Translations under genes and position numbers: made by a program
Notes under the pieces: generated by a model
Told to the model about the DNA's origin: nothing
What the model saw: only the letters and a program-made list of their open reading frames with translations
Databases searched by the model: none
In this document: piece by piece, positions 1 through 29,231 of the stretch
Numbering within the stretch: position 1 is the first letter of the stretch
Layout: the number at the start of each line of letters is the position of its first letter
From: an uncultured Methanomicrobiaceae archaeon
Lineage (GTDB): Archaea; Halobacteriota; Methanomicrobia; Methanomicrobiales; Methanoculleaceae
Assembly (NCBI GenBank): GCA_963826525.1
Contig: CAWGXH010000007.1
Coordinates: 1 to 29,231, forward strand
Direction: 5' to 3'
Length of the DNA stretch: 29,231 bases

Positions 1-145
1 CTGGATCTCCATGAACGACGGGCGATACCGATGGTCACACCGCTCTCGGCGCCCACGGTGTCGGCAGCGGCGGCGATGCGGTGCGCTCGTGCGCCGATGC
101 CCTCCTGGTAGGTCTTCAGGTTGATCAGATCAGAGGTGACTCCAT
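1..145 (-). CDS. tpiA: Triosephosphate isomerase, 5' part (runs off window; frameshift near 125)
   Basis: Manual translation from ATG at 145: MESPLI/INLKTYQEGIGTRAHRIAAAADTVGAESGVTIGIA, matching the archaeal TIM N-terminus (NxKTY motif). Confidence 0.85.
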
Positions 146-172
146 TTCAATCACTTCTGACTCATAGGGCAA

Positions 173-2747
173 TCATTTAATAGACAATAGCCCTCGAAAG
201 AGGGGGCTACCGTCGGAGGTGCCCCGGAGGAAATGGCCTGCGGTTATCCCGCCGCACGAACGCTGCTTCACCGCATCTTTCAGGTGCGGCGTGACGCCGC
301 CCGACTCGATCGCCGTGCGGTATAACTCGGCCATCTCACGGGCATACCGCTCGCCCCGGCCGCGGGCATCGATCACGAGCGAGTCAAGACCGGCTCCGAT
401 CAGGGCGGGGAGGTGGTCGATCAGAGATGTCTCGACCGCGTTTGCGAGGTACGTCCTTCCCTCGCTGTCGGTTCTGATCGGAAAGATGTGGCGCTTCGTA
501 TCCCGGATGCCGTGAAGGCATCCCCGGATTCTGCCCCGGCAAGCCGGAGCAGGCGATCTTCGGTGACCAGCGCTTCGAGGTTACCCTGAACGATAAACCC
601 GAAGAGCATGCCGGAGAGAGTCTGCCGCGACCGTGCGACGAGATCGGCAAGGTCGGCGGCAGGGACCTCCGGGGAGAGGTGAGTACCGGAAGAGCGGGCC
701 CACGCCGACCGCCCGGTGGTTCCAGATGTTGAGACCCGCCGCACCGTAGAGTGGGAGTTCAGGCACGGCCTTCGATGCTGCTGCCGCCGCCCCGGTGCCG
801 CTCACCATGACCCCGCCGACGCCCGCCCCGGCAAGCGAGGGGAGGAGGGGGACGGCCGCATTGAGAAAGCCGGGCGGGGTTATCGGCGGCCACTTCCAGA
901 CCAGATCCGCCCCTTCGCTCCGGCAGACCGCCGCCGCTTCGGCGAGGAGGCCGAATCTGCCCTGACCTGTGGCTCGAAGAAGACGGTAGCGGCACCGCCT
1001 GCCGCCCCGCCCCGCACTTCGTCGAGCGTTGCGGCATAGACGGCGACGGTAGGACGCTGCCCCTCTACCGGCGGTGTGGGGAGAGCGGTCAGTGCCGGGA
1101 GGAGTGCCCGGAATCGCTCCGCCGCCGCTCCGACCGCTGCAGCGTCCGGCCGGTACGCGGCGGCAAGGGCTGAGGCGGCGCGGTCGAGGAACGATCTCCG
1201 CATCCGGTTCAGTTCACCGATGGGCGTGAAAAGACCGCCCGGATACTCAAGCCGAAGGTTCCGGATCGTGAACGGCGTCCCGCCCGTCTTCGCCAGCTGT
1301 GCCGCTATCTGATCCCCGGTGAGCGGGCGGCTCCGCGCCGGCTCCATCGGAGCATCGGACCGCATGCTGAACCGAATCTCCCGCCCGTCCGGGGCAGTGG
1401 CCGTCCCCTCGAAGACGGGGACGCACTCCTCCCATGACACCCGGATATCGAGCGGAAGCGGCGGGATCTCGCGGGCGATGATGCCCCGGGCACGCTCTTC
1501 GAATGCCGCCCGCTTCGTCAGGAAGACCCGGGTTCCCCGGCCGACCGGAACCGGGGCCGGAAGGAGGATTCGATCGCCCCGAACGACCGGGGACGACCGA
1601 AGCACCAGCCCCTCCTCACCGTCGGGCAGGTCGCGGCAGAAGACGAGCCCGTCACCCGCCGCCGGGATGAGAATCTCCGGTACGGAGCACCGTCGCCTCC
1701 CGTCTCCCGGGGTCGTACCCGGTCACCGTGCCGATGAGAATTCCCCGGTTTCCGGGGAGATCCCTGCCCATGATCGCCTCGTCGCCGAGGATATACCCGC
1801 CGGTAAAGCCGCGGGAGAAGGCGAGCGCCAGATCCTGCATATCTTCCGGAGAAGGCGACCAGGTCCCGGCGGCGATGGCGTCGAGCGCCTTCCTATAGAT
1901 GCTCACCACCGTCGCGACGTACTCCGGCGACCGCATACGCCCCTCGATCTTGAGGGAGGCGATGCGGGAGGCCACGATCCTGTCGAGGTGCGGGTAGACC
2001 GCAGGGTCCCGGGTCGAGAGGAGATACGACTCATCGAGCGGAACCGGCCGGAAATCCAGAGGCCTGCCGTACTCGTCTTTCCGCCCGACGAGGAGGTCAT
2101 ACTGCCTTCGGCAGGGCTGGGCGCACATCCCCCGGTTTCCGCTCCGTCCGCCGATAACCGACGAGAGGAGGCACTGGCCGGAGTAGCCGTAGCAGAGAGC
2201 ACCGTGGATGAAGACCTCGAGCCCGATTCCGTATGCCTCCGCCGCTTCCCGGAGTTCCTCAATCTCGCCGAGAGGCATCTCGCGTGCGAGCACCACACGG
2301 GAAAAGCCGTGCTCGGCGGCATACACCACCCCTTCCCGGTTATGGATCGTCATCTGGGTGGATGCGTGGAGCGCAAGATCGGGCGCGAGTTGCCGGGCAA
2401 GCCCTGCAACGCCCGCATCCTGCACCAGCACGGCATCGGCACCGATCTCGTAGAGCCGGACGAGGTAGGCGGCAAGATCGGCGAGTTCGGCATCCCGCAT
2501 CAGGGTGTTAACCGTGACGTAGACAGAGACGCCACGGAGGTGGGCGTACTCGATCGCGCGAACCAGATCCTCATCGGTGAAGTTTGCCGCATACCGCCTG
2601 GCACCGAACCGCGTTCCGCTCAGGGTAGACGGCGTCCGCTCCGGCCGCTACCGCCGCGACGAGCGCGTCGAAAGAGCCTGCGGGGGCGAGGAGTTCCGGG
2701 AGCGATCCGATTCTTCGTGACTGTCTTTGCGAGATATCCATGCTCAT
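173..2747 (-). CDS. U32-family Fe-S protein with DUF3656-type region (RlhA-like RNA hydroxylase); split by several frameshifts
   Basis: PELLAPAGS..AGADAVY (ORF 2571-2789); HASTQMT; CYGYSGQC..GNRGMCAQPCR; SLKIEGRMRSPEYV (1652-2500); QLAKTGGTPF..PIGELNRMRR (880-1605); C-terminal ITAGHFLRG (173-376). Confidence 0.88.
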
Positions 2748-2856
2748 AGCTGCTCCAGAAAGTATGCAGGTACGTGTGAGGGGCGGCACTATATGCGTAT
2801 GCCCGGCCGGAGAGGAGAGCAGGAATTATGAGGAAGAGAGACACCAGTTTTTACGT

Positions 2857-3694
2857 ATGCGTAACGAACGGCCGCTGGTCGGTATCATCGGCGCAGGGCA
2901 TATGGGGAGCATGCTGGCGGAAGGCTTCCTCTCCACAGGTGCCCTTCTGCCCGGCGAGCTTGCCATCGCCTCCCGGTCGCGGAGAGGAATCGATCCGCTC
3001 CGGGAACGCTGGCCGGATATCACGGTTCTCCCCGACAATCCAGGCCTCGCACGCCTCTGCAGCCTGATCATTCTCTGCGTCAGGCCGCCGGATATCGACG
3101 GCGTGCTCGGCGAGATTGCCCCGGCACTCTCCGGGAACGAACATATCGTCTCTATCGCGGCGGGAATACCTCTCGAGCACCTGGAAAGAGAGTATGCAGG
3201 GCCGCTCTCGCGTGCTATGCCGAGCATCACCTCCGAAGCGGGCCACGGGGTCACACTCGTCTGTCACGGCCGGAAGGTATCCGGAGATGCGGCACGCGAG
3301 GATAGAACGCCTCCTTTCTGCACTCGGCAGGGTGCTCGAAGTCCGCGAGGATGACCTCCCCGCCGCCACCGTCGTCTCCGGCTGCGGGCCTGCGCTGATC
3401 GCGGCGATCATCGATGAACTCGCTGCTGCAGCCCGTCGGCAGAGCGGCCTTTCTCACGAGGAGGCCAGAGGCCTCGCCCGGGAGACGTTCATCGGAACCG
3501 CCGCACTCCTGCAGAAGACGGATATGAGCCCCGCCTGCCTGATAGAACGGGTGGCGACGCCGGGCGGCATCACCGAGGTGGGCGTATCGTCACTCCGGGA
3601 AGACCTCCCGGCAGCCTTCGACCGCATGTTCGAGCGGGCACGTGCACGAAACGACGCCCTTGCGGCCGATCGAAAGAGCGCCCCCGGAGAATGA
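2857..3694 (+). CDS. proC: Pyrroline-5-carboxylate reductase (frameshift near 3295)
   Basis: VGIIGAGHMG Rossmann motif, VSIAAG, RAMPS; second frame SGCGPA and VATPGGIT, both ProC signatures. Confidence 0.93.
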
Positions 3695-3737
3695 ACAGAC
3701 TTAATACCGAATACCGACGGTATATCTCCCGAGAGCT

Positions 3738-4367
3738 ATGAAACTCGTCGCCTCCATTCACGATCCCGATACGCTCGACCTGGCCGTTTCAGCAGGTGCG
3801 AACTTCATCGAGCTTCGCCTCGACCTGATCGAGGGCGACCTTGCGGATACGGTCGAACTGATACGGGCGAGAACCATCATTCCGATAATCGCCACGCTTC
3901 GGAGCAGGGAGGAAGGGGGGCGTTTTACCGGGGATGCGGATGCGTGGTTCGAGATCGTGGAGCCGCTCATCAGGCACGTCGATATCGTCGACGTAGAGGC
4001 GAGATACCGGGAGCACGCACCAACCATAATGACGCACGGCGTGCAGATCATCGCCTCGCATCACCGTCCGGAGATGCCGAACAGGGCCGAACTCGATGCA
4101 CTTGCGAGCGACCTGCGAGCGTTCGGCGATATCCCGAAGATCGCCGTCAGCCCGCAGTCGCAGGCCGACGTACTCGCACTCCTCGCGTTCACCTGCGAAG
4201 CGCCAAAACCGATCTGCGTCAGCATCGTGGGGGAAGAGTACCGCTATACCCGCGCTCTCCTCCCGCTCTTCGGATCGGAGTTCGCGTACTGCCACGCCGG
4301 AACCCCGACGGCGAAAGGGCAGTACCACGTCGAGGAACTCAAGCAGCTCCTCGAGATGCTCCGGTAA
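3738..4367 (+). CDS. aroD: Type I 3-dehydroquinate dehydratase
   Basis: IELRLD, TLRSREEGG, IIASHH, IPKIAV and PTAKGQ motifs in an intact 209 aa ORF. Confidence 0.92.
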   Translation: MKLVASIHDPDTLDLAVSAGANFIELRLDLIEGDLADTVELIRARTIIPIIATLRSREEGGRFTGDADAWFEIVEPLIRHVDIVDVEARYREHAPTIMTHGVQIIASHHRPEMPNRAELDALASDLRAFGDIPKIAVSPQSQADVLALLAFTCEAPKPICVSIVGEEYRYTRALLPLFGSEFAYCHAGTPTAKGQYHVEELKQLLEMLR

Positions 4368-4368
4368 C

Positions 4369-5375
4369 TCACTCTTTTCCTGCGGAGAACCCGCGGAACT
4401 TCTCCTGCTCGAGGAGCGCGTCGAGGAGCACGAGCGCCAGCATGCACTCCGCGACCGGCACGACCCGTACGGCGATGCAGGGGTCGTGACGGCCGGTTAT
4501 CCGTATCTTCCGCTCGTTTCCGGCCGTATCGATCGTCGCCTGCTCCTTCTCGATCGAGGGCGTGGGTTTGACGGCGATCCTGGCCACGATCGCCTGGCCG
4601 GTGCTGATCCCGCCGAGGATGCCGCCGGCGTTATTGCCGGCGAACCCATCCGGGGTGATCGGATCGTTGTTCTCGCTCCCGCGCATCCGTGCTACGGCAA
4701 AACCGGCTCCTATCTCGACGCCCTTCACCGCACCGATACCCATCAGGGCGGCGGCGATCATTGCGTCGAGCTTGCCGAAGACCGGATCGCCGAGCCCTGC
4801 CGGACACCCGGAGACGACGACCTCCACGATACCGCCGACGGAGTCGCCCTCCTGCCGTGCAGTGCGGATCGCCTCTTCCATCCCTTCGGGGGTGGTCTCT
4901 CCGCCGATCTCGGAGATCCGGCCGGCGACACCGATGCCGCACTGTTCGAGGCACTTTGCCGCAACCGCGCCTGCCGCGACGCGGGAGAGCGTCTCCCGGC
5001 CGGAACTCCGCCCGCCTCCCCGGTGATCGCGGACACCGTACTTCGCGGTGTACGAGTAGTCGGCGTGGCCGGGGCGGAAGATATCACGGAGCGCGTCGTA
5101 GTCGGCGGACTCTTGATTCCGGTTGTAGACGACAAGAGCGATCGGCGTCCCGGTCGTGACACCCTCGAAGGTGCCGGAGAGGATCTCGACTCTGTCCGCC
5201 TCTCTTCTGGGGGAGACCAGGCTGCTCGTGCCCGGCCGCCGCCGGTCGAGGTAGGGCTGGATATCCGCCTCGGAGAGCGCGATACCGGGAGGGCAGCCGT
5301 CGATGACGGCGCCGAGCGCTTTCCATGGCTCTCGCCGAAGGTCGTGACCCGAAAGTTTCTCCCAAACGTATTCAT
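4369..5375 (-). CDS. aroC: Chorismate synthase (frameshifted)
   Basis: [18 protein letters not shown] start; [40 protein letters not shown]. Confidence 0.96.
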
Positions 5376-6702
5376 TGCATCATCTCCCGCACGCTTTCCG
5401 CCTCAACAGCGATGCCGGTGAACAGGCGGAACTGCGCTGCGGCCTGGTGGACGAACATCTCGGTGCCGGGGATCGTCTCGCAGCCGATAGCCCGTGCCTC
5501 CCGGATGAGCTTCGTCTCGGGGGGCGTGTAGACGAGGTCGAAGACGGTCATCCCCCGCTCGAGCAGGTCCGCCGGAAGAGGGCTCCCCCAGCATCTTCCA
5601 TCCCGACCGGGGTCGTGTTGACGACAACGTCGGTATCGAGTCCCTCGAACTCGTCGAGCCCCCCCCATGCGCACCCGAACCGCTCCGCAAGGAGGCGGGC
5701 TTCGAGGGTCCGGTTCAGCACGGTCACCTCCATATCGAGGTCGCGGAGCGCGTAGACGGTCGCCGCCGCCGCACCTCCCGCACCGAGCACGACCGCCCTC
5801 GCTCCCCGCCGGTGCTCGAGCGGCGTCTTCACGCCGAGCCAGTCGGTGTTGAACCCGTGCATCCTTCCGCCGCACTGGACGACCGTGTTGACCGCCCCGA
5901 TGGCGGCCGCGTCCGCGTCGACCTCGTCCAGGAACGGTATGATATCCTGCTTGAACGGAATGGTGACGGAGAGCCCTCTGACGTCGAGGTCGCGTGCGAG
6001 CCTGACGATGGGTTCTATCGCGGGCCACTCGAACCGCGTGTAATAGTAGGGTAAGCCGTAGTGCTCAAAGAGCCTATTGTAGAGGGCGGGGCTTTTGCTA
6101 TGCGAGCAGGGGTTGCCGGCGATGCCGCAGATCCGGGTGAGCGGGTCGCGCTTTCGCACCGCCATAAGGTCGTCCGGGGCAAGGGAGCTTTCAGGCAGCG
6201 CCGGTGCCGCGGAGAGGACGGTTACGATCCGCTCGACGGTCTCCTCGACGCTGGACGCGCCGGTATCGATGCAGACGTCGGCGCTTGAGAGGTAGGCAAG
6301 CCTCCTCTTCCCGAGAACCTCCCGTATCTCATCCCGAAGCGGGAGCGACGTGAGCCCCGGCCGGTCGCTGCCCCGGATACGCTCCTCGATGACCGCAGGA
6401 TCGGCCGTCAGCAGAACGATCGTTCCGTTCCGGCGGAGCGTCTCCACGTTCGCCGGGTCGGTGACCGCTCCCCCGCCGGTGCTGATGACGCCGTCATATT
6501 CCCGGAGCGACGCGATAACCTCCCTCTCGAGACGCCGGAACGCCGCTTCGCCCTACCGCTCGAAGATCGCCGGGATGGCGATCCCCGCCTTCTCCTCGAT
6601 TACAGCGTCGGTATCGACGAACGGAAGGCCGAGGCGGTCGGCAAGCCGCCGCCCGACGGCCGTCTTCCCGGTGCCCCGATACCCAGTCAGGACGATCTTC
6701 AT
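5372..6702 (-). CDS. aroE: Shikimate kinase (P-loop AroK type) fused to shikimate dehydrogenase (AroE); frameshifted
   Basis: N-terminal [17 protein letters not shown]; the kinase C-half and the AroE N-half (HSKSP, SVTIPFK, IGAVNT, NTD, GAGGAA) share one reading frame (5548-6447); C-terminal [16 protein letters not shown]. Confidence 0.9.
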
Positions 6703-7968
6703 AGGAGTCCCGCTTCCGCGAGGGCGTCCCAGAACCCGGGGAACGACTTGCCGACGCATTCTGCGTCCCGGATCGTCATCCCACCGACCCCGAGGCCGAG
6801 GACGGCGAAGCTCATGGCGGTCCGGTGATCGTCGACCGGGTCGACGACCGCGCCGTGCAGCGGGGCGGGGATGATGGTGATCCGGTCGGTGCCGACCGAG
6901 ACCCCGGCTCCCATCCTCTGCAGGTTCTCCGCCGTGACCCGGACGCGGTCGCTCTCCTTGTACTGCAGGTGCCCGACCCCGGTGATGGTCGTCGGCGTCG
7001 ATGCCGTGGCCGCCACGACCGAGAGCGTCTGCACCGTATCCGGGGCGGAGGACATATCGATGGTGATACCGGAGAGATCGCCCGTCCGCGTGACGGTCAC
7101 CATATCGCCCGATGCCGCGACGATGCACCCCATCGCTTCGAGCGCGTCGAGGAACCGCCGGTCGCCCTGCACCGATGCGGGGGACAGGTGGTTCACGCGG
7201 ACGGTGCCGCCGCAGATTGCTGCCGCGGCAAAGAAGTAGGAGGCCGACGAGTAGTCGCCCTCGACGGTGTACTCCCTGCCGGTATACCGGGTGCCGCGCC
7301 GCACCCGGAACCGGGTATACCCGTCCCGCTCGACCGTTGCACCGAACGCCTCCATGACGTCGACCGTCACGTCGAGGTACGACCGGGATGCGGGCATCTC
7401 CGGGATCTCGAGTTCGACGTCGTCATCGGCGGAGGGAGCGGCCATCAGGATCGACGAGATGAACTGGCTGCTCATACTCGCGTCGACGACGGCCGTCCCG
7501 CCGGCAAGCCGCCCCTCGACCCGGATAGGGGGAAAGCCGGGGTTGCCGAGGTACACGACCTCGCCGCCGAGGGCACATAGCGCATCCACCAGCGGCCCGA
7601 GCGGCCGCTCCAGCATCCGCCGGTTCCCGGTGAGCACCACCGGACGCGGCGATACGAGGGCTATCGAGGAGAGGAGCCGGAGGCTCGTCCCGGAGTTGCC
7701 GAGATCGAGCGTGACCGGATCTCCGGTCGGGAGCCTCCCGCCGGTTCCGTCGACGATGATCTCGCTGTCCTGCCAGTCGACCGGGACGCCGAGGCTCCGG
7801 AGCGCCCGGGCGGTCAGCCGGGTATCGTCGGCGTCGAGCGGGCGGCAGATCCGGCTCCTGCCCGAGGCGAGCGAGGCGGCGATCAGCGCCCGGTGCGTAT
7901 AGCTCTTCGAGGGAGGAGCGGAGAACGTCAGCGTCCACTGCGGGACTCCGGGAGATGGTCACGTCCAT
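6699..7968 (-). CDS. aroA: 3-phosphoshikimate 1-carboxyvinyltransferase (EPSP synthase); frameshifted near 5' end
   Basis: PSSKSYTHRAL, GNSGTSLR, SSQFISS, EGDYSSA, KESDR, DDHRTAM, KSFPGF motifs; ATG at 7968 overlaps the pheA stop. Confidence 0.95.
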
Positions 7969-8756
7969 GCGGGCACCTCCCTCCTCGAGTAGCAGCCAAG
8001 TTCCTTCACCGCGGTCATCCTCGCGAGTTCCTCCCTCGCCTCCTCCCATCCGGGCGCGAGATCGAAGTCGATGAAGAAGACGTACCTCCCCATCCCCCGC
8101 CGGGACGGCCGCGACTCGATCCTCGTTAAGTTGATGGAGCGGACGGCAAAGACCCCGAGAAGGTCGTGGAGCAGGCCTGCCCGGTTCGCAGCGGGGTCGA
8201 CGAGGATGCTGCACCTGGTGCAGCCTGCTTCGTCCCGCGGCGTCGCCGATATCCGGACGAACCGGGTGACGTTCTGCATGCTGTTCTGCACGTCCCGCCG
8301 GATAACCGGGAGGCGGTAGATCTCCGCGGCACTCGAGGAGACGATGGCCCCCGCATCCTCGTGCTCGAGCATGGCAAGCGCGCTCGCCGCGTTGCTGCTG
8401 GTATGCACGATATCGACGCCGAGCCGGTCGAGAAACTCGCTGCACTGCTCATGCGTCTGGGGGTGAGCATAGATCACGGCAAGGTCGCCGGGATCGCACC
8501 GGGCTGCGAAATGGTGACGGATCGGCATGTACGCCTCCTCGACGATGAAGACGTTGGCATCCTGGAGCCCCCGGAGGGTCGAGCCGACACCGCCTGCTTC
8601 GCTGTTCTCGATCGGCACGAGGCCGTCCGCCGTGCCGGAGGCGACCGCCCCGATGATCTTTCCGATCGTCGGGAGAAGTTCGATATCGTCGCCGTAGAGC
8701 CGCAGGGCGAGCTCGTGGCTGAAGGTTCCGGCAGGGCCGAGTGTGAGGACGGTCAT
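7959..8756 (-). CDS. pheA: Prephenate dehydratase with C-terminal ACT domain
   Basis: LGPAGTFS, PIENSEAG, NVTRF, INLTRIESRP, YVFFID; intact ORF. Confidence 0.95.
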   Translation of the reverse strand: MTVLTLGPAGTFSHELALRLYGDDIELLPTIGKIIGAVASGTADGLVPIENSEAGGVGSTLRGLQDANVFIVEEAYMPIRHHFAARCDPGDLAVIYAHPQTHEQCSEFLDRLGVDIVHTSSNAASALAMLEHEDAGAIVSSSAAEIYRLPVIRRDVQNSMQNVTRFVRISATPRDEAGCTRCSILVDPAANRAGLLHDLLGVFAVRSINLTRIESRPSRRGMGRYVFFIDFDLAPGWEEAREELARMTAVKELGCYSRREVPAWT

Positions 8757-9577
8757 CGCGTCACCATATATCTGATAAGATCGTCGGTCTCCTCCGTGGC
8801 AGTTTTCCCGTAAGAGGCATAGTGATCGGTGTTCTTCGCGAAAAAATCGCGGAAGGCAGCAAGGTCGCCCGTCTCCACGATCGCGCGGAGGCTCTTTGCG
8901 GCATCCTCGAACGCGGCCAGCACCTCGGGCACGGCCGGGTTCAGCCGCAGCATATCGCCGTAGAGGTCGGCGTCCTGGGCGAGCAGCCGCCCGATCAGCC
9001 CCATCTGGATACGGTAGATGGGGCTCGTGAACGCGAGCGACTCCTCGACGTCCACCCCGGCACGCCGGATCGTATCGGCCGCACAGAGCGTTGCAAAGTG
9101 GGTCAGCCCCTGGATGACCGCCATCATCCGGTCGTGCTCTTCGGGCGTGGCGAAGGTCAGCACCGCCCCCTGCTCGCGGAAGACGCCGAGCAGGCGGTCG
9201 AGCGCCGCCCCGTCGCAGCGTGCGGGCGTGACGATGATCGTCTGGTTTCGAAGCGACTCCGCACCGGGCCCGAACATCGGGTGCAGCCCCACGACACCGG
9301 CCTTCGAGGCGAGCATGGCGCGGACGGGCTCCACCTTCAGCGAGGTGATGTCGCAGAGGAGCTGCTCCTCCGTAAGCACCGGGGCGATCTCGTCGATGAC
9401 GGCTATCGTCCTTCCTATCGGCACCGCGACCATGACCACGTCCGCCCGCTCTGCGACCTCGCGGTTCGAGAGAGGCGTATCACGCCCCGATACGATGACG
9501 TCCCATCCGGCGGCAGCAAAGACGGACGCAAAGAACCTCCCCATCTTTCCGGTGCCGCCGATGATCCCTGCCAGCAT
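8753..9577 (-). CDS. tyrA: Prephenate dehydrogenase
   Basis: GIIGGTGKMG, DITSLK, HPMFGP, EEHDRMMAVIQGLTH; ATG start at 9577. Confidence 0.94.
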   Translation of the reverse strand: MLAGIIGGTGKMGRFFASVFAAAGWDVIVSGRDTPLSNREVAERADVVMVAVPIGRTIAVIDEIAPVLTEEQLLCDITSLKVEPVRAMLASKAGVVGLHPMFGPGAESLRNQTIIVTPARCDGAALDRLLGVFREQGAVLTFATPEEHDRMMAVIQGLTHFATLCAADTIRRAGVDVEESLAFTSPIYRIQMGLIGRLLAQDADLYGDMLRLNPAVPEVLAAFEDAAKSLRAIVETGDLAAFRDFFAKNTDHYASYGKTATEETDDLIRYMVTR

Positions 9578-9581
9578 GCGC

Positions 9582-10568
9582 TCACTTCTCAAGGATCGTC
9601 TCCTTCACCGCTATGCCGAAGTGGCGGCCGCCCTCCGTCGCAGCCCCGAGGATCCGGTCGCCCTCTTTGAGGTCGACGACCGAGATCGCACCGCCGTCCT
9701 CGCCCACGAGGCGTATCGTCTCCGCGTTCTGGAGGATCAGGCTGACCCGGGCGTCGCCGGCCTTTGCCTCGACGAGGAGGAGCGGCCGGCGTTCAATCTT
9801 CACCCTTCCGACCACCGCGTCGGTCGTCCTGCCGCCGCGTTCCGCGACCGCGACGTGATCCCCGACCTTCAGGTCGGCGAGGTACGCCGTCTTCCCGCCG
9901 GGGAGCATGATGTAGGCATGGACGGCACCGGCATTGACCCGGAACGGCCGGGGCGCCACGTAGGGGTTCTCGAGCGTCTCCGGGTGCACGAGCAGGAAGG
10001 CGGAGGAGGTGTTGCCGACGAGCATCCCCTGCCCGTCCGCGAGGAGCGAACAGGTATCGACGCAGACCCTATCGCCCATCCCGACCGGCCGGATGCCGGT
10101 GACGGTGAAGGGAATGAGATCGGTGCTCCCGCCGGAGGATGCGATCAGCGATGCGACCTCACGGACGACGGCCGGATCGCCGGTCTTCAGCAGGATCCCG
10201 GCAATGCCGCGCTCAAGGACGGTCAGCGCGAGTTCCGCCTCCGCACGGTTCGTCACCGCCGCGACGATACGGTCCGAGGCTGCAACCAGATTCTCGAGCG
10301 GGATCACCGTCCAGTCGCCGGTGCTGACGATCACGAATCCCTTTCGTGAAAGCCTGACCGCCTCTTCTTCGCTCTCCTTGTCCACGATCGCCACCTCGAA
10401 GACATCCTCGCCGGGGACAAGATCCCCGTCGGGCGCGATGGCCGTCGTCCGTGCGAGTTCGCGGAGGTCTTCCGCACGGTCGACCATCAGAGCATCCGCA
10501 CCGCTCTCGATGGCGGTCGTGGCGAGATCTTTATCCCACGGCCTGAGATCGACCCAGAAGACCTTCAT
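9582..10568 (-). CDS. aroB': 3-dehydroquinate synthase II (archaeal AroB')
   Basis: DWTVIPLENL, GDRVCVDTCS, RPFRVNAGAVH, VGRVKIERRPL, QNAETIRL, GRHFG. Confidence 0.95.
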   Translation of the reverse strand: MKVFWVDLRPWDKDLATTAIESGADALMVDRAEDLRELARTTAIAPDGDLVPGEDVFEVAIVDKESEEEAVRLSRKGFVIVSTGDWTVIPLENLVAASDRIVAAVTNRAEAELALTVLERGIAGILLKTGDPAVVREVASLIASSGGSTDLIPFTVTGIRPVGMGDRVCVDTCSLLADGQGMLVGNTSSAFLLVHPETLENPYVAPRPFRVNAGAVHAYIMLPGGKTAYLADLKVGDHVAVAERGGRTTDAVVGRVKIERRPLLLVEAKAGDARVSLILQNAETIRLVGEDGGAISVVDLKEGDRILGAATEGGRHFGIAVKETILEK

Positions 10569-11359
10569 CCTTCCATCTCCAGCGCCCAGGCAGGGTCGAT
10601 TTCGTCATGCACCACCCGGCAGATCGCCCGGATGAACTGGCGCGGGTTATCGCGCTGGAACGCGTTCCTGCCCATGCAGACACCGGCGGATCCGGCCGCC
10701 ACGGCCTCCCCGAGGGTCGTCAGCGTCTCGATATCGCCGCCCTTCTCGCCGCCCGCGACCATCACGGGGACCGAGCATGCTTCGGTGATCCGGCGGAACG
10801 ATGCCGCATCCCCGGTGTAGTTCGTCTTGATCAGGTCGGCGCCGAGTTCTTCGGCCACCCGGACGCAGTGCCCGATCGCCTTCGGGGACGTGGGATCGAT
10901 CCCTTCGCCGCGGGGGTAGATCATGATAAGGAGCGGCATTCCCCAGCGGTTGCACTCTTTCGAGACCTGCCCCGCCGACTCAATCATCCTTGATTCGTTC
11001 GGCGCCCCGAGATTGATATGGATCGAGACCGCATCCGCACCGAGGGCGACCGCCTCCTCGACGGTGCAGACGAGCACTTTGTCGTTCGGGTCGGGGTTCA
11101 TCGAGGTGCTCGCCGAGAGATGGACGATGAGCCCGATATCCCGTCCGTGCTTCCGGTGGCCGCCCTTCACCATCCCCTTATGGAGGACGATGGCATTCGC
11201 ACCCGCTTCGCTGACCTCGGAGACGATCTCCGTCATGTTGCGGAGCCCCTCGATCTGCCCGAGCGTGAACCCGTGATCCATGGGGATGATCACCGATCTG
11301 CCCGTATTCCGGTTCATGATTCGTTCAAGACGTATCTCTTTTCCTATCATCTCTCTCAC
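10565..11359 (-). CDS. 2-amino-3,7-dideoxy-D-threo-hept-6-ulosonate (ADH) synthase / DhnA-type class I aldolase, copy 2
   Basis: PMDHG, HLSAST, GADAVSIHIN, YPRG, ELGADLIKT (Schiff-base Lys), GRNAFQ; start at 11359 or 11350. Confidence 0.9.
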   Translation of the reverse strand: MREMIGKEIRLERIMNRNTGRSVIIPMDHGFTLGQIEGLRNMTEIVSEVSEAGANAIVLHKGMVKGGHRKHGRDIGLIVHLSASTSMNPDPNDKVLVCTVEEAVALGADAVSIHINLGAPNESRMIESAGQVSKECNRWGMPLLIMIYPRGEGIDPTSPKAIGHCVRVAEELGADLIKTNYTGDAASFRRITEACSVPVMVAGGEKGGDIETLTTLGEAVAAGSAGVCMGRNAFQRDNPRQFIRAICRVVHDEIDPAWALEMEG

Positions 11360-12146
11360 GCCCTCAGGATCTCAATTGCTTCGTCTGCCGGTTTTCCTTC
11401 GTGTACAATGAGCGCCGCGGCCCGCATCAGTTTCTCCGGAGCGGGGTGCTGGAACGCATTCCTCCCGATGGAGATGCCGGCAGCGCCGCCCTCCATCGCC
11501 CCCTCGATCAGTTCGAGGATGGCCATATCGTCGGTCTTCGACCCGCCGGCGACGACCACCGGAACCGGGCACCCCCGCGTGACCTCGCGGAAACTGTCGG
11601 GGTCGCCGGTGTAGACGGTCTTGACGATATCGGCGCCGAGCTCCGCCGCCACCCGGGCGGCGAGTTTGACGTGTTCGACGTCGTGCTCGTCCGCGATCTT
11701 CTGCCCCGGGGGTACATCATCGCAAGCAGCGGCATCCCCCACTCCATGCACTCGATCGCCACCCGGCCGAGGTCTTCGAGCATCTTGGCCTCCGAGTTCG
11801 CACCGACATTGATATGCACCGAGACGCCGTCCGCCCCCATCTTGAGGGCGTTCGTGACGGTATTGACGAGCACCTTCTCGTTCGGGTCGGGTCCGACGGC
11901 GGTGCTCGCCGAGAGGTGGAGGATGAGCCCGACATCTCTGCCGTGCCGCCGGTGACCATGCAGGGCAAGCCCCATATGCCCGATCACCACGTTTGCTCCG
12001 CCCCCCGCCACGAGGTCGATGGTCTTTCCGAGGTCAATCAGTCCCGGGATTGGCCCGACCGTAACACCGTGATCCATCGGTACGATGATGGTCTTTCCGG
12101 TATTACAATCCATGATACGTTCCATGCGAATTTCTTTTCCTCTCAT
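11356..12146 (-). CDS. ADH synthase / DhnA-type class I aldolase, copy 1 (frameshift near 11710)
   Basis: [27 protein letters not shown] / [15 protein letters not shown]; SD-like GAGGAG 8 nt before the ATG. Confidence 0.9.
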
Positions 12147-12247
12147 AGTCAGATACTCCTCATCCGGCACGTCAGCGATTCTGGTGGAGAATCAGCTTCA
12201 GTTCCGGGGATAATAGTTAAAGGTGCTAAAAAAGCGGAGATAATTGC

Positions 12248-12285
12248 AAAAAGGCAGGCACCATCCGGTAATGGAATGAACCTGC
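12248..12285 (-). terminator. Candidate attenuator terminator in the aro operon leader: hairpin plus U5 tract
   Basis: Minus strand GCAGG-UUCAUU-CCAU-UACCGG-AUGG-UG-CCUGC-C-UUUUU; a second U6 tract follows at 12228-12233. Confidence 0.5.
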
Positions 12286-12330
12286 GGAAGAAGTGCGTCG
12301 CTTTGACCTGCACGGCGGATGGATCCTTCG

Positions 12331-12366
12331 CTACCAGTGATAAAAGCATTCACCGGCAAAAAACAT
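12331..12366 (-). CDS. Putative aromatic leader peptide MFFAGECFYHW
   Basis: ATG TTT TTT GCC GGT GAA TGC TTT TAT CAC TGG TAG read by hand; 5 of 11 codons are Phe/Tyr/Trp; lies upstream of the aromatic biosynthesis operon. Confidence 0.6.
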   Translation of the reverse strand: MFFAGECFYHW

Positions 12367-12375
12367 TCACCACGC

Positions 12376-12409
12376 ATTGATAGTATCATATTTCGTCAAT
12401 CTATAAAAA
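12376..12409 (-). promoter_or_regulatory. Putative TATA box of the aro operon with adjacent palindromes
   Basis: TTTTTATA on the minus strand at 12409-12402 predicts a start site near 12378; palindrome TGATAgTATCA at 12378-12388; ATTGA-N15-TCAAT at 12376-12400. Confidence 0.5.
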
Positions 12410-12511
12410 GGTAAGCCCGCAGGATGAGAATTGGCGAGGGGAGAAGGGACACGACCCGGCAGATATCGACGCTACTCTATTATTTCCGGAAAAGAACGCT
12501 GCTTCTGCCGA

Positions 12512-13008
12512 TCACTTCCGGATCTTCTTAAAGGAGATGACATCGCCGACGGTCGTCGCCATTCTGCCGGCGCCGCGGGACTCGGTCTCGTCGGCCGCGG
12601 AGTCGATCAGCTTGATGCCGAGCGCCCGCTCGATCTTTTTCCGGACAGCGTCTTCCGGAATGAGATCGCCCTTCTCGATCTTCTTGATCAGGATCTCACG
12701 CTCTTTCGTCGCATGCGCAAGATCCAGCGTCGACCATTCCTTCTCTTCCCGGGCAGCGCGAATCCGTTCGCGGTAGTCGTCGACGATATCGCCCTCGATC
12801 AGGTCAAAGACATCCCGCGGCCTCCTCCGGGCTGCGGCGTCGAGGCCGCCGGTGCTCCGGGCTTCCGCACAGGAACGCCGCCTCGCCGTGATTGCTGGAC
12901 TTCCTTACCGTATTTTGCACATTTGATGCACACACAGAGTTCTGCACCTTCAACCTGGACTGTCTTAGACGGTCCGTGGATAGGAGCGCCGCATAATTCA
13001 CATTGCAT
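12512..13008 (-). CDS. Archaeal multiprotein bridging factor aMBF1 (Zn ribbon plus HTH); frameshift near 12820
   Basis: MQCELCG..VCIKCAKYG; second frame DIVDDYRERIRAAREEKEWSTLDLAHA..IKKIEKGDLIPE..TTVGDVISFKKIRK*; divergent from pan. Confidence 0.9.
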
Positions 13009-13042
13009 GGTTCTCGCAAAGAACTTTATATCCATTTTACCC

Positions 13043-13054
13043 TATATAATTAAT
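13043..13054. promoter_or_regulatory. AT-rich TATA-like element in the short divergent aMBF1/pan spacer
   Basis: TATATAATTAAT in an otherwise GC-rich context, 35-45 nt from the aMBF1 ATG. Confidence 0.5.
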
Positions 13055-13065
13055 CGAGGAGACCT

Positions 13066-14302
13066 ATGGGAGATATTGCTCGGCAAGCACCTGACAAGGA
13101 TACCGGTGAAGATCTTTACCAGTACCTGCTTGAACGGATAACTAACCTCGAAAACCGAAATCTGGGCTGCGGGAGCAGTTCCGGCAGATGGAATCTGAAA
13201 AACGCTATATCGAAACCCAGAAGATCCGGTACAAGCGTGAGCTCCGGAAGCTCAAGAGCGAGATCGAACAACTGCGGAGCCCTCCTCTCGTTATCGGGAC
13301 GGTCACCGACGTCGTTGACAACAACCGGGTCATCGTGCGGAGCAGCGCTGGTCCACGATTCCTCGTCCGCACATCGCAACTCATCGATCCCGATCTCCTC
13401 AAGCCGGGTGTGCGGTGTACCTTAAACCAGCAGTCTCTCGCCATCGTCGACGTCCTCCCCACGAGTTACGACTCGCAGGTCTACGGTATGGAGCTGATCG
13501 AGTCCCCTGACGAGCGCTACGAGAATATCGGCGGCCTTGAGCCGCAGATCGTGGAGATCCAGGAAGCGGTCGAGCTCCCGCTGACAAAGCCCCATCTCTT
13601 CGAGCAGATCGGCATCTCGCCGCCGAAGGGCGTCCTCCTCTACGGCCCGCCCGGAACCGGGAAGACGCTGCTCGCGCGGGCGGTCGCGCACCAGACGAAC
13701 GCGCACTTCCTCCGTGTCGTCGGTTCGGAGCTCGTGCAGAAGTACATCGGCGAGGGGCGCGGCTCGTGCGCGAACTCTTCGAGCTTGCCAAACAGAAAGC
13801 GCCGTCGATCATCTTCATCGACGAGATCGATGCGATCGGTGCGCACCGGAACGATTCGACGACCTCGGGAGACCGCGAGGTGCAGCGGACGCTCATGCAG
13901 CTCCTCGCCGAGATGGACGGGTTCGAGAACCGCGGCGACGTCAAGATCATCGGCGCCACGAACCGGATCGATATCCTGGATCGCGCCCTCCTCCGGCCGG
14001 GTCGGTTCGACCGGATCATCGAGATTCCGCTCCCCGACTTCCACGGACGGCTGTCAATCATGAAGATCCACACGAAGGGCATGAACCTCGGCGGAAACGT
14101 CGACCTTGCGGAGGTCGCCCGCCTCACCGAAGGAAAGAACGGTGCCGACCTTCGGGCGGTCTGCATGGAAGCGGATATGCTCGCGATCCGGAGCGAGCAC
14201 GAGACCGTCACGCAGGACGACTTCATGAAGGCGATCGACAAACTCGCGCTCGACTTCGACAAGCACCATATCAACTCCTCATATGGCGCGATGTTCGCCT
14301 GA
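13066..14302 (+). CDS. pan: Proteasome-activating nucleotidase, copy 1 (frameshifts near 13165 and 13760)
   Basis: N-terminal coiled coil, [48 protein letters not shown]; ends MFA*; T-tract follows at about 14313-14319. Confidence 0.95.
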
Positions 14303-14375
14303 AGATACCTCCTTTTTTTCTCCTGATATCTTTCGCCAGACCACGATACCGAAATTCCGTCCATATTCATAGCCC

Positions 14376-14848
14376 GGCTCTTTCCGTAGCCTCTATGAGG
14401 AATGCCGTCGGGGGCATCGGGAGGCGTTTATCCGAATCGCAACAGGGGTTTGATCACGAGCACGGCCACTGCCGGCTAATCGCATACAGGGGGGTGCGGG
14501 GAGGAGTGTCCCAGCAGAAGGTTTTGGTACAGACACCATTCGCCACAGGCGACAGGGGGGCTCTCGACCTCTCCCGTCCGAGGGTGAACGCCCCTGCAGG
14601 TTCGATGCCCGCAAAAACGTCAAGAAAAATGGGAAACAAGACCACAGATGGGAGAAGATCTCCAGTACCGACAGGATCACAGACACGGCCACCACCGGTA
14701 ATCGCATCGCGGGGGAGGTTCAGGGGCAAAAGCCCCCTCCTGCCAGACCGTTTCGCGTACAAACTCGATCTGAAAACGCAAAATCGATGCCGGATTTGAA
14801 GTGCTCTTCAGACCGAAACGCCCTCATCGGCGATTTTGGGATGAAACC
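14376..14848. mobile_element. Candidate non-autonomous repeat / MITE-like insert
   Basis: About 470 bp with no recognisable protein, between convergent genes; degenerate inverted ends (GGCTCTTTCC..ATGAGG versus reverse-complement GGTTTCATCC..ATGAGG); internal GC hairpin GGGGCAAAAGCCCC; no target duplication seen. Confidence 0.4.
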
Positions 14849-15310
14849 TTTGAAAAGAGAGGGCATGCCTAGGAGCTCGGCGTGCTCGCTCTCCGAGCAC
14901 CAGACCTCGAGGACGTCGTCCATACCCTCGAGAGCGTCGGCATAACCGTCCCGGCCACAGCCCGGCTCCATCTTCACCGACTGGACGAGCCGGCCGTCCC
15001 GGATACCGTAGAGCAGGCGATACTCCCAGGGAGCGGCAAGTTTCGTATCCCGTTCGTAGACCTGTTTCGCGAGCTCGAACGAACGGTAAGTGTCCTCGGA
15101 TAACCGGAAGAGCACCACCTCGACGTAGCGCCTGATATACCAGCGGATCTCCGAGATAATAGAGAGACTGCTTGCAAGGGATGCCGTCCTGATCAGCACG
15201 CCGAACTCGAGGCGCGAGGGGTGATAAAACCAAGTATCCCGGCTGGTCTCGGATTTCAAAAGGGTGGAGTAGAGGTCGACCCCATCGGCCTGGACCAGCA
15301 ACGCGTCCAT
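14720..15310 (-). CDS. Conserved archaeal hypothetical protein downstream of pan (possibly DUF5804-like); true 3' end probably near 14860
   Basis: MDALLVQADGVDLYSTLLKSETSR..ISEIRWYIRRY; starts immediately after the pan copy 2 stop; the ORF tail runs into the repeat-like insert. Confidence 0.65.
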   Translation of the reverse strand: MDALLVQADGVDLYSTLLKSETSRDTWFYHPSRLEFGVLIRTASLASSLSIISEIRWYIRRYVEVVLFRLSEDTYRSFELAKQVYERDTKLAAPWEYRLLYGIRDGRLVQSVKMEPGCGRDGYADALEGMDDVLEVWCSESEHAELLGMPSLFKGFIPKSPMRAFRSEEHFKSGIDFAFSDRVCTRNGLAGGGFCP

Positions 15311-15311
15311 A

Positions 15312-16478
<1,167 letters not shown>

Positions 16479-16523
16479 GGTACTCATATAGTTGTTTCTC
16501 CAACCACTTATTACTGTGGTCGC

Positions 16524-16925
16524 ATGATTCTGAAGGGAAGAGCAATTTCGAAAGGGTCGGGCAGGGGAGAACTCCTCGTCAGTCCTGCGCCGATCTCATT
16601 TCTCTCCGGTGTCGACCCGGAGACGGGCGTCGTCATCGAGAAAGGCCACCCGCTCGAGGGCGAGAGTGTTGCCGGTCGCGTCCTTGCATTCCCGTACGGG
16701 AAGGGATCGACGGTCGGTTCGTACGTCATCTACGCGCTGGCGCGTAGCGGCCGGGCTCCTGCTGCGATCATCAATACCGAGGCTGAAGCAATCATCGCCG
16801 TCGGGGCAATCATCGCCGGGATCCCCATGATCGACAGCCTCCCGTGCCCCTCTCCAATCACCGGGCGGCAGCATCGTGACGGTCGACGGCGATACGGGCG
16901 GCTCGCCTGCGGCGATGCGGCGTGA
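16524..16925 (+). CDS. DUF126 / aconitase X swivel protein (phosphomevalonate dehydratase small subunit family); 3' frameshifts
   Basis: ISFLSGVDPETG..HPLEG..KGSTVGSY..APAAII..GAIIAGIP; VTVDGDTG in a shifted frame. Confidence 0.88.
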   Translation: MILKGRAISKGSGRGELLVSPAPISFLSGVDPETGVVIEKGHPLEGESVAGRVLAFPYGKGSTVGSYVIYALARSGRAPAAIINTEAEAIIAVGAIIAGIPMIDSLPCPSPITGRQHRDGRRRYGRLACGDAA

Positions 16926-16976
16926 GAGGTCTGTGCGAAAAGCCGATACCACTACGGGTGTCACCGAAGGATCACG

Positions 16977-17447
16977 ATGAATACGTACCGGGCGAAGATT
17001 GCCGAAACCTACTACGACGTCCTCGGCATCAGCCGTGAAGCGAGCGCGGGTGAGATCAAAGCCGCATACCGGAGGCTCGCCAAACAGTATCACCCCGATA
17101 TCAGCACCGCCCCGGGCGCCCAGGAGATCTTCCTGAAGGTTCAGGAGGCATATGATACCCTCTCCGACCCCGAGAAGAGGACGGAGTATGACAGGCTCCT
17201 TGCGGCCGGCACGGCGTATTCGCCGTACGGCGCACCGGCCGGGGGAGCATCCTCCGCGTATCGGCAGACGGGAACTCACCGATACTACTATTACTCTCCG
17301 GGCGGAGGCTTTTCATCCTCAGAAAGACCCGGAGAAGCCGCCCCCATAAGTCGATCATCCCTCGCATTGATTCTGCTCGGCGGTATCCTGATGATCGTCG
17401 CGCTCCTGCTCCGGGTGCTGCACGGCATCCTCTTTACCGGGAAATGA
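16977..17447 (+). CDS. Small J-domain protein with C-terminal transmembrane segment
   Basis: [33 protein letters not shown]; hydrophobic [17 protein letters not shown]. Confidence 0.88.
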
Positions 17448-17463
17448 AAAACGAGCGGTGACG

Positions 17464-18745
17464 TTACGGCATCCGCTTCATCGGGCTGACGCTTGACCCT
17501 TCCATATTGCCGCCCGCAAAGGCGTACCGCTCCCGGATTGTCGGCGGCAGTTCCCGCTCGCCGATGGGCGTAAAGCCGAAGGATGCGTAGAACAGGACGA
17601 GATCGCTCGTCGAATGCATGTACAGCACGTCGTTCCCGCAGGCGGAGACGAGCGCTTCAACCGCTCTCTTCGATCCCCGCCCCTGAACTCCTCGGGAGTG
17701 AAGACGCCGTCGACCTCCCTTCCGTCCGGGTGCTGCCTGCACCGGGCGAGGCTGACGAGGTTGCCGTCAAGGAAGACGCCGAAGATACGATCGGTCTCCT
17801 TATTCGCCTTCTGCTGGTGATACCCCTTCCAGATCCTCTCTGCCTTCGAAAACTCTCCGGTGCAAGTTCACGGGCTTCCACAGCCAGCGACAAATGGGAT
17901 ATTTCACGAGAACCGGACGGCGGGCTCGCTTTGCCACGTCGGCCGCCGTACTTCCGGGGGATATCCCTGAAGTAGTCCTGCTCGCCGTACCGGGAGATGA
18001 GGATCAGGGAGACGTCCTCTTCCTCGGCGAGATCGGTGATCTCCTGGCTCGGGTTTCCGAACCGCACGACCGTCCTGATAGCGAGACCGCCGCGCGCAAG
18101 TTCCATCGCGATCCCGGAGAGCCTTCGTTCCGCCTCCTCGATCCCCGCTATCAGTTCCTCTTTGGTCTCCGCGCTCCTGATGACGTGAACCAGGATAAGT
18201 TCGGAGATGATCTCCAGTCGCCCGACAAAATCGATCACCATTCGGGAAGGCCTCGAAAAATCGACCGGACAGAGCACCCGCGAAAAGATATTCATCCGGC
18301 ATGTCTCCGTGGCCGCACCTCGGTAGCGGGTGATCAGGATATCGACGGTGCTTCTCCGGAGGACGTCCAATGAGACGCTCCCGAGGAAGTATCCCTGAAT
18401 GATCCCCTTTCCCCGCGCGCCGATGACGATCAGCGGGATCTGCTCGTCGGCAGCACGCGAGACGACCGCTCCGGCGGTGTCGCCGTCCCGGACGATATCG
18501 AGGATCGCTATCGGCCGGAGCCCGAGCTCCTCCACCCGCTCGCTCTGCATCGCCAGCCGGCGTTCTGCACATTCGGCAGGTGTCTCAAACGTCTGACCGG
18601 AGATCCATGTCCGCATCGACGCATGGTCTGCGTCAAGGGCATGGAGCAGAATCACCTCCCGGACTCCCGGAATCTGTCCGAGACACTCTATAGTTCTCCC
18701 CGAGTACTCGGAGAAATCGGTCGGCACCAGTACCCTCTCAAACAT
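17464..18745 (-). CDS. Tandem universal stress protein domains fused to a GNAT acetyltransferase (frameshifted)
   Basis: MFERVLVPTDFS..LGSVS; SRVLCPVDFS..GSTAADVAKRARRPVLV; then DGVFTPEEFRG..LVLFYASFGF; no intergenic gap between the parts. Confidence 0.75.
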
Positions 18746-19040
18746 AATGATATCCGCACCAGGTAGCTGTTGATTGGGCGGTTACTGATTAATATATACC
18801 CATTTCAAACGCCCTGGGGGCACCTGTCCGCGCCCGGAGGAGCAGACGCGGCCAGTGCGTCCGCTTCCGCCCCTAAAATGCCTTGGATAGACCCTTAAGC
18901 GCAGTATAATCGATAACTTCCCGGCGGAGCAATAACTACTTAATGCTCAATAACGATAGTATAAAGAATACGTCGATGTGTATATCCGGTTCTTTTGCGG
19001 ACGGGCGGGTGATGCCGTCCAGATGAACAGAGCGTGACAG

Positions 19041-21406
19041 ATGGTTTTTTTTGGAAACAGGCCCGGAGCAACGATAACGGTATCAGTGCTGCTGGTGGAT
19101 GACGACCCCTCCCTGCTCGAAGCTGCCCGCATCTTCCTTGAAGGGAGGGAAGGTTTCTCCGTCGAAACCGCACTCTCGGCACGGGGAGCGCTCGATATCG
19201 TCAGGGATACCCGCTTCGACGTCATCGTCTCCGGTTACGATATGCCGGAGCATACCGGCATAGACCTGCTCCAGGAACTTCGCGCGCGAGGGGACGAGAC
19301 CCCGTTTATCATATTTACCGGAAAGGGCAGAGAACACGTCGCAATCGAAGCCCTCAACAGCGGGGCAGACTTTTATCTTCAGAAGGACGCCGACGTTCCG
19401 GTCGTCTTCGCCGAACTCGAGCAGATGCTCCAGAAGGCGGCCCAGCGCGGCTGGACCGAGGCCGCTCTCAAAGCGAGCGAGGAGCGCTACCGCGCCGTCG
19501 TCGAAAGCCAGACCGAACTTATCACCCGGTTCAGCCCCGAAGGAGTCATCCTCTTCGTCAACGAAGCGTACTGCAGGTACTTCGGAAAGAAGTGCAATGA
19601 TATCATCGGGCACCGGTTCAGACCGGTAGTCCCGAGAGAGGAGCAGGCGCTGGTCCGGGAACACTTCGCCTCGCTCACCCCCGACAGTCCCGTCGCCTCC
19701 CTCGAACACCGCATAATCATGCCGGACGGAGAGGTTCGCTGGCACCAGTGGAGTGATCGGGCAATCTTCGATTCCCATGACCGGCTTCTCGAGTACCAGT
19801 CGGTCGGCCGCGACGTGACGGAACGGAAATTCGCTGAAGAGGCACTTCGGCAGTCCGAAGAGCGCCTCTCGAAGATCATCAACCATCTGCCGGAGCCGAC
19901 ATTTGCAATCGACAAAAACGCACGGGTCATCGCCTGGAACAGAGCACTTGAAGGACTGACCGGCATAGCCGCCGGCGAGATGGTCGGGGCAGGCGGGTGC
20001 CAGTACGCAGTTCCCTTTTATGGGGAGAGGCGGCCGGCACTGGCCGATTATATCCTCAAACCCGATGCGGCAGCCCTGCAGCGGTACACGTTGATCACGG
20101 AGAAGGAGGACGAGCTGACTGCGGAGGTGACGTTCCCGCTCCCGCAGTGGAACGGCCGTATCTTCTGGATCAAGGCGACGCCGCTCTACGACAACAACAG
20201 CGCGGTCGTCGGTGCTATCGAATCTATCCGCGACGTTACCGAGATGAAACGGGCGGAGGCCGAGAGAGAGCGGTTGCTTGATGAGATCGAGAGGCGAAAG
20301 CGCCTCCTCGACACGATCTTCGACGTGACGCCCGTCCAGTTCTATGTCTACGACAGGGATCTCCGGTACCTTTACGTCTGTTCGAAAGGCGCCGAGGAAC
20401 GGAACGTAAAACCGGAAGAGATGATCGGGAAGACCTGGCGCGATCTCAGCATGCCGATCGGGATCATGGAGCCGATCGAAGAGCAGCTCAAGACCGTACT
20501 CGCGACCGGTTCTCACCTGCAGGGAGAGTATACCTTTCCGACCGCGAGCGGCGACAAGGAAACCTGTACCAGCTGACACCGATCTACGGTAGCGAAGGAG
20601 GTGTCGAAGCGGTGGTCTCGACGGTGATCGATATCACCGAGAGAAAGAGAGCGGAAGAGGCCGTCCTGCAGACCAACCGGAAGTTAAACCTCCTCAACAG
20701 CGTCACCCGGCACGACGTCCACAATCAGCCCACCATCCTGATCGGGTTTTTGCACCTCTCGCAGGAGCATACCGACGATCCGCTCCTGCAGGAGTTCATC
20801 GGCAAGATGCAGGGAGCGGCAAAGACCATTCACCGCCAGATCGCCTTCACCACCGACTACCAGGACATCGGCGTGCAGTTCCCTGCCTGGCAGAACCTTC
20901 CCGACGCCGTCGCCCGTGCGACGGCCTTGCTCGATACGGGAGCGGTCTCGGTATTCGTAAACGTACGCGGCATCGAGATCTTTGCCGATCCGCTCCTCGA
21001 GAAGGTATTCTACAACCTTATCGACAATGCCACCAGGCACGGAGGCCCTATCACCCGGATCCGCATATACGACCGTATAACCGAGGACGGGCTGAAGATC
21101 GTCTGCGAGGACGACGGGAGCGGCGTGCCAGCGCATAAGAAAGAACGGATCTTCAAACGGGGTTTTGGGAGCAATACCGGATACGGCCTATTCCTGGCAC
21201 GGGAGATCCTCTCCATCACCCACCTCTCTATCGAAGAGACCGGCACGCCCGGGGTCGGTGCACGCTTTGAGATCCTTGTTCCGAACGGTTCGTATCGCTC
21301 AACAAGTTCGGGCGACGCCTGTATGCCGGCACGCCGGTCGAAGGACGACCCTGCCGGGTCGATTGATACCCGCCCGCCCCGGCCATCACGTTTCTGCCGT
21401 GCCTGA
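19041..21406 (+). CDS. Hybrid sensor kinase: REC + 3 PAS + histidine kinase (frameshift near 20560)
   Basis: VLLVDDD..GADFYLQK receiver; PAS/PAC ends VGRDVTE, SIRDVTE, VIDITERK; TRHDVHNQ H-box; NLIDNA, DDGSG, GYGLFL. Confidence 0.9.
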
Positions 21407-21476
21407 GCAGGGCAGGGGTAAGTGTTATCTGATGCGAGTGCATGTATGCCGTTGAATCACACCCGAAGGTGACACG

Positions 21477-21862
21477 ATGGAGAAAGTAAAACGGTATCGG
21501 TGCAGGGTCTGCAATTACATCTACTCCCCCGTCCGGGGCGAACCGCACCGGGGCGTAGCCGCCGGCACGGCATTCGAAGATCTGCCTGACGATTACATCT
21601 GCCCGGTCTGCGGGGCGACGGGAAAAGGTCTCGTCGGGAAATGGGGTTTTGTTCCCTGGGAGCCGACGAAGTACGTCTGCAAGATCTGCGGGTATATCTA
21701 CGACCAGAAAAGAGGTGAGCCCCGCCGGGGCATTCCGGCAGGCACGGCGTTCGAAGATCTTCCGGAGGACTATACCTGCCCGATCTGCGGCATGGATCCG
21801 CGGATAACCGAGTTTTACGGACCGGTCCGCAAACCCAGTTCGACCCGATCCTCGACGTGTGA
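21477..21862 (+). CDS. Double-domain rubredoxin
   Basis: Two CxxC..GTAFEDLP..CPxCG repeats; likely stop TGA at 21860-21862 after a 1-nt slip (QFDPILDV*). Confidence 0.88.
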
Positions 21863-21902
21863 GGGAGGGCGGTGGGTGACACCCCCCCCGACCCTTTTGC
21901 TT
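21863..21902 (+). terminator. GC hairpin plus T-tract after the rubredoxin
   Basis: G-rich arm GGGAGGGCGGTGGGTG, C-rich arm CACCCCCCCCGACCC, then TTTTGCTT. Confidence 0.5.
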
Positions 21903-22073
21903 CCCCAAAGCCCACTCTTTTCGCCTTTCATGCCCATCCGGAATGCAAGAGCGGTTCAGGTTCGGATCGCTACCCTTATCGGCTCGCATATGGTACCAAT
22001 TCCTGCTAACAGGAAGGAAGGGGCCTGCCGCTACGGCAGATTCTCTTCCATCCGGTATGCGGAGGGCGAACCG

Positions 22074-22433
22074 GTGACAACCATTGTGATTATCGACGAC
22101 TCGGCGTTTCAGCGAAGGATTCTCACCTCGTTTCTGAAAGAAGCGGGGTATGAGACTCGCGAAGCCGATAATGGAAAGGCAGGGCTCGCACTGGCGTCGG
22201 GAGAAGGCGTAGGTGCGGTCATTCTGGATCTCCTCATGCCCGAGATGAGCGGCACCGAGGTGCTGGCTCATGCGCGGGAAGAGGGACTTACGGTGCCGAT
22301 CATCGTGAGCACTTCGGACATCCAGGAGACGACACGACGGCAATGTATGGACCTCGGTGCCGCAGGGTTCCTCAATAAACCGGTGAAAAACGAAGAACTC
22401 TGTGCGATGCTCCGGGATGTCGTGCACGGGTGA
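22074..22433 (+). CDS. Single-domain CheY-like response regulator
   Basis: GTG start; [28 protein letters not shown]. Confidence 0.9.
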
Positions 22434-22441
22434 GAAGCCGT

Positions 22442-23038
22442 ATGGAACAGGACTCCCCCGAATCTCTGGATGCAATCAGAGAACTGATCAATATCGGCGT
22501 CGGCAGAGCCGCAAGCATGCTCAACGATATGACCCGGTCGCACATCGCGCTCCAGGTGCCCAGAGTCAGGATACTTCGCCTGCAGGAGCTTGCCGGGGTC
22601 GCGGACGAGTACCCGGACGAGTCTCTTGCAATGGTGAAACTCGATTTCAAAGGCGCGTTCTCGGGGACGACTGCTCTGGTATTCCCTGCAAAGAGCGCGG
22701 CGGCACTCGTGATGACGCTCATGGACGAGGATTCGGCCTGCCCCGAGCTCGACGCGATCAGGATCGAGACGCTCAAAGAGATCGGCAATATCATCATCAA
22801 CGGGGTGATGGGCTCGATCAGCAACGCGCTCGGCCAGCATCTCGCCTATTCACTCCCTGCATATATGAAAGATACCATCGTCCACCTCATCCATACCCAT
22901 AGTGCCGACCCCGATGAATGGCTTGTGCTCGCCCACACGCAGTTCCTCGTGCAGGACCTGAATGTCGAAGGCGAGATCGTCCTGATCTTAGAGGTCGGAT
23001 CGATGGATGCACTCCTCAAAGAGATCTCCCGACAGTAA
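22442..23038 (+). CDS. CheC-family phosphatase
   Basis: Two ExxN motifs: DAIRELINIGVGRAA and ETLKEIGNIIING. Confidence 0.88.
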   Translation: MEQDSPESLDAIRELINIGVGRAASMLNDMTRSHIALQVPRVRILRLQELAGVADEYPDESLAMVKLDFKGAFSGTTALVFPAKSAAALVMTLMDEDSACPELDAIRIETLKEIGNIIINGVMGSISNALGQHLAYSLPAYMKDTIVHLIHTHSADPDEWLVLAHTQFLVQDLNVEGEIVLILEVGSMDALLKEISRQ

Positions 23039-23061
23039 ACACGCCGGTACGGTGCAGGTGC

Positions 23062-24186
23062 ATGTCCGCAATCTTCGACCAACACCCGGAATGGAAGATC
23101 CTGGACTACCTGCCGGTCGGCATCTGCATCCTCGATACGGATCTTCGGATCCGCTACTGGAACAGATGCCTCGAGGACTGGACCGGCTTATCCGCGGACG
23201 GGATCGTCGGGGATAGTATCACGAAGCGATTCCCGGATATAGGGCAGCCCCGCTATCTCCAGCGCATACGCCAGGTCTTTACAACCTCTCTGCCGGCTAT
23301 ATTCTCATCGCAGATTCACCAGCATTTCATCCCGTCGACGAGGACGGATGGTACCGTACGGACACAGCAGACGACCGTGATAGCGCTGGACGGAGGTGGC
23401 GGGCAGAGTTCATATGCCATGGTCGTTATCGAGGATGCCACCGATCTCGTCACCGAGGTGAAAGCGTTCCGGGAGATGCGCGACCGGGCGCTTCTCGAAC
23501 TTCGTGAGCGGAAGAAGGCCGAACAGGCACTATCAGAGGCCAACGAAGCGGCCAACCTGTATCTGGACATCATGGTTCACGACGTCAATAATGCGAACAT
23601 GGCCGCACTCGGATACTGTGAGATGCTCAGCGAGATGCTTGCCGGAGATGAGAAGGAACTCTCCCTGCGCGCTATTTCCGGCGTACGGCAGAGTATGGAG
23701 ACTATCCATAGCGTCAGCACGATCCGCCGCCTCAGGGAGGAGCGATCGGCTCTCAGGAGAGTCGACCTCGATCAGGTAATTCGCCGTGAGATCGATAACT
23801 ATAAGGATGCCCGTATCCGCTACGGAGGAACGGATGCCGTGATCCTTGCAGACGATCTTGCCGGAGCGATCTTCACGAACCTGATCGGCAATGCCGCGAA
23901 GTTCGGCGGCGCCGATGTCGAGATAACCATCTCGGTCGAGGAGGGGGACGGAGAGGTGACGGTATCGGTGGAGGATACGGGCACGGGGATCTCCGACGAG
24001 GAAAAACGGACTATTTTCAACCGTTTCCAGAAGGGGGCGAGCAGTAAAGGCGGCAAGGGGCTCGGGCTCTTCATCGTTCGGACGCTCGTCGAACGCTATG
24101 GGGGACGGGTCGTTGCAGACGACCGGGTGCCCGGCAGACCCTCCGGGGGGGCTGCCGTTCGCGTGATCCTTCCAACAGCACTCTAG
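23062..24186 (+). CDS. PAS-domain histidine kinase
   Basis: LPVGICILD..WN PAS; LDIMVHDVNN H-box; NLIGNAAK, DTGTGI, GKGLGL. Confidence 0.9.
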   Translation: MSAIFDQHPEWKILDYLPVGICILDTDLRIRYWNRCLEDWTGLSADGIVGDSITKRFPDIGQPRYLQRIRQVFTTSLPAIFSSQIHQHFIPSTRTDGTVRTQQTTVIALDGGGGQSSYAMVVIEDATDLVTEVKAFREMRDRALLELRERKKAEQALSEANEAANLYLDIMVHDVNNANMAALGYCEMLSEMLAGDEKELSLRAISGVRQSMETIHSVSTIRRLREERSALRRVDLDQVIRREIDNYKDARIRYGGTDAVILADDLAGAIFTNLIGNAAKFGGADVEITISVEEGDGEVTVSVEDTGTGISDEEKRTIFNRFQKGASSKGGKGLGLFIVRTLVERYGGRVVADDRVPGRPSGGAAVRVILPTAL

Positions 24187-24323
24187 GAGTTCGGAGGCAA
24201 AAGGCTACCTGGCGGGAACGAGCATCGGGCAGCAGATATCCCGCCTGTCAGACAAAAGAGAGAGAACTCATTAAGGAGCAGGTGTACCCATGGACCACAA
24301 TCGCTCAGGAGTATGCGTGTCAT

Positions 24324-27300
24324 ATGGATATATTCGGTAATATTCTGGGCAGGGAAAAAATCCAAATCCGTGGATTAATAAAGGAAATTCTCATATAGAA
24401 GCGGGCAACTATCTCGAAGCCGCCAAAAGTTTTGAAAAAGCCCTCAAGATCGATTCTGAAAACGCATCCGTCTGGTACTGGCTCGGAGCCGCACTCTCTG
24501 TCGGGAGGTATGAAGAAGCGGCCGTATGCCTCCGCAGATTCCGTGAGAAGAACCCGGAGGAACTCGGGGCGCTGCGAACGCTCGGTCACGTGCTCGCGAG
24601 GCTCGGCGCCTACCAGGAGGCCGCGGACTGTTTCGGCGGCGTCGCCCTGCGCGAGCCCGCCGATACCGCGGCATGGACGAGCGTGGGGAGATGCTCGAAC
24701 GGCTCGCCCGATACCGGGAGGCGAAAGAGGCTTTTGAACGAGTGCTCGACAGCCAGACCGAGAACGTAACCGCACGGCGCCGTCTTGCCCTGCTGCTCGA
24801 GCGGCTCGGGGAGTATGGCCGGCGGCAGAAGGAGTACGGCCGGCTCGTGAAAGCCGACCCGGGTGATCGGGATGCGCTCGCGAGACAAGGTGCCGCGCTC
24901 GAACGGTCGGGCGATCATACCGGCGCGGTTGCCTGCCTCGATCGCGTGCTCGAGAAGAACCCGGAGGATACGGATGCCCTATACCTGAAAGCCCGCGCCT
25001 ACGAAGGTGCCGGGCGGTTCCGTGAGGCTGCGGACAGTTACGGAGCGATCACCGCCCTCCGCCCCGAGGACGCGCCTGCCTGGGGACCAGCAGGGCGTCA
25101 ACCTCACACGGGACGGCGACTACCGTGAGGCGGCCGCCTGCTTCGACAAGGTCGCCCTGCACGACCCCGACCAGGTTCTTGTCCGCTATACGATGGGGCT
25201 TGCCTACGATACTCTCGGCCAGTACGACCGCGCCGTCAAGGCATTCGACCAGGTTCTGAAGCACGACCAGACGAAATTTCATGTGTGGTACAACCGCGGC
25301 ATCTCGCTCTTCAGGCTCGGCCACTACGCCGAGGCGGTGCGGTCGTTCGACCGGGTGATGGAGAAGAGGAGAGACGGCAGCGTGAAATGGGTCGGCACCG
25401 GCAGCGACCTGATCCTCTTTAACCGTGACGAGTCTGCCGCGACGCAGAAGAAGCCCGCGACCTACGATGCGCGGGACCGGGTCATGCTGACCATCGCGGC
25501 GTCGCACTCCTGCATCTCGGCCGCTACGAGGAGGCAGAGGAGAGTTTTGCCCGCCTGCTCGAGATCGAACCCGGGAACATCCGCGTGCTGGTGAACAGCG
25601 GTATTGCGCTCCTCCATCTCGGGCGGTACGAGGCGGCGGATGAGTGTTTCAGGGCCGCACTTGCAGGCGAGCCGCATAACGGCGTTGCCATGGCGATGCA
25701 GGCGGATGCGCTCATGAACCTCGGCAGATACGAGGACGCGCTCGAGTGCCTCGATGCTGTCCTGAAGGACGACAAAGAGAACATGATGGCGCTCCAGGAG
25801 CGCGGAACGGCACTGATGCACCGCTCCAGGTACCGCGAGGCCGTGGAGACCTTCGATGCGCTTCTCAGCATCAATCCGGGCGACGGCGCGGTGCTGAAGA
25901 GCAAAGGGAAGGCTCTCCTTCAGCTCGGGAGGTATGCAGACGCACTCCTCTGCTTCGAGCAGGTTCTGGAGAAGAGCCCCGACGATCTCGGCAGTCTCCT
26001 CGAGATGGGAACAGCGCTCGAGAGGCTCGGGAGATACGACGATGCTCTCTCCTGCATCGACCGGGTGCTGGCGGTGGATACCGACGATACCGGGACGCTC
26101 CTTCGCAAAGCAAGAATCTGCGAGGAGCAGGGCCGGCTTGTAGACGCGTGCGACTGCTACCGGCGCCTCTCCAGAGCGTCTCCAACAGACTCGGGATACC
26201 TGCTGAACCTGGGGATGGTGCTTGCAACGCTCGGACGATTTACCGAAGCATCCGACCGCTTTACGAGAGTCACGAAAGCCGAACCGGACAACCTCTTCGC
26301 CCTGCTCCACCGTGGATTCACGCTCTACACCTCGGGATACGCAGAAGCGGCAGAATCGTTCGAACGGATCGTGCGGGAGAATCCGGGCGACGTCGGTGCA
26401 ACCTTCGCCCTCGCGACGGCGCTCCACCGGCTCGGCATCGACCAGCGGGCAATCGAATGCTGCGACCGGGTGCTCGCGGCCGATCCGGCGAATGCAGCGG
26501 CGCTGAAGATACGTGCCGGTTCGCTCGAACAGCTCGGGAGGCACGAAGAGGCGGCGGCCGGATTCGAGCAGTACCTTGCCGCGACACCGGGCGATCTGCG
26601 TGCCCGGATGGCGTACGGCATGGCGCTCGAGAAGGCCGGGAAGTACAGCGACGCCATCAAGAGTTACGCGCAGGTGCTCCAGGAAGACGACACGAACAAT
26701 GAAGCCTGGCATATGCTGGCGAACGCACTCGTCCACATGGGACGCTACGAGGATGCGCTCGAGTGTTCGGACAGCATTCTCGAGATCAACGCCGAAGACC
26801 GGTCCGCATGGCAGCAGCGGGGCGAGATTTATTCCTGGCTCGGCAGGTACGGTGATGCGGAGCAGTGCTACGGAAAGGTGCTCGCCGCCGACCCCGGAGA
26901 CCTGGCCTCGCGGCGCGGCCTTGCGGACGCGCTCGAAAAAGCCGGGAAATACAGAGAGGCGCTGGCCGAGTATACGGCAATTCTCGAGCAGGAACCGACG
27001 AATGTCGATATGCTCTACGCCAAGAGCACGGCGCTCATCCGTCTCGGTCAGTATGCCGATGCGATAAAGCCGGTCGACAAGATAGTCGTGCTCCAGCCCG
27101 AGAGTGCGGCGGCCCTCTTCATGCGGGGGACGGTCTGTGAGAAGACCGGCAGGTTCGACGATGCCCTGAAGAGTTACGAGACCGCGCTCCAGGTCGATCC
27201 GGAGAACGCCGTCATCTGGAATGCAAAAGGGATGCTCCTCGATACGTTCGGGAGATACGCCGATGCGGTGGCGGCATTCGACCGTGCGGCCGCTCTCTCC

Positions 27301-27516
27301 AGCGACGATCTCAACGTGCTCTTCAACAAAGCGATCGCGCTTGCGCATCTCGGCGAGAACGATGCCGCGCTCGGCTGTCTCGACCGGGTGATCGCGGCGA
27401 ATCCGAATCATGCACAGGCGCTGTACCGCAAAGGCAGGGTGCTCGATCGTCTCGGCAAGTATCGCGAGGCGGCGGACTGTTTCAGTCGTGCCGTCGAGAT
27501 TAATGGGTATGAGTAG
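24324..27516 (+). CDS. Large TPR-repeat protein (about 1060 aa, frameshifted)
   Basis: More than 20 W/L..G..L..LGRY.EA..F..VL...P repeats across consecutive ORFs; start MDIFGNILG at 24324. Confidence 0.87.
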
Positions 27517-27533
27517 TGAACGGAGTGCTTTGA

Positions 27534-28044
27534 ATGGAATGGAAAAGTCCGATGACGGCGGCGTTTCTGGCCTGCTGTATGGTTCTGCTCGTGCTCGTGA
27601 GCGGCTGCACGGGGAGCACCGGGGCGGCGAGCGCCAAAGAAGGCGATGTTGTAAAGGTAGAGTATACCGGGACGTTTGCGAACGGCACCGTCTTTGACAG
27701 TTCGGAAGGAAGAACGCCTCTCGAGTTTACCATCGGGACGGGAGCGGTGATCCCGGTTTTGATGCGGCCGTGACCGGGATGCAGGTCGGCGAGTCGAAGA
27801 CGGTCACGTACCGTGGACCAGGCGTACGGGGAGCCCGCGAGGATCTGATCTTCGAACTCAACCGGAGCATGTACCAGGCTCGACCGGCCGAAGATCGGCC
27901 AGCAGTGCAAATAGGGCCGCGAACGGGGGGGGTGCGACGGTGCGGGTGCTCGACGTCAACGAGACGACGATCACCGCCGACGCCAATCGCCGCCTCGCAG
28001 GGGAAGACCTGACGTTCGCGATCACGCTGGTCGAGATCGCCTGA
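27534..28044 (+). CDS. FKBP-type (SlyD-like) peptidyl-prolyl isomerase with lipoprotein-like signal (frameshifted)
   Basis: Hydrophobic stretch plus VSGC; [27 protein letters not shown]; GMQVGESK; [19 protein letters not shown]. Confidence 0.85.
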
Positions 28045-28147
28045 TCTTTCAGGCACCTCTTTTCGGTCTGTCACGGGTTCATCGGATCGAACCGCTGCTG
28101 AGGAGTATCCATCGTATCGCGGCATGGGACTCCTCCATCTCCCTCAC

Positions 28148-29148
28148 TCATGCTTTCAGCGCAGAAAGCTGCCGCACAATCTTCTCATGCTCATCTTTGA
28201 AGATCGGGCTATTGTCCACTCGGCGTCCGGACTTCCTGCACAAATTTCCGTGCTGATTCAGATACAGATCGGAGAGTGTCCCGACAATCGGTGAAACGGT
28301 GCCGCCATCCGCTAGAACGAGAGCGTCAGGTAGGCCGAGCGGTGCTCGAGGCCGAGTAGAGCGTAGGGTGACCGGCTCGTTCGAGGACGAAGTTCATGAG
28401 CGCTCTTCCACCCGTCCGTTTCCGTCGACGAACGGGTGAATGATCTCAAACCGGGTGTGGACCAGAACGGCGAGCTCAAACGGATTCATACGTTTGCGTA
28501 CTGCCGATACCACTGCAGGCACTCCTTCATCAGGTCGGGTACAAGGATCGGGCGGGGTTCATACTCGACTTTTTCGATGCCGACTGAATATTCCGGTAAT
28601 CCCCGGGTTTCGGAGAAGATGTTCCATCATGATCTCGTGGAACTTTCGATGAACGGCTCCCTGAGATCGCCACCGTATCGCTGAGAAAACTCCCGAGTTT
28701 CAGGAAGTTGAGTATCTCATAGACCTCATCCATCTTCTTCCCCGTAGGTGAGATAGCATCATCCAGAAGTTCCTGCGCTTCACGAAGGGTGATTGTATTC
28801 CCCTCTATGGCCGTCGAACCCTGAACATAGCGAACATACATGGCATCCATGTACCGCTCACTCTCGTCCGGAAAGAGCTCCTGAATCGTTCGTAGTAATA
28901 GCGCAGAATCTCAAGTTCACGGGCTTATTCCGGTCGAGAATGGTGAACGGAAGTGTTCCAAACCGATAACCAGATATCTCGTTACCTTCAGATCCGAAGC
29001 TCCCGAGTTTCGACAAAACCAGTTCAGGCGTTGCATTTTCAATCTGCCAACGTATACCAGAACGGGAAGCAATTTCGAGTTAACTTTAACACTATCTTCG
29101 ATATAGATACATATTGCTTTTCAATTCTTTAACGGTCAGGTTTCGCAT
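28148..29148 (-). CDS. Fic-family protein (several frameshifts; gene or pseudogene)
   Basis: HPFVDGNGR at 28438-28412; STAIEGN inhibitory-type motif; start MRNLTVKELKSNMYLY at 29148; visibly lower GC at the 5' end. Confidence 0.82.
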
Positions 29149-29231
29149 TACTTTGTACAGGATATGTCTGCTGAGATTAAAAAGATAACCTCTAGGTTGA
29201 GCTTCTGCAACCTCCGTAACTTCCACCTCGA

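Follow-up and report, generated by a model that had tools for sequence, protein, structure and literature searches.

The stretch flagged in the window (the whole 29,231 nucleotides of DNA that were analyzed, from an uncultured Methanomicrobiaceae archaeon) probably lies in the middle of a translated leader of ~230 nt that precedes the aromatic amino-acid operon in an archaeon of the order Methanomicrobiales. As judged from sequence comparison, and with a probability that we put at roughly two in three, this leader would be a ribosome-mediated sensor of aromatic amino-acid supply that controls the operon. A conserved architecture, both reading frames, a codon bias, the covariation of a helix at the 5′ end (P1) and the pairing of the Shine-Dalgarno (SD) sequence were computed directly. 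The features are summarized in Table 1. Farther downstream, the operon includes genes for prephenate dehydratase, EPSP synthase and shikimate kinase/dehydrogenase (NCBIfam matches), and ADH synthase copy 1 is frameshifted in the window.

Table 1. Features of the leader and of the start of the operon in the window.
Feature	Positions	Strand	Basis or remark
TATA-like box TTTTTATA, leader promoter	12402..12409	(-)	Read from sequence
AUG1, invariant start codon, predicted to form the 5′ end of the transcript	12375..12377	(-)	Conservation
Helix P1, 5′ arm UGCGUGGUGAAUG	12364..12376	(-)	RNAalifold, two clades
U-run encoding Phe-Phe (UGU UUU UUC in relatives), with YUU UUY as candidate +1 shift site	12358..12363	(-)	Conservation
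Hairpin P2 in the uORF, GCCGGUGA (12357-12350) with UCACUGGU (12340-12333); contains the frame-0 stop	12333..12357	(-)	Minimum-energy fold
Frame-0 uORF, M-R-G-E-C-F-F-A-G-E-C-F-Y-H-W, stop TAG 12333-12331	12331..12377	(-)	Frame of the relatives
Antiterminator 5′ segment CCAUCCG	12316..12322	(-)	Present; pairing not conserved
Helix P1, 3′ arm CAUCCGCCGUGCA, overlapping CCAUCCG	12309..12321	(-)	RNAalifold, two clades
Proposed terminator hairpin, containing CGGAUGG 12267-12261	12254..12285	(-)	In the fold of the window; within the +1-frame ORF, ...P-Q-V-H-S-I-T-G-W-C-L-P
Aromatic-rich tail, W-C-L-P-F-C-N-Y-L-R-F-F-S-T-F-N-Y-Y-P-R-N	12201..12263	(-)	Codon table; includes U5 and U6
Long leader ORF, 59 codons, MRGECFLPVNAF...CLPFCNYLRFFSTFNYYPRN, stop TGA 12200-12198	12198..12377	(-)	Frame +1 of the relatives, joined to AUG1 by the deletion in the window
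Spacer hairpin, CCGG 12207-12204 with CCGG 12167-12164	12164..12207	(-)	Window fold and genus consensus fold
Shine-Dalgarno GAGGAG (12161-12156) and ATG (12146-12144) of the first ADH-synthase gene	12144..12161	(-)	Read from sequence
Operon start: ADH synthase copy 1, ADH synthase copy 2, 3-dehydroquinate synthase II, prephenate dehydrogenase	8753..12146	(-)	NCBIfam matches

The main comparison set consisted of 82 distinct leaders from Methanomicrobiales, after a first round of 31. Seven of the 60 second-round loci (L067-L070, L080, L090, L102) did not match the ATG-core expression and are excluded from all 82-leader counts, and counts on 72, 78 or 79 leaders omit those with no recognisable ADH-synthase start or U-run. 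The core pattern was found in 118 of 201 genomes and in 32 of the 40 genera of Methanomicrobiales, while a reversed control pattern matched 1/201.

A TATA-like heptamer is present in 75/82 leaders, with its start 28-34 nt (mode 31) upstream of the AUG, and this spacing points to a leaderless or near-leaderless transcript; transcription would then start at or adjoining the invariant AUG (12377). The A, T and G of this AUG1 are invariant in 82/82 leaders, and the three bases that follow vary, covarying with their helix partners. A scan for Sigma-70 promoters and bacterial terminators was uninformative, the host being archaeal.

A frame-0 uORF of 15 codons was unbroken in 30 of the 31 leaders of the first round and in each of the 82 distinct ones, with the consensus M-x-G-E-C-F-F-A-G-E-x-F-Y and a stop 1-5 codons past the Tyr in 81/82. 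An in-frame stop within five codons of Tyr13 was found in 0/82 and 17/81 leaders for the other two frames, and the frame-0 placement holds across 46 different tails in which all three stop codons are used. The 13 conserved residues include three Phe and one Tyr, Phe6 or Phe12 being replaced by Leu in some lineages; codon periodicity is only moderate (6, 3 and 8 of 12). In the window itself, one C is missing between 12358 and 12357. This is probably an assembly error; it breaks the uORF, fuses frame 0 with frame +1 and leaves MFFAGECFYHW (ATG 12366) as an out-of-register remnant. The leader stop named in the earlier note belongs to this 15-codon ORF. Over leader bases 1-39, conservation exceeds the needs of a simple peptide of regulatory codons.

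Frame +1 was open for 41-77 codons in 82/82 leaders. Nucleotides 49-137 were free of stops in this frame in 80 of the 82, against 29 and 12 for the other frames, and among 37 dissimilar leaders the corresponding counts were 35, 19 and 9. Over the last 45 nt, the stops in the three sub-frames numbered 0, 10 and 70. The last 15 codons of frame +1 hold 4-11 Phe, Tyr and Trp (median 7; 82 leaders), and across leaders it is this aromatic content of the tail that is conserved, not its sequence or length. Phe and Tyr are mostly written with T-ending codons in the tail (TTT 290 : TTC 106, TAT 224 : TAC 25), as opposed to 6:62 and 5:59 in 29 ADH-synthase ORFs. T-ending to C-ending counts in the leader are 114:28 for Phe and 74:5 for Tyr, again against 6:62 and 5:59 in the ADH-synthase genes, while other leader codons remain C-ending (Cys 2:31, Asn 7:25, Ser-AGY 9:20). 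The T-ending bias is specific to Phe and Tyr, and TTT and TAT are rare codons of the genome; the reference for codon usage was the ADH-synthase frames only, and the outcome was the same as with an earlier set that possibly held spurious ORFs.

The middle of the +1 ORF is almost without constraint at the amino-acid level, and in the sister genus it shows weak codon periodicity (variable sites 15/29, 16/29 and 20/30). In every leader the ORF ends 32-105 nt ahead of ADH synthase, in the window 51 nt before the ATG. The long ORF matched no Pfam or NCBIfam family, and searches of protein collections with the fused ORF of the window and with a naturally contiguous ORF gave no candidate within the near-length range that they covered. 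Its open frame in all leaders, its contiguity in some genera and its conserved N-terminal M-x-G-E-C motif would suit a small aromatic-rich protein of ~45-75 residues with a function of its own and no cis regulation of the operon. We regard such a protein as unlikely, as the tail keeps only its aromatic content, the ORF middle is nearly unconstrained, Phe and Tyr are written in rare codons, the ORF always ends at that short distance from ADH synthase and by the SD-pairing hairpin, and neither a family nor a near-length protein was found in the searches above.

The earlier note had interpreted the stretch as a classic trp-type attenuator, in which stalling on the uORF would decide between an antiterminator (CCAUCCG/CGGAUGG) and a terminator hairpin (GCAGG..CCUGC), with transcripts ending at U5 or U6. 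The bases themselves are present on the minus strand: CCAUCCG at 12322-12316, beginning at the ninth base past the TAG (12333-12331); CGGAUGG at 12267-12261; GCAGG at 12285-12281 with CCUGC at 12258-12254, and CCAU at 12274-12271 with AUGG at 12264-12261; a small hairpin at 12313-12293; and U5 at 12252-12248 and U6 at 12233-12228. Both pairings exist in the window at nearly equal energy (the terminator form, which is the minimum-energy fold, at -24.8 and the forced antiterminator at -23.6 kcal/mol), and with CGGAUGG only one base away from the 3′ arm, steric hindrance would keep both helices from forming together. In addition, the duplex of the window has a z of -1.75, the antiterminator is the minimum-energy fold of L031, the other copy in the assembly, with a ribosome on the Phe/Tyr codons, and G002 carries a shifted complement, CUCUCCG/CGGAGGG.

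However, the antiterminator pairing is not above chance, as a perfect complement of at least 7 nt joining the 30 nt that follow the stop to the 73 nt beyond them was found in 100/1000 shuffles. In a 6-sequence alignment, the pairing showed 0 compensatory pairs, did no better than shuffles and broke in register in G002 and G003; the outcome for the terminator hairpin was the same, with its register broken in the same two sequences. A generalised antiterminator was also at background, with a median z of -0.27 and 4/78 leaders below -1.64, and a segment scan of 72 leaders again gave -0.27. The U5 after the hairpin is not kept in the three closest relatives, which have CUGUUUGC, CUAUUUGC and CUGUCUGC, and in place of attenuator U-tracts U5 and U6 are Phe codons of the conserved +1-frame ORF (CCT TTT TGC, 12254-12246, and TTT TTT, 12233-12228). 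The archaeal ribosome footprint is given as 27 nt in the part of PMC7261190 available to us. By arithmetic, a terminating ribosome would therefore reach ~9 nt past the stop and touch only the first C of CCAUCCG, which it had been expected to cover. Folds of 16 leaders with ribosome masks gave no consistent switch, the hairpins by the U-runs mostly forming in every state; in the unconstrained fold, CCAUCCGC has the upstream GCGUGGUG and not CGGAUGG as its partner, and the fold of 12222-12330 has a z of -0.80 as compared with -1.84 for the whole leader. An attenuator of this type is very unlikely. What comparison strongly backs in the earlier proposal is the idea of a translated leader that senses aromatic amino acids and governs the operon; the geometry of the hairpin switch is not supported.

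The structure that is conserved instead is P1, whose duplex was found in 83/83 leaders (the 82 distinct ones and the window). It was the sole significant pair among 21 segment pairs tested, with a median z of -1.76 and values below 0 in 97% of 72 leaders. When arms were swapped between lineages, the diagonal interaction was -1.66 kcal/mol, a value reached by 0/2000 permutations, and the lineage's own arm was best or tied in 47/80. Bases 4-6 covary with their partners, as C:G or U:A/U:G for the first, G:C/G:U or A:U for the second, and U:G/U:A, G:C or A:U for the third. P1, which joins the 5′ end to the segment after the stop, is the sole conserved long-range helix. P2 also appears in the consensus folds of both clades in a register that varies by genus, which indicates that the hairpin is conserved and not its exact pairs. 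The spacer hairpin overlaps with its 5′ arm the final codons and the stop of the long ORF. The spacer fold had a z below 0 in 77/78 leaders (median -1.54), and in predicted minimum-energy folds the SD was at least 60% paired in 58/69. The arm pairing with the SD has a median position of +4 to +8 nt relative to the long-ORF stop, and it starts between -12 and +14 of that stop in 46/56 leaders as compared with ~58% expected, a modest enrichment in predicted folds. None of 11 spacer folds inspected had a U-tract after the SD-pairing hairpin.

Bases 1-39 are nearly invariant, fourfold-degenerate sites included, and together with the covariation of P1 and conserved unpaired bases that resemble an aptamer core this would also agree with a riboswitch-like RNA, in which the first ~70 nt (P1, P2 and unpaired U-rich bases) bind a ligand or protein and the reading frames are incidental. 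We consider this very unlikely indeed. The frame-0 stop keeps its place despite the diversity of the tails, and the pairs of P1 formed by the AUG are frozen while the neighbouring pairs covary. Moreover, the sites that are invariant though ‘silent’ in frame 0 fall on second codon positions in frame +1, where several of the variable first positions of frame 0 are synonymous (CCN, UCN, GCY, GUY). A riboswitch would also leave the aromatic tail and its codon bias unexplained, and Rfam offers no match: a cmscan of 11900-12800 with E up to 10 returned only a Giardia snRNA model at E 7.5, a chance hit.

The tail is rich in U-runs. Two or more T4+ runs were found in 75/79 leaders, and the total was 244 T4+ runs vs 33 A4+ runs, with 72 +/- 7 in shuffles. 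According to the accessible text of PMC8716108, archaeal termination relies on U-tracts and aCPSF1/FttA and not on hairpins, and aCPSF1 of M. maripaludis needs at least two U4 tracts to bind efficiently; the runs in the leaders match this minimal element. FttA has further been proposed to police the coupling of transcription and translation (PMC11616081, in the portion seen of a discussion in Nature 2024), which would give a ribosome a hairpin-free route to the control of termination. At locus L040, two RNA-library contigs, assembled from metatranscriptomes, end at 1631/1632 directly after UAUUUUA, at a spot that is also the first strain-variable column. Another contig spans the T-rich cluster into the gene and one bridges the promoter, and bin 1640-1673 was without cover in three RNA runs, cover resuming before the gene, although contigs cannot show levels, starts or ends. 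Together with the choice of TTT and TAT specific to Phe and Tyr, the two contigs ending past a U-run leave room for U-tract termination, which may occur in the leader with no attenuator hairpin logic. The reading of the T-rich cluster as a U-tract terminator and nothing else was dropped, since every leader has frame +1 open and rich in aromatic residues.

By its score, the T-rich cluster resembles a TATA box as well (median 6.7, with the real promoters at 7.9 and the control at 4.6), and in 50/78 leaders the best box begins 50-79 nt upstream of the ATG, so that a second promoter is conceivable. On such grounds the locus might comprise two transcription units, the uORF RNA ending in a T-rich cluster that is the TATA box of ADH synthase, or the conserved block at the start site might be the operator of a repressor, as a direct repeat, GGTGAATG(Y)TTTT, lies over the predicted start site. 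The uncovered bin of L040 would agree with two units, being a contig gap that is not evidence by itself. Both versions have little likelihood. The cluster is a tandem array of x-Tyr-Phe codon units that share an open frame, an arrangement for which a promoter has no need, and one of the RNA-library contigs crosses it into the gene; as to an operator, the largest genus has the second repeat in a degenerate form, and covariation such as that of P1 with a segment downstream belongs to RNA and not to a DNA operator.

We next consider how ribosomes would enter frame +1 of the proposed leader. An in-frame ATG for frame +1 after the uORF stop was present in only 13/82 leaders. Most lineages thus have no conserved +1 start, so that entry would be by a frameshift or at a GUG (nt 8 or 26). 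Leader bases 13-22 read TGTTTTTTCG in 65/82, and YUU UUY is kept in every variant (82/82; a matter of sequence compatibility only). The leaders also combine overlapping 0 and +1 frames with an early frame-0 stop and an open +1 frame, as a frameshift site would have them. In the genera g16 (5/5 informative genomes; the count leaves out a sixth genome, G037, which the routine did not resolve) and g12 (2/2), a single ORF runs from AUG1 (MCGE..) to the aromatic tail, and the U-run is absent. In g19, one genome (G049) has a clear contiguous ORF, likewise with no U-run, and the other five examined had no convincing leader. The contiguous ORF with no U-run in g16 and g12 suggests +1 frameshifting in the other lineages.

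Based on this comparison, the leader of most Methanomicrobiales could tentatively be a phenylalanine-sensing programmed +1 frameshift device that controls the aromatic operon, a more specific version that we hold to be possible but doubtful. A ribosome coming from the 5′-terminal AUG would arrive at UUU-UUC and, with Phe-tRNA ample, keep its frame and stop nine codons on; P1 would form, the remaining leader would stay untranslated with the SD hairpin closed, and the naked U-runs would be exposed to aCPSF1/FttA termination. With the UUC codon ‘hungry’, the peptidyl-tRNA-Phe would slip +1 on the U-run. The slipped ribosome would then trail the polymerase for ~35 further codons into the Phe/Tyr/Trp tail, where by stalling it would cover the U-tracts and open the SD hairpin, and the operon would be on. 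If true, it would give archaea their first regulatory +1 frameshift in a cellular gene and, within the scope of the literature searched, their first leader-peptide attenuator.

For the broader reading of the leader as a sensor of aromatic supply, we infer the transcription start, translation, frameshift, direction of regulation and any termination. Frame-0 ribosomes would make the 15-residue peptide and end at 12333-12331. The +1 frame, entered by a slip on UUU-UUC or by initiation at a conserved GUG, would continue for ~35 codons to the Phe/Tyr/Trp tail with its rare U-rich TTT and TAT codons, and the progress of ribosomes along the tail would report the supply of charged aromatic tRNA. A ribosome that is stalled in the tail or still moving through it would keep the SD-pairing hairpin open and may also shield the U-runs from U-tract/aCPSF1 termination, so that the operon would be expressed when aromatic amino acids are scarce. 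With a good supply, ribosomes would leave fast, P1 would form, the SD hairpin would close and expression would fall.

Bacterial attenuators, such as those of trp, pheA and his in E. coli, depend on a translated leader ORF rich in codons for the operon's own amino acid, and in the trp leader a 1:2 pairing forms between a 5′ segment and the segment after the leader stop. The present leader resembles them in having an ORF enriched in cognate codons upstream of a biosynthetic operon and a helix, P1, that recalls the trp 1:2 pairing. It differs from them in that it has neither a conserved terminator hairpin and U-tract after the sensing codons nor a conserved antiterminator; the U-runs are themselves the sensing codons, two frames overlap and the transcript is predicted to be leaderless. 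The host is moreover an archaeon, with termination by U-tracts and aCPSF1/FttA in the account available from PMC8716108. The runs are like aCPSF1 terminators in that 75/79 leaders have at least two U4+ runs within a few tens of bases, as many as the minimal element of that account, but they lie inside a reading frame of a 5′ leader and not at a gene end. A further relative is the ‘Cys ribulon’ of mycobacteria, where ribosomes stalled on leaderless poly-Cys ORFs unmask the RBS of the next gene (bioRxiv 10.1101/834739, in the excerpt drawn on here). As far as that excerpt goes, both have a 5′-AUG ORF with cognate codons as the first cistron of a biosynthetic operon, on a leaderless transcript, and RNA structure over the next RBS, the leaderless start and this structure being predicted ones here; the leader described here, proposed from sequence, is unlike it in being archaeal, aromatic and not Cys, with two frames, a conserved U-run and an additional covarying helix at the 5′ end.

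Sensors based on +1 frameshifting include prfB (CUU-UGA-C) and Ty1 (CUU-AGG-C), and lineages related to those with the prfB shift have a contiguous gene with no shift site. In the leaders, as in sensors of the prfB type, a short 0-frame ORF ends soon past a YUU-U re-pairing site with a possibly slow codon in the A site, and relatives (g16 and g12) carry a contiguous gene with no shift site. Unlike in prfB and Ty1, the slow codon would be a tRNA-starved Phe sense codon (‘hungry’ shifting, as covered in the part seen of PMC8211752) and not a stop or a rare Arg codon, and the product would be a regulatory leader rather than a protein. The sections consulted of the same review name antizyme among autoregulatory +1 frameshift systems and give a -1 event in fucA1 as the sole demonstrated frameshift in archaeal cellular genes.

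The leader is probably a previously undescribed short coding leader that is conserved in Methanomicrobiales and senses aromatic supply. For bacteria, the attenuation of amino-acid operons by ribosomes is textbook knowledge, and archaea couple transcription with translation. In the full-text literature searched, we found no archaeal example of such attenuation for an amino-acid operon, and the core of the leader peptide did not occur in the literature searched. Given the coupling in archaea and their termination by U-tracts and aCPSF1, the leader bears on whether, and by what means, a ribosome could control the polymerase or a downstream start. At ~230 nt it makes a compact, mutable test case for leaderless initiation at a regulatory ORF, for a +1 frameshift that may be regulated and for the sensing of tRNA supply through U-rich rare codons, and it would provide methanogen engineering with a native switch responsive to aromatic amino acids.

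No convincing leader of this kind for other amino acids was found in the genome of the window (14 candidates, of which two were the aromatic leader itself), and no Trp-rich leader was found ahead of the operon to which trpE is internal. Outside Methanomicrobiales, the core pattern had matches in two genomes out of 333 from the phylum; of these, the match in G481 was inspected, and it sits within an unrelated ORF and is due to chance. Six bacterial matches in a species-wide scan were likewise set aside as chance, having neither the ATG nor the context. By sequence comparison, the unannotated ‘intergenic’ stretch in these genomes is coding. In the species-wide scan, the uORF was found in 74 of the 80 loci inspected, 73 of them titled Methanomicrobiales-type or unplaced Methanobacteriota, and the remaining one on a contig titled Bacillota that is evidently mis-binned.

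Among the features on the minus strand (see table), the stretch singled out in the earlier note lies between a TATA-like box and the first gene of a tandem ADH-synthase pair, which is followed by genes for 3-dehydroquinate synthase II, prephenate dehydrogenase, prephenate dehydratase, EPSP synthase and shikimate kinase/dehydrogenase. With the TATA box upstream and aromatic genes downstream, it forms the 5' leader of an archaeal operon for aromatic amino acids. Sequence comparison supports a conserved, apparently translated leader with two frames and a tail rich in U and in aromatic residues, which we read, at odds of roughly two to one, as a ribosome-mediated aromatic sensor controlling the operon via unmasking of the Shine-Dalgarno sequence (SD), U-tract termination or both.

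Features of the leader region in window coordinates
Feature	Position	Strand	Remark
TATA-like box	12409-12402	-	promoter-like; upstream of flagged bases
Helix P1	12376-12364 with 12321-12309	-	RNAalifold; 3' arm overlaps CCAUCCG
Flagged bases	12322-12228	-	
U-tract U5	12252-12248	-	+1-frame codons CCT-TTT-TGC
U-tract U6	12233-12228	-	+1-frame codons TTT TTT, Phe-Phe
Long-ORF stop	12200-12198	-	TGA
First ADH-synthase gene start	12146	-	ATG
Frameshift-split genes	11356-12146, 12514-13035, 13188-14302, 15312-16320, 5372-6447		

The window is a poor-quality copy of the region. It is a 29-kb contig duplicating part of the 360-kb contig C5 of its own assembly, and ADH synthase copy 1, an MBF1-like gene, two PAN-type AAA ATPases and shikimate kinase/dehydrogenase, all conserved, are split in it by frameshifts. 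Its alignment to relatives has 12-13 gap positions over 3.4 kb, compared with 0-3 between the relatives themselves; the gap excess and the split genes point to indel errors in the contig. The assembly has three copies of the region, on C5 (about 198075-198502), C6 (12099-12526) and the window contig C7, with 99.2% identity between C5 and C6 and about 94.7% between the window and either, and its small contigs appear to repeat a section of C5 as redundant strain variants.

In a first round, the leader was found in 39 of 41 related genomes searched. The only block conserved across six families (80-93% identity) covers the short uORF; the hairpins of the earlier note are not conserved. A core pattern occurs in 118/201 genomes and 32/40 genera of Methanomicrobiales (the reversed pattern, used as control, in 1/201 genomes) and in 2/333 genomes of the phylum outside the order, of which the one inspected (G481) was a chance match. 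In a species-wide scan (one genome per species, bacteria and archaea), the uORF was present at 74 of the 80 loci inspected, 73 of them with titles such as Methanoculleus, Methanolinea, Methanoregulaceae, Methanocalculus, Methanospirillum, Methanomicrobiaceae, Methanomicrobiales or unplaced 'Methanobacteriota archaeon'. The other is a 2.5-kb contig (L117) titled 'Bacillota bacterium', evidently mis-binned, with a complete Methanoculleus-type promoter and uORF; the remaining six loci were bacterial chance matches. From 60 further loci fetched in a second round, 53 fitted the ATG-core expression and 7 were dropped, and the final set comprised 84 leaders, 82 of them distinct with the window set aside. 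No description of the two-frame leader was found in the protein families, Rfam models or literature searched, and protein searches with the long ORF gave no candidate in the near-length range.

The frame-0 uORF is broken in the window by a one-base gap, where all 30 other first-round leaders read ...ATGTTTTTTC/TGCCGG...; the absent base is C in 28 of them and a seventh T in two (L005, L027). With the extra base restored, the ORF from the first ATG (12377) reads M-R-G-E-C-F-F-A-G-E-C-F-Y-H-W, and these 15 residues are intact in 30/31 leaders, among them the two further copies from the window's own assembly. The AUG is invariant among the 82 distinct leaders, and in 75 a TATA-like heptamer begins 28-34 nt before it (mode 31), a spacing that predicts a leaderless transcript. 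An in-frame stop falls at most 5 codons past Tyr13 in 81/82 leaders (exactly 2 codons past in 65), and this placement is kept although the tails are of 46 kinds and all three stop codons are used; the same test gave 0/82 and 17/81 in the other two frames. These frame-0 features favour a translated leader over an RNA with a structural role only.

In 82/82 leaders no stop interrupts the +1 frame from base 2 for 41-77 codons; the frame closes 32-105 nt (median 46.5) upstream of the ADH-synthase ATG, and Phe, Tyr or Trp account for 4-11 (median 7) of its last 15 residues. Over the fixed interval nt 49-137 it is stop-free in 80/82 leaders (other frames 29 and 12) and in 35 of 37 dissimilar ones (19 and 9). 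Sense-strand runs of four or more T are strongly enriched (244 vs 33 A4+ runs; shuffles 72 +/- 7), and most begin 60-119 nt past the frame-0 stop. A reading of these runs as terminators alone was given up, as in lineages without the nucleotide pattern the cluster is part of a short ORF, with tails such as ...VFYRFFWYF or ...FGFFFGFSYFFSYYFWFRQ before the stop. Both U-tracts that the earlier note took for terminator tails lie within +1-frame codons. Phe codons in the +1 ORF are TTT 290 : TTC 106 and Tyr codons TAT 224 : TAC 25; the corresponding ratios for 29 ADH-synthase ORFs are 6:62 and 5:59. Since the T-ending bias is confined to Phe and Tyr, leader Cys, Asn and Ser-AGY remaining C-ending, U-richness is selected in its own right. 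The U-rich codons could favour slow decoding by wobble, provide U-tracts that signal termination, or do both; for Methanococcus maripaludis, one report (PMC8716108) gives two U4 tracts as the least that aCPSF1 needs for efficient binding. The motif TATCG[CT]T was observed in 39/83 leaders (families f1, f2, f3, f5 and f6; window 12242-12234), with 0 reverse complements and 2.4 on average in shuffles; it reads Tyr-Arg then Tyr or Phe in the +1 frame, so that Arg between aromatic codons is a recurrent tail feature.

An in-frame ATG past the frame-0 stop exists in only 13/82 leaders, and the invariant in-frame start candidates are GUG at bases 8 and 26; separate GUG initiation is a possible route into the +1 frame. 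Frame 0 also has a conserved YUU-UUY site (TGTTTTTTCG in 65/82 leaders), where a P-site tRNA could shift its pairing by one base in the 3' direction with an undecoded Phe codon in the A site. A single contiguous ORF from the first AUG (MCGE...) to the aromatic tail, without the U-run, was found in genera g16 (5/5 informative genomes) and g12 (2/2) and in one genome of g19, all nested in families whose other genera show the two-frame form; this pattern is the comparative signature of a programmed +1 frameshift. The window's one-base deletion produces exactly the +1 fusion of the frames and, because of the contig's error load, is probably an assembly error. In archaeal cellular genes, the one event that a 2021 review (PMC8211752) gives as demonstrated is the -1 event in fucA1; the review also covers 'hungry' shifting, which occurs when tRNA is limiting. 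A Phe-sensing +1 frameshift as the core of the sensor is a tentative proposal, and on balance a doubtful one.

The earlier note had instead proposed that an antiterminator (CCAUCCG 12322-12316 with CGGAUGG 12267-12261) competes with a terminator hairpin (12285-12254) in a classic attenuator geometry acting on U-tract termination. Its quoted bases are all in place, and the two folds are energetically close (terminator form -24.8 kcal/mol vs -23.6 with the antiterminator forced). However, a perfect 7-nt complement arose in 100/1000 shuffles, not above chance, and the unconstrained fold instead pairs CCAUCCGC with the RNA 5' end. Fold z-scores were -0.80 for 12222-12330 and -1.84 for the whole leader. 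Within the genus neither pairing shows compensatory change, both are broken in two genomes (G002 and G003), and U5 is interrupted in the three closest relatives; a generalised antiterminator pairing stays at background (median z -0.27, segment scan of 72 leaders). The hairpin switch is most improbable as the control of the operon: the bases are real and the kind of biology right, but the anatomy is wrong, the conserved object being the two-frame leader.

RNAalifold of two clades pairs bases 2-14 with a segment 9-23 nt past the frame-0 stop (helix P1), and bases 4-6 covary with their partners. In a swap test the diagonal interaction was -1.66 kcal/mol, a value reached by 0/2000 label permutations, a significance overstated because the leaders are related. 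P1 alone stands out in the scan of 21 segment pairs in 72 leaders (median z -1.76).

On the output side, the spacer that separates the long-ORF stop from the ADH-synthase ATG folds into structure (negative z in 77/78 leaders, median -1.54), and predicted folds pair at least 60% of the SD in 58 of the 69 leaders with an identifiable one, the partner sequences varying from lineage to lineage. Measured from the long-ORF stop codon, the pairing arm has a median position of +4 to +8 nt, and it starts within the ribosome's reach near the ORF end in 46/56 leaders (expected about 58%). The predicted arrangement is reminiscent of mycobacterial leaderless poly-Cys ORFs, where stalled ribosomes are described in a preprint (bioRxiv 10.1101/834739) as unmasking the next gene's RBS. 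In a genus-level consensus fold, ACUUCUU (12293-12284), just upstream of the proposed terminator hairpin, pairs over ~130 nt with the SD region GAGGAGU (12161-12155), which would offer another means of masking the SD.

Contigs assembled from biogas metatranscriptomes were aligned to a related locus, L040. Two leader-covering contigs, from two studies, both end at 1631/1632, directly past UAUUUUA; because 1632 is also the first strain-variable column, they give a weak hint of RNA 3' ends. One contig runs through into the gene, and another (1300-1522, run X2) starts in the intergenic region upstream, crosses the predicted promoter and reaches the uORF; either the library contains DNA, or transcription reads through from the gene upstream.

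In most of the genera examined, two tandem ADH-synthase paralogues (10565-12146 in the window, and related loci), with ~51-55% mutual identity, come after the leader. At most g19 loci there is only one copy and the surroundings differ; in L195, for example, it directly follows an ABC-ATPase-like gene and has no leader. No Trp-rich leader was seen before trpE at three loci (L103-L105, from genomes G001, G000 and G014), where trpE comes after a TrpB-like gene and a short overlap region encodes MPVDW(T/R)(A/G)LEES.. in 2/3 genomes.

Follow-up and report, generated by a model that had tools for sequence, protein, structure and literature searches.

Introduction

In the enterobacterial pheL-pheA, pheM-pheST and trpL systems, a leader peptide rich in codons for the end product makes the ribosome the sensor, with terminator and antiterminator hairpins as the switch and a bacterial intrinsic terminator as its output. 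The archaeal leader described here shares with them a peptide rich in product codons ahead of the pathway genes; whereas pheL and trpL switch by hairpins, the folds of this leader reveal no such switch, and its hairpin abuts or contains the Shine-Dalgarno (SD) sequence. Within the Archaea, the trpY leader of Methanothermobacter carries a Met-Trp minigene, which is likewise a short ORF in the leader of an amino acid gene, but is unlike the present element in sequence and layout.

Programmed +1 frameshift sites are known from prfB, which encodes release factor 2, and from Ty1 and antizyme. The present leader resembles such sites in several ways: a short ORF in frame 0 soon meets a stop while the +1 frame continues, the P-site YUU can re-pair one base on, the next codon is read slowly (here by prediction), and a purine-rich stretch just upstream is complementary to the 3' end of 16S rRNA. 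In prfB, however, the slow codon is a stop, whereas here it is proposed to be a sense codon for Phe or Tyr under starvation, and the site is duplicated. The product of the cassette described below would, moreover, be a leader peptide and not an enzyme.

A further parallel comes from mycobacteria, in which leaderless Cys-rich short ORFs are reported to act by translational attenuation (Canestrari et al., bioRxiv 10.1101/834739). The likeness lies in a leaderless short ORF with product codons at the head of a biosynthetic operon; the mycobacterial polycysteine ORFs are bacterial, sense Cys and occupy one frame, whereas the element here is archaeal, has Phe, Tyr and Trp codons, spans 41-98 codons and mostly involves two frames (10.1101/834739). 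Recoding in Archaea has been suggested for the magnesium chelatase of Methanocaldococcus and Methanococcus (frameshifting) and for the haloarchaeal virus HSTV-2 (a +1 frameshift), according to a 2021 review of archaeal recoding (PMC8211752), and the archaeal fucA1 gene is given as a -1 frameshift case in another report (PMC1616953). Neither attenuation nor leader peptides are mentioned in the 2021 review (PMC8211752), and none of the top-ranked full-text literature matches was a published case of ribosome-sensed leader-peptide control of an archaeal amino acid operon.

Results

The leader precedes an aro operon, and its copy in the window is damaged

The window, i.e. the whole 29,231-nt stretch of DNA that was analyzed, is an entire contig (C7). 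Two other contigs of the assembly match it at 90-91% identity, namely the small contig C6 and, over part of its length, the large contig C5. Altogether, the assembly holds three versions of the region at 86-97% identity, with window positions 1-29231 corresponding to G000 C5:181270-210607 and to C6. C6 and C7 do not look like separate loci, but like duplicates of one region that were poorly polished. The sequence-only reading of this DNA had suspected that base-count errors are common in the assembly, and this was borne out: relative to C5, the window carries 82 one-base indels within 14.8 kb of gene-dense DNA, and several genes (aldolase, EPSP synthase and PAN) are frameshifted.

The first operon gene encodes an aldolase of the ADH synthase family (11356..12146, minus strand, as are all leader features below; assigned with NCBIfam) and carries a frameshift in the window. 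Next come a second ADH synthase gene and the genes for DHQ synthase II, prephenate dehydrogenase, prephenate dehydratase and EPSP synthase (family matches NF005556/TIGR01949, NF002627, NF008400, NF008865 and TIGR01356), so that tyrA, pheA and common-pathway genes are held in one operon. The leader extends ~230 nt upstream of the aldolase ATG at 12146.

The sequence-only reading had described a 12-codon ORF, MFFAGECFYHW*, between the TATA box and the first operon gene, and this frame is present as written (12331..12366), with its ATG, the second in the leader, at 12366-12364, a T6 run at 12363-12358 and TAG at 12333-12331. It is created by a 1-nt deletion. C5, C6 and a congener genome (G001) each have an additional C directly behind the T6 run, and the intact copies read ATG CGT GGT GAA TGT TTT TTC GCC GGT GAA TGC TTT TAT CAC TGG TAG, i.e. 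MRGECFFAGECFYHW*. An earlier proposal that one extra T would join the frame to the ATG at 12377 was therefore right about the join, which C5, C6 and G001 contain, but wrong about the base, which is a C after the run and not a T. Because the window contig is error-ridden and the three other copies carry the extra C, the 12-codon form is best read as an assembly artefact, in which C7 would have lost one base after T6. In intact copies, the ATG at 12366 falls in the third frame and opens just 5 codons to a TGA, as read off the C5 sequence.

A 15-codon mini-ORF begins at the predicted transcription start

For comparison, we assembled the regions upstream of the orthologous aldolase gene from 41 related genomes, together with named records and five further genomes. 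The leader promoter of the window has a TATA box (TTTTTATA, 12402..12409, identified from sequence) 24 nt from the ATG at 12377. Across the set, a TATA-like hexamer ends 22-27 nt before the corresponding ATG in 61 of 63 leaders (24 nt in 36), a spread that is biased narrow since the hexamer nearest 23 nt was picked. Given this spacing, the mini-ORF lies at the predicted transcription start, and on the basis of the TATA distance we place that start at the ATG at 12377 or 1 nt before it. The leaderless ATG itself (12375..12377, frame 0) is invariant in the 51 leaders with the two-frame arrangement described below (the shift class) and in 11 leaders with a single, in-frame ORF. A leaderless ORF from this ATG near the predicted start site had been anticipated, and a mini-ORF is indeed kept there across the order.

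In intact copies, the frame-0 mini-ORF has 15 codons (MRGECFFAGECFYHW*, 12331..12377), and the deletion in the window falls between 12358 and 12357. A frame-0 stop follows the second unit of the cassette (unit B, below) within 3 sense codons in 48 of 51 leaders, representing 22 of 25 distinct sequence contexts, whereas a comparably near stop in frame +2 is found in 17/51. These near stops come as TAG, TAA or TGA, and by eye many of them are created by a U at the third position of varied +1-frame codons. The invariant ATG and the near stop in 48/51 leaders suggest, at the level of sequence, that frame 0 is used. Counts of silent and replacing variants in the two-frame overlap (10/32 versus 9/32) favour neither frame, and both lie near a chance level of ~25%, which is an estimate and not a computed value.

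The mini-ORF had been described as rich in Phe, Tyr and Trp codons. What holds across the relatives is an invariant Phe codon (UUY, 51/51) and a near-invariant Tyr codon (UAY, 50/51); the richness does not, and some copies, e.g. MRGGCLFAPGCLYRA and MQDECHSIHEGLFARECLYL, have one Phe and one Tyr only. The ending FYHW, with its Trp codon, is limited to the window copy and to C5, C6, L002 and L038.

Among the genomes sampled, a duplicated cassette is confined to the Methanomicrobiales

The mini-ORF is built from two similar units. Unit A (12355..12371) consists of GGTGA, 4 nt and TTT TT(C), includes the T6 run at 12363-12358 and forms the Phe site, with YTT-TTY in 51/51 leaders; unit B (12337..12354) consists of GGTGA, 4 nt and TTT TAT (12345-12340) and forms the Tyr site, with YTT-TAY in 50/51. 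The 18-nt unit consensus is thus [GC][GA]UG[AG], 4 nt, YUU, and then UUY in unit A (51/51) or UAY in unit B (50/51). The GGUGA element is complementary to the 3' end of 16S rRNA, GGATCACCTCCT (GGAUCACCUCCU). At both sites (51/51 and 50/51), YUU is followed by U, so a P-site tRNA can re-pair one base further on.

A profile of the 47-nt block containing both units matched 51 distinct leaders in addition to the window copy, and matched no locus of L058-L120, which are from bacteria and other archaeal orders (best E 0.65). A two-unit core pattern was found in 57 of 401 genomes sampled from the phylum, all of them in the window's order, and in 0 of 333 genomes outside it; the reversed control pattern gave 0 matches in the 401 genomes. 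By family, the core pattern was present in 14/14 (f1), 26/28 (f5), 4/9 (f6), 2/3 (f2), 6/6 (f3) and 4/7 (f4) genomes. Chance cannot account for such an element. Its position is always upstream of the first gene of the aro operon, and it occurs once per genome, except in the window's assembly, where the redundant intact contigs C5 and C6 each match. Named records (Methanoculleus, Methanolinea, Methanoregula, Methanospirillum and Methanomicrobium) put the group in Methanomicrobiales. In the window's own genome, no further block or single-unit copies were found beyond the three redundant contigs, and a regulon or operator reading found no support there.

The +1 frame is long, open and ends in an aromatic tail

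The conservation of reading frames suggests that the mini-ORF is only half of a larger, two-frame leader gene. The long leader ORF (12198..12377) occupies the +1 frame in intact copies, with 58 codons from GTG in C5; in the window the deletion fuses it to the ATG at 12377, giving 59 codons plus a stop within a 63-aa ORF (12198..12389). Each of the 51 distinct leaders has a +1 frame that runs without a stop from the leader 5' end for 43-98 codons. Between unit B and the stop of the aromatic tail, it contains no stop in 51/51 leaders, whereas frame 0 has at least one in 51/51 and frame +2 in 45/51, even though the stretch between unit B and the tail varies greatly in length and sequence.

The last 16 codons form the aromatic tail (CNYLRFFSTFNYYPRN, 12201..12248), which ends at a TGA (12200-12198). 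The sequence-only reading took the mini-ORF for the aromatic-rich peptide and missed this one; the peptide that is truly rich in aromatic residues is the overlapping +1 ORF with its tail at 12248-12201. Over 58 leaders, Phe, Tyr and Trp codons make up 436 of the 928 codons in the last 16 positions (47%), compared with 6.5% in the genome's long open frames, and Trp is present in 38/58 tails. Examples are AFYRYFSQFTRYFTWF, RYHRYFGYFWYFY and AYFGYFSYFGYFA, and the C5 tail is CSYFRFFSTFSYYPRN. Codon choice is also skewed. While the genome's long frames prefer TTC and TAC, the tails use mostly the rarer TTT (76% of Phe codons versus 26.5%) and TAT (92% of Tyr codons versus 32%), and they show a three-base periodicity of TAT TTT GGN repeats. 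The T-rich tract, which could be taken for a terminator, is aromatic-rich when read in the +1 frame.

A protein search with the window's fused 59-aa frame returned no candidate. With the +1 frame of a relative, it returned 5 clusters, all from JGI, of which four are called 'hypothetical protein' and one is unnamed; the JGI calls start the frame at GTG in 4 of the 5 and at an upstream ATG in the fifth. Genome annotation thus misses such leader genes apart from these 5 protein clusters. In one Methanoculleus-like JGI sequence (P0005), an extra ATG lies 5 nt upstream of the usual ATG and belongs to the +1 frame (MQCVVNVF...), so that translation could begin in the long frame at once, provided that this ATG is transcribed.

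Leaders without the cassette keep the aromatic ORF

The conserved block is absent from 11 leaders (L026, L028, L036, L054, L056, L057 and L123-L127), which include those of Methanospirillum hungatei and Methanomicrobium mobile. In each of the 11, a leaderless ATG is directly in frame with an equivalent aromatic tail and is the only plausible start of the aromatic ORF. A TATA-like hexamer stands 23-26 nt upstream in 10 of the 11, and the pattern missed that of L057. Because the ATG in these leaders is in frame with the tail, the aromatic ORF starting at the 5' ATG is the common denominator of the order.

Three of the in-frame leaders, compared by eye and without scoring, look like joined versions of the two frames. 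In L124, MCGEC is followed by PTVIDS, which corresponds to residues of the +1 frame in L037; in L125, MCDGC is followed by LPAERGIAAS, which corresponds to VFLPVNAFITGS in the +1 frame of L038; and L123 follows the same pattern with MQG and then STCIN. L124 and L125 thus resemble frame-0 codons 1-5 (codons 1-3 in L123) followed by the +1 residues of their relatives, and the U-run is gone.

In L036, L124, L125 and L126 (genera g16 and g19), the leader stop is succeeded by a long conserved hairpin, CUGCACC.GA ... GGUGCAG. From this hairpin it is another 100-220 nt of A/U-rich sequence to the start of the gene, and at that distance the hairpin cannot mask the SD.

The leader RNA is predicted to fold around the mini-ORF and after the leader stop

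Two structural features recur in predicted folds of the leader. The first is a helix, P1, formed between the leader 5' end (12376-12368) and a 3' strand at 12308..12318, with the mini-ORF enclosed between them. Compensated pair types occur at P1 positions 4, 5, 6, 8 and 9, and in 8 of 8 representatives it is P1 that closes the minimum-energy fold, with z ranging from -0.4 to -3.8. Support from a swap test was modest, the native duplex being better in 36/51 leaders. MAFFT followed by RNAalifold on 41 leaders recovered only a local hairpin that does not vary (6 pairs, none of them changed on both sides), the 3' strand of P1 being misaligned; P1 was assessed by duplex searches and single folds instead.

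The second feature is a hairpin directly after the leader stop codon (12174..12197, by folding). Its first paired base lies no more than 12 nt from the first base of the leader stop in 55 of the 56 leaders folded. The SD-like GAGGAG of the first operon gene (12156..12161; gene ATG at 12146-12144) has 50% or more of its bases paired in 38 of 53 minimum-energy folds, with sequences that differ between lineages. In the window's genus, the SD is unpaired in the minimum-energy fold, which counts against masking of the ribosome-binding site there. Also, 8 of 58 leaders, including four from family f4, have 80-219 nt between their stop and the gene, which likewise counts against this reading.

The sequence-only reading had likened the locus to trpL/pheL-type attenuators. 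When the first 33 or 55 nt of 14 leaders were masked in folding, the downstream hairpins underwent no consistent switch, and the terminator/antiterminator alternation of that parallel did not appear.

Discussion

A probable leader-peptide attenuator acting on translation

We propose that the element is the 5' end of a conserved, leaderless, two-frame leader of the aro operon, and that this leader probably works as a leader-peptide attenuator that acts on translation. Its anatomy fits translation control better than a trpL/pheL-type switch. By this proposal, ribosomes would linger on the tail codons when aromatic aminoacyl-tRNAs are scarce and would cover the 5' strand of the hairpin, and a ribosome stalled on the tail would free the ribosome-binding site, or otherwise prevent the hairpin, allowing the operon to be translated. 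When these aminoacyl-tRNAs are plentiful, the ribosome would leave, the hairpin would re-form and expression would drop. The two-frame cassette would gate access to the aromatic tail, and P1 may close the leader once the first ribosome has passed. In the folding model, P1 and the local hairpins would also hinder leaderless initiation, a point that counts against this reading.

How ribosomes would reach the tail is a separate matter, on which we are more tentative. The route we favour, at somewhat less than an even chance, is that ribosomes from the 5' ATG slip +1 on YUU-U before a starved UUY (Phe) or UAY (Tyr) codon and so enter the long frame. With Phe-tRNA and Tyr-tRNA both plentiful, translation would terminate after 15 codons, and with either of them scarce, a +1 slip would occur; the slipped ribosome would then travel ~150 nt to the tail, where a second stall would open the hairpin before the aro operon. 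The duplicated, prfB-like +1 cassette would thereby serve as an amino acid gauge, and the leader would be a two-stage, ribosome-only sensor in Archaea, a suggestion that we advance with the same reserve. Evidence for the slip consists of the YUU-UUY and YUU-UAY sites (51/51 and 50/51) and, by eye, the colinearity of the in-frame orthologues with the trans-frame product. The GGUGA-to-slip spacing, at 4 nt, is longer than that of prfB and counts against it. Two other routes between the frames were discarded: a -1 slip on U UUU UUC leads immediately to UGA, and transcriptional slippage is at odds with several lineages having just four T.

The main alternative keeps the same attenuator and dispenses with the frameshift. 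The long frame would start at the GUG or AUG of unit A, 7 nt from the 5' end (25 nt in three-unit forms), and the ATG mini-ORF would be a separate, overlapping uORF. This codon also speaks against the slip, being start-codon-like in its conservation: positions 2-4 of unit A are RTG in 51/51 leaders, read in the +1 frame as GUG in 47 and AUG in 4, and in the 401-genome pattern search 7 of the 8 one-mismatch hits are a G-to-A change that creates AUG at this position. The JGI gene callers, as noted, also begin at GTG in 4 of 5 clusters. On the other hand, no SD precedes the RUG and the 5'-terminal ATG lies in front of it; a ribosome stalled on the Phe codons of the mini-ORF would cover the RUG just when more leader translation is needed; and the in-frame orthologues retain the frame-0 N-terminus MCGE(C) and not a GUG start. 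Taken together, we consider a separate start rather unlikely.

Classical transcription attenuation, in which the T-rich tail DNA would be an archaeal oligo-T terminator and ribosome position would set read-through, seems improbable. It is true that 56 of 58 leaders contain a run of at least 4 T within the final 60 nt of the long ORF, and many minimum-energy folds place hairpins before the tail. These runs, however, lie inside the tail and follow from its TTT and TAT codons anyway, a T5 run is missing from half of the leaders (at least 5 T in 28/58), and the 5'-masked folds gave no consistent hairpin switch.

Could the long frame encode an independent small protein (41-98 aa) that ends in an aromatic C-terminus, has a separate function and is merely co-transcribed with the operon? 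A conserved, VFSPVNAFI-like N-terminal motif and a YR[YF]F core in the tail would suit such a protein. Its middle is highly variable in length and sequence, though, and the tail preserves composition only; Pfam and NCBIfam contain no family for the long-frame peptide; and it is always linked to the aro operon, with no second occurrence in the genome. We regard this as very unlikely. Slightly less credible still is a structured RNA, riboswitch-like or a protein- or tRNA-binding site, in which the reading frames are incidental. The P1-closed 5' domain in 8/8 folds, the compensated pairs in P1 and the constancy of GTGA at the nucleotide level, even where the frame-0 residue changes, are what such an RNA would show. 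Nevertheless, Rfam gave 0 matches at the gathering score in the whole window and 0 even at E <=10 in 12100-12560, and an RNA structure alone leaves unexplained the open +1 frame in 51/51 leaders, the periodicity of the tail and the in-frame orthologues without the cassette. A tRNA scan found nothing, and a Box C/D or K-turn reading of GGUGA...CUGA was set aside since, by eye, CUGA is not conserved.

A repressor-bound DNA operator, made of the two direct GGTGA repeats 18 bp apart that overlap the predicted start site, is scarcely credible in view of the RNA-level compensation in P1, the reading-frame signals of the leader, the single site per genome and a spacing that is off helical phase. The T-rich tract might also contain a second promoter, but since it codes in frame, this is less likely.

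Among described systems, translational attenuation like that of the mycobacterial leaderless Cys-rich short ORFs would be, by analogy, the most economical reading. The leader offers an order-wide, sequence-defined candidate with natural controls, since some lineages have the two-frame cassette and others lack it. Should the frameshift step prove true, it would represent a new use of recoding, in which a 'hungry' +1 shift at a sense codon acts as a metabolic sensor, and would provide a clean system for leaderless initiation and reading-frame maintenance in archaea.

Genes around the leader

A gene for aMBF1 lies just upstream of the leader on the same strand (~12512-13000, minus strand; intact copy L121:2-484, TIGR00270, 156 bits). 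It is found upstream of the leader in 32 of 57 loci, many of the others being too short to tell, and is absent from L023-L026, L028 and L030. In yeast, Mbf1 is reported to prevent frameshifting at stalled ribosomes (PMC6301793), which makes aMBF1 an intriguing gene to find next to what may be a frameshift sensor. In one metatranscriptome run, 12% of the words searched were present, and its contigs, 90-95% alike, cover the aMBF1 and aldolase genes of a relative and not the leader.

Two tandem paralogues of the ADH-synthase-family aldolase (10565-12146, minus strand), ~55-60% identical to each other, head the operon in all relatives, and the product of one of them may be the DKFP precursor instead of ADH. 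The ORF that follows the EPSP synthase gene (~6553-6700, minus strand) ends, by eye, in a peptide resembling bacterial-type (AroK) shikimate kinase and not the archaeal GHMP type. On the plus strand, a proteasome-activating AAA ATPase-like gene, named by eye (13188-14302), is split over two frames (13188..14063 and 13766..14302), likely by another assembly frameshift. Finally, the window contains an inverted pair of ~490 bp with 79% identity (13546-14037 and 15567-16058), perhaps two diverged AAA ATPase paralogues that face each other.
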